Part shown: positions 1 through 64,000 of the stretch, one piece after another
Layout of the letters: each line of letters opens with the position of its first letter
Position numbering within the stretch: position 1 is the first letter of the stretch
From: an uncultured Planctomycetota bacterium
Lineage (GTDB): Bacteria; Planctomycetota; Planctomycetia; Isosphaerales; Isosphaeraceae
Assembly: GCA_963845755.1 (NCBI GenBank)
Contig: CAWJTV010000013.1
Location: 96,001-160,000 of the forward strand
DNA: 64,000 bases
Direction of reading: 5' to 3'
Made by a program: the position numbers and the translations under genes
Notes under the pieces: generated by a model
What the model saw: the letters and a program-made list of their open reading frames with translations, nothing else
Database searches by the model: none
Told to the model about the DNA's origin: nothing

Positions 1-894
1 ATTCGTCTCGCCGAACGGCCAGGGGAGCCGGCCATTCGGGTCGGCATTGCCGGTCAGCCAGCGAATGGGCCACGGCGGGGCATTCGGCTCCGGCAAGGTG
101 TCGGTGGTCAATGCCCTGCCCTGGAGGATGATGTCTTCGTACGCGGCGTGCCCCGCGCCCTGCACCAGGACGATCGACATCGCGATCCCCACGACCAACG
201 CCACACCCAGGCCGAACATGAGGACATCGAGAAGCCCACGGACCCATCGTCCCGGACGCGCCGGGTCCGGGAGCCAGGCCCGCAGCAAGATCGCCGGGAC
301 GAAGACCATCGCGTGGACGATCGCAATCTGTTTGACCAGCACCGCCAATCCCAGGCAGGCCCCTGCCCCGAAGATCGACCATCGGCTCTCACGCGTCCAG
401 CCGTTAATAAGGAGCGCCAGGGATATGGCCGCGAACAGGTTGATGAAATGCTCGAAATTCGATCCGTTGCCGAAGAGGAAGGGATCGGTGCTGAGCTGCG
501 TATACAGTCCGGCGGCGAGGCAGGCCGCAACGGGTCCACCCAGCCTCAGGGCGATCCACCACACGCCGGCGATCGTCAACAGGACGACCGGGATCGCCAT
601 GAGTCGGATCGCCAGCTCCCGATAACCCCCGATCGCCACGGCCAGCGTGTAAAGCCAGTAGCCCAGCGGCGGCTTGTTCTCGGTCAGGTCGCGATACATC
701 ACGTCGCCCTGATGGATGCGATGGCCGATGTAAGCATAGGCTGCCTCGTCGCAGTCCAGCGGCTCGCTCGCGCCAACCGTCTTGGGCCAGAGATCGAGGC
801 CCGTCCTGGCCCGAACGTCCGGCCCGAACGTATGCGCGCGGTACCAGACGTCGATCAGCAACAGGAGAACGAGGATCACAATCGGCCATCGCAT
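1..894 (-). CDS. Membrane glycosyltransferase, GT-C (ArnT/PMT-like); 3' end runs off the window
   Basis: Manual translation from ATG 894: MRWPIVILVLLLLID...EPLDCDEAAYAYIG...YRDLTENKPPLGYWLY...GLAVLVKQ. Has the DE motif, a KPP motif and many TM segments, and stays open to position 1. Confidence 0.8.
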   Translation of the reverse strand, partial: MRWPIVILVLLLLIDVWYRAHTFGPDVRARTGLDLWPKTVGASEPLDCDEAAYAYIGHRIHQGDVMYRDLTENKPPLGYWLYTLAVAIGGYRELAIRLMAIPVVLLTIAGVWWIALRLGGPVAACLAAGLYTQLSTDPFLFGNGSNFEHFINLFAAISLALLINGWTRESRWSIFGAGACLGLAVLVKQIAIVHAMVFVPAILLRAWLPDPARPGRWVRGLLDVLMFGLGVALVVGIAMSIVLVQGAGHAAYEDIILQGRALTTDTLPEPNAPPWPIRWLTGNADPNGRLPWPFGETN

Positions 895-925
895 GGTCGC
901 GGACACCTTGATGGTTAGCGGGCGG

Positions 926-987
926 CACAGGCTCCAAGGGCTCCTGATCAGGATATTCGGGCCGAGAGGATAGGAAAACCCGCAAGA
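926..987. repeat. 62-bp diverged direct repeat, copy 1 (upstream of the GT gene)
   Basis: Ungapped 47/62 match (manual count) to 7739-7800, with a shared core TGATCAGGATATTC. Confidence 0.7.
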
Positions 988-1140
988 CCGGCCATCCGCG
1001 TAGCCGGAACGGGCATGCAGTCACACGGAAGAGGCCTGAACTGGCTCGGGTGCCCATCGTCTGAAGAGGTTCAGGGGCGGCGAAGTCTCACGTCTCAGCC
1101 CGCGATGACCTGGCCTGCACCCAACGGCCTGGCCGATTCC

Positions 1141-1526
1141 TCACTCGCCCCGGGCGAACGGCTCGGCGGGGAAGTCCAGGTCCATCATCAGAACTCGGGA
1201 GTCGGCACGGGACCGAATCGGGTCCAGGCCGAATTCGACTCGGAGGAGATCGGGGTCCCGAAAGCCGCCGGCTCCGACTCTTCGAAGGATGGCCATCGCC
1301 TCCTGGGCGTGCGACCTTGCTTCCGTGTGGGAGACCTTCGATCTCGACCCTCCGGCGAGCCCCGACCGGGCGCCGTGGCAGCACGCCCAGAAGATGGTCG
1401 GCTCGCTTTGCCCGGCGGATTGGCGGCGTAGAGCTCCGCGGCCCGTCGCCAGTCGGCGGCGCCGGCGGCGGCATCGCCGGCCGCGGCCCTCGCGCCGCCC
1501 GAACGGAGCAGCGTCTCCGCTAACCC
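1141..1526 (-). pseudogene. Displaced C-terminal fragment of the TPR Ser/Thr kinase
   Basis: Reads GLAETLLRSG...AADWRRA...ACCHGARSGLAG...LMMDLDFPAEPFARGE. It continues the kinase (...YQRGLA) across the IS target duplication and contains one frameshift. Confidence 0.85.
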
Positions 1527-3015
1527 CAATACCGTTGAAATAGGCGCAAGCCACAGCCTCCTGTTACTTTGGGTTTACTCACGACCCAAGCAACACGGAG
1601 GCCATGACTCGCATGCCGCACGGACATTGCACGCTGCCGCCCGATGGGTCGGGCCGGATCTTGGATCGCTTGGCGGGACTGGAACAGATTATCTCGCCCG
1701 AGGCCGTTCGCCAAGTCCTCGCGGCCACCGGTAAAACCAATCAACGACGTTGCACACTGACCCACGAGATTGTTTGCTGGGTGGTCCTGGCCATGGGGCT
1801 GTTGACCGACTTGCCGATCCGCCAAGTCTTCAAGCATGCACGCCGGCTCCGAGTCGGCGAGGAGAGTCCCCATCGATCCAGCCTGTGTGTGGCCCGGCAA
1901 CGCCTGGGCATCGCGCCGGTCCGCCACCTGTTCGAGCACGTCGTTCATCCTCTGGCCCGGCCCGATACGCCCGGAGCCTTCTACCGCGGGTTCCGCCTGG
2001 TCGGCATCGATGGGACCGTCTACGATGTCCCCGACTCGGAGGCCAACGCCGCGGCCTTCGCGCGCCCTCGGCCGGGCCGCGCGGCGACGGCGCGTTCCCC
2101 CAAGTCCGCAAGCTGAGCCTGGTCGAATTGGGGACCCACATCGAACTGGCCTTCGTGGTCCGGTCGATCGCCCACGGCGAACCGTCGATGGTCGGCGGCT
2201 TGCTCCGCCATCTGACTCCGGAGATGCTCCTGTTGGAGGATCGCGGGTTTTTCAGCTATGACCACTGGAAAACGGCGATGTTGCGGGGCGTCCAGCTGTT
2301 GGCACGCGTGAAAAGCGGCTTGATCCTCAAGTCGATCCAAAACCTGGCGGATGGCTCGTACCTGGCCAAGATTTATCGGGGTTGCTACGACCGTCAGATC
2401 GATCGGGATGGGATCGTCGTCCGGGTGATCCGCTATACACTGGACGACCCGCAACGAGTCGGACACGGTGAAACTCATGTGCTGATCACGAATCTCCTTG
2501 ACGCGGAGCTTTATCCTGCTGAAGAATTGATTATTCTTTATCACGAGAGATGGGAACAGGAGTTGGTCTATGATGAGCAAAAGACCCATCATGATCCGCG
2601 GCGGGCGACCAAGCCGGCACAGATGCGAAGCGAGACCCCGGCGGGGGTGATCCAGGAGATCTATGCGCTGTCGCTGGGTCATTTCGTGATCCGAGCCTTG
2701 ATGGTTGCGGCCGCCGGGACCGTGGGGCTGGACCCGGATCGGCTGTCGTTTCTGGGGTGCTTCCAGATCCTCAAGTGCCGGTTGCCAGAATGCAACAGCT
2801 CGACCCCCGAGGCGTTCGAGGAGTGGTACCAGGGATTGTTGTGGGAGATGCAGGGGGAGCGCACCGATGACGAAATGCGGAGGAACCGGATCAATCCGCG
2901 AGTGATCAAGCGTAAAATGTCCAAGTGGAAAAAGAAACGATCCAAACATCGACACATTCCGCCCTTGAAGAAAACCTTTGCAGAGACAGTGGTTATGCTT
3001 CCTTAAACGGTATTG
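1527..3015 (+). mobile_element. IS4-family insertion sequence, 1489 bp
   Basis: Terminal inverted repeats CAATACCGTT.../...AACGGTATTG; perfect 10-bp target duplication CCGCTAACCC at 1517-1526 and 3016-3025. Confidence 0.95.
1604..3006 (+). CDS. IS4-family DDE transposase (one frameshift near 2060)
   Basis: Motifs GIDGT, LEDRGF and YHERWEQE (YREK-like) are split across ORFs 1604..2116 and 1750..3006. Confidence 0.9.
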
Positions 3016-6000
3016 CCGCTAACCCCCGTTGATAGGACCCGTTTCCAGGATCGCCCTTGACCAAGGCCTCGCGCAAGTTGAGTGCCCGGTCGCAGTAGGT
3101 CCGCGCCTCGGTGAGTCGGCCCTGCGCCAGCAGGGCCGCCGCGACCTTGGTCTCCCAGCCAGCCAGCGTGTCCCGATGCGAGCGGTTCGTCGGCTCGGCG
3201 GCAACGATCTGCTGTTGAACGGCCGCCGCCTCCACGCAGGCGGGGACCGCCTCGACCGTCCAACCCGCCTTGAGGAAACTCCACCCGAACGTCCCCAGGC
3301 TGGAGGCCAGCCAACGCTGGGACTGCGTATTCGAAGGATTTTCGCCGACTCGTTTTCGCCAGATCGCGACAGCCTCCTCGAACGACTGGCGCGCCTCGCG
3401 CCTCCTGCCCATCCGGGCGAGGGCGTTCCCAGCGATGAGGTGGCTGTACGGCAGATGGATCCGAGAAAGAGAGGAGTTCGGATCGACGGCGAGCATTTTC
3501 TGGATCATCCGCCGCGCCTCGGCCAGTCGTTCCAGGGCCTCGGCCGGGCGGCCGTCGTCGATCAGTTCGGCCGCCAGATTATTCAGGCCGAAGACCAGGT
3601 TGTTCCCCACGGATGTCAGGGCGGGATTGGCCTCGGCCTCTCTCCTCCAGATCGCGACGGCCCGACGCTCCGACACGACCGCCTCGTCGAGCCGGCCCAG
3701 GTCGGCATGACCTCCCGCGATATTGCTATAGAGCTTCGCCAACACGTCCCCGAAACGGTACACGTCGGGCTGGGCGTCGACCAGCCGCTGGTAGATCGCC
3801 GCTGCATCCGTGTTCGTCGCGATCACGTCGGCTGGCCGGCCCGACCGGTAGAAGACATAGCCGATCGTGATATGACTGGCACCAAGCTCTTCCTGGTAAC
3901 GCGTCACCCCGGGATGCTTCCTGACAAGCTCTTCACAAATTGTGCGGGCGCGCTGGGCTGTTTCCAGTTCGGCTCGGGGGTCGGCCATGTCCATGATGGC
4001 GTCATTCAGGGCCTTGGCCAGCAGTGCGCGGGACTCGTCGCCGCCCCGGCCCGCCGCGACCAGGCCCTCGGCCAGGCGGCGCGCCTCCGTGTGAGCCGCC
4101 TGCGTCCCGGTCTTGTCGCCGCTGTCCGACATCGCAACGGCCATGTCGAGCAGGCTCCGGACCACGTCGATCTCGGCCTCGGGCGCGGCACCGGGCCGGG
4201 CCGCCAGCTCCCGGCGCAGCGCCAGGGCCTTGCGGTGGATCGCCAATGCCTGGTCATGGGTGCCGATCTGCCGGGTCAGCGCGGCCAGCTCGAAATAGGC
4301 CCCGCCCAGCGCCGACCGGGATGCCAGGTCCGGCTGGCCTTCCAGCATCTGCTCCAGCTTTTCATAGAAGCCGGCTGCCCCCTTGAGCAACCTGGACCGC
4401 AGGTCGGCGAATTCCTTCTCCTTGAGCAACAGGTCCTCGCTGACCTCGCCGTGGAAGAGCTTGATCGCGTCCATCGCCAGCTCGAACCGCTGACGCTCCC
4501 GCTTATTAGCCGACGCCAACTCGGCGTTTGTCCGCGTCACTCGCCCGTTGGCCGAGGCCAGCTCGGCGTTGGCCGTCTTGAGGCCGGCGTTGGCGTCGTC
4601 CACCTGGCGGTAGGCGGTTGCCAGGTCGTTGTTGGCGTGCTTCAGCTCGCGATTGGCCTGCGCCTGGACGGCCAGGATTCCCGCCAGGCCGACCACTCCG
4701 GCCACCAGCGCGACCACCGCCGCAGTCACCCCCGTACGATGGCGACGCATCCAGCGGCGGGCCCGGCGGGCCCACGGCTCGTTCCAGGCCGATACCGGCT
4801 CATCCGCCATCCACCGCTCGACGTCGTCGGCCATCGCCCGCGCCGACGGGTACCGATCCGAGGGCTGGAAGGCCATGGCCTTCAGGACGATCGCCTCCAG
4901 GGCCGGGTCGATCGACGCGTCGGCCTGCCGCGGGCGGGCGAACTCGCCCCGCTGGACGGCGGCGACCACCTCGCCGAGCTCGCCGGCGACGGGCGGGCTC
5001 CCGGTCAGGAGGTAGGCCATCGTGCCACCGAGGCTGTAAACGTCCGACTGCGGTCCAAGGTCCACGATTTCTCCCCGCGCCTGCTCCGGGCTCATGTAGG
5101 ACGGCGTGCCCAGCGCGCTGCCGGGGAGTGTCTCGACGCTTCCGCTGGCCGACGAGGGGACCAGCGCCCGCTCGCCCGAGTCGGCGCCGGCCTCGGCGTG
5201 GCCCCGTGCCTTGGCCAATCCCCAGTCGACGAGCAGGGTCTCGCCGTGGTTGCCGACGATGACGTTGCTCGGCTTGATGTCGCGGTGGATCACGCCGCGG
5301 ATGTGGGCGTACTCGACGGCGTTGCAGACGTCGGTGAACCGGCGCAACAGCTTGCGCAACTCCAGCGAGCGGCGGCCGGGGTCCGACTGAGTGGCTGGGT
5401 CGGCGTGGAAGTGATCGGCGGCCTCCTTGAGGCTGTCCCCGCGGATGAACCGCATCGCGTAGTAGGGGCGCCCGTCGGCGTAGGCGCCCAGCCCATAGAC
5501 CGGGACGATCCCGGGATGCTCGAGGCACCCGGTGATCTCGGCCTCGATCAGGAAGCGGGCCCGGCTGATCGGGTCGTCGGCGTGTCGGTCCAGGATCTGC
5601 TTGAGGGCCACCTCGCGGTTCAATTCGGCGTCGAGGGCGACGAAGACCGCCCCGAGTCCGCCCTGGGCGTGGGGTCGAAGGATGCGAAATCGTTGCCTGG
5701 CGGTCTCGCCGGTCGTGCGGTCGACGTCGTCCCGGCCGCCGGCTGGGTAGCCGACCGTCCGCTCGGCGTCGTCCCGGCCGTCGTCGGTCCGTCTCTCGCC
5801 CAAGGCGACGTGGCCGAGTGTCCGGCCGATGTCCGGGTCGCCCAGGTTCGTCAGGCTTTCCAGTGTGGACCGTCCGGCGGGAACGGCGGCCAGGCTCGTG
5901 GCGACGTCGCCGCCGTGGGCCTGGACGTGCAGGTCGGCCAGGGCTTCGATGACCGCCCGCTGGGCGACGTTGAGGTGGCCGAGTGCGATCAGGTGGTCGG

Positions 6001-6118
6001 CCAGCGACCGGGACTTGTCGCCGGTCCAGGTGTTGAAGGCGGCCAGGAGCTGCGCAGGCTGGATCAGGTCGTTCTGCAGCGCGAGTAAACCGAGCAGGAG
6101 CTGGCGGTCGGCGGACAT
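2993..6118 (-). CDS. Hanks-type Ser/Thr protein kinase with TM helix, coiled coil and TPR repeats; truncated by IS4
   Basis: GGLGAVF, VALK, HRDIKPSN, DWGLAK and GTPSYMSPEQ motifs; likely start MSADRQLL at 6118; the last few codons (AIPFKEA) come from the IS end. Confidence 0.92.
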   Translation of the reverse strand: MSADRQLLLGLLALQNDLIQPAQLLAAFNTWTGDKSRSLADHLIALGHLNVAQRAVIEALADLHVQAHGGDVATSLAAVPAGRSTLESLTNLGDPDIGRTLGHVALGERRTDDGRDDAERTVGYPAGGRDDVDRTTGETARQRFRILRPHAQGGLGAVFVALDAELNREVALKQILDRHADDPISRARFLIEAEITGCLEHPGIVPVYGLGAYADGRPYYAMRFIRGDSLKEAADHFHADPATQSDPGRRSLELRKLLRRFTDVCNAVEYAHIRGVIHRDIKPSNVIVGNHGETLLVDWGLAKARGHAEAGADSGERALVPSSASGSVETLPGSALGTPSYMSPEQARGEIVDLGPQSDVYSLGGTMAYLLTGSPPVAGELGEVVAAVQRGEFARPRQADASIDPALEAIVLKAMAFQPSDRYPSARAMADDVERWMADEPVSAWNEPWARRARRWMRRHRTGVTAAVVALVAGVVGLAGILAVQAQANRELKHANNDLATAYRQVDDANAGLKTANAELASANGRVTRTNAELASANKRERQRFELAMDAIKLFHGEVSEDLLLKEKEFADLRSRLLKGAAGFYEKLEQMLEGQPDLASRSALGGAYFELAALTRQIGTHDQALAIHRKALALRRELAARPGAAPEAEIDVVRSLLDMAVAMSDSGDKTGTQAAHTEARRLAEGLVAAGRGGDESRALLAKALNDAIMDMADPRAELETAQRARTICEELVRKHPGVTRYQEELGASHITIGYVFYRSGRPADVIATNTDAAAIYQRLVDAQPDVYRFGDVLAKLYSNIAGGHADLGRLDEAVVSERRAVAIWRREAEANPALTSVGNNLVFGLNNLAAELIDDGRPAEALERLAEARRMIQKMLAVDPNSSLSRIHLPYSHLIAGNALARMGRRREARQSFEEAVAIWRKRVGENPSNTQSQRWLASSLGTFGWSFLKAGWTVEAVPACVEAAAVQQQIVAAEPTNRSHRDTLAGWETKVAAALLAQGRLTEARTYCDRALNLREALVKGDPGNGSYQRGLAAIPFKEA

Positions 6119-6638
6119 CTTGAACTCCGGCAGGACATCGTCGTTGGCCCGTTCCCCACGCCATGAGTGTGGTCCGGATGAGTTTTTTGATTCTAATTGA
6201 TCGATGGACCGGCAGCAGCGCCGAGCATAATCGGAGAGGGAACCTGGGGACATCGTCTACCGGTCCCGGACTGAAATCGGGGCACCCCGATCGAAACGCA
6301 GAGGAGCGATCACAGGCGAAACTCGCTTCCGTGAGCTCGCCCTCTGGCGGCAAGTGGCGGAGCCGGGAGTTGGTGGTTCATGGAATCACGACGCGAAGTC
6401 CGGACTCAGGGCCGTGGAAAAACGCTTGCACGCTTCACTCCGACACGCGGGAGGGACTTCGGTCCGACACCACACGCATTCTTGGGGTAACAATTTGCAG
6501 GCTCTCGCGGCCGGAACAGCTCGAGCGCCTGTCGGATGAGTTGCGCACGGACCAGGACCTCGTTGGGTTGACACGACCCCTTGGGAAGCAGGCGACCACG
6601 GGACGACCCGAGTGTGTCCAACGCAACCGTGAAGCGCT

Positions 6639-7031
6639 CTACTCTCGGGCCTCCGGTTTGTCCGGCCCAGCCCGGTACTCGTTGGGAAGATGTCGCTTGA
6701 GCTCCATACCATCGTGGAGAACCCGTCCGATTTCGACTCGCCCGCCCTCGAGCGTCCGGTACAGGAGGAAATGTCGGGGCCGCTGCACTTTCCCTATGGA
6801 CTTCTTGACCCGGTCGCGGCTGTGGCGGAGGTGGTAGGTTCGGGCCGACACCGAGATCTCCGGGCGATCATGGCTACCCGCTCGTTCGGGCGATTCGGCC
6901 ACGTCCAGGATGGCTCGGATCAGCAGGGCCTCGTAACGGACCCGGGCCTTTTCCCCGAACTCCTCGTGGGTCCATGCGAGGATCGCCTCGATGTCCTGCT
7001 CGGCCTGCGGTGAGACCCGGTATTGACGCAT
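6639..7031 (-). CDS. parE: Type II toxin, RelE/ParE family
   Basis: YRVSPQAEQDIEAI...HFLLYR...VEIGRVLHDGM; directly downstream of a ParD-like gene. Confidence 0.88.
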   Translation of the reverse strand: MRQYRVSPQAEQDIEAILAWTHEEFGEKARVRYEALLIRAILDVAESPERAGSHDRPEISVSARTYHLRHSRDRVKKSIGKVQRPRHFLLYRTLEGGRVEIGRVLHDGMELKRHLPNEYRAGPDKPEARE

Positions 7032-7034
7032 CGG

Positions 7035-7335
7035 TCATTTGCCGCCGGAACGCCGTGCGGCCCGCCGGGCCGCCCGTCCGCCGATGTCCTTGATGAAGTC
7101 CGCGACTTCTCGCTCTCCTTCGAGCGTCGTCCCTTCGCCTCGATCGAGGGCGTCGAATCCCTCGGCTGCCAGTCCACGCAGCACAGCCAGCTTCTCCTCG
7201 TCCTCCTTCGCCTCCCGCTCCAGGAGGCGTAAACCCGCGCATCACCTCGCTGGCGTTCTTGTACCGCCCCGAGACAATCAGGGTCTCGACGAAATCGTGA
7301 TAGTGATCCGTCAAATTGACGTTGCGCGTTGGCAT
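7035..7335 (-). CDS. parD: Type II antitoxin, ParD (RHH) family (frameshift near 7235)
   Basis: MPTRNVNLT...SGRYKNASEVMR, then after the shift GLRLLEREAKEDEEKLAVLR; RBS GAGGAGG upstream. Confidence 0.85.
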
Positions 7336-7358
7336 GATCCACCCTCCTCAATTCGTTG

Positions 7359-7387
7359 ATACTATTCAGATTGGCAAAAATTGTCAA
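7359..7387 (-). promoter_or_regulatory. Sigma70-type promoter of parDE
   Basis: Minus strand TTGACA-17 nt-TAGTAT just upstream of the RBS and ATG. Confidence 0.75.
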
Positions 7388-7738
7388 TCCGCGTCGGATC
7401 AAGGCAGGGCTGGTGGGCTGGTTCCTTCTTCGACTTTGCCCGCGGATGGGAGGGCGAGTGCTCTGTCCCCGGTTTTCTCCCCTGTTACCGAACCATCTTC
7501 AATACCGTCATCGGCTAAACTATAGATTCGCTTCGCCGCGTACCCGAGGCGTTGGGCAGGGTCCTAGGCAACCTCCTCGGGAAGCAGGAATCGATCCACC
7601 CCATCGCTGCCGGCGTGTTCGGGTAAGTCTCCTGCCGCCGGTCGTCAAGACGGGAACTCTCCCCGCGACGCACGGGTTCGTGTTTGGTGGCGCAAGAGCC
7701 CGTAAACAAGCCTGGCCCCGAGGTCGGTTCCGCACCCA

Positions 7739-7800
7739 CACAGGCTTCGATGGTCCTTGATCAGGATATTCCCGCCGAGCGCCCATAAAAACCCGAAAGA
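7739..7800. repeat. 62-bp diverged direct repeat, copy 2
   Basis: 47/62 ungapped identity to 926-987 (manual count). Confidence 0.7.
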
Positions 7801-8184
7801 GGGACCCGTCGCTTGCCAGCCAGCAAGAGGTGTGCAGGCGATGCTATGGGCCGATTCGATGGAAGGGTGATCCGATGTTGGCTGAAATCGCGCCGGCGAG
7901 GCATCCTGGCCCGAATGCTCCCCGACTGTTGTGCTGGCATCATTGGGCCGTTCCGGGCGGCCCTAACGACGGCTCTGGTATCGTCAAGGGAGACAGGTCA
8001 GAATAGGCCGATGCTCCAGTCCGGGTGATTGCCCGCCAGGAACTTCACGAGGGCTCCCGGTCGCCCCAGGTAGGGGGCCGACGCGAAAAAAGCCCGACCT
8101 GTCACAAAACCGCTCCGCTCGTTCGTCCTTGGTTCTGGACGGCGGGTGGCGACCGATCACGACTCTTTCGATGGAGGGAAAGCC

Positions 8185-8607
8185 ATGACTCGTGGGACAC
8201 TGATAGTGGCGGCAGGGGTCGTTCTGGGGACCGGAGGCTTGATCGCGGCCCGGCACGACGAAAAACACGAGGCGGCCAGACCGCTGGCGGTCCGGGAGAT
8301 TGCCGAGAAGCTGGACGGCAAGGAGACGAACGCGACGGCCGTCGAGGTGACGCTGGAATCCGGCCAGGCGGGCGCCTCGCACCGCCATCCTGGGCCGGCG
8401 TTCGGGTATGTGCTGGAGGGTGAGTACGAGTGGGCGATCGACGACCAGCCGGCCAAAGTGCTCAGGGCGGGCGAGACGTTCTACGAGCCGGGCGGCTGCC
8501 TGCACCGGGTGTCCAGGAACCCGGGCAAGGTGAAGATGCGGATGCTGGCGTGGGTCCTGCACCCGCGAGACGCGAAGGACCTCGTGATCCCGGAACCGAA
8601 GAAATGA
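8185..8607 (+). CDS. Exported cupin-domain protein
   Basis: Hydrophobic N-terminus; cupin motifs HRHPGPAFGYVLEG and GETFYEPGGCLH. Confidence 0.85.
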   Translation: MTRGTLIVAAGVVLGTGGLIAARHDEKHEAARPLAVREIAEKLDGKETNATAVEVTLESGQAGASHRHPGPAFGYVLEGEYEWAIDDQPAKVLRAGETFYEPGGCLHRVSRNPGKVKMRMLAWVLHPRDAKDLVIPEPKK

Positions 8608-8635
8608 CCACGGTCTCCGACTGCGTGAGGACACC

Positions 8636-9478
8636 ATGATCGACGACGTGATCGCCCTGCGGCCGCGGATGATGTCCGTCGCTTACCGGATGCTCGGGAG
8701 CATGGTCGACGCCGAGGACACCGTGCAGGACACCTTCGTGCGCTACCAGACTGCCGGAGGCGTCTCTTCGCCCGAAGGGTTTCTCGTCCGCACCGCGACG
8801 CGTCTCTGCATCGACCGGCTGCGGGACCGGAAGCGGCGGGGTTACGTCGGACCGTGGGTGCCCGAGCCGGTGGAGACGAGCGGGCGGGAATCCGCCCTGG
8901 CCGACTCCTTGACGCAGGCTTTCCTGCTCCTCCTGGAGCGGCCGACGCCGGACGAGCGGGCGGCGTTCCTGCTCCGCACCGTCTTTGACTACGAGTACGC
9001 GGAAATCGGCAACGTGGTGGGGCGGTCGGAGGCGGCCGTTCGGCAGATCGTCAGCCGGGCCCGGCGGCGGCTCGGGCTGGAAGGTGGGGAGCGGTTTCAT
9101 GCCAGCGGAACCCGTGCGGGTGGCCTTGCCGAGCGGTTCATGGCGGCCTGCCGGACGGGGGACGTGAAGGCGGTCGAGCAGATGCTCACGGAGGACGTCG
9201 AGGTCCACTCCGACGGCGGGGGCAAGGCGTCGGCGGCGCGGGTCGTGGTCCGTGGGCGCGACCGGGCCGCCCGGTTCCTGGCCGGGGTGTTCAGCAAGAA
9301 GCGTGCTGACTGCGAGATGCACGCGACCACGGTGAACGGCGCGCCGGGGGTGGCGTTCAGGTACGGCGGCGCGGTGGTTCAGGTCGTGGCCCTGTCCCTC
9401 GGGGTCGGGGTCCGGGCCGTCGATATGACCAACAACCCGGACAAGCTGTCCCGCTGGGTTGTTGCGGAGGTCGAATAG
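8636..9478 (+). CDS. sigJ: ECF RNA polymerase sigma factor, SigJ/ECF41 type with SnoaL-like C-terminus
   Basis: AYRMLGS..DAED.VQD, YVGPWVPEP, SDGGGK and NPDKL signature motifs. Confidence 0.9.
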   Translation: MIDDVIALRPRMMSVAYRMLGSMVDAEDTVQDTFVRYQTAGGVSSPEGFLVRTATRLCIDRLRDRKRRGYVGPWVPEPVETSGRESALADSLTQAFLLLLERPTPDERAAFLLRTVFDYEYAEIGNVVGRSEAAVRQIVSRARRRLGLEGGERFHASGTRAGGLAERFMAACRTGDVKAVEQMLTEDVEVHSDGGGKASAARVVVRGRDRAARFLAGVFSKKRADCEMHATTVNGAPGVAFRYGGAVVQVVALSLGVGVRAVDMTNNPDKLSRWVVAEVE

Positions 9479-9531
9479 GTTTCGCCATACGAATCGCCCG
9501 AAACCTGGGGCGACAAACAAGGAGATTCGTC

Positions 9532-10287
9532 ATGAAGATCGTGGTCATCGGTGGCAGCGGGCTCATCGGGAAAAAACTCGTGCCGATCCTTCGCGAACGC
9601 GGCCATGAGGCGGTGCCGGCTTCTCCCTCTTCGGGCGTCAACACCCTCACCGGCGCGGGGTTGACCGAGGCGCTCGCCGGCGCGGGGGTCGTCGTCGATG
9701 CGTCGAACTCGCCATCGTTCGCGGATGCCGCGGTGCTGGAGTTCTTCCAGACGTCCACTCGAAACCTGCTCGCCGCAGAAGCGGCGGCCGGGGTGGGGCA
9801 CCACGTCGCCCTGTCGGTGGTCGGGGCCGACCGCCTGCCGGACAGCGGATACATGCGGGCCAAGGTCGCGCAGGAGCAGTTGATCGCGGCCGGCGAGGTG
9901 CCATACACGATCGTCCAGGCCACGCAGTTCTTCGAGTTCCTCGGTGGGATCGCCGGGCCGAGGGCCGATGGCGACACCGTCCGACTCCCGACGGCACCGA
10001 TGCAGCCTCTGGCGGCAGACGATGTGGCTGGAGCACTGGCCGAAGTCGTCGTGGGGGTGCCGGTGAATGGGATCGTCGAACTGGCGGGGCCCGAGGCGGC
10101 GCCCATCGCCGAGTTCGTGGGGCGCTTCCTGGCCGCGAGTGGGGACACCCGCACGGTGGTCGCTGACCCGCAAGCCCGCTACTTCGGCGCGGTGCTGGAC
10201 GACCGCGGCCTGAACCCCGCGGGCAACCCGCGCGTCGGCCCGACGCGGTTCAAGGACTGGCTCGGCCGCGCGGTGTCTCAGGGATAA
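9532..10287 (+). CDS. NAD(P)-binding Rossmann-fold oxidoreductase (NmrA/atypical SDR)
   Basis: MKIVVIGGSGLIG, GYMRAKVAQE and ATQFFEF; a typical ECF41 neighbour. Confidence 0.88.
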   Translation: MKIVVIGGSGLIGKKLVPILRERGHEAVPASPSSGVNTLTGAGLTEALAGAGVVVDASNSPSFADAAVLEFFQTSTRNLLAAEAAAGVGHHVALSVVGADRLPDSGYMRAKVAQEQLIAAGEVPYTIVQATQFFEFLGGIAGPRADGDTVRLPTAPMQPLAADDVAGALAEVVVGVPVNGIVELAGPEAAPIAEFVGRFLAASGDTRTVVADPQARYFGAVLDDRGLNPAGNPRVGPTRFKDWLGRAVSQG

Positions 10288-10400
10288 GTCGGCGTTCGCG
10301 TATTTCGGGGGGCGACTGTCCTGGGAATGGTAGGGCGCCTCATGGTTGCGTTGCACACGCGACCCAGGGTGCTCTGCGAGTACCGATCACAAACCCGTTG

Positions 10401-10560
10401 AGGAATCCCCAATTCCGGATTCCGGATTCGAGATTCCCGATTCGGGAATCCTTCCTGTTGGGAATCCGGAATCGCGAATCCGGAATCCCTCTGTTGCATC
10501 GACAAAACGTGACTGATTCGTCTCGGTGCTCTCTGTGGCTCTGTGGTGAATCTCTTCGGG
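10401..10560. repeat. Short heptamer tandem repeats in inverted arrangement, plus a CTCTGTGG-type short repeat
   Basis: ATTCCGG/ATTCGAG/ATTCCCG units followed by GAATCCG/GAATCGC units; CTCTGTGGCTCTGTGGTGAA near 10531-10550. Lies between convergent genes. Confidence 0.7.
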
Positions 10561-10572
10561 TTTGCTCCCTGG

Positions 10573-11806
10573 TCAACGCCACCCATAGCCGTAGAAATGC
10601 TCGGGCGCGACGCGCTCGGCCCGGCTCTCGGTGGCAAGGCTCAGCACCGCTCCGAAGGGTGCTGGGGCAAGGTCGTTGCCCCGGCCGTTGTACTGCGTGC
10701 CTCCCCGGCGGGTCCCGACGGCCACCACCTCGAAGCCGACGAAGCGCCCCTGCTTCCGGTCGAAGCGCGCCGAGCCGAGGAGCTTCATCTCCAGGCCGCG
10801 CTCCTGAACGCTTGGCTTCTTCATGTCGCGATAGCCGCGAATCGACCAGTCTCCCTTTTGTACGGCCTTGGTCCGGCCTTCCAGGCGGAGGGAGACCACG
10901 TCGCCCTGGACTGCCGTGATGCGGCTGGTCAGTGTCGCGTCCTCGATCGCACGCGCCGGGAACGGTGAAGTCTGTCCACGCACGTTGTCGAGGAAATGGA
11001 ACCGGGCGAGTCGCTCGACGAGGGGTCGCGGCACCTCGCGCGTCCGGCCGGGCTCGATCTCCGCGGGCAAGAACTGCCCGGCCTCCTCCTTGGTGAACCA
11101 GGCGAAGTCCTGGTTCCAGGCGTCGGCCCACCGCCCTTGCTGCGGCGGGTTGCGCGGCAAGTCGCGTGTGTTGACCTTCAGGACCAGGCCGCCCTCGGGG
11201 AAGAATCGATCGGCCCGGTTCAACTGTGCGATGTCCAGCGGATCTTCGCCCGAGAACTTACGCCCCTCGGCCTTGAGATTATCCCAATTCTTCAGGGCCT
11301 CACGCAGCTTGCGGGCGACGAATCGCGGGTTATTGTTGTTCCAGGAGGCCAGGAACGTGCCGTCGGCCGTGGTGGCATAGGTCCCCTGACGCGTGCCCGA
11401 GGGCGCGTGCGGCCGGCATAGTGGCCCTGTTCGGCGATCTTCTGGAAGAGCCGGCACTCGGCGTCACTGCCCTTCTGCAGGCGCCCCACCTCGTCGGCGG
11501 CGGGGATGAACTTCGCGGTGAGCTCCTTCACCTCGGGGTCGGTCCAGACAGACTGTCTGGCGATCACGCCGTTGTTTCAGGTACATCCCAGGGGATGACC
11601 GTTCATCGTCCAGAGCAGGATGGGCCGATCGGTCTCTCTCGCCTCATTGATCGCGATGTAGAACGACTCCGCCAGGGGATCTCCAGGTAAGACTCCTCCT
11701 TGACCTGGGGACGGATATAGTCACGCCATCGCTCGAACGACTGATCGTCCAGGACGGGCGCCTGCCCCAGCGCGACGATCGCGGCAAATAGGAACGCGTG
11801 CATCAT
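10573..11806 (-). CDS. Secreted thioredoxin-fold protein with in-frame TGA (putative selenoprotein); two apparent sequencing frameshifts (near 11670 and 11405)
   Basis: Signal peptide MMHAFLFAAIVALG; IPWRESF..A...A....RPILLWTMNGHPLGCT*NNGVIARQSVWTDPEVKELTAKFIP. TGA at 11579-11577 is in frame with the downstream ORF 11292..11567. Confidence 0.75.
11536..11576 (-). promoter_or_regulatory. Putative bacterial SECIS hairpin
   Basis: mRNA after the UGA: AACAACGGCGUGAUCG-CCAGAC-AGUCU-GUCUGG-ACCGA. Perfect 6-7 bp upper stem (11544-11560) with a G-containing loop about 22 nt after UGA. Confidence 0.6.
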
Positions 11807-12122
11807 TCGCCCGGTCTCCAGAGAAGGATCTCGCTGGCCACTCCGAGACTCGCATTAGACACGGGCCGCATCCCCGTGTGCAAGGGACAACAGCAAATGC
11901 CTCACCCGAACTCTGCCTTCGTGGTTCGCGACTCATCATCGGCGGTCGGTCTGGGTGAGACCCTCGGGCAAACGGGTACCACCTCGGTTGAGATGGCAAT
12001 CAAAGTCCTTCCAAGTTCTTCGGCCAGATCGCCGCTCCGCAGATTCTTACCGCGTCTGCCAGGCATCGAATCAAAACCTCCTGCGGACGAGAGAACATGC
12101 CCAGGCATTTTTCCGGCGCGGA

Positions 12123-12940
12123 TCAGCGAGAGAACGTGGTGAAGAAGTAGGGGCGCGGCCACCCGACGCCGTTTGGTCGAAGGCGAACTCCCAGACTTGT
12201 TTCCCCTTCCGCGAACCGCGAATGGTCGCATTCGCCTCCGGGGCAAAGGCATATTGCCACTCGGGGCCGTTCTGGCCGTTGCGCATTTCGAGGAGCAGGT
12301 AAACTTCGGCGTCGGTGGCCAGCACGAAGGTAAAGAGTGCGCCGTCGAGCGCCTCGGATCCAGGCTTGCCGTATCGCGCCAGCGGCTTGGACAGGAGGCG
12401 AAGATTGTGCCACGTCTGGAGGTCCCAGTTCATCTCGGCGCTGAAGCCCTTGGCGAGCTCGTGCATTTGGCGGAGCCGGCGCTCCGGCGAGTCGGACGGC
12501 CTGGGTGCGTCGGGCACGGGCTTGAACTCGACTCCCGGACGGCCTGGATTCCAGGTGCGGTCCGAGACCAGTGCGTCGGTCGAGAGTGAGGAGAAGGCCT
12601 GGAACCAGGTGCCGTCGCTTCCGCGATAGACCTGCACCGCCGCGGCCGGTCTTTCGGCCGGGTCGAGCCAGAGAAAGATCGCCCCGTCGTGGACCGTTCC
12701 CACCGGATTGTTGAATCGCAGGACAGGGTCGGGCTTCAGGCGGAACACCGTCTTGGGATCGTCCGCGGGGTGGAGGTTGTACTGCGCCAGCGAGTCCTTC
12801 ATGAACGCGAGCCGCTCCGTGGACGTGTCGGACTTCGCCGTCGCCATCTTCTCCCCCGCCTTTGCCGCACCTTTCGCGGCAGTCGGCGCTTGGCTCAGAA
12901 CACCGAGGATCAACGCGAGCGATAACGAGAGAGTTGTCAT
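12123..12940 (-). CDS. Planctomycete-type secreted hypothetical protein (probable frameshift near the 3' end)
   Basis: Signal peptide MTTLSLSLALILG; PVLRFNNPV..DGAIFLW, LRLLSKPLARY, DGALFTFVLATDAEV; GC-biased codons. Confidence 0.7.
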
Positions 12941-12953
12941 CGTGGGCTCCCGA

Positions 12954-13217
12954 TCAACGGCGCGAGATGGTGACATGCCCGTAAAGGCTTCCACGGATCG
13001 GGTTGGACCATTTGAGGAGCGGCTGGGGCACGAGCCGGAATGGCGCACCGCCGGGCCCGGCGGCGCGGATGGTGATCGGGCCCACCTCCTTGCGACCACG
13101 CTCCAGGGCCGCGTTCGCCGGCGCCTTCTCGTCGTCCGGCTCGTCGCCGAAGACGAGACCCGCCGCCAGCAGGCAGGAGAACGCCGGGATTACCCGTGTC
13201 GTCGGCCGTCGTCGCAT
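12954..13217 (-). pseudogene. Truncated paralogue of the adjacent secreted protein
   Basis: Signal peptide plus FRLVPQPLLKWSNPIRG, resembling FRLKPDPVLRFNNPVG of the neighbour; stops after about 87 codons. Confidence 0.55.
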
Positions 13218-13379
13218 GGCAAGCACCTTCTCCGGCCAGGACCGGATCGCCTCGGAAGCACTTCGACAGGCGTAGGATCGATCTCGCGAGCTTACAAAAA
13301 TAGTCGGACGTTTACAAGAACCGTCCGGCTCTTCGATCGGCCGTCACAGGCAAGGGTCGCATCCGGGAACGGGCACTTA

Positions 13380-13567
13380 GAGCGCTTCACGGTTGGGTTG
13401 CACACAGGCGAAGCCGGTTCCCAAAGAACCCCCCGGAACCCCCCCTTCGCAAGGGGGGGACCATTGAGGAGGAGTGGCCCATTTCCTGTCCCCCCCTTGC
13501 GAAGGGGGGGTTCCGGGGGGTGTATTCGCATCGCTCTGGGCGTGCGCAACGCAACTGATAATCGCTC
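13380..13567 (+). mobile_element. MITE-like element, copy 1 (188 bp)
   Basis: GAGCG...CGCTC termini with TA on both flanks; two internal CCCCCCTT(C)GC(G)AAGGGGGG palindromes; near-identical inverted copy at 15087-15275. Confidence 0.85.
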
Positions 13568-13791
13568 TAGTTTCTCTCGACGGGTTTCGGAACTGTTGCA
13601 CGAACCGGCCTCGCGTCACAACGCCTTTGCGCCCTGAGCTAGCGCCATGCGTCTGATGACACCGAAGCAGGCTGATCCGAAGGTGCTACGGTCGATCCCA
13701 CGGACGCCTTGTCCCCTACCTAAGAATTCCTGGTATCCTGATTCGTGATTCGCCACGGATTGTTCGCCTTTCCCGAACCGGAGTTGTCCGC

Positions 13792-14151
13792 GTGTCCCGC
13801 CTCTTCGCTGGAACCCCCTGGGATCGTCCCCCCACCTGCGACCGCTGCGGTCGGTTGGAGTCCCAGTGCTCGTGTCCTCCGCCGGTCCCGGAGGCGAAAC
13901 GAATCCCGCCACACCAGCAGACCGCACGGCTGATGACCGAGCGGCGGGCGAAGGGGAAGCTAGTCACGGTGATTGCCGGCCTTGACCCGGAAACGAACGA
14001 CCTCAACGAGCTCGGCGCCCGCCTCAAGAACGCCTGTGGGGCGGGCGGCACGGTGAAGGAGGGGCGTATCGAGCTTCAAGGCGATCACCTCCAGGCGGCC
14101 GAGAAGGCCCTCCAGGCAATCGGCTACAAGACCAAGGCCGGCCGCGGTTGA
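13792..14151 (+). CDS. yciH: SUI1/eIF1-like translation initiation factor (YciH family)
   Basis: CxxC...CxC N-terminus, RAKGKLVTVIAGL and LKNACGAGGTVKEGRIELQGDH. Confidence 0.9.
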   Translation: MSRLFAGTPWDRPPTCDRCGRLESQCSCPPPVPEAKRIPPHQQTARLMTERRAKGKLVTVIAGLDPETNDLNELGARLKNACGAGGTVKEGRIELQGDHLQAAEKALQAIGYKTKAGRG

Positions 14152-14334
14152 TGTCGCGCGGGTCCGGACCGGTACGTCGCCCTGCGTCGATTCGGCGGCG
14201 TCTCGCCCGTCTTGACCGGGCGGCTGATCACCGCGCTGCGTGAGATCATCCGGTGACCGAACCTCGGCGGGCTCGGCCGTGTCTCATTCCTGGCGCAACC
14301 TCGTTCTCACACACTCGGGACGCGCGAGACTCGC

Positions 14335-15039
14335 ATGAAATCCACCGTTGAGCAGATCCGGGCCCGGTTCGACGACGACGTGGAGCGGTTCAGCAACCTG
14401 GAGACCGGGCAGTCGGCCACGATCGACGCGCCGCTGGTCCTCGAGTTGATTTCCCAGGCCGCCGCCGCCACGAACCCGGGTGCGACGGACTTGCTCGACG
14501 TAGGTTGCGGTGCGGGCAATTACAGCCTCAAACTCCTCCAAAGCCTCCCCGACCTCAACGTCACGCTGATCGACCTGAGCCGGCCGATGCTCGAACGCGC
14601 CGAGCAGCGCCTCCAGCCCGCGACGAAAGGACACATCGAGGCCTTCCAGGGCGACGTCCGTGACCTGGACCTCGGCGAAGCCCGCTTCGACGTCATCGTG
14701 GCCGCGGCGGTGCTGCACCACCTCCGAACCGCCGCGGAATGGGATGCGGTCTTCGCGAAGTTCTTCAAGGCGCTCCGGCCCCGCGGCTCGATCTGGATTT
14801 CCGACCTGATCGAGCACTCCTCTGCCGCGATCCAGGAGATGATGTGGCGGCGCTACGGCGAGTACCTCGTCGGGCTGAAGGACGAGGCCTATCGCGACAC
14901 CGTCTTCGCCTATGTCACCCAGGAAGACACGCCCCGGCCGCTGATGTACCAGCTCGACCTGCTGCGCAAGGTGGGGTTCCGCCAGGTCGAGATCCTGCAC
15001 AAGACCAGCGTGTTCGCGGCCTTCGGCGCATGGATATGA
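14335..15039 (+). CDS. Class I SAM-dependent methyltransferase
   Basis: LLDVGCGAGN, IDLSRPMLERA and FDVIVAAAVLHHL. Confidence 0.9.
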   Translation: MKSTVEQIRARFDDDVERFSNLETGQSATIDAPLVLELISQAAAATNPGATDLLDVGCGAGNYSLKLLQSLPDLNVTLIDLSRPMLERAEQRLQPATKGHIEAFQGDVRDLDLGEARFDVIVAAAVLHHLRTAAEWDAVFAKFFKALRPRGSIWISDLIEHSSAAIQEMMWRRYGEYLVGLKDEAYRDTVFAYVTQEDTPRPLMYQLDLLRKVGFRQVEILHKTSVFAAFGAWI

Positions 15040-15086
15040 GCGGAGTCGATGGAGTGACCCTTCTGCTGGTCATACCGCTCAAATTA

Positions 15087-15275
15087 GAGCGCTTATCAGT
15101 TGCGTTGCGCACGCCCAGAGCGATGCGAATACACCCCCCGGAACCCCCCCTTCGCAAGGGGGGGACAGGAAATGGGCCACTCCTCCTCAATGGTCCCCCC
15201 CTTGCGAAGGGGGGGTTCCGGGGGGTTCTTTGGGAACCGGCTTCGCCTGTGTGCAACTCAACCGTGAAGTCGCTC
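15087..15275 (-). mobile_element. MITE-like element, copy 2 (189 bp), inverted relative to copy 1
   Basis: Reverse complement of 13380-13567 with only a few differences; GAGCG...CGCTC ends, TA flanks. Confidence 0.85.
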
Positions 15276-15286
15276 TAGTTCATGCC

Positions 15287-15342
15287 GGTCAGGCTTTCCA
15301 GGCTGACGTCCAAATACTGTCAGGCTAGAAAGCCTGGCCTAC
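15287..15342. repeat. GTAG-family REP-like inverted doublet
   Basis: GGTCAGGCTTTCCAGGCTGAC...GTCAGGCTAGAAAGCCTGGCCTAC; the GTAG overlaps the TAG stop of the upstream gene. Confidence 0.75.
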
Positions 15343-17209
15343 TGGATGCGATACAACCGAACCGGATAAAAGCCACTCCGCGAGGAATGAAACAACTCGC
15401 GCCTTTGCGTCAAGCCCAGCCCGGTGCGGACCCCCTCCAGGTAAGATCCCCAGCTCTCGGGGTCGATGTCCGGCGGCGGCTCGAACGAGCCCCAGAGGAA
15501 GTGGGTGACTCGATACTTCTGGATCACCTCCTGAATCCGCCGGGGATCGTAGTTGCGGGGCATGAGGATGGTCGTCCGGTCGCTGGTCACGCGTAGCTCC
15601 CAGGGGAACCAGGCCATGATCCGGGCATCGGGCGGGACCTGCGCGGGTTCGACCGGATCCAGTCTCCGGCCTCGCGGATCGCCGGCCAGTGGAGCTGGAA
15701 GGGTTTGGTCAGCCAGGACGCGTCATACGCCCAGGTGGGATCGGCCCAGACCATCGTACAGTAACCCGCGGCCAGCCAGGGGACGAGTCGCCTCCGGACG
15801 CGCATCAAGGCACCCCATTCGATCAGGCCGGCGACCGCCGTCGGCAACGCCAGCACATAGACCGGTGCGTAGTAACGGCCAAGCTGGGCGACCTGAGTCA
15901 CGTCGGCAATGCTCTTGAGCGTGGCCAGCACGAACACGACGAAGATCGTCGCAATTAAGAGGTCGACCTCGCGCCCCGGACCACTTCGCGATCGGAGTCG
16001 CCCCAGGAATCCGAGGACGATCGGCAGGCCCACGATCATGGTCGAGTACGCGACGATGATCAGCAGCGACTTGACCTTCACCCTGACGATCTCTGGGAGA
16101 TTCGCCGCGGTGTAAAACTGCGAGGGGAGCGTGTTGCCTTTGTCGTAGTGGTGGATGGTCCAGGAGAAGTTATATTCAAAGTAGGACGTATACGAGTAGA
16201 ACGGGCTCTGATATTCGTGGAACGTGGCCACGGCCCAGGGCAGGATGACCAGCGCGATGCAAGCGACCCACAGGAGGAGCGGACCGAACTGGCGTCGGCC
16301 ATGATTGACCACGAAGACGAGGCCCGCCGCTGCCAGGAGGGCGAGCGCCGTCGTACGGGAGAGGATCGCGAGTCCGCCGCAGATGCCGGCCAGCGCCGCC
16401 CAGCCCCAGGCGCGGCGAGGGCGCGGTTCCGCATGCCAGACCTCTGTCAGCGTCCAGACGGCCAGGATCGACGTCAGTACGACCAGGCTCTCGCGGAGCA
16501 CGAAGCTCGCGTAGATCGCGTGGACCGGCAGCACCGCCAGCACGCCCATGGCGGCCAATGCCGTGCGGGGACCGAACCGTCGCCGGGCGAAGCCGTAGAG
16601 AGCCGGCAGGGCCAGGAGGTTGAGGACGAAGCTGCACGCCTTCGCGACGACGATCCTCGTCTCGAGCGGACCCTCCGGCGCCAGGCCGGCGACGCGGAAC
16701 GCGAGCGCCCGCACGTAGGCATCCAGCGGGGTGGACCAGTCGTCCAGCACTCCGCGGCCCTCGAGGATCCGGGGATAATCCTTGAAGTAGCTCTCGACGT
16801 AGTGCTTGACCGGCCCTTCGCCCCGCAGCACGGAGGTGGCCACCTCCAGGTAGTGGCAGCTATCCCCGGAGACCAGCGGCAGGTTGCCGCCGGCGATCCA
16901 GATCACCGCGCGGATCGCGTAGCCGGCGCCGAAGATCGCGAGCCAGGCCCGGGCATGTCGCGTGAGCCATGGAGCGAGCATCAGGCCGATCACCAGCATC
17001 GCCGAGCCGATCGCGAAATGCCAGCGAACCAGGCTGACCTGCGACGGCCGGCGGATGCGGGCGAGGATCGGGACCTCGTAGAACTGGTGGGCGACCCAGT
17101 CGAAGGCCGGCGTGATCCAGCCATAACGGACGTCGAGCCAGGCCGCGACGATCGCCACGGCGCCCACCAGCAGGGCCGGCCAGACTCGGCGCCCTCGGGA
17201 TTGCGGCAT
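15339..17209 (-). CDS. Membrane glycosyltransferase, GT-C (ArnT/PMT-like) (frameshift near 15640)
   Basis: Multi-TM protein with GDSCHYLEVA, LRESLVVL and LAILSRTT; ORF 15587..17215 joins ORF 15339..15617. Confidence 0.78.
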
Positions 17210-17231
17210 CACCAAGGTTCTCCGCGGACGC

Positions 17232-17289
17232 GTCGGTCAGGCCTTCCCGCCTGACAGGTTCGGACCTCAGGTTGGAACGCCTGACCTAC
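17232..17289. repeat. GTAG-family REP-like inverted doublet
   Basis: GTCGGTCAGGCCTTCCCGCCTGAC...TCAGGTTGGAACGCCTGACCTAC; overlaps the TAG stop of the M28 peptidase gene. Confidence 0.7.
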
Positions 17290-18977
17290 GGCTTCGCCTT
17301 GAGCATCGACTCGCGCCGGGCCCGGAACTCGCTCTCCGGCTTCCACTCCGGATACCGCGGCTCCTGGGCGACCGAATGACCCAGCTCGACGAGCAGCTTG
17401 ATGTCCTCGGCGGCCCCGGAGAGGTCCCAATCCGGCTTCACCTCGTCGCTCGGCTTGTGGTAGTCCTTCGCCGTGTACTCCTCCTGCTTGCGCTTGCCGA
17501 AGTCGCCCGACTTGCCGACGTATTGCCGTCCTCCCTTGGGATCCATCGCCGGGACGCCCTGCTTGGCGAACTCGAAATGGTCGGAGCGGAAGTAATAGCC
17601 CTTCTCCGGGTCGGCGTCCGGGGCGACGGTCCGGTCGTGCGCGCCGGCGATCGCGACCAGCCGGTCGTCCAGCGTCGTCTGACCCATGCCGATACTGAGG
17701 ATGTCGGTCGTCGGGCCCCAGAGATTGATCACGTCGAGGTTGATGTCGGCCAGCGTGCGTTCGAGGGGATAGAGGGGATGCGTGGCATAGTACTTGGCGC
17801 CGAGGAGCCCCTTCTCCTCGGCGGTCACGATGAGGAAGAGGATTGATCGCTTCGGCGCGGGCTGGATCCGGGTGAACGCGCGGGCAATCTCGAGCACCGC
17901 GGCGACGCCCGAGGCATTGTCGGCGGCCCCATTGTAGATCGAATCCCCCTTCGATTCCGGGTCGCGGCCCAGGTGGTCCCAGTGTGCGGTGTAGACGATG
18001 TACTCGTTCTTGAGCGCCGGGTCCGACCCTTCGAGTTTGGCGACGACATTGTTCGATCGGACCGTGCGAAGTGCGTTGGCCACCGCGAACCGTGCCCGAC
18101 AACCGAGCGGCTCGGGGCGGAAGTCCTGGCGGGCGGCGGCTGCCTTCAGCGCCGCGAAATCGCGGCCGCACGCGCCGAACAATTCCTGAGTCTTCGCCAG
18201 GGTCATCCAGCCCTCGACGGCCACGCGCGCCGGTGCCCCGCCCTGCTGGGGTTCGGCGATGTCGAAATTCTCCCGGCTCCAGCTTCCCCGGACCACCTCG
18301 AACGGATAGCCGGCCGGACCGGTCTCGTGCACCAGGATCACGGCCGCCGCGCCCTTCTCCGAGGCGATCTCATATTTGTACGTCCAGCGCCCGTAGTAGG
18401 TCATGGCCCGCCCCTTGAAGGCGGCCGGATCGAGCTTCGCGGGATCGTTCGGGTCGGGGACCGGCGGGTCATTGACGAGCATGATCAAGGTCTTCCCGCG
18501 CACGTCGAGGCCCTTGTAATCATCCCAACCATATTCCGGTGCCACGGTCCCATAGCCGACGAAGACGACGTCCGAGTCCTCGACCGAGACCTCGGCGGCC
18601 ATCCGTCGTGAGACGGCCACGAAATCCTCGGGGAACGCGAGCGCGACCGTCCGGTCACGGATTTGGAACGAACCGGTCACGCTCCTGGCCTGGAAGCCGG
18701 CCAGCGGGACCGCCTGGATATAGGTGCCGTCCGGGTTGCCCGGCTTCAAGCCCATCCCTCGGAACTGGTCGGTCACATAGGCGATGGTCTTTTCCTCGCC
18801 CGGCGTACCCGGCCCCCGGCCCTCGAACTCGTCCGAGGCCAGGACCTTGATGTGCTCCAGGATCGGCCCCGGTTTGACGCCTTCCAGCGCCGATTTCAGG
18901 CCGGCGTCGGGTGCGGCAGCCAGGGCAAGACCCGCCAGCAGGACAATCTCAATCGATCTCAGGGTGTGACGTCGCAT
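17286..18977 (-). CDS. M28-family metallopeptidase with PA domain, exported
   Basis: [31 protein letters not shown] and YHKPSD; signal peptide. Confidence 0.93.
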
Positions 18978-19134
18978 GGGTTCCTCGAAGGTCGTGATCG
19001 CCGATCGATGCGGAAGGCGGCCTCTGTTGTTTGGGTGCTGGATTATTACCATGGTACTCTACGAACGCACCCCTGGAGGTCTATATCATGGCTAAAGTTC
19101 TGGCATCACTGTTCACGAGTCGAAGTTGACAAAC

Positions 19135-19290
19135 GCACAGCGCAGGTGAACTTCAAGGACAAGACGTATAACGTCACCGCCGACGAGGGGCCGTCGCTGG
19201 GGAGAGCGGCCCGGGTCGGCAGCGACTCGGCGAACGCCTGGGGCGTGCACGACGCGGTTGAACGGGACAGGCGATGCCTCGCGCGTCCGC
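19135..19290 (+). pseudogene. Degraded remnant of an FGE-sulfatase (SUMF1) domain gene
   Basis: AQVNFKDKTYN...GPSLGRAARVGSDSANAWGVHD resembles the VGSYPANAWGLYDM motif; no intact start or end. Confidence 0.5.
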
Positions 19291-19396
19291 CGTGGCGGCG
19301 AGTGGACCGACGACGGCCGGCCCGGCCGCTCGGCCTTCCGGCTGCGATTTCAGCGGGAGCGCCGCTACGACAACAGCAGCTTCCGGGGCGTGGCGG

Positions 19397-19881
19397 TCAG
19401 GCGGTAGCGCCTGCCATCGGCGAGGCTCCCCCCAGCGCGAGTCGCTTCTCGACGATGAACTTCCGGTGATGCGCCAGATGTTCGACGGCGCCGTTGACCA
19501 TCTGCGCGACGGTCCTGTCTCCGCGGTCGCCCACGACGCCTGTCCGCTCCCATGCCTCGGGCGAGGATGCGATCAGGATACGCGCGATCTGCCTGCGCGT
19601 GATCTCGAAGGCAGTGAGCTCCTCCTCGGCCTCCCGCGCGTGATACGCGAGCGCCGCCTGCATCAAGTCGGGCTGTACGCGCTCGAAGGTCGGTCGCTCC
19701 TCCGACAGGACGCGCTTGATCCGGTGGGCGATGTTGGCATCTGTGTCGGCGAGGTGGCAGACGACCTCGAGGATGCTCCACTTCCCCGGGACTGGCCGCG
19801 AGACCAACTGCTCGCGGCTCAGACCCTCGACCGCCGGCGCAGATCCAAGGGGCCGGCGAGATAGGCTTCGATGATGGACAT
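19397..19881 (-). CDS. DinB/YfiT-family protein (frameshift near 19835)
   Basis: GKWSILEVVCHLAD and HLAHH metal-binding His motifs; N-terminus MSIIEAYLAGP. Confidence 0.85.
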
Positions 19882-19929
19882 GGTTCCTCCCGCTGTCTGT
19901 TGTACCGTCAGGTCCGTGGGCGGCTGTGA

Positions 19930-20661
19930 TCAGATCTGGGCGACACCGCCGTCGACGAAGAGCTCGCTCCCCGTGACGAAACTGGAATCGCTCGACGCCA
20001 GGAACAACGCGGCGGTCGCGATCTCCTCGGGGCGTCCCATCGTGCCCCGGGGGATGAGCGCGACGAACCCGTCGAGAGCGTCCTTCGGCACGCCTTCAAG
20101 GATGGGCGTATCGATGGTGCCGGGGCTCAGGACGTTCACGCGGATATTGCGGGCCTTCAGGTCCACCGTCCAGGTCCTCGCGAACGAGCGGAGCGCCGCC
20201 TTGCTCGCGCTGTAGACGCCGAAGGCCGGGAAGCCCATGGAGCCGGCGATCGACCCGTTCATGATGATCGAGCCGCCGTCGGCGAAAAGCGGCAGCGCCT
20301 TCTGGACGGTGAAGAGCGTCCCCCGGACGTTGAGACCGAAGGTCCTGTCGAACTGCTCCTCCGTCACCTCGCCGATGGGGGCGAACTCCCCGGTCCCGGC
20401 GCTGGCGAAGAGGACGTCGATCCGACCTTTCTCCTTCCTCACGGTCTCGTACAGTCGATCGAGGTCGGCGAGATCGGCGGCGTCGCCCTGGACCCCGCTG
20501 ACGTTCCGGCCGATCGCCTTGACCGCCTCGTCCAGCTTCTCCCGGCGTCGGCCGGTGATGAAGACGTAGGCCCCTTCCTCGACGAAGAGCTTGGCCGTGG
20601 CCAGGGCCATGCCCGAGGTCGCACCCGTGATCACGGCCACCCTGTCGTTCAACTTGCCCAT
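19930..20661 (-). CDS. SDR-family NAD(P)-dependent oxidoreductase
   Basis: [21 protein letters not shown] and VDGG. Confidence 0.93.
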
Positions 20662-20775
20662 CGAAACACCCCCTTCTGGTGAAGAGTCGGAACCGAGGTT
20701 ATGATAGATGCGGCTTTCGGAAGGGCAAGTACTAACCTTTTCGTAAGTGACCTACCGGACCTCGGGAGAACCGGG

Positions 20776-21117
20776 ATGCGCAGGCCCATTCACGGCTGTG
20801 GCCTCGAGGCGGCGCTCGCCGTCGTCGGAGGCAAATGGAAGCCCATCGTGCTCTGGCGGCTCGCGGGCGGCGCCCGCCGGTTCGGCGAGCTGCGGCGGCT
20901 GGTGGAGGGCATCAGCGAGAAGATGCTGATCCAGCAACTCCGCGAGATGGAGGCGGACGGGATCGTCGCTCGCAAGGACTTCCAGGAGATCCCGCCGCGC
21001 ATCGAGTATGCCCTGACCGAGTTCGGCGTCTCGCTCGCCGAGGCCCTGCGGCCGCTCTGCGAATGGGGCCGCGAGCACATGGCCCGCATCAAGAGGGCGA
21101 AGGCCGAGGTGGGCTGA
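20776..21117 (+). CDS. HxlR-family winged-helix transcriptional regulator (divergent from the SDR)
   Basis: VGGKWKPIVL, RRFGEL, ISEKMLIQQLREME and PPRIEYALT. Confidence 0.92.
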   Translation: MRRPIHGCGLEAALAVVGGKWKPIVLWRLAGGARRFGELRRLVEGISEKMLIQQLREMEADGIVARKDFQEIPPRIEYALTEFGVSLAEALRPLCEWGREHMARIKRAKAEVG

Positions 21118-21196
21118 CGCCGGGCTATTCCGCTCCCCCGAGCCCCTCGCTGATGCGGAAGATCGTGAACCAACGAGTCTTATGCTCTGAAGCGTC

Positions 21197-22591
21197 CTAC
21201 GAGCCGTCAGTAGCCGTGTCCTTCGGCAACCGACCTTCGAGTCCCGCGTACCTCTCACCGGCTTTCCTGAAGGCTGAGCCGTTGTCGATGAACTTCCGCT
21301 GCTGACGCTGCTCGTTCGCCACAGCGAACAGCCTGCGCACGATCGCGGGGCTGCTTTCGTTGGCCGCCTCGCTGCGGCCGCTCTCCTTGTCTGGTCGCCA
21401 GGTCTCGATCAGCTCGGGGACGATTTCGAGGAGAAACTTCACGCGGGTGGCCCGGGCGAGCTTCGGATCTTCGAGCTTCGCCAGAACCTGAGCCGGAGTT
21501 CTCTGAGCCGTGCCGGAAACAATCTTCATCGGGCCGTCGTCCACCGGCGTCGGGTCAAGCGCCATCCGCGCGAAGGGCTGGAGTGCGAGCTTCTCCGCTT
21601 TGAGGGGATCGCGGTCCAACACACCTGCTTTGTATGCGTGCACCTCCTCGAGTATGCCACGCAATGCGGCGGCGAGCGGCGTCCGGGACTCGGCCCGCGA
21701 CGGATCGAGAGAGACCCGCAGCAGGTTCGCGAGGTGCTCGTTCTGCAGCCTGCGATCGCTCGGGTGGCGTTCCGCTGCCTGCATGAGGAGCCCGTTGGCC
21801 CACCGCGTCTGTCCCGCCTTGGCTTCGATCAGCGTACGCAGCGAGGCCGCCTCGCCGTCGTCGAGCGCCCGTACCGTCGAATCGGCCGGGGGAACGGTGG
21901 TCCCTCCCGTCGCCTTTGTAACAGGCGCCATAACTGCTGGACCGCGCGGCGCCGGCTCAGGGGCTGGTGGGGTCTTGAGCGTGCCCGCTGCCGGAGCCGG
22001 ATCAGCCGCCTCGTCATATTGCCGAAGTGGCCCAGACGGGAGCCGCCGTTCCCGAGACGGCGCCGGCCGGGCCGCCTCATGTTCCGGTTCAATCTCGGCG
22101 GCGCGGTGACGGCACGTCACCGAACTCGGCCAGGGCGATCTCATGCAGCCGATCCGCGTCGTCCACATCGGCGTCCAGCTCGCCGAGCAGGGGGACGGTA
22201 ATGGGCAGGTCCTTTACCTTCTCACCATCTGCGGTCTCGAATTTGGTCAGGACGAGAGCGTCCCCGTCCATCCGGCAGAAGATCTCTCGGACGCTGATCT
22301 CCTGAGGCTCGCCGACGCCGTTGACATAGGTGATCTTGATCGAGGGCACCGAGGGACGTTTGGTCATTCCGTCCCTGTACTTCGGGTCGGCTTCGGCGGT
22401 CGCCAGCAATTGACGGGCGGCATACGCGCCGTACGTGGCGGGATCGGATTGGTCGATCCGCAAGCGACCCTGATCGTCCTTGACGACCCGGATCTCCGGT
22501 ATCGACCAAGCCGTCGACGCTTGAGGCGCATGGGCTCGTGGTTTCGCCTCTCTTCGCCCCCTTGATCGTTCGCTGCTACCACCGCGCCCAT
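21197..22591 (-). CDS. Hypothetical protein, frameshifted (ORFs 22089..22463 and 21197..22168 joined)
   Basis: Plausible protein-like composition across overlapping ORFs; no family recognised. Confidence 0.4.
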
Positions 22592-23280
22592 CCTCGAATG
22601 TCTGGAGGGTAGATATTCAATCCCAAGGCCACCTGATCAAAGGCGCCGTTCATGTCGGTGCCCCACCGCCCAGCGCGGTACTCGACTTTCCACCCGAATC
22701 CAGTCACGGGAATCCTTGACCAGGTCTGGCCTTCTGTCCCTTTTGACGCTTCATCCCGCCGAGAAGTTCCATGGCTCCCGGGCGACCGAGCGGCTCACCA
22801 CCCGCCTGAGACCGTCTAGGGTGGGGGATGTCTGTTCTGACCCGAACCGGCGAAGCTCCCCATGCCGCACGGTGGTGAATCTGTTCGTTCCGATGTTTCG
22901 GCCGCCTTTCCCAAAAGCTCTCTGGACGGCGAAGAGGTTAGCAGCCCGCGTACGTCCGTCTCGCCGGTGAGACCATCGTTCACAAATGAGTCTCGCAGAG
23001 AGAGGACGAGAAAGAACGAGCCAGTCGAAGACCATCGCCAATCCTTCGCGGCCACCGGAACGGAATCTTTGATCCGTCCGAGGTGGCTTCGGTCGATCCG
23101 ACTGAGAGTCTGTCCCAGAAGGGCGAGCGGGGGGCGTCAGCCGCCTGTCCGGTGAGCGACGGACCTCCAAGACAGGGGGCGGACGCCCCCCCGCTCGCCC
23201 GGACCGGCCCCTTCGGGGACAGACTCTGACTTTTTTGCGGACTTCCGGTGGCTGGCCAAGCGGCTGGCCTTCATGGCCCC

Positions 23281-23400
23281 ATGATCACCCTCGTCCAGGC
23301 CGTGGCGGACTTGACCGCGGCCCCCGACCGATCCTCTTCCTGGATACCTGCACCTTGCTCGACATTGTCCGGTGCCGGAGCGCCACGTGGCCGGGGAGGT
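23281..23400 (+). pseudogene. PIN-domain gene remnant
   Basis: MITLVQAVADL followed, after a frameshift, by RPILFLDTCTLLDIVR (PIN N-terminal DT motif). Confidence 0.45.
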
Positions 23401-23478
23401 CCTGCGTGGGCATCCAGCTCCGGCGCGGCGGCGACCGGGACGGTTCGGCTTTTTGTTCAGGACAGTAACCCTCTCCGC

Positions 23479-23507
23479 TTGGCAAACACCCTCGGCCATG
23501 GTACTCT
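23479..23507 (+). promoter_or_regulatory. Sigma70-type promoter of the vapBC-like pair
   Basis: TTGGCA-17 nt-TACTCT with an extended -10 TG, about 40 nt before the ATG. Confidence 0.5.
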
Positions 23508-23545
23508 GTACGTCAGAATAACGAAATGCTTATGCGTATCGTCCC

Positions 23546-23881
23546 ATGACGCATAGCGACTTCAACCACCTCCTGAGCAGCATCAAGGCCCTGACGCCCG
23601 AGCAGGCGCGGCAGCTCCGCCAGCAGCTCGACAGCCAGCCCGCCGAGCCGAAGAAGCCCGCGCCCCCGGCGTCCGCCAAGACCGCTAAACGCGCCAAGGC
23701 CGCCACGGCTCCAAGCAAGCCGCGCTCCATCGAGGAGCTTCACCGGAAGATGATCGCGCGTGGCCTGATCCGCCGCCTGCCCGATCCATCGCTCGACATC
23801 GACGACGATGACCCGGACGATCAGCCGGTTCCCATCAAGGGCGAGCCGCTGTCGGAAACCATCCTCCGCGAGCGGCGCTGA
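23546..23881 (+). CDS. Putative antitoxin (VapB-like)
   Basis: Small protein with acidic C-terminus PVPIKGEPLSETILRERR, immediately upstream of a PIN toxin. Confidence 0.75.
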   Translation: MTHSDFNHLLSSIKALTPEQARQLRQQLDSQPAEPKKPAPPASAKTAKRAKAATAPSKPRSIEELHRKMIARGLIRRLPDPSLDIDDDDPDDQPVPIKGEPLSETILRERR

Positions 23882-23882
23882 G

Positions 23883-24346
23883 ATGGTCACCGCCTACTTC
23901 GTCGATTCCAGCGCCCTGGTCAAGCGCTACGTGATCGAGACCGGCACCGCCTGGGTACGTCGCATCACGCGCCGCAGCCCATCCACGGTCATCTACATCG
24001 CCCACATCACCGCCGTTGAAGTCACCTGCGCCGTCGCCCGCCGCCGCAAGGGCAAGACCCTCACCGCCGCACGGGCATCGTCGATCCTCCGCCGCTTCCG
24101 CCAGCATCTCGCCGCGCGCTATACCGTCATCGAGGTGACGCCCGACCTGCTGGACGAGGCCGTGCGTCTGGGCAACGCGGCATGCCTTCGCGCCTACGAC
24201 GCCGTGCAGCTCGCCGTGGCCCTCGAAGTCAACCGCAGCCACCAGGCAGACGGTTTACCCCGGTGACGCTGATCTCCGCCGACCAGGCCCTCAACGACGC
24301 CGCTACCGCCGAAGGATTGACCGTGGACGATCCGCAGGGAATTTAG
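23883..24346 (+). CDS. vapC: VapC-family PIN-domain toxin (frameshift near 24260)
   Basis: YFVDSSALVKRY, LRAYDAVQLA and ISADQALNDAATAEGL. Confidence 0.88.
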
Positions 24347-24813
24347 TGCAGTTGAGTTCGGGCACGGCCCTGGTCCCGGTCCAGGGTAAGGATCCCGGGG
24401 TGAGGTACAACCGCGGCTTGGCCGGACCCTTCTTGCCGTTGGGCGGGACGTGTCAGGCGGTTGAATCGAGCTGCGTCCTCGTTTCGCGCCGTGTTGTCAC
24501 AGGAGGATGAACGGGACGCTGTAATCATTGCGGTCAGATTCACGGTTTGGAGAACTCTGTCTTTCCCAGACCATCTCAAACCTCCGAAAGAATTAGCAAT
24601 GTCCCCTGCCCCCCCTGCCCCCCAATGCTTTGTCCCGGAGTCGATCTCGGACAGGGTTTTGATGCTGCTCACGTCTCCGAATGCAAGAGTTGAAGCCTCT
24701 CCCCCACGCCGGCGGGGCACCCGCGGTGGAGCGAAAGTCTCCTGAATCGCTGAGCCTCTAGTCTTTGTCTTGCGACGATCGATGCAAATCCCCGCTGTAC
24801 TGGCGGAGCTGAG

Positions 24814-27800
24814 TCAATCCTGCGGCAGCAACGAGATCAACGAGGGCTTCTTCCTGCCTTCGCAGAAGTATAACGCTTTGAATCGCTCCATCTGCTTGAT
24901 CCTATCGATGAGTGCCGTTTCCTTGTCCGAGCCGGCGACATGGCGCATCAACGCCTTCGCGTCCGCCTCGGTCAACCGCAGCACAAGATAGTTCGCAATC
25001 GCCGAGAAGAGTGATATGTTGAAGTCCTTGGCTTCTTGTGAAGCAAGCACTAGCGATATACCATACTTTCGACATTCCTTGGCCATGGTGGGGATCAGTC
25101 TCAATCGAGCGGTGCGATGGGGCCGTTGAACATGACGGCGTGCGTGATTCGAGATTGATGCCCCTGCGGAACATGTCCTTGTAGAGGCCGTAGAACACGA
25201 GGGACGAAAAGGCCTTCTGCAAATTGTCATTCTGTGTCGTGTGTATGCGGATCACAGTTGGATTGTCGCTCTCCCACAAGCACTCTCGAGACTCGGCGAG
25301 ATCGAAGAAGCCATAGTCGCCAAGTTCTCCGAGGCGTGCCAGGAGGGTTTGTAGGCCCCGGTCCGGCTTTGGCTCGCCTGCGCAGGATCTCCACAAATCG
25401 CCCGAATTCCGGCTCGCACAGCCCCGACAGAAGGGCGCTCGGATGCTCCTATTTCTCCCTCAACGAAACTCTTTTTGATAGCTGCGCGGATGCTCCCCCT
25501 GAATATCTCCGATTTCAGGGAAGATCGCGACGAAAATATCGCGGAGCCCGCCTGCCACATCGAGATAAGCCAGGCGAGTCGGCTTTCCGACCGACGGCAG
25601 CACCCCAGACCGTTCTCGCACTTCGACAGCGTTCACTTTGCGATGCAAAGCTAAGAGTCTGTTCCCGTAAGTCTATCCTGAGCCCCCGGATGGGGGCGAA
25701 AGACGCGCAGCGCGGGCGTGACGCCCCTCGGACGCGGGAAGTTCCTTCGTTCTGGTAAACGAAAGCCGCCGACTCCGCCTTCGCGGCGAACGCGGCGGAC
25801 AACCCGGCCATCGCAAGGCGTTCTGCGCCCTTGGTCCCTCCCGAGGAGCTCCGATCGTCCACCGATCGTCGGCCCGGGGCCTGTCGTCGCTGCGGCCATG
25901 CGCTGCACGGCGAAGGTCCCACACCCTTGATCGATCAGGTCGCCGACCTGCCCCGGATCGAGCGACTCGTGGACGAATACCGGCTGCATCGGCTCGCTTG
26001 TCCGGACTGTGGGACGACCACGTGTGCGACCCTCCCCGAGGGGGTCTCCACCAGCCACTTCAGCCCGTACACTCAGGCCGTGCTGGCGACCCTGGCCGGC
26101 GCCTACCGCCTCAGCAAGCGGCAGATCCAGCAACTCGACGGCGATCTGATGGGGCGGTCGATCTCCACCGGGATCATCTCCAAGCTGGAAGCGCAACCGG
26201 CCGCCGTGCTGGAGGCCCCCTATAACGATGCCGGCCGTCGCCGTCCACACGGCGGAGGTGATCCATGCCGACGAGACCTCCTGGCGGGAGGAGCGGCGCA
26301 AGGCCTGGCTTTGGGCGGCGGTGACCGCGATGTTCACCGTCTTCACCATCGCCCGCAACCGCACCGCCAAGGTGGCCCGAGCGGTCCTGGGGACGCACGA
26401 CGGCTCGATCGCGGTGACCGACCGTTGCAGTTCCTACGACTGGATCGCCGCGGCCGGCCGGACCTGCTGGAGCCATCTCCGCCGCGATTTCCAGGCGATG
26501 ATCGACCGCGGCGGGGCGGCCGAACTGATCGGCCGACGACTGTTGAGGCTGTCGGATCGGTTGTACCTCTGGTGGCATCGCCACGAGGCCGATCGGTGGA
26601 TCGGGGGCGATTCTGCGCGATGATTACCCGGGTGAGGCGCGAGGTCAAAGCGGCGCCGGACGACGGTCGCGGCGCGGATGTCCGCGGATGCACGGGATGT
26701 TGCCGAGAATCCTGCGTGTGGAGGGGAGCTTGTGGACCTTTGCGGGTCGAGGGGGTGCCTCCCGACAACAATGCGGCAGTGTGCCGAGCGGCACGCCGTG
26801 ATCTGGCGGCGGATCAGCGGGGGGACCGACAGGCGCAGGGGAGCCGGTTCGTCGAGCGGATGTTGACCGTGGTGGCCACGTGCTCGTCAGCAGGGACGAG
26901 ACGTGCTGGGCTACCTGACATCGTGCATTGAACCGGCTCGGAGCAACCAATCGATCCCCTCCCTCGTCCCGGTGACTCCACCAAAGATCGAGGCCGCCTA
27001 ATTCCAGCTATCACGCCCCATGAACGGGTACGCAGAGACTCCACTTGCTCACGGATTCGCTCGAGGATTTCCGGGTCTTCGCGAGCGTTGCGGAGATGCC
27101 GCCGATACTTGACCTCGATGAATCGGAAATGCAGCCCTTTGCGTGGGATCGCCGACACATAGATGAGATCTGGACGCGCTTTCCTTCTCGCCCCTGCCGC
27201 CACCCTTCGGTGCTAGAGGTGGAAGTAGGTCACGAACATCATCGACAGGTACGATGAAGCCGGCTGTGAGCGGCAGCCAGCAGTCGCAGCTATCGGTTGC
27301 CGTTGACTATTTAGGGCTGAGCGGAAGAGCAATCAGCCCGGAAGTCGGCGCCTTCGGTCCCGTAAGACGGATCGCCAATCGACAGCTGAGTGCTTTGAGA
27401 TGCTCAAAGAGAAATTCGGCGTTTCGAAGACTATGGCTAAGACCCATCGGATCGAGTGCGCTATTGAGTAGATACCGGACCTCTTCCAGGTTGCTGGTCG
27501 AAGTAATCAACTGGAGGCAGCCCAAGTCTTCGCGTTCCGGGACGCAGTCGATCACATAGGCATCGTAGATTTCCTTGCTTTCCTTGCTATCCCCTGGGGA
27601 ATTGAAATACTCAATACCTGCATTCCGATCGAAGGTGATGACCCAATCACACATTCTGTGAAGGGTCTTGAGGCTTTCTGCCTTCTCTCGGGAAATCTCC
27701 GTCCTTAATGCCAACAGATCGCCCTCGGCGTCGATGCTTCGAGCTACGCACTTTTGAATGACTTGCTGCAAGCGGACCAGACGCTCGGTATGTGTCCGGT

Positions 27801-30501
27801 CGGATGGGTGCTTTTCGCCATCGTTCCAATGGGGAACTGTACTTCGCCATAAAGGCGAGGGAGTGCTTGCGAATTCCCGTTCGAAGAAGGAGAGGAGGCC
27901 GAAGGCGTAGAATGGCCTGGGTTTCGCGGTCTGCTCCTTACCTTGGGGAGCCACACGGGACTCGAACGTATCGAAGGCAACCGCAAGATGTGCCGCGGTC
28001 TCTGGGGCTTGCTCACTCTTGCGAGCCCAGCGCAGCCTTGGCAGGTTTACCCCGCCCGGCAGGCTCAGTGACTCCAGCATCCAGAGGTCCTCTCGGGACA
28101 GCATACCCGCTCCGCTACGTCGTTTCTCCCTAGCCTCTGCGATGAATCGCCCTGCAACTGCACGCTGTTCCTGTGACGGATAGAGCTCCAACACGAAAGC
28201 CGGGGCTTTCGTCACCGCGTCCTCATTTAGGTCTTCGTCCGCGCCTTGGCGATATCGCTCATAAACACCGCCGAGCGAGCGTGCCACCGTAAGGCCATCA
28301 CCCGCCCTGAGGGCGTGGATATGGAGGAGTTTCGGCGTGTCGTGGCATTCCAGATACTTGAAGATCTCATTCCCCAGAACTTGATGCTCTTTCTTCCCCA
28401 CTGTCGGCACCGCATCCGCCGTTTCGCTTTCCCCCAATGCCCTCGCGAGAATCGCTATGGCGGCCTTTGGTTCTTTGTCGCAATCGAGAACCATGCCCAC
28501 GGAATGGAAGCCAAGCGTGTCGGCGAAGACGAAGGAACTCCCGCTCTCCAGACCCGGCAGGAACGCTGGAAACATCGCGCCGTCCAGGACCGAAAACTCC
28601 TCCCGAATCTCCTTGGGAGATGCGTGCTGTTCAAAGGCCGCATGGAGCACAAGGTTGTCAAATGCCACGTGCCAGGCCACTGCGCAGCGGGTGGCTCGGC
28701 AAGACTATCAACCCAATGGTCCGACCCGAAAGAGACTGCACCTCAACTGTATTTGCGACCGCCAATGACGGCTCGCCTTCCTCCAGGAGCGCGGCCCATG
28801 CAAGGAGGTACTCCTTCACAATCGTATCGAATATCTTCGATTTCTCATCGTAGACTTGACCGACACCCCCGCCACAGGCTGCGAACCGTTCCGCCATGTG
28901 CCGGCTCGCGACTGCCGCCCGATCCCAGAGTGGTTCCCACAAAGTCCCGGATGAGGATTCGGCACGTACAAACGGAAAGAGCTCCGCTTCACCGGCCCGC
29001 GAGCCGGAGGCTCGCACTTTGACTCTGCCACGCGCCCGATCGCTCCCCCTTTTTCAGTCCATTGCTTTTCCACCTCATCGATCAGGGGTGGTCGAAAGAC
29101 CCGAAAGTTCTTGCCGTGCTCCGGAGTTCGCAACAAGACGAATCCTTTGGAATCCACGGATGGAGTTGTAGCGGAAGTGGCAAGAACCGAAATCATCTCA
29201 CGATCGGCGAGCTTGATGAGTCCCTCGCTGAAAGACCGCACCTTCTCCCCGATCCCGCCTCTATCGCGTTCGGGCGGCTGACCGAACTTAACGATAAATT
29301 CCTCGCTCTCCCGCTTGATGGAGTCGTTCCCGATGACCGAAACGACCACCCTGGCTGAGATCACGCATCCTCGCTCAACATAGAGAAGTCATCGTTACTG
29401 AATCGGCATTTCTCTTCCTTCTTCCCGGAATGCGACACCTCCCGGGAGGCAAGCTCCTCATCCATGTCCGTCAGGATGACGACGCGGTAGTCAACCGCGT
29501 TTTCCTTCAAGTTCTCGGGTCTGCGCTTTCCATTTCACTTCGAGTTTGCTGTAATCGCCCGTCTTCTCGGCCTCCGAGTTCAGGATCAGCTCCGGCGGAC
29601 CATCAGGGGCCCCCTCCAATCCGCACCACTTTGTGATATTGCCTGCGCTGGTTCGCCACGGTGAAAGGTCGATGCTCTGAATGGCCTGACCGGCCTCTTC
29701 AAGCCGTAATGCGTTGACCCAGAGGTGCTTCTTGTCGGCGAGTTCCGTCAACGCGGGAAGAAGACGCTTCGTGGCCGCCGATCGTAAGAACCGCTCCAGG
29801 TCCGTAATCTGCTGCTCGGAAGGAGTCATCAGCTTCAGAGCTTCAATCCGTCGCGCAGGAGTGAGTCCGGAGACTGCCGTTCCCAAGAGGCGATCCACGA
29901 ACATCCGAGAGTCATCCAATTCTTCGGCCCCCACTGATTCGTCGGATCCATGGACCGGCCAGAGGCCGATCATGTTCAAGAGTTCCCTCGGATGCTTCTT
30001 GTCCGCTGCGATACGGACGAGGAAATCGAACTCAGCCCAGAGCGAAATGCTAAAACGGCGGCCGTGTCCGCGTCGCCTTCTTCACCGCTCGTTCTGCATA
30101 CTCACGGGTGTCGCGAGAAAGACGGTGGGTAACCTCGCTTCTCGCTATTCGAACTGCCTCTGTGAATAGGCTCGCCTCGTTGACCTCCCGGGCTGCGCGA
30201 TAGATGCCATCCATGCCGGCGCCGGCCTTTGCCGTGTCCACGAGCAAGAGCGACGCCTCGCCCTTCGTCTCGCGGATCTCGACGGCGCGGTCGGCTGTAA
30301 TCGTGCGTGTGCCCTCATCGTCCGCGTCCGCCACACGACTCACCTGCCAGCCAGACGGGGCAAACAAAGCATCGCGAGCGATCGCATCTACGATGTCAGG
30401 AGTCAGGCATGCACAAAGGCCATGGACCCCGCTTCGTGCTTGCCCAGCACATTGTCGAAGGCGTCTCGAAGGATCGTCGCGTGAAGTTCAGTCCATTCCA
30501 T
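24814..30501 (-). pseudogene. Large defence ATPase, MAD8/DptH-like; many frameshifts, interrupted by IS66
   Basis: Start MEWTELHATILR overlaps the upstream gene. ARPDLIYV...FIEVKYR (PD-(D/E)xK-like) near 27150; C-terminal HerA/VirB4-like MAKECRKYGISLVLASQEAKDF. Confidence 0.65.
25755..27031 (+). mobile_element. IS66-family element (TnpC transposase), 5'-truncated and heavily frameshifted
   Basis: CRRCGHAL, EYRLHRLACPDCG, HADETSW, VTDR, CWSHLRRDF, PDNNAAE and GSRFVERML motifs; right end ...TGAACGGGTAC at 27031; left end not found. Confidence 0.85.
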
Positions 30502-32330
30502 GCTCGTCCTCCGTATGGCTCTCGAAGCGAGGCCGCAAGTGTTTCATTGTCTCGGCATCGTTGACGCCCACAAGCAGCCCCAGATCACGGAGGCGGCGTT
30601 CCAGGAAAGTGCGATTTGCTCGCAGGAGATCATTCGAAACTGGCATACCCTGCGGAGCTTCATCAACGCAAAAACCATAACGCTCTTTGAGCCGGCCAAT
30701 GAAGTCCTTAAGCGAGCGAGGCTGTACACCCGGCTTGTTTCCGCTTCGCAACACGTAACGGTGCACGAGATAATCAAGCACCGAATCTGAAAAGAGGAGC
30801 CAACGAACCTCACTCCGCTTCCTGACCGCACTCCCGAAGACGTTGCGCACAGCCGTTCTCTTCATGGCAAGGCCGTTCGGACGTCCTATAAGCAACGATG
30901 AGTCAATCACCGAGATCACGTTGCCCTGTGTGCTCTTGCGGCCCTGCAACGAGGTGAGTGACTCGGCGATGCGAAAACCGGGTTAGGCTGGCTTCCGCTG
31001 TTCAGCAATATCTGCGCAGACTCAGGGTAGTCCTCCTTCAACCTATCAGCGAGCTCCTCTGCCTTCTGTTCCAAGCTATAGAGGATCGGTCGCGCCTCTG
31101 GACGCCGCTCATGAAGCAGCTCGCCCAGCATGTTGAGCCACTCGGTGGCGAAAGGCGTGGTTCTAATCCCGAGCGTCTTTATCTTCCGATCGTATCTCGC
31201 ACTCCAGTCGAGCAGCCGAAGCGCCATGAGAACCACAGGAAACCGTTCGGTTCGACGCATGAAGTCATCGAACGACTGCTCGGCAAGTGTTCTCAGTTGG
31301 CCGGCAACTCCGTTGGAGCAGTCCACGAATAGGGAGGCGGGTTCTTGCTCGCATGCCTTCTGGATTACCCCTGACTCCGACCATGCGAACAGCATCTCAA
31401 TGACGCTCGTGAGGATCGTCGTCATCCCAACTGCCATGCACGATTCTAGGAGTTCAACGAAAGTGTGGCGAGGAATCCCGAAGCTTGCATAGGAGTGCAC
31501 GAAACGCCGTATATCCTCGGAGAAATGCCGCGCCGCTTTTTCAGCGATAGGACGCTGGTTTGAGATACGCACGTCTTCTTCTTTTCCTCGCAGCTTGGCC
31601 GGCGCCTCTCCCAGTTGCTTCGCCAGGCGTATCATCAGCAATTGGTCCAACCCGACGGGTGTCTCCTCATCGAAACGGTCCGACCTGAGACTGCTTGGTT
31701 CCCCGGGCTCATCGCGTCGGGTAATGCCCTGATGAAACGTGCGCGCAGCAGAACATTCTTTTCGAAACCTCTGCCCACGGCGAACAGATGCCTTCCACGT
31801 CTTGTTCCGCTCAATGCGGTCGCCCTTTTGGTCGGCCAGCATCGCAACAATCATCTCGGGGACATAACGAAGGTTCGCCACAGTCCCGGGAAGATCCACC
31901 CAGAACGCCATATAATGGGCTGGCGCGACTCGCTGGACCTGTCCTTCCTGCCCAGTGGTGCTTGGCGTTCTCCAGACAGAAGCACAGTAGTAAATCACCG
32001 AGTATCGCCTGCTCGGTCTCGCCGCTAAAGCCTTCGAAATGGTTGCACTGTGCTAGCCCGTCGGCAATTCGCTCGATGGTTGCCGTCTGCCTTGGTTCCG
32101 TCCCGTTTTCCGAGTTTGCTTAATGTTTCCTGAAACTTTCCTTTACCTCGCCGCCAACCGAAGCTGAACATATAAAACACGGCCGGCAGAACGGCAGACA
32201 GATCGAAATCTTGTACTGTGATCGGCAGGGCCTTTTCATAGTTCCCTGACCAGATCTCGCGGGTCATACCACGCCCAAGCACCTCGTCCACGATGCGCGG
32301 GCCGTTGTGGCAATCTTTCCCGGGCTCACG
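30488..32330 (-). CDS. Defence-module middle gene, MAD7/DptG-like (frameshifted)
   Basis: About 600 aa from ORFs 32025..32291, 30916..31998 and 30488..30949; C-terminal LERRLRDLGLLVGVNDAE; coupled to both neighbours. Confidence 0.55.
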
Positions 32331-35300
32331 CCCCGCCTCCTGGTGCGACTACACTCAGGTTTATTCGCTGATCTCATTCGCGGTTTGCTCCAAATTGTGG
32401 AGACCTTGAAGATCTTCTCTTCCTGCATCGGATTCAAGGCCAACAGTTCACTCTCATCCTCGCGGACCAAGCGTTGGATAAAGATAGAGAGATTGGCGAA
32501 CGTATCGTCGGTCGAGACGTCGCCCAACTGGTATCCGTCGCTCAACTCCAGAAGCAGATGAAAGACTGCCCGCTTCAAGCCCCGAGCGCTCTTCACGGCC
32601 GTCGCGATAGCGATAGATCAGGAACGCTTGCCGGTGCAGGCGCTCCATGCCCTCCGCTTCCGGCGGAAGATCTGCCTCAAGTCGAAACGAGGTGACCGGC
32701 TTCTCTACCCAAAAGTCCGTTTCTGTTGGCGTTCGAGGCGTGATGGCCAGAGGGATTACGTTGGGCCTGTCGAGCGCCTGGGGTGGCAGATCTTCAAGTC
32801 GCGAAATGCCACGACACAGACGCTCGCAGAGGCTCACCAGCTTCTGTGGGTCCTTGACAATCGGGAGATCTCGGAAAAGACGCAGGTGCCGCCCGCGTGC
32901 CAGATCGAGGGCCTCGGGCTTGCCCGCGAACTCGTCATCGAGCGCCGGGCTTGCCCGCGATCTCCTCTATGTGTTCCTGCGTCCATTCGAAGAATGCCCG
33001 GCGCCGGGCTGATTCCAATTTGAGTCGGTCGTAATGAAGCGCCGTCCTGTCGCTGTCCGGGGAGGGTTTGCTAAGCAGGTGCCGATCGATCTGGGGATGA
33101 GCCTCGAGAGTGGGGTCGAAGCGGACCAGTTCTCGTAATACTTCGCCTTGTCGGCTAGGCGAATCGGCGGAGAAGGCACGGTCCCAGTATGGTGGAACTT
33201 CAGATCCGGCGTGGTAATCCTCGCAGAAGTGGACGCCGAAGAGAATATAGACCAGGGCTGCGCGTAACTCGCGGACAGTGATGTGCGTTTCCCCGCGAAG
33301 GTGGACGGCTTGCAGCGCCGCGAACAGCCGTTGGCGGGCGCGGTCGCGAATGTCCTTGTTCGCTGACCCAGGAAGACCCTCCGGACCGAAGATTCGGTTC
33401 GCACGGAAGACTTCACAGCGATCCTTTGCCGAACAGGATCGGCAAGGTGCCCATGTCGCAGACGCTCGTTCCCCACCATACAAGGAGTCCATCAGGGGCT
33501 CGAAAAAGCTGGTCTCGATTCGGCTCCCGTCAGGTGTGATGCCCCCGACGAGGGACCTTTGATTGAGGCTCACGAATCGGATGTAGGAGTCCTGCGTGGC
33601 AACTTCTCGTCGGAGTAGGTCGTACAGTTCTCCCGTGAGCGCCGTTTCATTGCCACCTTCGCGTGATTCCACACCCTCGATCCACTCGAGCAAACGCCCA
33701 TCGTTAATCGCGAGGAGATGCACAATGTCATCGGTGGGCGGTCCATGCTGGAATGGTGCCAGAAACTCGTCGAGGAGGTTGTCGGCAGAGCGTCCCTGCA
33801 CGCTCCATGCCGCCGATCCGTCCAGATTCATGCGAACAACCAAACCGTCACGCATTCGAGATTGCAGGATGTGCTCGGACGAGGAGTGCTTCCGAACTCC
33901 GAGTCGCGTAGCGAGATGCTGAAGTAGAGCAGTCTTGCCGTCGCCAGCATTGCCACATAAGATCACGAGGCGGACTCGTCGCTCAAATACATCATGATAT
34001 AAGGATTCTTCGAGCCTTGTTTCAACGTAGGTCTGAGAGGCGAAACCCGTGTCGAGCCCCCGCGTCTCACGATTTCCCCACCGCGATCCCGGATAGGACT
34101 GCAACAGTGAACTCAGCCACTCGATTCGTTCCTGGTGCAGTTCCACTCCGGCGCGTTCTTCTTGAGCCCGTTCGGAAGCGCCCGGGAACTACCTTGGCGG
34201 TCCTTCCTTTTGTAGCCGTAGTCGGGTCCGCTTTCGGCTCGGGCGCCTCGAGGACCGCCAGGGCCGCACGAGCTGAGGCAAACCGCTGTCCCGGGTCGGG
34301 ATGGGTTGCCTTGTCGAGGAAATCAGCCAGCGCGAGGCTTTCCGAGCGTTCAATTCCATCCCAGTTCAACCCCCGCTCTTTAGCTTGAGTGCCGGCGAAC
34401 TGGAAAGGTTCCCTCCCGAAGACCACGTGAAAGAAGCTGGACGCCAAAGCGTAGATGTCGTCTGACGGCGAGGTCGCTCGCTGCTCCTGATAAGAGGGTG
34501 AACAATACAAAACGGTGCCGGGCGAAGCAACGGTTTCGCCAATCTTGCCGACGAAATCGTAGTCTGTCAGGACGAGATCGCTTCCGGAAACGATCATGTT
34601 TCGAGGGCTGATGTCGCCGTGAATCAAGCGGTTGCGATGGAGCACATCGAGCGCCCGACACAAAGGCGCGCAGCCACCGCAAGGCCAAGGCTTCACTGGA
34701 CGTCTCTTGCTGCTCTTCTGCCAAAAGTGGGAAGACGCCGGTGAACTCGCCAAGCGGCGTGCCTTCAACCCAGGTCATCAGCGCGACGAATTGGTTCTCC
34801 CGCGGTTCGCCCGCCACCTCAAGGATGGCGGAGAGGCCCGAATGACGGCCGAGGTACGATTGCGCCAGTCTATAGGCCTTCAGGACTCGCTCGCCGGTTT
34901 CCACACTATGCCCAACTTTGGCCACGTAAGTCCCGAGATCCTCTTTCGTTCAACCGGTCGATCTCCACCACCTTGAAGGCCGTCCCCATACCTCCGGATC
35001 CGAGACGTGCAACAATTCGATAATCGCGGTCGTGGAAGCGTACTACCTGCTCTTCCGTCCAGAAGCGGGCCGGAGGGGTTGCCGGCGGCGGTAGTGATTC
35101 GCCCAGCAGTTCGGAGGCCGACGCGTTCAGGGCTTCCAGCGTACAACGCTGCGCCGGGCTCTTCCGCCATGCCTTTCGCGAACACCTCCACGGCCTGCCG
35201 GCTAGTCTCATCGTCCCGTCCCTGGAACAGTGGTGTCAGACAAGCGCAAAGCGAATATACATCCGAGCGAAAGTCCGCAACGCTCAGGCCGAGCGCTCGA

Positions 35301-36410
35301 ACCTCTGGAGAAGCCGTGGCATCCCATTCGCGGGACGGCGTTCCGCTGGATGCCACGGTGATGTCGGAGGGGATCTTGGTGCGATCAAAGCCTGTGAGGA
35401 TCGGCGAATTATCGTATTTCACCAGGATCGTTCTGGGCGTGAGGTTCCGGTGAACCATGGCCTCACCGGCCGCCCCCGCCTTGTGCAACTCGGCCAGCGC
35501 GCGAACGGCCGCCTTGTGCAAAGGTCAACCGCCTAGTCGCGTCCCATGTAGGGTCGGTCGCTCGCTCCTCGATGCTTGGTGCGGCGGGGTTGACCACCGT
35601 GAAGAAGAACATCTCACCCGCATACCCAGGCACTTCCTGATAGGAATCCAGAATTCGAGGAGCCCATTCGCACAGTTGTAACCGATGGAGCGCTTCGAAC
35701 TCGCGTTTGGCCTTGGCCTCGGCATTCTTCTCGTCGTTTGCAGATAGGTCATAGAGATGTAAGATGACCCGATCTTGGCGTGCGGGGTGGCACCCTTTGT
35801 AGACACGATGAAAACGTTCCTCCTTCGACGTTTGGAGCTCCAGGTTAACATAACCGGCGAGCCGGCGCAACGAGCCATCCATAGCGACGGCGATCTTTGG
35901 CTCCAAGGCGTGCCCCAACCTCGCAACTTGTTGAGGCGACAGTGCTCGTCCGGAGTCGACGCCGATGGCGCCTTTCCAATCATTCAGTGTATGGAACCGG
36001 ACCCCTCGTACCTCCTTGTTGGCGAGCCGCTTGACTTTGCTCGGCTCTTGAGTCAGCAGGATAGCGCCAGCCACATGAGGAAGGTTCGGAGCAATCTTGC
36101 GGAGCGTTGTCCCGATCTTGCGAGCCTTGTTCGTAACTCGTTCCGCCTCCTGCTCCACCAGATCTCGATGCTGGTCCACCCATGAAGGACTCCAATGTTT
36201 AACCTCGACGACTCGAACGCCGGGCGAGCCGATCACGACAATGTCGATCTCGTCCGACTGCAACTGATTGGTAATCGAGAAGGCGAGGTTCGTTAGTAGG
36301 ACCCATGGGTCGTCTCCCGCTGCGGTTTGGAGGCGGCTTTTCAATTGCTCGACGGCTTTGCGCTCGCTTTCGTTCACCGCGGGGCCGCAGGGGAAGACGG
36401 TCACTTTCAT
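32326..36410 (-). CDS. NERD nuclease + tandem Ser/Thr kinase + P-loop NTPase, MAD6-like (about 1,350 aa, several frameshifts)
   Basis: NERD: NESERKA...EIDIVVIG...VVEVKHW. Kinase 1 (degenerate): VHRNLTPRTI. Kinase 2: LGSGGMGTAFKV, IHGDISPRN, LTDYD. NTPase: ILCGNAGDGKT and LAINDGRL. Confidence 0.75.
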
Positions 36411-37120
36411 CTTCTTACCTCCGTTTCCTGCATCCGAAACCTCAGCGGATCGGGGTGAGTGGGAGACCTATGGCGCAGGCCGCCACGCCGACCGTCGCAG
36501 ACTGCAAGGTGGTCCAGTCAGGTGATGGCCATATGCATTGGATCGGGTGTCATCTCGCTTTTGGTCCGAGGGGCGGGCGGAAGCGCGGGCGTTTCCTCTC
36601 GTCGGCAATGCGGTGGCCTGTCGGATACGAGTCGAGGTAGTTCTCCAGCGCGTGATGCGCGGGCATTTCATGTTTCTTGCTGCTTCTCTCACGAAGCCGC
36701 GTCCAGACAATTTTCCTTGAGCGTAATCTTCTTCGTTCGCCATTGCAACCATGGCGTCAGGGTAGATAGAAATAATTGGTCGTTGCGGTGATGATTGCCG
36801 CGCTCGTCGGGGATCAGGTAGACGCTGGAAATCAAGCTGCTTCGGTCCGACGACACAGACGAATGCTCGAACTCTTCCGGACTGGTACCGGTATCGACTC
36901 TGGAGGCGTCTTCGGGCCGCAAGGAGACACCCGGGCGTCGGGCGGCGATCCCGTCGAGATCCCCGTGCGACGGTTGCGGGACGCAACGAGGATGCGACCC
37001 CGGCCGGTGTTGAAGTGCGACCACGCGTTCATCCAGGCGCCCGGCCGAGCACTCGGGTGGGGGAATCGGCCTACGCCACCCCAGCCGCCCGCGGTAGAAT
37101 GCCGCCGGGAGGTGACCGTG

Positions 37121-37534
37121 ATGCAGACCATAACTCTGTCCGCCCAGGCCGTGGCCGTGCTCCGGTTCGAGATCCGGGGGTGGAAGGCGAAGGCCCCGGC
37201 CGGCCGGCTGTCCGCCTACCGCGAGCTGGCCGCGGCCGGGGTCATGGAAACGGTGCCGGGCTCGGAGGGGGAGTACCGCTTCACCCGGGAGGGACGGGAG
37301 CATGGCGGGGCCATCCTCGAGCGGGAGGCGGAGCGGATCGAGCGGGAGCGGTACGAGCCGCCCGATGCCAGTCGTCTGTCGCATGTGGCCAGGGAACTAT
37401 GGCGGCGTGCCAATCATCGCGGGCTTGCAGAAGAGGTCGCGGAGGCGCCGGAACGGATTGTGCATGCCGGGACGATTCCACGTTTCGCGACAGATGGCAA
37501 GCCGCCCACCGGGGGACAAGGTGAATTCGCGTGA
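37121..37534 (+). CDS. Small hypothetical protein, possibly 3'-truncated
   Basis: RBS GGAGGTG before MQTITLSAQAVAVLRF...AYRELAAAGVME; high GC3 only over the first roughly 85 codons. Confidence 0.45.
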   Translation: MQTITLSAQAVAVLRFEIRGWKAKAPAGRLSAYRELAAAGVMETVPGSEGEYRFTREGREHGGAILEREAERIERERYEPPDASRLSHVARELWRRANHRGLAEEVAEAPERIVHAGTIPRFATDGKPPTGGQGEFA

Positions 37535-37736
37535 TGCCTTGACGACCGCTTCCCGCGCCGCGCCATTCCTCGCTTCGCCTCCCCCTGCCCGTGTTGGTGC
37601 GGGCATGGTGCCCAGATCCCGGAAGGGGCCCGGAAAGGGGACGGAACGAATCTTGGACCCCGAAGGCGACGGGGCCCGGGACTATCCGCCGAGATCACGG
37701 TTTGTGGATGACCCGTTCGTGACCGCGGGTCTCTTA

Positions 37737-38644
37737 GAGTGCTCGGAAAAAATGAGTTCACTGGCCCAGGAGCCTCAAACAGATCAAGGAACATGCTAAC
37801 TTGAGGAACGCGTCTTGAATCTCGGTGAGCCGATCCAAACGGCGGCGCAGCCGGCCGAAGGAGTGCAGCCACGCGATGGTCCGCTCTACGTACCAGCGGG
37901 ACTTGCCCAAACCGCTGCCGTGCTCCGTATTGCGGGCCGCCAGCACCGGCGTGGTCCCCCGGCCGCGCAAACCCTGCCGCACCGGTTCCGAGTCGTAGCC
38001 CCGATCCCCCTGCAAGCGGTCGGGCTTCTGCCGCTTCGGCCCCGGCTTGCCGCCCACCGGCGGCATGTCGTCGAGCGTCGTGAAGACCTGGGTGATCTCG
38101 GGGACGTTGGCGGCGGTCACCGTCGCCGCCAGCGGCACGCCTTGGGCGTCGGTCATCACGTGGTGCTTGCTGCCGGATTTGCTCCGGTCCGTCGGATTCG
38201 GGCCGGTATCCTCGCCCCCTTCCGGGGCCTTGGCGAAGGAGGCGTCGATCAGCGCCCGCTCCCAGTCGATCGCGTCAGCGCCGTTGAGCTCGGCCAGCAA
38301 GACGGCGTGCAACTGGCGCCAGACACGGCCTGCTGCCACGCCTGCAGGTAGGACCGGCAGGTCTTGCCGCAGCCGCAGCCGAGGTCGGCGGGCAAGTCGT
38401 CCCAGGCGATGCCGGTCTTGAGCACGAACAAGATGCCGGTGAGGATCTTGCGGTAGTCCAGGGGTTTGCGTCCCGGGAAGCGGAAGCGGCGCGGAGGCGG
38501 GGGTGGCAGCAAGGGCTCCAGGCGCTTCCACAGCGCATCGGAGACAAGGGGTTTCATGGTGGTCCTCCTTCGGTTCGGGAGATCACTCTCCGAAGGACTC
38601 AAGAGCAGACAGCGTGCCAGTGGATTCATTTTTTCCGAGCGCTC
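37737..38644 (-). mobile_element. IS5-family insertion sequence, 908 bp
   Basis: Long terminal inverted repeats GAGTGCTCGGAAAAAATGAGTTCACTGGC / GCCAGTGGATTCATTTTTTCCGAGCGCTC; TTA duplicated on both flanks. Confidence 0.92.
37758..38557 (-). CDS. IS5-family transposase (frameshift near 38325)
   Basis: MKPLVSDALW...LKTGIAWDDLP, IDAS, GDRGYD and RWYVERTIAWL. Confidence 0.9.
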
Positions 38645-38688
38645 TTAGGAAGTCCGTAGGGTTTCCAGTGTTCGGAGCGCGCAGTACT

Positions 38689-38930
38689 CTGTCTACCGTC
38701 ACATTCGAGGAAGCCAAGGCTTATCGGGATGAGTTGATCACAGGTCTCTGGCCGGGCGAGGAGCTGATCATCACGCGCGGCGAGCGGCTGGTCGGGACGC
38801 CCACCGAGGTGCCCCGCCCGCTGCCGGGACGCGGTCAAGGTATGCTGACGATCGTCTTGGAAGACGACAACCATCTCAAGGATTTCGCCGAGTCCATGCC
38901 GTGATGCGCTGCTCGATACGCATCGTCGAG
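38689..38930 (+). pseudogene. Decayed Phd-like antitoxin plus the start of a PIN toxin
   Basis: STVTFEEAKA...GEELIITRG...PGRGQGMLTI..EDDNHLKDFAESMP with no ATG, followed by a broken MR(L)LDTH. Confidence 0.55.
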
Positions 38931-39249
38931 ATCATGCGCGAGATCCAGGATCTGCTGGCGAGGAGGTCATGAGCCGAACCCGCAGGATTCCATCACCGAC
39001 TCCGGTTGACCTCAAGATTCCCGGGTATGACGTAGAGAGGCCGTGCTCAGACCAGAGGTCGTGCTCAGACCAGGTTTCTAGTTTCTTGGCCGCCGCTTCC
39101 TCTCCGAATCCACACCGGCCTTCCGACTCGACTACCGCCAGGAATACGGCCGCCTCACCCTCTCCGTCATCACCGTCATGGGGATGGTCAAGGGCCTGGA
39201 GAAGGTCCAGGTGACGCTCCCACTCGACATGCCGCTGGCAGGAGATTAC

Positions 39250-39309
39250 GTAGGTCAGGCTTCCCAGCCTGACAGAGCCAGACTGTCAGGCTGGGAAGCC
39301 TGACCCTAC
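39250..39309. repeat. GTAG-family REP-like inverted doublet
   Basis: GTAGGTCAGGCTTCCCAGCCTGAC...GTCAGGCTGGGAAGCCTGACCCTAC, a near-perfect palindrome. Confidence 0.8.
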
Positions 39310-39510
39310 CGAAGACGATACAACCGAACCGGATAAAAGCTCTTCGGCGAGGAATGAAACAACTCGCGATCCTGAGTCAGGCCCAGGCTGGCGCGGAGCC
39401 CCTCCAGGTAAGGTCCCCACGTCTCGGGTCGATGTCCGGCGGCGGTTCGAACTGAGTCCCAGAGGAAGTGGGTGACGCGATACTGGGCGATCACCTCCTG
39501 GATCCGCCGG
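39306..39510 (-). pseudogene. Diverged copy of the 3' end of the glycosyltransferase gene at 15339-15543
   Basis: RRIQEVIAQYRVTHFLW...PETWGPYLEGLR..LGLTQDRELFHSS..FYPVRLYRLR versus RRIQEVIQKYRVTHFLW...FYPVRLYRIQ. Confidence 0.85.
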
Positions 39511-39532
39511 AACTCGTTTTTCTGGAAAGATC

Positions 39533-39582
39533 TTGCTCAGGGCCGCATTCTATGGTACCCTTAAACGTACCTTTGGAGGTAC
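39533..39582 (+). promoter_or_regulatory. Promoter/operator of the Phd-RelE pair
   Basis: TTGCTC-17 nt-TACCCT; GTAC cores at 39555, 39567 and 39579 (12-bp period). Confidence 0.55.
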
Positions 39583-39587
39583 TGATC

Positions 39588-39863
39588 ATGGCTAGAGTCC
39601 CCGCCATCGTTCCGGTATCCGATCTCAGACAGGACGCGGCGGCCGTCCTGAAGAAGGCACGCGATTCGGATGAACCGATCTTCATTACACAGCGGGGGCG
39701 GGCGACGGCTGTCCTTCTGAGCATCGACGCCTTCGAGCGATCGGAGAACCAGCGAGAGCTCCTCCAACTCCTGGCTCGGGGCGAACAGGAGATTGCTAGC
39801 GGCATCGGCCACAGCCTTGACAGCGTGCTGACCGAAGCCGACACGCTCCTGTCGGAAGGCTGA
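39588..39863 (+). CDS. Phd/YefM-family antitoxin
   Basis: IVPVSDLRQDAAAVL...EPIFITQRGRATAVLLS; RBS GGAGG. Confidence 0.9.
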   Translation: MARVPAIVPVSDLRQDAAAVLKKARDSDEPIFITQRGRATAVLLSIDAFERSENQRELLQLLARGEQEIASGIGHSLDSVLTEADTLLSEG

Positions 39864-39865
39864 TC

Positions 39866-40162
39866 ATGGACGTTCGATTCACGGCCACGGGTCGGGCGCA
39901 GTTCCTCGGTGCGATCGATTCGATTCGTCGAAAGAGCCCCCAGGCCGCCCGGCAGTTTCGCCAGCGATCTGAGAAGTCGCTCAAGCGACTGGCGAAGTTC
40001 CCCAACTCCGGCGCGCTCGTTACCGAGTTCCGCCATCTGCCCTATCGCGAGGTGTATGTCCAGCCCTACCGGTTTTTCTACCGCGTTCGGGAAAAAACCG
40101 TATGGGTCGTTGCGGTCTGGCATGGTGCCCAGATCCCGGAGGAACCGGAGGCGCGGAGCTGA
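39866..40162 (+). CDS. RelE/ParE-family toxin
   Basis: LAKFPNSG...YREVYVQPYRFFYR...VWVVAVWHGAQ. Confidence 0.88.
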   Translation: MDVRFTATGRAQFLGAIDSIRRKSPQAARQFRQRSEKSLKRLAKFPNSGALVTEFRHLPYREVYVQPYRFFYRVREKTVWVVAVWHGAQIPEEPEARS

Positions 40163-40221
40163 TCGCGCGGCCGTGTGTCGAACTTGGAGCATCGCATCAG
40201 CTCTCGGGTGGCTCGTCATCG

Positions 40222-41619
40222 TCACTGAGTTCGCCTTCGACTCAATTCCTCTTCGATCTGGTGAGCGGCGGCGGTGAGCCCTCGCACGTCCTTGAGCTTG
40301 GCCAGGTAGACGCATGCGCCGATCAATCCGCCGCCGTACATCAGCACGCGGAAGCCCAGCAACGCCAGATCGCCGCCAGGGTGGTCGACCAGATTGAAGA
40401 TCTGGGCGGCGACCAGCTCGCTGATACCCAGGGCGCCGAACGGCAGCGGCACGGCCGTCGTGAAGAGGATCAAGGGGACCATCAGGAAGTGCTGGGCGAT
40501 GGTGGTCGTCATCGCCGGGAAGAGCATCTTCCCGACGATGTAGAACGCGAGCACGTTGAGCGTATGGTTGCCCATCGACATCAACGTGCAGAACGAGACC
40601 ACGTCCAGCCGGCGCCGGTAGGTCGTCAACATCGACTTCAACTCGGAGACGATCAGGCTCAACCGGGAATGCCCCCTCCCGAGTTGAGGGAAGATCGCGG
40701 TGAACACCTGGCCGAAGATCGCGGCCAGGACCAGCACGCCAAGGCCGGTCGCGATCCAGGCGGCCACGATCAGGTTGCGGACCTCGGTCGGAGGGTTCGC
40801 ACTCCAGGCGATCAACCCGCCGATCGACGCCAGGATGAACAGGCCGAGGAGTCCGACGATCCGGTCGATCACCATGGACGCGATCGCCTGCGTCTTCTTG
40901 ATGTGCATCTTCGCCAGGTAGGCCGCCTTGATCAGGTCGCCCCCCACCGCGCCGGGGATCACCAGGTTGAACACGTTGCCGATGAAGCCCAGGAGGATCG
41001 CCGCGCGGAGGGTGAACCGCGGGTCGATGACCCGGACCAGGAGGAACCAGCGGAAGAATGTCGAGACCAGCCCGATCATGTAGATCACGAGCGCCAGCCC
41101 CAGCAAGCGGAGGTCCAGCGGGGGTCTGAAGAGGGTCTGACCGGTGATTGATGTTGCCTCGCTGAGGACCTGCACCGTCTCGGCACTGCTGAGGACCTGC
41201 TGGGGCAACCAGCCCGGGAGCTGCTGCTTGAGGGTCGCGATCGCGCCGGCTTGGCCGGTGGAGAGGCTCGACTCCAGCTCGTCCGACAGGATCTTGCCGG
41301 AGGCATCGGCGGACGCGAGGTGCAGCGCGCCGCTGCGATCGCTCGTCTCATAGGTGTCGGTGCGGACGCCGGCGGAATCGAAGGTCCGGATGTGGACCAG
41401 GCCGTTGTTGTCGAGGCCGGCGATGACGAGGTTGTTACCCGAGGTCGGCACCCCCGCGCCGTCCCCCCAGGACATCAATTGCAGGTCGGGCCCGCTGAAG
41501 ACCTCCTGGAGCTTGTACCGATTCCTCCAGATGACCCAGCCCAGCAGGCCGAAGGCCAGCGCCACCAGGAGGGCGTTGATGATCAATCCGAGCTTCGAGC
41601 GTGGTGCAGGATTTGTCAT
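40222..41619 (-). CDS. Lysylphosphatidylglycerol synthase TM / flippase-like membrane protein with an in-frame insert (3' end uncertain)
   Basis: RWFLLV, FNLVIPGAVGGDLIK, SMVIDRIVG and PLPFGALGISE motifs. Confidence 0.88.
   Translation of the reverse strand: MTNPAPRSKLGLIINALLVALAFGLLGWVIWRNRYKLQEVFSGPDLQLMSWGDGAGVPTSGNNLVIAGLDNNGLVHIRTFDSAGVRTDTYETSDRSGALHLASADASGKILSDELESSLSTGQAGAIATLKQQLPGWLPQQVLSSAETVQVLSEATSITGQTLFRPPLDLRLLGLALVIYMIGLVSTFFRWFLLVRVIDPRFTLRAAILLGFIGNVFNLVIPGAVGGDLIKAAYLAKMHIKKTQAIASMVIDRIVGLLGLFILASIGGLIAWSANPPTEVRNLIVAAWIATGLGVLVLAAIFGQVFTAIFPQLGRGHSRLSLIVSELKSMLTTYRRRLDVVSFCTLMSMGNHTLNVLAFYIVGKMLFPAMTTTIAQHFLMVPLILFTTAVPLPFGALGISELVAAQIFNLVDHPGGDLALLGFRVLMYGGGLIGACVYLAKLKDVRGLTAAAHQIEEELSRRRTQ
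41126..41501 (-). mobile_element. Putative in-frame coding insertion (369 bp plus duplicated 7-mer)
   Basis: CTGAAGA at 41126-41132 and 41495-41501 (369 bp apart, 123 codons); imperfect terminal inverted repeat GGGTCTGACC / GGTCGGGCCC; hydrophilic segment foreign to the TM protein. Confidence 0.55.
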
Positions 41620-41856
41620 TTCGGACCATTGTTGGTAGTCATGAGAACGGTTCGCGAACCAGTCTCATTGAGATTATCATATATTATTTATTAAATTAAA
41701 TCTGGTGCATCTAGTGTTCTAGTGAACAGTATTTTCGGCCTGTTCCACCTGTTATGCTACCTGTTCTGAGGCACAAGGCTCCTGAGCGTCAATCGCTCTG
41801 GGTCGCGTACGCGCCGCGCGAGCACCATCGCGGGCGCGACACATTTGTGAACCTCT

Positions 41857-42459
41857 TTAGAGCGTTCCCTTGGTTGAGGGGACTCCAGGGCACCGGGGAT
41901 CCGCCTCGATCGCCGAGCGGAGGGCGCGGGCCGCCGCCTTGAAGATCGCCTCGCTGACGTGGTGCGTGTTGCGTCCGTGGTGCAGCAGGGCGTGGAAGTT
42001 CATCCGGCCGTGGTTGGCGACCGCCTGCCAGAAGTCGGCGACCAGCTCGCTGTCGAACGTGCCGATCTTGGGCGACGGCATCGTGACGTGCCATACCCAG
42101 TAGGGCCGACCGCCCAGGTCCACGGCGACGGTCACCAGCGTCTCATCCATCGGGAGCACCGCGTGGCCATACCGTCGGATACCCGCCCGATCGCCCAGCG
42201 CCCGATCGATCGCCTGGCCCAGGCAGATGCCCACGTCCTCGGTCGTGTGATGGTCGTCGACGTGCAGGTCCCCCGTACAGGCGACGGTCAGGTCCACGAG
42301 CGAATGCCGTGCGAACAGCTCGAGCATATGGTCGAGGAAGCCGACTCCCGTGCTCACCTCCGCCCGACCTTCCCCATCCAGCCGGAGGCTCAGGCGAATG
42401 TCGGTCTCTCGGGTCTTCCGCACGATCTCGGCGGAGCGTGCGGCCTGGTCATTAGTCAT
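41857..42459 (-). CDS. hisB: Imidazoleglycerol-phosphate dehydratase
   Basis: [34 protein letters not shown] and PSTKGTL. Confidence 0.97.
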
Positions 42460-42481
42460 TGGTCATCAGTCATTGGTTATG
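42446..42481. repeat. Heptamer tandem repeat at the hisC-hisB junction
   Basis: TGGTCAT TAGTCAT TGGTCAT CAGTCAT TGGTTAT. Confidence 0.8.
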
Positions 42482-43532
42482 GGGTCGAGATTTGACGAAG
42501 CGCCACGAGGAAACGGTCGATCTCCTCATCCGTGCCGACGCTGATCCTCAGGCCCTCGGGATAGCCGGGATAGGCCATCAGCCGGACCAGGATCTTGCGG
42601 TCCTTGAGCCGCCTGGAAGGTCGCTCGCGCCGGCGGGCCGCCGGTCGCCCAGACGAAGTTCGACTGGCTGTCGGGCACCTCGTAGCCCAGGGCGCGCAAG
42701 GCGTCGGTGAGTCGTGCACGCGTCGCCAGGACCTTGGCTCGCGTCACCGCCAGGTACTCTTGATCCAGGAGCGCGGCCACCCCGGCGACCTGGCTGAGCC
42801 TGTTGCAGTTATACGAGTCCTTGACCTTGATCAGGTGCTCGACAATCTCCGCCCGAGCCACCAGGTAGCCCAGGCGGATGCCGGCCAGGCTGTACCCCTT
42901 GCTGAAGGATCGCGTGACGATCACGTTGGGGTGTTCCGCCAGCAGGGGGATGCTGTGGTATTCCGGATCGGCGAAATCGGCATAGGCTTCGTCGACCAGG
43001 AGCGGACAGTCGAGCGAGCCCGCCAGCTCGGCGACCTCCGCGCGGGATCGCGGTGCCTGAGGGGCTGTCCGGATTGGCCAGGTAGACCAGCTTGAGGCCG
43101 GGTACGGCCAGCGCGCCGCGGTCGAGCCTCCAGTCCCGGGAATAGGGCACCGTCACGGCGCGACCGTCCTGGAGCTGGATGAGCGTCGCGTAGAGCAGAT
43201 AGCTCGGCGACGCGAAGGCCGCCGGGTCGCCCGGCCCGATGAAAGAGCCGCGTCACGACCGTCAGGATGTCATCCGATCCGTTGCCGGCCAGGATCATCT
43301 CGGGTTCGACCCCGTGCAACTGGGCCGCGGCCCGACACAACTCGGTGCACATCGGGTCGGGATAGAGGCGGAGCCGGTCGGTGACCGCCTCCGCGATCGC
43401 CGCCTTGACCTGGGGCGAGGGAGGATAGGGATTCTCGTTGGTGTTCAGCTTGGTGAATCCGCCGTCGCGCGGCTGTTCGCCCGGCAGATAACCGGCCATC
43501 CGCGCGATGTTCGGACGAAAGAAGCGGCTCAT
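42477..43532 (-). CDS. hisC: Histidinol-phosphate aminotransferase (several apparent sequencing frameshifts)
   Basis: KLNTNENPYPPSP, GNGSDD, VDEAYADF, RSFSKGYSLAGIRLG and LRISVG. Confidence 0.93.
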
Positions 43533-43565
43533 CCCGTTCGGGTCCTCTGGGGCCGTCGCGAACAA

Positions 43566-44120
43566 TCAGGATTCTTGGGCCAGGGCGGCGAGGTGGCGGA
43601 GCGGTTCGTCGTCGAGGCGGTAGACGGTCCACTCGTCCATGGGCCTGGCCCCCACCGCGCGGTAGAAGGCGATCGACGGGGCGTTCCAGTCGAGCACAGA
43701 CCACTCCAGCCGGCCGCAGCCGCGCTCCACGGCCAGCCGGGCGAGGAATGCCAGCAGGGCCTTGCCGATCCCTCGGCCGCGGAATTCCGGCCTCACGAAG
43801 AGATCCTCGAGGTACAGCCCGGGCTGGCCTCGGAACGTCGAGAAGTTGGAGAACCACAGGGCAAAGCCGGCCGGCTCCCCTTCGACCTCAGCGAGGGCGG
43901 CCTCGGCGGCGGGGCGCGGGCCGAAGAGGTGCCGGCGGAAGTCGTCGGGCGTCGCCTTCGCGTACGGTTCCAACTTCTCGTAGATCGCCAGCTCGCGGAC
44001 CAGGTTCACCAGGGTCTCCGCATCGTCGGGCCGGGCCGGCCGGATCGTGAACGAGGCGGTCCGGAAGCCGTTGAATCGCGATGGCGTCGATTCGGACCGC
44101 TCGTTCGGCGCGGAATTCAT
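43566..44120 (-). CDS. GNAT-family N-acetyltransferase (spermidine/diamine acetyltransferase-like)
   Basis: ELAIYEKL, YLEDLFVRPEFRGRGIGKALL and EWSVLDWN; ATG overlaps the hisD stop (ATGA). Confidence 0.92.
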   Translation of the reverse strand: MNSAPNERSESTPSRFNGFRTASFTIRPARPDDAETLVNLVRELAIYEKLEPYAKATPDDFRRHLFGPRPAAEAALAEVEGEPAGFALWFSNFSTFRGQPGLYLEDLFVRPEFRGRGIGKALLAFLARLAVERGCGRLEWSVLDWNAPSIAFYRAVGARPMDEWTVYRLDDEPLRHLAALAQES

Positions 44121-45503
44121 GACGGGCGTTCTCCTTCCAAGTCTCCCTCGACCCGGAGGTTGACACTCAGGCGGTGCGCAGTCGAGCCCTTCTTTGTCGG
44201 CGAGGAGGCGGATATCGGGCGCCAGCGCGGCGAGCCCGTCGCGCGACAGGGCGATCAGGCTCGACCGCTTGAGGAAGTCGTTCACCGAGAGCCCCGAGGC
44301 CCATCGGGCGATTCCACTGGTGGGGAGCACATGCGAGGGCCCAGCGGCGTAATCGCCCGCGGCGACCGGCGAAAAATGGCCCAGGAAGATCGCGCCGGCA
44401 TTGGTCAGCCGCGGAAGGAGCCGTTTTGGATCGAACGTCGAGACGTGCAGGTGTTCGGGCGCAATCCGATTCGAAAGCGTCACGGCCTCGGACTCGTCAC
44501 GGGTGAGGACCATCGCCCCGAACCGTTCGAGGCTGTCGTGCGCCAGGCTGCCCCGGCTCAGCCTCTTGAGCTGCTCCTCCAGGGCCACGACGACGCGATC
44601 GATCAGCGACGGCTCCCAGGTCAGGAGGATGCTGGCGCCCGGCGAATGTTCGGCCTGGCTGATCAGGTCCGCGGCGAGGAACCTGGGGATCGCGGTGGCG
44701 TCGGCGATCACGACGACCTCGCTCGGCCCGGCGATGCAGTCGATGTCAACCGTGCCATAGACGTGCCGCTTGGCCAGCGCAACGAAGAGGTTTCCCGGCC
44801 CGACGATCTTGTCCACGGGCTCGAGCCCGATCTCGCGGATCCCGTAGGCCAGGGCGGCGACGCCTTGCGCACCGCCGATCCGGTAGACCTCCGAAACGCC
44901 CAACGCCTGACAGGCGGCCAGGAGATCGACATTGTAGCCGCCGAATCGCGTGGGGGGGACGATAACGGCGATCTCGGCGACCCCCGCCGCCTGGGCCGGG
45001 ACGACCGTCATGAGCAAACTCGAGGGATAGGCCGCCGCCCCGCCGGGGATGCAGACCCCCACCCGTCGCAACGGCCGGTAGAGCATTCCCAGCTCGATCC
45101 CCGGCCCGCGGTCGAGCCGGACGTCGCCGTGCCGGATGGCCTCCTGATAAGCCAGGATGTTGCCACGGACCCGATCGATCGTCTCGAGAAAGGCGGGATC
45201 GGCCTGACGATGGGCGTCGGCCAGCTCGTCCGCCGAAACCCGGAGTTGGCCCGGCTCGAGCACGGCGCCGTCGAGGCTACGGCCGTAGTCGAGCACAGCG
45301 TCGAGCCCGCGCGCGGCGACGTCGTCGCAGATCCGCTCGACGACTTGCCGGGGCTCCAGGGCTTCGCCGAACGCCGCAATGGTTCGCGCACGCCCCTCGG
45401 GGCTCACCACGTTCCCCCGGGGACTCAACTCGGCGCGGAGCTCGGCGATCGCCCGCTCCGCGTCGTCACTGGCGCAGTCGATTCGTCGCATTCTCAGCGC
45501 CAC
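44117..45503 (-). CDS. hisD: Histidinol dehydrogenase (frameshift near 44180)
   Basis: PGGAAAYPSS, GGAQGVAALAYG, KIVGPGN, AGPSE, SQAEH, APEHL and GDYAAGPSHVLPT. Confidence 0.96.
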
Positions 45504-45870
45504 TCTTGGCTCCCCGACTTCTCCAGGTGAGGCACGATGCACGATCTCAGGCCGGATGTCTCGATCGCCTCACCATGGGGTTAGACACGCGTGGGGAACC
45601 CTCCGGCTCTTTGTCGGGTGCTCGCTGAGCACCGGAGAGGGCCTGACGCGGGGATCGGTGCTCACAGAGCACCCGACGCGCCCGTGTGAAACCCGACCGT
45701 GAGGCGCTCTACCAATACCGTGCAACACGGTTCGGCCGCAATGCCGAAGCCCGGCATCCCCTTGCGGATCCGCACCGTCATGGACCAGGCCACCGGCAAT
45801 CCGATCCGCACGATCAAATACCGGACGATGGCGATCTGAGCATCCGGACGAGCGTGGCCTCGCCTCTCTC

Positions 45871-46506
45871 TCATCCATCCATGTCGTAGGCGAACCGGAG
45901 CCAGTACTTGACCTCCGCGTCGATGTCGGTCGGTGAGGTGATCGCGATCCGGTGGGTGATCCGGTCCTTCTTGGCCAGGCCCCCGGTGTCGATGAGCCGT
46001 TCGGGCACCGGCGTATCCTTCAGAGACAGGCCCAGGTCGATGCGCATGTTGGTCGTCGGCTTGATCTGGGCGAAGACGTGTCGGCGATAGAGCGGGACGA
46101 TCGTCTGGCACGGGCAGACCTTCACGTCGTCACCCAGGGCCCTGCCCAGCTTCAGCAGCGTGTCGTAGATCGGCCGCAGGGCGGCCCGCTTGCCGGAGAA
46201 CATCGCGGAGACATAGCCCTCGGCGGCCTCCAGGTAGGCGACCGGATCGCCGTCTTCGCGGCCACGGCCCGAAACCCGATCCACGATCCACCAGGCCGAG
46301 TTCGTCCCCAGGCCATGATGCGCCTTGAGCCAATCCCGCCGCTCTTCGTCCGAGGCCGGCCCGTCCTCTTCCACCAGCCGAATCCACTCATCCAGCGAGC
46401 GGCCCGTCTTCTCCGGGAGACTCACCAGCCACGACTGCACCATCACCACACCAGGATGGACGCTGTAAATCGATCGCGCTTGCACCTTGACCTTCGCCCG
46501 TGTCAT
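45871..46506 (-). CDS. DUF4287/DUF5655-type hypothetical protein
   Basis: EKTGRSLDEW...WLKAHHGLG; DRITHRI...DAEVKYWLRFAY. Confidence 0.75.
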   Translation of the reverse strand: MTRAKVKVQARSIYSVHPGVVMVQSWLVSLPEKTGRSLDEWIRLVEEDGPASDEERRDWLKAHHGLGTNSAWWIVDRVSGRGREDGDPVAYLEAAEGYVSAMFSGKRAALRPIYDTLLKLGRALGDDVKVCPCQTIVPLYRRHVFAQIKPTTNMRIDLGLSLKDTPVPERLIDTGGLAKKDRITHRIAITSPTDIDAEVKYWLRFAYDMDG

Positions 46507-46689
46507 GATCAACCCTCGCCCGGTAACAATTGTTCCATGGTCTTACTATACCTGCGAGCTCGTTTTGTTGCGAGAGCGAGGCGGGGTTCGGATACCCGTC
46601 CAGGCGGGGAGAGCGATCGGTCGGCCGCCCACTGTCGGGCGCGTCGGGCTGGCGTGACGACCGGGAACCGGGCGATCACCCGAAAGCCG

Positions 46690-48545
46690 TCATGGAGTGC
46701 GCGGAGGCGTTGGGCCTTGGGCGGCCATGTCCGGACCGGGCGTGGGGTTCGAGGTCGTCTCCAGTCGATCGAGCCGCTGTTCGAGGCGGTCCATCCGCTC
46801 GACGAACGCCTGGGGCAGGGTGTGCCGCAGTTCATGGATCGAGACCGCCGGATTCGGGGTCCGGCGGGTCGGGCGATCCGAGTGTGAGGGGTAAGTCGTC
46901 GCGGGCTCCGGGGCCGGTGGACGCGAGGGAGGTGAGGCCGCCGGGACGGGTTCCGGCGGCGCCGGCGCCGGTTCTGCAGGAGCGGCCCGCGAGGCGGTGG
47001 GCGTCACGGGCACGTTCGCTCGCGGTGTTGCGGAGACGGTGACCGTCGGCGACCGTGCGGGACTGGGACCCCCCGGCGTCGCGTCCGGCCGACTGGCCGT
47101 GTGCAGGGAGACTTCGATCCGCACGCGTGCCCGGCCATCACCGCGGACGATGCTCAGGATGATGGTGATCTGCGCGGGGAGTCGATCCAGCCGGTCGATC
47201 AGTTCGTGGTGCGACCGGATTGCCTGGCCGTCGAGCGCGATGATGCGATCGCCGGGACGGAGGCCGGCCGTCGCCGCGGGCGTACCGGTCAGGACCTCGC
47301 TCACCCGGGCGCCGTCCCCCGCGGCGGTCGGCGCCGGCATCGTGCCGGCTTCGCCCGGACCCGTCGGCGCCGTGGCCGGCTCGACCGGCGGCGCGAGCGG
47401 ACCCACGGCGTGCAGCAGGGTCAACTCGATCCGGACTCCCAGGTAGGCGCGGTCGACGTACCCGTGGGTCCGTAGCTGGTCCGCGACCCAGAGCGCATCG
47501 CGGGTCGGGATGGCGAAGCCGAAGTCGGTATCGCGGTCGTCGTCGGGATCGACCCCGTCGGCTCGCGCCGCCGGGGCGGGTTCGGCGTCGGCGTCGGGGC
47601 CTGAGCCCGGAATCGCCAGCCCGCCGCGGATCAGCCCAAGCCAGGCGCCGCGAACATCGACGACCGCCGCGCCGCTGTCCCCGGGATAGAGCGGCGCCTG
47701 GACCTGGATCAGTCCGCCCAGTTGGCGAGTGCCCAGCTCGAGCGCGATCCAGGCCAGCGACATGCCCCCGGCTCACGGAATGACCCATGCCGAACGGGCT
47801 GCCCACCACGAACACCTGGCAACCCAGCTTCGGACCGCTGGCCGCGGACGAGATCGGCCGCATGGCGCGCGGTGAGACTTGCAGCAGTGTCAACCCCGTC
47901 TCGGGGTCGGCCGCGACCCATCGGGCCGCATGACGGCGGCCCAGGAAGTCACGCGCGACGATCGGCGCCAGGTTCTTCCGTGTCCCCGGCGCCGGTCGCG
48001 TGGGAGGTGGATCAATTCGAACCGAAAGGATCTCACCTCCATTATTGATCACCACGCCGGTCGCCACCCGCCGCGTATCGGCCGGTGCATCCGACGCAGT
48101 GTATTCCAGTGCCACAACCGACTCGCGCCCGCGCCACCGCCGCGGCGATCCGCTGTTCCAGGCGATCCCAGGCCGCGAGCAAGTCGTCGGGATGCGACGC
48201 GGCGCCATGGCCATCGCGATCGCCGGCGCCGACGGGATGCCCCGCCTGGCTCCCGGGCGGCCGGTGCGGCTCATTACCAGGACTCGCTCCCTCGGTTGTC
48301 TCATCCGGTTGCCGCGCTCCCGCGGCCGAGGTCGGTGATTCCCCGCCGTCACGAGGTCCCGCCGGATCCATCGCCGCGACCGCCACGGGCGGCCGGCGCC
48401 CGGCCGAACCTCGTCCCCACAGGCCAATCCGCGGTCCCACCAACCCGGCGGCCAGCACCCCGCCGGCCAGCACCAGCGCGGCTCCGCCGGCCAGCCAGGC
48501 CGCCGGCGTTTTCGACCTCGGATGATGGAGTAAGGGCAAACTCAT
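46690..48545 (-). CDS. Trypsin-like S1C/HtrA-fold protein with PDZ domain (frameshifted; probably non-catalytic)
   Basis: VVGSPFGMGHSVSRG, IQVQAPLYPGDSG, GFAIP, AYLGV and PAATAGLRPGDRII. Confidence 0.8.
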
Positions 48546-48687
48546 CGGATTCCCTGTCAGTCCTCGTCAGCGGGCAGGCAACATGGACGAGGAGCGCACG
48601 CCGGTAGTTACTGCGTATTCAGCGGATCGTGAAAAAGACCCCTCCGATATTTCACTGCGTACACACTCCTGCCGACTACCTACTATT

Positions 48688-49584
48688 CTAATACACCGGT
48701 TTGGCATCGCGTGCGTGGGGCGGCATGGGGGTCCCATGCTCCAGGTCATAATTCCAGCGGGACGGCGACGGGGGTGGAGCGGGAGCCGGAGCCGCGGTCA
48801 CCGTCGCGGTGACGGTCTTGGAGGCCGGCGCCGATTCCGTGGTCGGAGTCTCAGGCACCGGGATCGGGTCGGTCTGCGTCAGCTCGCTGGGAGAAGGATC
48901 GGCATCGTCCGCGGAGTTTGTCAGCGCCGGAGTCTCCGCCTCGACCGGGATCGGCGGCTTGACCGCGCCGGCCAGAGGCTGGGTATTGGCGCTGATGATG
49001 GACTGGGCGGATCCCTGCTGGCGATGCGCCTCCGGCAGGCCGATCGTCAGCACCAGGACGGCCGCAGCCACTCCGGTCCCGATGATCCCGGCCGATCTTC
49101 GCATCCAATGCCGTCGCACCTCCCGGCCGCGAGCCCTCGGCTCGCCCAGACCGGTGCCCTTCAGCGCCTCCCCCAGACTGTCGCTCATCCACGCGATGCG
49201 TAGGGCGCGTTCGCCCTGGAAATCGACCCAGGCTCGCAAACCGCGCTCGCTGATTCCATGCACGGGACGAAGCCATCGCGGACGATTGCGTGCCTGGTGG
49301 GCCATCATCCGTCGATCCAGAGCGGGCCAGAGCGAAGGCCCCTCCGACGCGGACGGCAAGGAACTGGCGACAAGGCTGAGGGTCTCCAGAGCCCGCTCCA
49401 AACCGGCCCGGTGGTGCGCGCAGCACGGGCAGGATCCCAGGTGCCCCTCGATGGATCGTCGGTCTTCGGGGCTGAGATCGCCCGCTTCGTCGTTTGGCTC
49501 GATTAGGTCATCGCGCACGCCAACCCAGAGAGGCAGGTGTACACGGACCCATTCACACTCGGGATTGCCCATCGTCGTGCCCAT
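48688..49584 (-). CDS. Zinc-finger (zf-HC2) anti-sigma factor with TM helix
   Basis: CEWVR...HLGSCPCC, a single TM segment, directly downstream of the ECF sigma. Confidence 0.8.
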   Translation of the reverse strand: MGTTMGNPECEWVRVHLPLWVGVRDDLIEPNDEAGDLSPEDRRSIEGHLGSCPCCAHHRAGLERALETLSLVASSLPSASEGPSLWPALDRRMMAHQARNRPRWLRPVHGISERGLRAWVDFQGERALRIAWMSDSLGEALKGTGLGEPRARGREVRRHWMRRSAGIIGTGVAAAVLVLTIGLPEAHRQQGSAQSIISANTQPLAGAVKPPIPVEAETPALTNSADDADPSPSELTQTDPIPVPETPTTESAPASKTVTATVTAAPAPAPPPSPSRWNYDLEHGTPMPPHARDAKPVY

Positions 49585-50326
49585 GGGTTGGTTTGCCCTC
49601 CTTGGCTCCGGCGTGAGCGCCATCCTGTCGGCGCTGCCAGATCTCGCGGAATTTGTCACGGGCCTTCGCCAGCCGCCATCGTACTGTCGCCTCTCGACGC
49701 CCCACGATCGCCGCGACCTCGGACGTCGAGAACCCCTCCAGATCGCGGAGGACCAGCATGGTCCGATAGCTGACCGGCATCTGACTGAGAATGAACTGAA
49801 CTTCTTGTGCTAGTTCGGTTTGAATCCTGGGATCGGGGTCTGGCAGCTCGAAAGTCGCCTGCCCGTCCGCATCGGTCCGGTTGATCGAGGCGGCTGGCGG
49901 TGGATCGGTCCGAGCGCTGCGGAGCCAGTCCAGACCCAGGTTGACTCCGACCCGAAAGAGCCAGGGACCAAACCGCCTGGCGGTATCAAACCGATCGAGG
50001 CGGGTATAGACGCGCCAAAAGGTTTCTTGGGCCAGGTCGCGGGCCTGCTCAGGCTCGCGGACCAGCCGCATGAGTACGCGGATCAATTTCCGCTCATAAC
50101 GCCGCACCAGGACGGCGAACGCCTGATGATCACCGTGCCGGGCGTGCTCGACCAGCCATGCGTCGTTGAGGTGTTGCTCGTCGCCACCACCGTCCGGGTC
50201 CGACGCCCCGAAGGTCCCTTCGGCGCGGGGCGAACGAGCCCCCGCTCCTGAGACCGGGGTTCGTGAATCCCTCAACGCCTCGGTCCTGGCCCCTGGCTCG
50301 TGCCCGGGCTTGGCCGGCTCCCGCAT
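49553..50326 (-). CDS. ECF (sigma-70 family) RNA polymerase sigma factor
   Basis: AFAVLVRRYE, DLAQETF, FGPWLFRV and LRDLEGFSTSEVA..V....ATVRWRL. Confidence 0.92.
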   Translation of the reverse strand: MREPAKPGHEPGARTEALRDSRTPVSGAGARSPRAEGTFGASDPDGGGDEQHLNDAWLVEHARHGDHQAFAVLVRRYERKLIRVLMRLVREPEQARDLAQETFWRVYTRLDRFDTARRFGPWLFRVGVNLGLDWLRSARTDPPPAASINRTDADGQATFELPDPDPRIQTELAQEVQFILSQMPVSYRTMLVLRDLEGFSTSEVAAIVGRREATVRWRLAKARDKFREIWQRRQDGAHAGAKEGKPTHGHDDGQSRV

Positions 50327-50835
50327 CGTGCGACCTCCTCAACGCTCTTTATGATACGATGAAGAGCTGCCCGCGCGCTGGATTTTTTTCCAGCATGTTC
50401 TTCCGGAACAACGGCGACACACGAGCACATCCCGGCGGCCCGGGTCGAGAGTCCGACGTCGGTCCCTTCGCCTTAATCCGCTGCCGGCCTTCACTTTCCA
50501 AGTCGATGTGAGAGAGAACAGCGGGCGGAAAGGGAGTTGAGAACGTGTCAACTTTGTTGACGATAACGGGTGTACGCCGGGACGGGAAAGGCAAATTCTC
50601 GGAGCGGCCTGCTGAGATGGGCGCGGATGTTCCCATGCTCGTCCTCGGAAAAACCTGGCCTGGCAAAGCCCGATGGAGTGTCAACCAATTCAGGCCTGCC
50701 ACCATGGGGAAAAACCGCCGGGGATAGGCCAAGGCGCCCGCCCGCCTTATCATCGAGGGCTCTGGTGTCGGTCCGGGGGATCGTGACTCGTCGTGACCGA
50801 CCGATCCGATCCGATTCGCGTGTGGGGTCTGGGCG

Positions 50836-51876
50836 GTGATGAGGGAATTCGGTCCGCGGGTGATGCCGTGTCCGGAGGAAGCGCGCGGGTCTGCGCTGGC
50901 GGTGCTCTATCGCCGGGTGCCGTCGTCGCTGCGCGATCCGCTGATCGCCGGCGTGCTCGACGAGGCGAGCCGGGGTGAGGTCAACCTCTCGGGGCTGTGG
51001 GTGGCTCGCGCGGGATCGGGTCGGATCCTCGGCGCGATGTTGACGCAGTCGTTGGCCGGCAAGGCGGCGGCGGTCTGGGCGCCCGAGGTGAGGTCGTTGT
51101 GGCGGCGATCGGCACTGGCCGCCGCGCTGGTGGAGGCCGCCCTGACCGACCTGTCAACGCGAGGGTTCCGGCTGGCGCAGGCGGTGCTCGACGAGTCGGC
51201 CGGGCCACAAGCAGGCCTCGACCTGATCCGCGGCGGCATGCCCCGCGTCACCGAGCTGCTCTACATGGAAAGGGACACGGCCACCCCGCTGCCTCCGCCG
51301 GAGGTGCCGGTGGGGCGCAGGTCGGTCAACCCCGCCCAGAGCCGGACCGAAGGTCGTCCACCCCAACTCGATCCCGGCCCGGACTTCGAATGGCGGCCGT
51401 TCGAACCGGCGATCGAGGAGGAGTTCCGCGCGGTCTTGCTGGCAACGTACGCGGACAGCCTGGACATGCCCGAACTGGAGGGCGCACGGGGGCTCGACGA
51501 CATTCTGGAAGGACACCGTGCCGCAGGGCTGTTCGTGCCCCACCGCTGGCAAGTGGGGCGGATCCCCGGCGAGCCCGACGCGGCCGCCGTGCTCCTGATG
51601 GCCGAGGCGCCCGGCCGCGACGCTTGGGAAGTGATCTACCTGGGCCTGAGCCCCGCTGCTCGCAGACGCGGCCTGGGACGCGTCGTGCTCGGCCACGCGC
51701 TGGAGCTGGCCCGGGCCCACACCCCTCGGCTTGAGCTGGCCGTCAACCTCCGCAACACCCCCGCCGTCCGCCTCTACCGCGCCACCGGATTCACCATCCG
51801 CGACCGCCGCACGGTCCATCTGGCCATCCTCGGCACCCCAAGCGCGGCCGCGCCCGTGGCCCCCGCCCAGCCCTGA
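50836..51876 (+). CDS. GNAT-family acetyltransferase (tandem domain)
   Basis: TYADSLDMPEL, YLGLSPAARRRGLG, LAVNLRNTPAVRLY..GF. Confidence 0.85.
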   Translation: MMREFGPRVMPCPEEARGSALAVLYRRVPSSLRDPLIAGVLDEASRGEVNLSGLWVARAGSGRILGAMLTQSLAGKAAAVWAPEVRSLWRRSALAAALVEAALTDLSTRGFRLAQAVLDESAGPQAGLDLIRGGMPRVTELLYMERDTATPLPPPEVPVGRRSVNPAQSRTEGRPPQLDPGPDFEWRPFEPAIEEEFRAVLLATYADSLDMPELEGARGLDDILEGHRAAGLFVPHRWQVGRIPGEPDAAAVLLMAEAPGRDAWEVIYLGLSPAARRRGLGRVVLGHALELARAHTPRLELAVNLRNTPAVRLYRATGFTIRDRRTVHLAILGTPSAAAPVAPAQP

Positions 51877-52215
51877 ATCCGTGGCGAGCTCGCCTTTGCG
51901 CTCACCGGTCGATTTGCCGCGCCTCGATTGACGTTCTAGTCTGCGCTGGGAGTCGTCCGCCGGACACTTCCCCTCAAAACGGGGTCGATCATCGCAGCGC
52001 CCTGCCATCCGGAGGCAGGCCGGGAATCCCCGTGCCGGCCCGCCCCACGGACTGGCCGCTCCAACCGACCGGACGCGCGGACTCCCCCCTCGTGCTGGCC
52101 TCGGCGGATCGACAGAGGGATTTGAGGTTCACGATGGTGCCTCCGAGACATTCATCGGCTCGACGAGAATGACGCTCGGCTTCTTCATCGGGGCTCGCCT
52201 GGAAGGGATTCAGCC

Positions 52216-55200
52216 ATGCTCAATCTCTCCTCTCCTACATCCCACGACCTGGAAGTCACGGCTGAGCGACGTCGCCTTCGCCTTCGCAGCCACCGCCGTC
52301 GCTCCGGCCGCGATCGATCCCGGGGCCGGGGCCACCAGCCCAGCTTGGAGTTCCTGGAGTCCGGATCACGCCCTCGACCGAGATCTGGCTGGGTGCCGAC
52401 GGCAACAACTGGGATGACGCGGCAAACTGGGTGGATGGCATCGCTCCCGTCGCGAATGACGATCTGGTCTTCCCCGCCACCGCGGACAACGATGTCTCGA
52501 CGAACAATTTCGCGGCCGGAACGACCTTCGACTCGATCTCGGTCGAGGGATCGGGCTACTCGCTCAGCGGCAACCCGGTGGATTTGACCAAAGGGATCAC
52601 CACCAGCTATTCGTCGGGCAAGACGACCGACGCCATCGACACGGTCTTGCTCAACGGCAGCGTCTCCATCGGATCCGGCGGCACGTTCGACCTGAACGGC
52701 GCGGTTTCGGGCACGGCCGGGATCACCAAGACGGGCCCAGGGCAGATGGAACTTGCCGGCAACAACTCCTACACCGGCGCCACCACGATCGGCGCAGGGG
52801 ATCGTGTCGCTCGACGATAGCAATGCGCTCGGCGATACCAGCGGCGTCGCCATCGCCGACGGCGCGGAGCTCGATATCAGCGGTGGGCTCACGGTCGGCG
52901 CGCCGATCACATCGGTCGAGGGCGCGGGTACCACCGGCGTCGGCGCCATCGTGAACCTCGGGGGAACGAACAGTTTGACCGGCGACATCACGCTCGCCGG
53001 TGAGACCACGATCGGCGTGAAAGCCGGCCAGCTCACGCTCTCCGGCGTCGTCGATGACGGCGGCAACACCTATGGCGTGACCCTCGCTGGCGGCGGAACG
53101 CTCACCTACACCAATGCGAACACTTATTCTGGAATGACCGACGTGACCGCCGGCACGCTCGAGCTGGATAGCACCTTCGGCGCCGCGCTGTCCGGGCCGT
53201 TGACGGTCAACGCCATCACCAGCGGCGACGCCACAGTTCAGGATGAAGCGGCGAGCCAGCTCACGGCCATCAACGCGAACGTCACGCTGATCGGCGGCGG
53301 GGCCACATTCGACCTCAACGGCTACAACGGGATCGTCAACTCGCTGACGTTCACCGGTGGGACGATCACGACCGGCGCCGGCACACTGCTTGTGGGCATC
53401 GGCGGCGTGACGACCAACGCCGCCTCGAGCACCGCCACGATCGCCGGCAACCTCGACCTCGCCAGCGGGACGCGGACCTTCACCGTCGCCCAGGGCAATG
53501 TTCCCGATGGCGGCGCCGACCTCGAGATCTCGGCGATGGTCATCGACGGCGGGCTGACCAAGGCGGGGGCGGGCGCGCAGAGCTCAGCGGAGCCAACACC
53601 TTCGACAAAGGCGTCACGGTCTCGACCGGCCTCGTCCTCGCCACCAACGACGCCGCGCTGGGGACGGGCGCCGCCACGGTGGACAGCGGCGCCGAGCTGG
53701 ACCTCTCCGGCGGGGTCGCCATCGCCAACGCGCTGGACATCGCCGGCACGGGCGTATCGGGCGGCGCGCTGGTCAACACCGGAGGAACCAACACCCTCAG
53801 CGGCGCGATCACCCTGGCCGTTAACACCACGATCGGTGTCGAGGCGGGCCAGCTCACGCTCTCGGGCGCCATCAGCGGCTCCGCCAACCTGACCAAGGCG
53901 GGCAACGGCACACTCGTCCTGGGCGGCGGCGCCCCCAACGATTACACCGGCACCACCACCGTCATCGCGGGCACGTTGCAGCTCTCCGACACTGGCGGGG
54001 CAGCGATGGACGGCCCGCTCGTCATCGGCGACGGGACCGATACAGCCCTTGTCCAGGAGACGGCCTCCTACCAGATCGGAAGTGGATCGACGTCGATCCG
54101 CGTCAACCCTTCGGGCTCCTTCGGCCTCGATGGTCATAACGACGTCATCGGCTCGTTGACGCTGGACGCAGGCACCGTGTTGACCGGGACCGGCACCTTG
54201 ACGCTGGACGGCGGCGTCACCACCATCGCCGCGACAAGCACGGCAACCATTAGCGGCCAGATAGCCCTGGGAAACGATCTGACCTTCCTGGTCGTCGTCA
54301 ACACCGTTCAGAATGGGCCCGACCTCGACGTCCCGGCGATCATCTCCGGGGGCCATGCGATCATCAAGGCCGGGGCGGGCACACTTGAGCTCGACGGCAG
54401 CAACACTTACAGCGGCAATACGACGATCGACGCGGGCATCCTGGAGACGACGAACTCATGGGGTCTCGGCGGAGGCGGTGGGGCCAACATCACGGTCGCG
54501 GGAGGCGCCGAGCTGCTCGCCACGGGCGCGATCAACATCACGGCCACCACGCTGACGATCAACGGCACCGGCGTCGACAACGCCGGGACACTGGTACTCG
54601 ACAACAATGCCGGCGTCCGGGCCGCGAGCTTCATCCTCGGCTCGAATGCGACGATCGGCGTGACCCACGGCAATTCATCGATCCAGGTCCCTATCGGCGA
54701 TGGCGGAAACTATTACGGTGTGACCCTCGTCGGCGGCGGTACGCTCACTTTCACCGCGACGAACACCTATACCGGCACCACGATCATCGACCGTGGCAAC
54801 CTCCTGATCGACGGGAACAGCTCCTCCAGCAGCGTCTTCACGGTCGATAGCGGCGGAAGCCTCATCGGCGATGTCTCGGGTGGAAGCACGGCCGTCTCCG
54901 GCATGACGGTCAACAGCGGCGCCACGGTCGCGCCGGGCTTCGGCGACAGTATGGCCGAGCTCGCGTGTTTGGGCGATGTCCGCTTCGCCAGCGGCTCGAC
55001 CTACAGCGTCGTGCTCGGCGGCGCAACCGTCGGCACGCAGTACGACCAACTCAACGTCACCGGCACTGTGGACCTCAACTTCGACTCGGGCACGGGCGCC
55101 ACGCTCGCGCTCTCGCTCGCCGACGGTTATATCCCCAGGCCGGGCACGACCTACACGATCATCGCCTCCACCGGAACGCTTTCCCATACGTTTGACGGCT

Positions 55201-58200
55201 ACGGCGACGGTACGACCATCATGGCCGGGAACTACCCGTTCCGGATCACCTACCAGGCCAACGCGGTGGTGTTGACGGCCCTGCTGCGCATCGACACCTG
55301 GACCGGCGCGGGGACCGACGACAACTGGTCCACGGTCGGAAACTGGCAAGACAACGTCGCCCCCAATCTCTACGACACCCTGGTCTTCCCCGCCAGCCCG
55401 ACCGAGTCGTCATCGAACAACAACTTGGCCGCCAGCACCGAATTCACCTCGATCAGCATCGACGACAGCAGCTACGCGTTCACCGGCAATGCGATTTTGC
55501 TGGATGAGGGGCTCACAGCGAATAATGCATCGGGCACGGCGGCGTTCTCCATGAACATCGCGCTCAACGCCGATCAGACGTTCACAGTCGCCAGCGGTGG
55601 GATGCTGGACATCTCCGGCGTCATCTCCGGCGCGTACGCACTGACCAAGGCCGGCGCGGGGACGCTTGAGCTCGATGGCACCAACACCGACTCCGGGAAT
55701 ACGACAATCAGCGATGGCGAGATCGCGATCACCAACCCCGCGGCCCTCGGTAGCGGGCAGGTGAGTATCGAGAATAGCAGCCTGATCGTTCTCAACCTCG
55801 GCGGCAGCAACACGATTCCCAATGGCCTGGTCCTCGACTCGACCAATAGCCCGTCGATGGAGAACCTGGGCGGCAACAATACGTTCAACGGCCCGATCAC
55901 CGTCGGCGCCAGCACCGACGATGGGAACCTCTTGGTCGCCGACATCGACACTGCCAGCAGCACCACGCTGACCTTCGCGAGCGGCATCACCGAGTATTCC
56001 TCGGGTTATGGTCTCGTCAAGAGTGGGGCGGGGACCCTGATCCTGGGCAACAGCAATAGCTACAATGGGGGCACAACAGTCACTGCCGGCACACTCGAGC
56101 TGGACAATCCTGATCTCCCATCGGCGCCCACGATCTCCGGACCACTGATGATCGACGCCGGCACCAGCGGCAGCGCCACGGTTCAGGATGAAGCGAGCGA
56201 TCAGCTCCTGGGCGGCGGCGTGGATATCACGCTGATCGGTCCGGGAGCCACGTTCGACCTCAACGGCTTCAGTGATACAATCAACTCGCTGATCCTCACC
56301 GGCGGTTCGGTGACGACCGGGGCCGGCGTGCTCGTCCTTGGCGGCGACGTGACGACCAATGCCGCGGCGACCACAGCGGCAATCAGCGGCAACCTGGATC
56401 TCGGCAGCGGCACGCGGACCTTCACCGTCGCGCAGGGCATCGACCCCAGCGGGATCGACCTGTCGATCTCGGCAGTGATCATCGACGGCGGGCTCACCAA
56501 GGCCGGCGCAGGGGACGATGGGCCTCTCGGCCGCCAACGCCTACGCCGGTGGGACGACGATCAACGCCGGCACGCTCGGCGTCGAGAACAACGGCGGTGC
56601 CCTGGGCACCGGCCCTGTCAGCATCAACAATTCCGCCGAGATGATGGTGTTCGTCGGGCCCGATTTCTCGAGCGCGAGCCTCACCAACGAGATCACCTTC
56701 AATACGACCAACCCGACCGCGATGAAGATCATCGGCGGGTCCGTCTCGATCAGCGGGGCGCTCATGCTCACGAGGTCCGCGACCTTCGACGTGAAAGCTG
56801 GCTCCGAGGCGAATGTCACCGGTGCAATTGGCGACGGCAGCCCGAGCCAAGGCGTTGGGCTTACGAAGAGAGATTCGGGCACGCTCGACCTCTCCGGCAC
56901 CAGCACTTACACCGGGGCGACCGTCGTGTCGGGCGGTACCCTCGAGGTCAACGGCAGTATCAGCGGCAGTGCAGTCAACGTCGATGCCGGCGCGATCCTC
57001 GGCGGCTATGGCACGGTCGGCGACGTAGTCTCGACCGGCGGCACCGTCGCGCCGGCCGACGCCCCGAATGTTCTCGACACGGGCTCGTTCTCGCTCGACG
57101 ACACTTCCACGTTCGCGGTCCAGCTCGACGGCACCACACCGGGCGGCGCCGGCGGCTACGACCAGGTCGTCGCCGTCGGCGCGGTCAGCCTGGACGGCGC
57201 CACGCTCGACGCGGTGATTGGCGGTTCCTATACGCCGGCGCCCGGCGATCAGCTCACGATCATCAAGATGGATAGCGACTCGGCCGTCGTCGGCACATTC
57301 AAAGGACCGCCCGAGGACGACCTCTTCACCATCGACGGTTACCTCTTCGAGATCACGTACCTGGGCGGGCTGAGCGGCCACGATGTCGTCCTGACCGCCC
57401 TGGAGGCGACGACGACCCAGGTTTCGACGTCGCCCCAGCCCTCGACCTACGGCCAGGCAGTCACCTTCACGGCATCGGTCTCGGCCGCATCCGGCACCCC
57501 GTCGGGCTCGGTCAACTTCTACGATGGCGATCCATCCGGCGGCGGCACCTTGCTCGGCACCGGTCCGGTAGACCTCAAGGGCCACGCGACGTTCTCGACC
57601 TCGGCCCTTCACGTCAGCGGCTCGCCGCACCAGATCTACGCCAAATATGATCCCTCGGCGTCGTCCGGATTCCTGGCCAGCACGTCAACCGCCTTCGGCC
57701 AGACGGTCGATCCCGCGGCGGTGACGGTCACTGCAAACAATGTGAACAAGGCCTACGGCGATCCGCTGCCGAGCTTCACGTTACGCTACACCGGGCTTCA
57801 GAATGGGGATTCGGCCGCCGATTTCGCCACGCAACCCACGGCCGTCACGACTGCTACCGCGGCCAGTCACGTCAATCTCGACGGCTACGCCATCACTCCC
57901 TCAGGTGCCGTCGACCCCGACTACCGCTTCAGTTATCTCAGCGGCACGCTCACCGTCACCCCCGTCAGCCTGACCGTCACCGCCGACAATGTGAGCAAGG
58001 AGTACGGTGCGCCGATCCCCACCCTGACGGCCAGCTTCAGCGGGTTCGTCAACGGCGACTCGGCCGCCAGCCTCACCGCGCAACCGGTCCTCAGCACGAC
58101 GGCCACCCAGTCCAGCCCGATCATCGCGGGGGGCTACCTCATCATCCCCTCCGGCGCCATCGACCCCGACTACAGCTTCCGATACACGAGCGGCACGCTG

Positions 58201-59913
58201 ACGATCACCCAGGCGCCTCTGACCGTGACTGCCAACGACCTGTCGATGACCTATGGTTCGACAGTCCCGGAGTTGACCGATCGGATCACCGGGTTCGTCA
58301 ACGGCGATACGGCGAGCGTCGTCTCGGGGACGCCCTCGCTTGAGACGACGGCCACCCAGTCCAGCTCGGTGGGAGCGTACGCCATCACGGTGGATGTCTC
58401 GAGCCTCTCGGCCACCAACTACACCTTCAGCGGTCAATCTGGCAGTTTGGCGATCGACCCGGCCGCGCTCGACGTGACGGCGAATGATCAATCGATGACC
58501 TACGGCGGGACCGTGCCGTCCTTGACCTTCGTTATCAGCGGACTGGTCAACGGCGATACACAGAGCTCGGTCCTCTCCGGCGGTTTGACGACAACGGGCA
58601 CATCGAGTTCCGACATCGGTGGCTACGCCATCACCCAGCGAAACCTGGCCTCCAACAGCAACTACGCCCTGACGTTCACGCCCGGAACCTTCACCATCAA
58701 CCCCGCCGAACTCGACGTGGCGGCCAATAACCGATCGATGACCTACGGGGGGACCATGCCGGCTTTGACCTTCGGCGTCAGCGGGCTGGTCAACGGCGAC
58801 ACCCAGGGCTCAGTCCTCTCCGGCGCCCTGACGACCACCGCCTCAACGACCTCCAACGCCGGCAAGTACGGCATCGCCCAGGGATCGCTGGCCGCCGACG
58901 CAAATTACACGGTCAGCTTCACACCAGGCACGCTCACGATCACCCCGGCACCGCTGAGGATCACTGCGAACAATGCGAGCACGGTCTTCGGCGCACCCCT
59001 GCCGGCCTTGACGGCCGGTTTCAGCGGATTCGTCAACGGCGACACGGCCGTCAAACTGACGACCCAGCCAACCTCGAGCACCTCGGCAACATCGACTAGC
59101 CCGGTGGGCTCCTATCCCATTCAAGTCTCGGGGGCCACCTCGGCCAACTACACGATCACGTTCCAGCCCGGCACGCTGACGGTCGCTCGGGCGAGCACGT
59201 CATCCACCTTGCTCACATCGAGCGGCTCGACGGTCTTCGGCCAGATGGTGTCCTTCACCGTTCATGTCGGGTCGATCAGTCCCAGCACGGCCGTGCCCTC
59301 GGGGAGCGTGACCTTCTTTGTCGATGGAGCCGCGATCGGTTCGGCCATCGACTCCGACGGCCAGGCGACATTCAGCACCGCCTCGCTGGGTGTGGGCGCG
59401 CACGCCGTCACGGCGGCTTACTCGGGCAGCAGCAGCTTTGTGTCCAGCGGATCCGGCGCGGTCCCGCAGGTGATAGTCCAGGCCGGCACGCAGTCGGTCC
59501 TGACGGCGACGGCCGTCCGGAACCGCCACGGCCAGATCATCGATGTGAACTTGACCTCGCAAGTCCTCATGATGTCGGCGGGCGGTGGAACGCCCACGGG
59601 CACGGTCACCGATTTCGTCGGCAGACGGCAGTTGGCGACCGGGTCTCTCAGTAACGGGATCGCCGTCCTGACGCTCAAGCCGAAACAGGCATTGAGCAAG
59701 ACGTTCTTCGTCGCATACAGTGGCGACGCGGACTTCCTCTCGAGCACCTCGCCCAAGCTGGTCGTCAACAACCGGGCCTTCAGGGCATCGGCCCGGCCGT
59801 TTACCGCCTTCTCCAAGCAAGGCCACGGACGGGCCCACGCGACGATGCCATCGCGGAACGTGCAGTCAGGGATCGCCGTGTTCAAGGCTCCGAATCACAA
59901 GCACGGCCGTTGA
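52216..59913 (+). CDS. Giant surface adhesin with autotransporter-associated beta-strand repeats, MBG domains and Ig-like domains (about 2,550 aa, several frameshifts)
   Basis: N-terminal RRR...PSLEFLES(R)ITP; many LTK.G.GTL.L.G.NTY.G.T.I..G.L repeats; LTVTAN...YG...P...SGFVNGD (MBG) repeats; PSTYGQAVTFTASV (Big_3-like). Confidence 0.85.
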
Positions 59914-60052
59914 AGGCTCGAATCGTGTTCAGTCGCCAGTAAGAGACGCGCAGGGCGCGAGGCTCCCAACCCTGCCCAGCCCCCGGTACGACGGACTCCA
60001 GATTCGTCACACTACATGCTCGCCCGATTATCGGCGATTCGGGGATCGCCTC

Positions 60053-60952
60053 TCAGTCCCCCCGCTTGCCTTTTCGCGGCGCGAGCGCCCGGTGGAAGAC
60101 GTCGAGATCCGGGCAGTTGCTGGCGAGCTCGAGGAGATCCTTGAACCGGTCGTCGCGCAGTCTCTTCAATTCGGCCTGCACGCCCGCGGCCTTGACCCCG
60201 AACCGAGCCACAAGGACGGCCAGAAGTGCCGCCTCAGTTGCCTCCCGCTTGCCTTCGCGCTTGCCCTTCTGAATCGCCTCGTCGATCACTTCCCGAAGCA
60301 ACGGCGATTTCACCTTGATCATGGCTTTGGTCCCTCCCAGCAACTGGAACACGCTCGGGTCATTATACCTCAGTCCGGCGAGGAAGTGAGTGGCCACCCG
60401 CAAGCTCTCGCGTTCCTCCTCGGGTGCGTCCCGCTCGATTCGTTCACGGCATTCTCGGAAAATGGGCTCGGCGGGACCTTCGAACTGGGCCAGCGGTATC
60501 CAGGGGATCAACCCGATGTCCCCGGTCGCCAGCAGGTCCGCGGCCGGGACCTTCCACAACTCGACCACCTTCCAGTAGACGTGGATGCTCGAGAAGCCCT
60601 CCTCGCTGGAGATGATCAGCTTCCGAGGAGTCGGCCGCTTGCCTCGGGGATGAAGGACCAGTGCCACGACCTCGGGCACCACGCGGCGTTCGAGATAGAC
60701 CAGGAGGGCATCATCACCGGCCTGCTTGGCCAGCCGCTGGTAGGGATAGCTGGAGACCTCCAGCACGAAGTGAACAAGCCGGGACCGGCCGGGGCGCTGG
60801 ACCTCGATCAGGCCGTCGGGGAGGCGCCGAGGATGCACCGGCTCGGCCTGGAGCGGCTTCCAGGATTCGATGTTGTGGAAGCCGGCGAGGCGGAGGATCG
60901 CGTCGGCGTGGTGCTGGATCATCCACTTGCAACTGGTGTCATAATCGAGCAT
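60053..60952 (-). CDS. Rpn/YhgA-like (PD-(D/E)xK) conserved hypothetical protein
   Basis: DYDTSCKWMI, RRLPDGLIEV, FVLEVSSYP, GKREGKRE and LVARFG tail. Confidence 0.65.
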   Translation of the reverse strand: MLDYDTSCKWMIQHHADAILRLAGFHNIESWKPLQAEPVHPRRLPDGLIEVQRPGRSRLVHFVLEVSSYPYQRLAKQAGDDALLVYLERRVVPEVVALVLHPRGKRPTPRKLIISSEEGFSSIHVYWKVVELWKVPAADLLATGDIGLIPWIPLAQFEGPAEPIFRECRERIERDAPEEERESLRVATHFLAGLRYNDPSVFQLLGGTKAMIKVKSPLLREVIDEAIQKGKREGKREATEAALLAVLVARFGVKAAGVQAELKRLRDDRFKDLLELASNCPDLDVFHRALAPRKGKRGD

Positions 60953-61216
60953 CTCGGGCCCCTCGGCGACGATGAGCCTCTCCCGGCCTCCACAGTCGGC
61001 CAGAGTCATCCGAACTCTTATCGGCGACACGGACGACCCGTCCGCAAGGAGAACCCCCTCGACCGACGAGAGATCACGATCCTCGTTCGCGATCGACAAA
61101 TGTTAAGGATAGATCGAGGGAATGACGTCCGGGAGGTTCCACGACGGGATGGCCGGGTCATGCCGTCAGTGCCGGCGCGGCACTCCGTTCCGGTCACATC
61201 GCATTGCGGCAAAGGT

Positions 61217-61993
61217 TCAGGAGATGGGGTTGGCCGCGGGCGAATCCAGGCTCGGGTTCAGGCGCGGCGGCTCCGGCATCACAGCGGGCCGATGACGGAG
61301 GATCTCCCCCTGCTCGAGGTAGATGACCGACTCGGCGATCTTGGCGGCGTGGTCGGCGATCCGCTCGAGGTTCCGCGCGGTGTTCACCAGCCGCAGCAGG
61401 GTGTTGATCCGCTCGGGGTTGCCGGCGAGCTGCTGCTTGAGCTGCTTCTGGATGGCCCGGTAGTCGCGATCGATCCGCTGATCGGCGGCGATGACGGCCT
61501 GGGCCAGGGAGACATCGGCCTGGGTGAGCGCGTCGAGGCTGTTGCGGACCTGGCCCAGGGCCTCGATCCCGAGGTTCTCCAGCGGCTGGGGGATGGGCAC
61601 CGCCTGGGGATCTCCGGACAGCTTCTTGACCCGCTTGGCGATATGCCGGGCCAGGCCGCAGAGTCGATGCAGTTCGCCGTTGATCTTGAGCACGACGGCG
61701 ACCCGCCGCAGGTCGGAGGCCACCGGCTGATGCAGCGCCAGCACCCGGACGCACTCCCGCTCGATCTCGACCTCCCAGCGGTCGACCACACGCTTCTGAC
61801 GCTTCACCGCGCCGGCCAGCTCGACCCGGACGTCGCACAAGGCATGGATACTCTGGCTCAGCGCGTCCTCGACGACCGCCGCCAGCTTCAAGATCTCGGC
61901 CCAGAGGCCCTCCATGTCTCGAAGAAAACCGCGGCCCACCGTGACCCGACCATGGTCGCCATCCGGATCGGACGGCTGCGGTTCTTGCAGCAT
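61217..61993 (-). CDS. phoU: Phosphate signalling complex protein PhoU
   Basis: LALHQPVASDLR, ADQRIDR and NLERIADHA..IAE.V.Y...G. Confidence 0.92.
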   Translation of the reverse strand: MLQEPQPSDPDGDHGRVTVGRGFLRDMEGLWAEILKLAAVVEDALSQSIHALCDVRVELAGAVKRQKRVVDRWEVEIERECVRVLALHQPVASDLRRVAVVLKINGELHRLCGLARHIAKRVKKLSGDPQAVPIPQPLENLGIEALGQVRNSLDALTQADVSLAQAVIAADQRIDRDYRAIQKQLKQQLAGNPERINTLLRLVNTARNLERIADHAAKIAESVIYLEQGEILRHRPAVMPEPPRLNPSLDSPAANPIS

Positions 61994-62463
61994 CAGGTGA
62001 TTCCCCGTCCCGTTGTCTGAACTGGCTTGACCCCACCTCGTTCGATCGCGGACCTCCGGATTCCTCGTCGCTCAACAAGACCTCGGCGGTCCGGCTCATC
62101 GCGCCGCCGATCGTCGTCTTGCCGAAACCGGCCCGGTCAGAGCCTTGCCCGACCGGGAGGAATCGATCGATTCCCGCACCGAATGCCCCTCTATCCTTCA
62201 GCTTAGGAGATCGAGCCTCTCGGAACAACGTCAAAACCGGCAAATACACGAGAAATTCACAGTGGCATGATCGATGAGGGCGAAAACATCCGCTATTCTG
62301 TCGGCAAGACAGTCGGTCACGCGTTCCCGCCCCATGGGGTCTTTCTCCGGGTCGAACCTCGAACGAATGCCCATCGAACGGCCATGATCCGCTGGAGCAA
62401 TTCGGGGGCGTGTTGGATAATACGGCTCCATGGCAACCCGAACCCCAACCGCGAGGCCGCAAC

Positions 62464-63933
62464 ATGCGCACGATCATTCTGGCAGGATTCTGCTCCGGAT
62501 TGATGCTGACCTCGGCTCCGAGGGCCGAAGGGGCCGGGCGGCCCAACATCGTGCTGATCATCGCCGACGATATGGCGCGGGAGGATTGCGGCGCGTACGG
62601 GCACCCGGCGGTCCGGACGCCGAACATCGACAGGCTGGCGCGGGAGGGAATGCGATTCGAGCGGGCATTCGTGACGGCCAGCTCGTGCAGTCCCAGCCGA
62701 TCGAGCCTCATCACGGGTCGGTATCCGCACAACACCGGCGCCCTGGAGCTGCATCAGCCGTTGCCGCCGGAGCAAGTCACCTTCGTCGAGAAGCTGAAGT
62801 CCGCCGGCTACTGGACAGGCGCGGCGGGGAAGTGGCACCTGGGCAACGCCGTCAAGGATCGGTTCGACGTCGTCCGCGAGGCCGGCACGGCCGGCTTCCA
62901 GCTCCCGACCGGACCGAACCCGAACCCCAATCCGCAAATGACTGCCGAAGGTGCCGGGGCGATCCAGAGCGGGTGCGCCCAGTGGGTGCCCGTGCTCCGC
63001 GAACGGCCCGGCGACAAACCCTTCTTCCTCTGGCTGGCCGCCTTCGACCCGCACCGGGACTACCAGGAGGGGACCATCCCCCGCCCGCACCGGCCCGAGG
63101 ACGCCGTCGTTCCGCCTTATCTTCCGGACGTGCCCGAAGTCCGCAAGGACCTGGCTTTGTACTACGACGAGATCGCCCGGCTCGATTCTTACGTCGGCGC
63201 GGTCCTGGCCGAGCTGGATCGTCAGGGCGAGGCCGGCAATACACTGGTCCTGTTCCTCAGCGACAACGGCCGCCCGTTCCCGCGCTGCAAGACGACGCTG
63301 TATGACAGCGGCATCCGCATGCCCTGGATCGTCCGATGGCCGGGGCAGGTCCCGCCGGGCCGTCGCTGCACCAGCCTGGTCAGCACCGTCGACATCGCTC
63401 CGACCATGCTGAAGCTGGCCGGCATCGAGCCGGGACCCAACTTCCAGGGCAAGGACTTCTCGCCGTTATTCAAAGACCCGAAGGCGAGAATTCATGAGAC
63501 GATCTTCGCCGAACGGAACTGGCACGACTACGCCGCGCGCGGCCGGTCGGTCCGCTCCGAACAGTTCCAGTACATCCGGAACGACGACCATGAGATGCCG
63601 CTGACACCGCCCGCCGACGCGGTGCGCAGCCCGACCTTCCAGGCGATGCGCCGGCTCCGCGACGAAGGAAAGCTGATGCCGGCCCAGCGCGCCTGCTTCC
63701 TGCATCCCCGGCCCACCGAAGAGCTCTACGACGTCGATACCGACCCGCATGAGCTGCACAACCTCGCCGGAGATCCAAAATTCGCCAAGGTCCTCGACGA
63801 GATGCGACGAGCGATCGTGGAGTGGGAGCGAGAGACGAACGATGTCGCGACCGGCAAGCTCAGCCCCGATGAGTTCGACCGCGAGACCGGCGAGCCGTTG
63901 CCCAACCGGGTGCGTCCGCGATCGGTGAAGTAG
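62464..63933 (+). CDS. Cys-type formylglycine-dependent sulfatase (sulfamidase-like), exported
   Basis: RPNIVLIIADD, SCSPSRSSLITG, GKWHLG, DPHR, SDNG and EELYD..DP.EL.NLA. Confidence 0.95.
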   Translation: MRTIILAGFCSGLMLTSAPRAEGAGRPNIVLIIADDMAREDCGAYGHPAVRTPNIDRLAREGMRFERAFVTASSCSPSRSSLITGRYPHNTGALELHQPLPPEQVTFVEKLKSAGYWTGAAGKWHLGNAVKDRFDVVREAGTAGFQLPTGPNPNPNPQMTAEGAGAIQSGCAQWVPVLRERPGDKPFFLWLAAFDPHRDYQEGTIPRPHRPEDAVVPPYLPDVPEVRKDLALYYDEIARLDSYVGAVLAELDRQGEAGNTLVLFLSDNGRPFPRCKTTLYDSGIRMPWIVRWPGQVPPGRRCTSLVSTVDIAPTMLKLAGIEPGPNFQGKDFSPLFKDPKARIHETIFAERNWHDYAARGRSVRSEQFQYIRNDDHEMPLTPPADAVRSPTFQAMRRLRDEGKLMPAQRACFLHPRPTEELYDVDTDPHELHNLAGDPKFAKVLDEMRRAIVEWERETNDVATGKLSPDEFDRETGEPLPNRVRPRSVK

Positions 63934-64000
63934 TCGGAGGCGGGTGCGTCTGGCGGATCAGCCGGATTGGCGGACTTCGCGCGAGACCTGGCAAGCCGGG

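Follow-up and report, generated by a model that had tools for sequence, protein, structure and literature searches.

A predicted exported C-x-U selenoprotein, encoded across an in-frame TGA, from an uncultured planctomycete of the Isosphaeraceae

Results

Structure of the locus

The window analysed here is a stretch of 64,000 nucleotides from an uncultured member of the Isosphaeraceae (assembly GCA_963845755.1, contig CAWJTV010000013.1). A first-pass annotation, made from the sequence alone, had proposed that its minus strand encodes an exported selenoprotein of about 410 residues, interrupted by a TGA codon. The minus strand indeed reads ATG AAC GGT CAT CCC CTG GGA TGT ACC TGA AAC AAC GGC GTG, with the TGA at 11579-11577, and the protein motifs described on either side of this codon, ..RPILLW.. 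and ..VWTDPEVKELTAKFIP.., were both found in the translation. The features of the locus are listed in Table 1.

Three-frame translation revealed that the gene in the window is spread over three minus-strand frames. Frame 1 runs from the ATG at 11806 to approximately 11670 (MMHAFLFAAIVALGQ...EIPWR), frame 3 holds the TGA and extends down to approximately 11404 (...SFYIAINEARETDRPILLWTMNGHPLGCT-TGA-NNGVIARQSVWTDPEVKELTAKFIP...GRTRP), and frame 2 contains an open reading frame (ORF) of 294 aa at 11457-10573. The TGA had been described as being in frame with the downstream coding sequence. In the window this applies only to the next 58 codons, but in the orthologues of genomes G008 and G004, the closest relatives by protein identity (87% and 84%, respectively), it applies to the whole gene, which occupies a single frame of 411-413 codons. 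The G004 orthologue comprises 411 aa, in good agreement with the size proposed, and the orthologous loci L026 (411 aa) and L025 are each single-frame.

The neighbouring genes in the window, an unassigned 342-aa ORF, an NAD(P)H-binding protein and an ECF sigma factor, provided no functional lead. We found no conserved gene neighbourhood across 41 loci of the family when flanks of about 1.5 kb were compared; an ABC-F ATPase recurs at 5 of the 41, and other neighbours recur between close relatives only.

Table 1. Features of the selenoprotein candidate locus (window coordinates)
Feature	Position	Strand	Basis or remark
Whole gene	10573..11806	-	411 codons with two missing bases allowed for; ATG 11806-11804, stop TGA 10575-10573
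N-terminal hydrophobic, signal-peptide-like segment (MMHAFLFAAIVALGQ)	11762..11806	-	hydropathy
Frameshift 1, one base absent	11669..11670	-	orthologues CGTGAG or CGGGAG, window CGGAG
Predicted thioredoxin-fold domain	11263..11692	-	residues 39-182 in the orthologue model
TGT, Cys two residues ahead of Sec (C of C-x-U)	11583..11585	-	sequence
In-frame TGA, read as Sec, residue 77	11577..11579	-	column invariant in 40/40 aligned homologues
SECIS-type hairpin CCAGACA/UGUCUGG, 7 bp, loop GUC	11544..11560	-	RNAfold; fits bacterial SECIS model
Frameshift 2, one G absent	11403..11404	-	orthologues GCGGCCC, window GCGCCC
C-terminal beta-rich domain, 217 aa	10576..11226	-	without confident solved relative
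Terminal TGA, ordinary stop in the same gene as the Sec TGA	10573..10575	-	sequence

Coding capacity on both sides of the TGA

Between the G008 and G004 genes, pN/pS was 0.35 over the 74 codons preceding the TGA and 0.23 over the 326 codons following it. Purifying selection thus acts before as well as after the TGA. When 40 full-length members were aligned (A2), the invariant columns were Sec, the Arg seven residues after Sec, W45, P62, G70, D234, G311 and G345. The Cys residue of the C-x-U motif is present in most of these members, exceptions being for example L053 (AAGU) and L078 (ANTU). Occurrence of the two halves as separate genes had been named as an observation that would speak against the proposal. 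The halves are not separate genes: the signal-like N-terminus and strand 1 of the fold are supplied by the upstream part, selection acts on both parts, and the modelled fold runs across the site.

Conservation of the TGA codon and its replacements

Using the C-terminal ORF as a query, we obtained matches in 9 of 61 related genomes (G000 counted in), and with this query no homologue was found in G001, a genome of the same genus with a completeness of 87%. Among 15 related loci, 13 continue upstream through an in-frame stop codon at the same place, and in all 13 cases the codon is TGA. The two exceptions are L032, which has no stop at the site, and L040, which has no recognisable N-terminal part.

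We also surveyed the phylum with P0003, the G004 orthologue read through the TGA. Homologues (E <= 1e-8) were present in 122 of 401 sampled genomes. An in-frame TGA was found in 139 of the 150 matches listed (138 with one and one with two; a further 19 matches lie outside this list), and neither TAA nor TAG occurred at the Sec site in any of the 150. Eleven of the listed matches are free of stops, four of which fall short of the site. The seven that span it display Cys in two cases (L072, GQAC; L073, ACNC), Asp and Val in one case each, and an insertion without Cys in three.

The best 150 proteins of a profile search gave a similar view of the replacements. Of these, 133 do not span the Sec site, as is expected for ORFs called after a stop. 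The remaining 17 are full-length forms without a stop and harbour Cys in seven cases (P0125, P0148, P0171, P0185, P0196, P0265 and P0271); the other ten contain Ser (3), Ala (2), Asp (2), Gly, Arg or Asn (1 each). In addition, a full-length database protein, P0076, displays Trp at the Sec site, which possibly reflects TGG in the DNA or gene calling with a table in which TGA encodes Trp. Trp was found in 0 of the 24 TGA-free forms examined. Taking the surveys together, homologues retain the in-frame TGA (13 of 15 loci, 139 of 150 listed matches) or carry Cys as the commonest replacement (2 of 7 and 7 of 17), the two outcomes that the first-pass annotation had suggested looking for. Trp, Arg or an unconserved residue, which it had named as contrary outcomes, did not prevail overall, with a single Arg and the single Trp of P0076 among the replacements. 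Conservation of the TGA in homologues is far beyond chance, with the qualification that the genomes and sequences counted are mutually related, so that the counts and p-values overstate independence. A genome-wide reassignment of the codon is contradicted by its use as the terminal stop in the window gene and in 8 of 13 homologues.

A hairpin downstream of the UGA

Bacterial SECIS elements, according to the model quoted in a 2026 review (PMC13188914), have an upper stem of 4-16 bp and an apical loop of 3-9 nt that shows a G within its first two positions and lies 16-37 nt from the UGA. The hairpin noted in the window starts 16 nt past the TGA and has the composition initially described, CCAGAC (11560-11555), AGTCT and GTCTGG (11549-11544). 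RNAfold adds one A:U pair, resulting in a stem of 7 bp with the loop GUC located 23 nt from the UGA, a structure that agrees with the model on all four points. The proposed UCG/CGA extension of the stem requires a 2-nt bulge and lies outside the minimum-energy fold. When considered alone, the hairpin had a folding z of -1.37, with 20 of 200 shuffles equally good, and in the G008 gene, which is nearly identical, 13.7% of other in-frame positions gave an equally good SECIS-type hairpin. The window hairpin by itself is unremarkable in a G+C-rich gene.

We then compared 41 genes of the family. The best model-conform hairpin had a median energy of -8.3 kcal/mol at the UGA versus -2.6 kcal/mol elsewhere in the same genes, and values of -8 kcal/mol or lower were reached at the UGA in 23 of the 41, as opposed to 10% of background windows. 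Ranked within its own gene, the hairpin was in the top tenth in 20 of 41 and in the top quarter in 34, falling below the top quarter in 7. The sequences of the stems vary by clade. The window has CCAGAC/GUCUGG, and stems of other clades are GGCGGGC/GCUCGCU, GGCCGGC/GCCGGCU, UCGAC/GUCGA and GGGAAC/GUUCCC, with a CGUGC-type loop 18 nt from the UGA.

Covariation was evaluated in the main clade (31 sequences, A3). In a fixed register, 78.3% of cells were paired, compared with 28-48% when the partner strand was slid, and the covariation score was reached by 45 of 500 shuffles. Pair 26:30 alternates between A:U (10) and G:C (10). On the other hand, pair 22:34 is unpaired in 16 of the 31 sequences, most of which switch register, and RNAalifold on this clade retained only three consensus pairs. 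In sequences in which Arg is encoded by CGN, giving CCC in columns 20-22, the codon after Trp gives GGG in columns 35-37 in 8 of 10 cases, versus 0 of 14 with AGR (CCA). This switch to GGG is compensatory and replaces the following amino acid. The check on conservation and covariation of the hairpin that had been suggested gave an enrichment across the family, modest covariation in a fixed register and a three-pair consensus. Overall, the RNA evidence appears supportive, not decisive.

Selenocysteine machinery

The source genome (14.27 Mb in 49 contigs, 87.9% complete) was searched for the machinery of Sec insertion. All four components were identified with scores above their curated cut-offs: selA (471.6 bits; cut-off 267.9), selB (298.5 bits; cut-off 242.25), selD (376.2 bits; cut-off 125) and tRNA-Sec (78.4 bits; gathering score 47), the latter with the anticodon TCA according to ARAGORN. 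The selA and selD genes are intact. selB, in contrast, is recovered as three pieces whose open frames differ, a split that, if real, would disable decoding. According to a 2016 paper (PMC4807772), Isosphaera pallida and Gemmata obscuriglobus possess the complete machinery for Sec. In the phylum sample, whose genomes are related, selA (E <= 1e-60) was present in 118 of the 122 genomes with the family and in 170 of the 279 others. Among the four family-positive genomes without selA, two harbour TGA-free forms (G197 and G357), G389 is 67% complete, and G203 gave a match only downstream of the site.

Predicted fold, domains and export

An AlphaFold2 model of the G004 orthologue, obtained with a 40-sequence alignment, had a mean pLDDT of 93.9 and a pTM of 0.91, and folds across the TGA site. 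The N-terminal domain adopts a thioredoxin fold and belongs to the Thioredoxin_7/DsbH/AGR/UAS class. In this model, the residue encoded by the TGA is located just before helix 1, as its N-terminal cap, which would place it where the redox motif of a thioredoxin-like fold had been predicted to lie. Its position relative to a CxxC motif is ambiguous, as the alignments disagree: profiles aligned to 3ira and 3f9u match Sec with the leading Cys of CxxC, whereas hhalign to a VPGUxxT protein (see below) pairs Cys75 with the Sec of that protein and Sec77 with its second Cys.

Residues 195-411, modelled from the window's own sequence, gave a long-stranded antiparallel beta domain (pLDDT 94.2), for which no confident relative was found among solved structures. 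Concerning export, a signal-like N-terminus was observed in 37 of 40 members by a crude hydropathy measure (a 10-residue window with a mean Kyte-Doolittle value of at least 1.8 ahead of the fold), which is consistent with the export proposed in the first-pass annotation.

Four of the 17 full-length TGA-free forms make up the C-terminal part of Ser/Thr protein kinases (Pkinase, 132-165 bits), with Asp, Ala, Cys and Ser at the Sec position. Fusion of the whole two-domain module to kinases points to a binding or sensing surface.

Frameshifts and alternative readings of the TGA

Taking the evidence together, we consider it very probable that the locus encodes an exported selenoprotein of about 411 residues in which UGA is decoded as Sec, the frameshifts in the window being deletions of the assembly. 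The Sec reading is well supported, as the TGA is conserved, Cys takes its place in some relatives, both sides are coding and the machinery is present. Concerning the frameshifts, alignment with G008 and G004 identified single-base deletions in G runs relative to both orthologues, which corresponds to the homopolymer errors suspected in the first-pass annotation. Genes of the same assembly are affected in a similar manner. Matches to rpoB fall in two adjacent frames, and rpoC departs from its frame and later returns to it. In rpoB the frame is broken by one base lacking within ...EHDDAN/..LMGSNMQRQAVP, which we take to be a strongly conserved rpoB stretch, and indel errors are thus demonstrably present in the assembly. 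In G004 and G008 rpoB occupies one frame; in G001, of the same genus, it is split. Soil-metagenome runs (X1-X4) provided contigs that derive from relatives, not from the source strain, since even the best-holding runs carried only 0.25 of the sampled words. An extra base behind 11403 was found at 24.4 of 24.4 depth in X1, at 38.8 + 10.7 (49.5) of 55.8 in X3 and at 7.06 of 7.06 in X4, and one behind 11669 at 14.2 of 14.2 depth in X1 and 36.6 of 73 in X3. The pieces of X2 identical to the window cross neither the TGA nor the deletions. No difference at 11577-11579 was seen in the run contigs among the 40 rows listed of 270. As rpoB and rpoC are also frameshifted and relatives carry the extra base at both places, the frameshifts are best read as assembly errors. 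It is nevertheless conceivable, though unlikely, that the family is a genuine selenoprotein family of which the window copy is a true pseudogene, in a lineage that may be losing the use of Sec. Two frameshifts fall within 270 nt, the selB gene of the genome also lies in three frames, G001 shows no homologue with the query used, and the indel rate here (two in 1.2 kb) exceeds that in rpoB plus rpoC (three in about 7.8 kb). Against this, frameshifts in this assembly extend to the essential genes rpoB and rpoC, and the rpoB of G001 is split as well; besides the two missing bases, the window gene has no extra stop and its product is 87% identical to that of G008; and selA and selD are intact.

The TGA itself might be an ordinary stop separating two genes, one for a short exported peptide and one for a protein of about 330 aa. 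Every public annotation that we saw does call a start at V/M-IARQSVW, four codons past the TGA. Such a stop would, according to the model, interrupt the thioredoxin fold after strand 1 and before helix 1, and leave the downstream part without a signal-like segment. Moreover, the 76 upstream codons are conserved and under purifying selection, relatives with Cys read straight through the site, and no stop other than TGA occurs in any of the 139 listed matches carrying one, so that we regard a two-gene arrangement as extremely improbable. It is also very unlikely that UGA is read as a residue other than Sec (Trp, Cys or Gly), through near-cognate decoding or a reassigned code. The Trp in P0076 would fit such decoding, although TGG or a TGA=Trp gene call is equally possible there. 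TGA terminates the window gene and 8 of 13 homologues, which argues against reassignment; the TGA-bearing copies accompany selA; and the replacement met most often is Cys, never Trp in the 24 TGA-free forms. We therefore retain the reading of an exported selenoprotein.

Distribution and annotation of the family

A profile search of 1.84 billion representatives yielded 4383 proteins at E <= 0.001, 2843 at 1e-10 and 811 at 1e-30. In a named protein collection there were 773 matches, and coverage of the query did not exceed 81% in 119 of the best 120. Five annotated sequences were examined, and these start at V/M-IARQSVW, four codons past the TGA, or are full length. ORF callers thus split the gene, as had been presumed, with public ORFs starting just past the TGA. 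The source names of the matches that we saw are all 'hypothetical protein'. Members of the named collection include one from an Isosphaeraceae MAG and others from MAGs of Planctomycetota and Armatimonadetes, and a protein-cluster search with the 294-aa ORF of the window matched only unnamed Planctomycetota clusters. Scans of three window pieces and of full-length relatives against Pfam and NCBIfam gave nothing above cut-off.

The 119 prokaryotic selenoprotein families in Table 1 of the 2026 review (PMC13188914) include none with the motif or the architecture of this family. Among the papers listed by literature searches none describes it, leaving aside candidates 'requiring validation' from a 2026 groundwater MAG study that the review cites. 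Supplement S9 of PMC4807772 contains split 'hypothetical' selenoprotein candidates from two marine Planctomycetes, which are unmatched to the C-x-U family. Apparently, the family is unnamed and undescribed though very common, and is centred on Planctomycetota. Its genes are consistently misannotated.

Relation to known selenoproteins

Among named selenoprotein families, VPGUxxT (NF041382/NF041383; 'hypothetical protein OS_HP5' in Table 1 of PMC13188914) comes closest. Its members are exported, borne by Planctomycetes and equipped with an N-terminal Thioredoxin_7-like domain in which Sec lies in the redox loop before helix 1. The relationship is distant: the thioredoxin part only was aligned by hhalign (probability 78%, E 1.8e-5, 63 columns). 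The motif of VPGUxxT is UxxC, whereas that of the present family is C-x-U (GCTUNNG) with a Gly at +3, and the C-terminal part, inspected by eye in one VPGUxxT member, is Lys/Glu/Ala-rich and helical-looking instead of a beta domain. Against a cut-off of 350 bits for NF041382/3, the best member of our family scored 24.6 and the orthologue P0003 did not match; the divergent members L036 and L038 gave weak matches (E 1.3e-5 to 7.5e-4). True VPGUxxT members co-occur with the C-x-U family in G186 and G334, and were not found in the source genome.

The thioredoxin part is related more generally to the Thioredoxin_7/DsbH (DUF255)/AGR/UAS class (PF13899, PF03190; PDB 3f9u, 3ira, 2ju5, 3ph9, 2dlx), from which it differs in having Sec for Cys, a motif contracted to C-x-U and an extra beta domain of 217 aa. 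The Pfam gathering score of 27 was not reached (PF13899, 14.0-17.1 bits; PF03190, 13.3-18.9 bits), and a sequence search of the PDB with one protein gave a chance-level match only. The single prokaryotic family assigned Thioredoxin_7 in Table 1 of PMC13188914 is the Trx7/PDZ selenoprotein (NF041199; PF13899), which, unlike the proteins studied here, combines a CxxU motif with a PDZ domain; none of six family members scanned matched NF041199.

Among eukaryotic proteins, SELENOF (Sep15) is described in PMC9304195 as a secretory-compartment protein with a thioredoxin-like domain and a C-x-U redox motif. For a Cys-x-Sec selenenylsulfide couple it offers the best functional parallel, to be taken as an analogy and not as shown homology. 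Size and second domain differ, Pfam Sep15/SelM gave no match at E up to 1 in our scans, and only the type of motif is common to both. SELENON has an SCUG motif, an EF-hand, a membrane anchor and Sec near residue 458-462 of 590, according to PMC12839072; a 2020 PNAS paper on SEPN1 states that no 3D structure exists. SELENON resembles the family in being a lumenal/extracytoplasmic protein with a Sec-containing thioredoxin-like domain, and side clades place Cys directly before Sec (VCU in L033 and L035, RCUGG in L036), as in SCUG. In contrast, the window and the main clade have C-T-U-N, with Sec at residue 77 of 411 followed by the beta domain. Pfam scans of the window pieces and relatives detected no EF-hand family, and PDB searches with family proteins returned no SELENON entry. 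The likeness to SELENON that the first-pass annotation saw in a U-x-x-G-x-x-x-R-x-x-V spacing is unsupported in the form proposed. Based on the C-x-U of the main clade, the C-U-G-type side clades and the invariant Arg seven residues after Sec (40/40), one may speculate that the two-domain module is a bacterial relative of the UAS-class domains of eukaryotic ER selenoproteins, SELENON in particular, a kinship that we consider doubtful.

Discussion

What appears new here is the family with its beta domain, and the mechanism is of a known kind. The latter is unsurprising, as thioredoxin-fold selenoproteins decoded via bacterial SECIS elements are well known. We propose that the SelA, SelB, SelD and tRNA-Sec of the genome decode the UGA at 11579-11577 as Sec, an insertion that, to judge from the sequence, would be SelB-dependent, and that the hairpin starting 16 nt past the UGA may help decoding. 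The two frameshifts in the window would have been made by assembly and not by the organism. Sec would cap the N-terminus of helix 1, which is the place of the redox cysteines in CxxC proteins, and Cys75 and Sec77 may form a reversible selenenylsulfide couple. By analogy with the activity proposed for SELENOF, the protein might function as a thiol/selenol oxidoreductase in the periplasm, with the C-terminal beta domain probably providing the site for a substrate or partner. The Sec-less paralogues and kinase fusions may represent derivatives dedicated to binding or sensing.

Indel errors in long-read metagenome assemblies can hide genes of this kind behind apparent frameshifts, and recognising the family would correct thousands of truncated gene calls. 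If the relationship to SELENON were true, the family would constitute an abundant and tractable bacterial model for SELENON substrate chemistry; independently of this link, the kinase-fused, Sec-less copies would mark the module as a periplasmic domain for redox or ligand sensing. For biochemistry, the family offers a predicted C-x-U enzyme with an unassigned beta domain, and the selenoproteome of soil and freshwater Planctomycetota would gain a frequent member.

Relatives lacking Sec

The profile search recovered four Ser/Thr protein kinases (P0124, P0167, P0171 and P0191) whose C-terminal part consists of the whole thioredoxin-plus-beta module without Sec. The position of Sec is occupied by Asp, Ala, Cys or Ser in these fusions, and one of them additionally has Kelch repeats. 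Paired copies of the family were found in two further genomes, G374 and G275 (see table). The TGA-bearing copy and the copy lacking both Sec and Cys lie on the same contig, no more than a few kb apart, suggesting that the gene was duplicated in tandem and that one copy then lost its redox residue.

Positions of neighbouring features and paired family copies
Feature	Sequence	Position	Strand	Remarks
Ser/Thr kinase	window	2993-6253	-	TPR repeats
ECF sigma factor	window	8636-9478	+	SnoaL-like domain
NAD(P)H-binding protein	window	9532-10287	+	
Imperfect inverted repeat	window	10417-10488		27-nt arms, 93% complementary, 18 nt apart
342-aa ORF	window	12071-13099	-	directly upstream of selenoprotein gene, same strand
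Paired copies	G374, contig C321	5270-6415 and 10121-11290		one with TGA, one with neither Sec nor Cys
Paired copies	G275, contig C37	9048-10160 and 10780-11886		one with TGA, one with neither Sec nor Cys

Surroundings of the selenoprotein gene

Neither the kinase, the sigma factor, the NAD(P)H-binding protein nor the 342-aa ORF, which contains no Pfam family, recurs beside homologues of the selenoprotein gene. Convergent to the selenoprotein gene is the NAD(P)H-binding gene, and the inverted repeat, with arms composed of GGAATCC/GGATTCC units, occupies the gap that separates it from the selenoprotein stop codon. The repeat unit GGAATCCGGAATC occurs four times at no more than one mismatch, against 0.25 occurrences expected. 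The inverted repeat may serve as a binding site, or it may terminate transcription in both directions.

Frameshifts in the assembly

In the genome that contains the window, rpoB (contig C34, L080/L081) carries one frameshift, with a base missing within a strongly conserved stretch, rpoC (contig C34, L082-L085) carries two, and selB (contig C29, L004/L011) was found in three pieces. A split rpoB is also present in the same-genus genome G001. Essential genes are thus frameshifted in this assembly, and where a gene of this genome looks like a pseudogene, an assembly indel should be considered as a possible cause.

Sec utilization in Planctomycetota

Among the 401 Planctomycetota genomes sampled, 288 harbour selA at a threshold of E 1e-60, and Sec use therefore appears to be widespread in the phylum. 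With the thioredoxin-like part of the model for VPGUxxT, the closest named selenoprotein family, many more Planctomycete ORFs were matched (E 1e-27 to 1e-42; L091-L094 among them), each with one in-frame TGA. As L091-L094 and similar TGA-bearing ORFs score under the VPGUxxT family cut-off, these matches point to further unnamed families of exported thioredoxin-like selenoproteins in Planctomycetota.

Follow-up and report, generated by a model that had tools for sequence, protein, structure and literature searches.

A protein-coding MITE lies in frame within a gene for a flippase-like membrane protein in the window, by which we mean the whole 64,000-nucleotide stretch of Isosphaeraceae DNA that was analysed. 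It is short, has no transposase, carries IS-like TIRs, is bounded by a duplication of fixed length, is matched by empty sites and occurs as dispersed copies. We think it probable that this is an IS-type, transposase-free element that is moved in trans and persists as a predicted folded domain tolerated by its hosts.

The window copy and its host gene

The host gene (40222..41619, minus strand) encodes a protein of 465 aa that scores 97.5 bits against LPG_synthase_TM (PF03706; cut-off 33.4), in agreement with an earlier sequence-only reading, which had called it LPG-synthase-like. The same reading had pointed to a 123-codon segment bounded by the 7-bp repeat CTGAAGA at a spacing of exactly 369 bp. 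Both copies of the repeat are located, at 41126-41132 and 41495-41501, in frame within the gene, and an in-register 7-mer repeat at this spacing would arise by chance at 0.2% of positions, as judged from 5,000 random window positions. The target duplication proposed on this basis is present, but it is 8 bp long with one mismatch rather than 7 bp: the upstream copy, TCTTCAGC (41494..41501, minus strand), is identical to the single empty site in G001, a genome of the same genus as the window genome (G000), and the downstream copy, TCTTCAGA (41125..41132, minus strand), matches it at 7/8 positions. The element proper is 361 bp long (3n+1; 41133..41493, minus strand), belongs to the long subfamily and encodes 120 aa, corresponding to host residues 43-162; the three further residues (LFR) come from the last element base and the duplication. 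The inverted ends are likewise present, but run for about 22 bp and not 10: the left TIR (41472..41493, minus strand), 16/22 identical to the TIR of a partner IS of ISKra4 type, encodes the first residues, GPDLQLM, and the right TIR (41133..41154, minus strand), with 19/22 identities, encodes the last, TSITGQT. Because the empty site in G001 has a single TCTTCAGC, the original loop would have read V-F-S-[H/P]-P-L-D-L, and not V-F-R-P-P as had been expected on removal of the segment. In the full-length model of the host protein, the insert is placed between helix 34-41 and helix 170-198.

The top orthologues of the host protein are mostly 330-400 aa long, and 119 of the 120 best (of 881 found) are without the element; the exception, P0142, has a long-form copy in the same loop, 3 codons further along.

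Several other genes in the window look split or fused by frameshifts (42526-45542, 46690-48607 and 32935-36410), which suggests assembly indel errors. We take these genes to be a hisC-like gene in pieces, a hisD-like gene run into a GNAT-like ORF, a trypsin/PDZ-like gene and a kinase gene, and what is presumably an IS5-type transposase appears in two overlapping frames at 37758-38629.

Transposon ends, duplications and empty sites

Across 80 full copies the element measures 271-361 bp, with one open frame and no transposase inside, and its TIRs match that of the IS at up to 21-22/22 positions. In the 29 copies that have both TIRs at 14/22 or better, with ends set by the best TIR match, the length is 3n+1 in 27, a count that is independent since the ends were placed by TIR match, and the two exceptions carry a frameshift; another 3n+1 count, fixed in advance by how the copies were delimited, was left aside. 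The identity between their flanks peaks only at k=8 (0.53, versus 0.22-0.29 at other k from 3 to 13). Duplications of at least 6/8 were found in 12 of the 29, versus 0.4% of 812 mismatched pairings, and the remaining 17 have 5/8 or less. Since the quality of the duplication tracks that of the TIRs (rho 0.47), the poor duplications are read as probable decay with age.

Five filled/empty pairs were identified between G000 and G001, with a single copy of the target at every empty site; for four G001 copies, the orthologous G000 sites are empty and have one target each. No copy is common to these two genomes, which hold 7 and 10 copies, respectively. The highest identity between copies at different loci is 91%, indicating that there is no current burst of transposition. 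The earlier proposal of a non-autonomous mobile element inserted in frame is upheld by the TIRs, the 8-bp duplication, the empty sites and the presence in G000 of a cognate IS. That proposal had looked to copies with the same termini in unrelated genes, to fresh target duplications at such copies and to empty sites in orthologues, and all three were found.

Distribution, hosts and clustering

Of 121 genomes of the family Isosphaeraceae, 61 (60 of 120 besides G000) gave a total of 210 matches in six-frame searches, and 400 genomes from elsewhere in the phylum gave none. G000 has 7 copies, all in genes, by both protein and DNA profile, and beyond these loci the DNA profile gave nothing better than E 0.015. 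The peptide matches 89 longer proteins of unrelated annotation, including AcrB, cytochrome oxidase II, kinases, WD40, MFS and response regulator proteins, and its boundaries are sharp across hosts, starting with G-x-D-L-x-L-M and ending with I-V-G-x-T. Nramp, Kup, TPR, HEAT and Calx-beta proteins are also among the hosts of the element. A 34-row profile matched 1,712 protein clusters (50% identity) at E<=0.001 and 1,247 at E<=1e-10, the best 150 of the 1,712 being inspected. The 80 full copies comprise 42 of S-type and 29 of W-type (about 95 aa) and nine long ones (about 120 aa); the long subfamily, to which the window copy belongs, is nested within W in a quick tree of few columns, which serves as a basis for the three subfamilies only. 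No copy was found in the plasmids searched, in viral contigs searched by two peptide patterns only, or in a metagenome scan with the whole protein as query. Copies were also seen in records labelled delta proteobacterium (L024:3001-3286) and Solibacteraceae (L025:3001-3289, with an 8/8 duplication), and represent either transfer between phyla or mis-binned contigs.

The copies are clustered. Among 114 copies in 20 genomes, eight pairs lie within 5 kb of each other (0.27 expected); 11 of the 89 proteins contain 2-4 copies; and 15 of 251, in a set enriched for multi-copy proteins, were flagged as nested or adjacent, about ten of them clear insertions into an older copy. Some close pairs, such as that in L158, may be duplications of host segments, but in L142 the two copies, separated by 561 bp, differ in their duplications (8/8 and 7/8). 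The clustering is most simply explained by local hopping.

Copies occupy the same site or region of one gene family in different genomes, whether by common descent or by repeated insertion, in the case of Kup (L093, L122), HGSNAT-type (L079, L092) and HlyD (L130, L132) genes and the C-terminal tail of AcrB (L037, L040). One copy in G000 (C36:341530-342310; L001, L009) is in a signal-peptide gene broken by several frameshifts, which is either a pseudogene or an assembly error and presumably carries caspase-like motifs.

Reading frame and the TIR-coded ends of the peptide

Open frames of at least 250 codons hold 145 of the best 150 of the 210 matches, with no inner stop; the 60 weakest matches, which could hold decayed or non-coding copies, fall outside this count. 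In three fully listed genomes, 31 of 32 copies are within frames of 300 codons or more, and neither six-frame nor DNA-profile searches of G000, both of which are able to detect such copies, found an intergenic or out-of-frame one. On entry, the TIR of the IS has a stop in two of three phases, the open phase being read as G-C-D-R-R-L-M, and exit from it after 3n+1 bases gives T-S-I-V-G-H-T. With two entry phases stopped and the frame restored by 3n+1 plus 8 bases, only one of six insertion phases is readable in nearly all copies. Accordingly, phase +0 is open in 79 of 80 copies and each other phase in 0-10 of 80. By a codon model with a self-accuracy of 92%, the flanks are in the frame of the element in 64 of 80 cases upstream and 67 of 79 downstream, the exceptions including C-terminal fusions and probable frameshifts.

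The single readable phase through the TIRs means that they dictate the ends of the peptide itself, and the residues coded by the left TIR include the predicted strand 3-6 of the domain. Position 11 of this TIR is T in 79 of 80 copies, whereas G occupies it in the IS and in 68 of 80 right TIRs; the T changes a codon of the first predicted strand from Arg to Leu. Selection at the protein level is thus likely to have reshaped a putative transposase-binding site, and other TIR variants with T at position 11 exist, so tolerance of the change by the enzyme is plausible.

The partner insertion sequence and sister elements

A TIR scan of G000 revealed three insertion sequences of 1,421 bp, 0-2 differences apart, all with a perfect 24-bp TIR and with duplications of 8/8, 7/8 and 8/8. 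Each has a single ORF, without the two-ORF layout of ISMich2, and the 427-aa protein scores 205.8 bits against NF033572 ISKra4 (cut-off 205; E 1.2e-60), which is only just above the cut-off and makes the putative assignment to the ISKra4 family marginal. Because TIR and duplication length are common to the element and the IS, this IS is the likely mobiliser of the element in trans. The element is present in 14 of 25 genomes with the transposase lineage and in 47 of 96 without it; this lack of co-occurrence fits long persistence after loss of the IS and gives no support to the pairing. Two more distant relatives of the partner IS (71%) are present in G000, at C11:879380-880796 and C13:271787-273205, with a different TIR and no clear duplication.

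The same TIR bounds domain-free, non-autonomous elements of 145-833 bp (L144:1501-1645, L141:1374-1522, L159:1546-1705, L160:1511-1670, L136:1501-1741, L139:1276-1522, L151:1467-1760, L157:1302-1696, L164:7001-7441 and L128:690-1522), most of which have stops in several frames and flanks without a common coding frame. Their shared TIR indicates that the IS lineage sheds MITEs, of which the coding element is one. The sister element in L144 is 3n+1 in length with an open frame, yet its position is a short way upstream of what looks like the start of a gene on the opposite strand. A further element of 721/722 bp with variant TIRs was seen in two genomes (L119:1501-2222 and L167:1472-2192, the latter with an 8/8 duplication), and includes a passenger ORF that encodes a small hydrophobic protein.

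The possibility that the transposase targets a particular frame found no support: the IS copies and sister MITEs have no common flanking frame, and 20 good duplications gave no clear consensus.

The encoded domain

AlphaFold2 modelled the isolated domain with a pLDDT of 94.5 and a pTM of 0.88; the folded insert foreseen from the sequence has the standing of a prediction. Six strands plus two helices make up the predicted secondary structure of the 120 aa of the window copy. When the whole host protein is modelled, the pLDDT of the insert is low (blocks 43-65) with a secondary structure similar to that of the isolated domain, and most of the host helices are modelled with confidence (blocks 70-96, one at 59). 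R36 is invariant in the peptide, and H34, D71, E74 and E105 are conserved. The dN/dS of the element, 0.45, is the median of 534 of 561 pairs, which are non-independent, and it stays at 0.37-0.51 in all age classes, versus 0.08-0.22 for host flanks.

No family for the domain was found in the Pfam, NCBIfam and PHROG libraries. Foldseek against PDB and BFVD gave nothing at E<=0.001, the best score in the ESM Atlas was 0.80, with no family, and a wide structure search (VIA) gave a best Z of 5.6 and none of 8 or more, that is, no clear match, which does not imply newness of the fold. A 35-residue match to the PDB sequence of the Brat NHL repeats (E 3e-5) had no echo in the fold searches and was set aside as a beta-hairpin coincidence. 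No TIR-less parent of the internal coding sequence was found among the matches inspected. In sequencing runs, at most 16% of the words were present, the single RNA run giving short unrelated pieces only; two 151-nt DNA contigs, which may be from the source sample, match the junction areas exactly and do not bridge them by 31 bases.

How the element may spread and persist

In the model that we propose, a transposase of the ISKra4 lineage would bind the TIRs and copy the element in trans, probably via a circular intermediate and with a bias to nearby sites. Out-of-frame copies would then be purged, and intergenic copies would gradually disappear by deletion; a copy that is in frame within a useful gene could be lost only by precise deletion, and such copies would accumulate. 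Selection in every host would keep the peptide foldable and would have adapted the left TIR to the fold. That copies at different loci are at most 91% identical fits all of them being old enough for such purging and deletion.

An explanation that we hold to be unlikely, though it deserves to be weighed, keeps the same element and mobiliser but makes the domain useful, as by binding a ligand, polymer or partner or by stabilising or localising the host protein, so that positive selection retains it. The conserved charged residues and the dN/dS of about 0.45 would suit this explanation, as would the absence of intergenic copies from those found in G000, the 11 of 89 proteins with 2-4 copies, one insertion that three genera share at a single site of a HEAT-repeat protein (element dS 0.7-1.45), the second insertion 3 codons away in the same loop of orthologue P0142, and same-site or same-loop copies in Kup and HGSNAT-type genes. 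However, the hosts, which include transporters, WD40, TPR, HEAT and Calx-beta proteins and kinases, are without a common function; 119 of the 120 best orthologues manage without the element; the sister genomes with 7 and 10 copies have none in common; the dN/dS of the element is two to six times that of the host; and older copies have been split by nested insertions. We read the domain as mostly a tolerated passenger.

It would also be harmless if it were removed after transcription or translation by splicing or self-cleavage chemistry of a new kind, which we consider very improbable. Tolerance of the segment in short loops of membrane proteins could be accounted for in this way, and a catalytic role is conceivable for the conserved H, R, D and E residues. 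Inteins, which excise themselves by protein splicing, have Cys or Ser as the first residue, His-Asn at the end and Cys, Ser or Thr thereafter, whereas the consensus here starts with G-x-D-L and ends with I-V-G-x-T, and the residue after the element varies freely. The sequence-only reading had correctly noted that the segment has neither intein motifs nor a transposase. An RNA intron would need no strict keeping of the frame, RNA folding was no better than that of shuffles in two copies (z -0.36 and -1.52), and the extra residues from the duplication would stay behind after removal. No Hint family appeared in the Pfam scan or among the fold matches listed, in which a Hint fold could have been missed, and Rfam gave no match at E<=1 on 40900-41800.

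Least probable of all is that recombination or shuffling has spread an ordinary domain specific to this lineage, and that the repeats are a side effect of conservation in its terminal residues: some multi-copy cases may indeed be duplications of host segments (the tandem copies of P0005, the alike inverted flanks of L158), but the duplication signal specific to 8 bp, the empty sites with a single target, the identity of the TIRs to those of a bona fide IS, and the reverse complementarity of the two ends, which would not result from conservation of the protein, all argue against it.

Beyond the model of a mobilised and tolerated domain, the odds seem to us about even that this IS-derived element has brought forth a new globular fold, with its first strand and last residues spelled by putative transposase-binding repeats, in which mobility and fold are selected jointly and some insertions have been domesticated. 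If true, the element would exemplify a third way of mobile life inside genes, beside RNA splicing and protein splicing, and would have acted as a natural screen for domain insertion throughout a bacterial family (1,247 protein clusters at E<=1e-10). The element offers a route by which a domain without a known fold may arise and spread. The natural insertion sites chart, for many protein families, the loops that are permissive, the TIR pair and transposase are a candidate natural tool for in-frame domain insertion, and the element accounts for a recurring unannotated segment in Isosphaeraceae proteins. One coding MITE is now available together with the transposase that is likely to move it, with alleles both filled and empty, and with a domain that is predicted to be stable, which makes it testable how coding MITEs move, whether new protein domains arise from them and whether the fusions are neutral.

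Comparison with known systems

We found no description of the element in the open literature, subscription papers and ISfinder lying outside the scope of the search. With inteins and IStrons, the latter of which, as described in a part of PMC4227781, excise by RNA splicing, it has in common that mobile DNA is rendered harmless inside genes, but the element appears to stay in the protein instead.

The ISKra4 family (p-MULT 4, Mutator-like) is described in sections of PMC3942029 as having IRs of 18-39 bp with a terminal C and duplications of 8-9 bp, as present in Planctomycetes, and as belonging to a superfamily for which circular intermediates are reported. The 24-bp perfect IR and 8-bp duplications of the partner IS are within these ranges. 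Four ISKra4 elements with extra stand-alone ORFs are mentioned in the same sections, in which the word MITE is absent (PMC3942029). The element differs from these in having no transposase and in a cargo that lacks its own start and stop, its frame running on through both TIRs.

Other MITEs have open frames that fuse to genes, among them ERIC/RU-1, YPAL/RU-2, RU-3 and the 107-bp Correia element; these are about 100-170 bp long and mainly intergenic, with fusions in the minority, and the excerpts of PMC2759123 and PMC2229807 that treat them describe none with a folded domain under purifying selection. Known coding MITEs, such as RPE and ERIC, add short peptides, and the parts of the reviews that deal with them present no demonstrated mobiliser.

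The closest likeness is to the Rickettsia palindromic elements (RPEs), which, according to passages of PMC2229807 and PMC10969869, are small non-autonomous repeats of 105-146 bp (~150 bp) with long stem-loops, which add a conserved peptide to unrelated proteins by in-frame fusion to their genes and are present between genes as well; in guanylate kinase the fusion is translated and active and is read as near-neutral. In the same passages the target duplication is given as "?" and no transposase is named (PMC2229807, PMC10969869). The likeness to RPEs drawn in the sequence-only reading holds for the outcome, namely in-frame fusion into unrelated genes with a conserved peptide, but fails for the anatomy. 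At 271-361 bp the element is outside the RPE size range, is not palindromic beyond its TIRs and is without a long stable stem-loop in the two copies folded, neither of which folds better than shuffles; its peptide has no match in Pfam or NCBIfam. It has, moreover, an 8-bp duplication and a cognate IS, was in frame in nearly all cases found and codes for what is predicted to be an entire globular domain. We conclude that it is a protein-coding MITE that is RPE-like in outcome, with a fair chance of following a distinct strategy.
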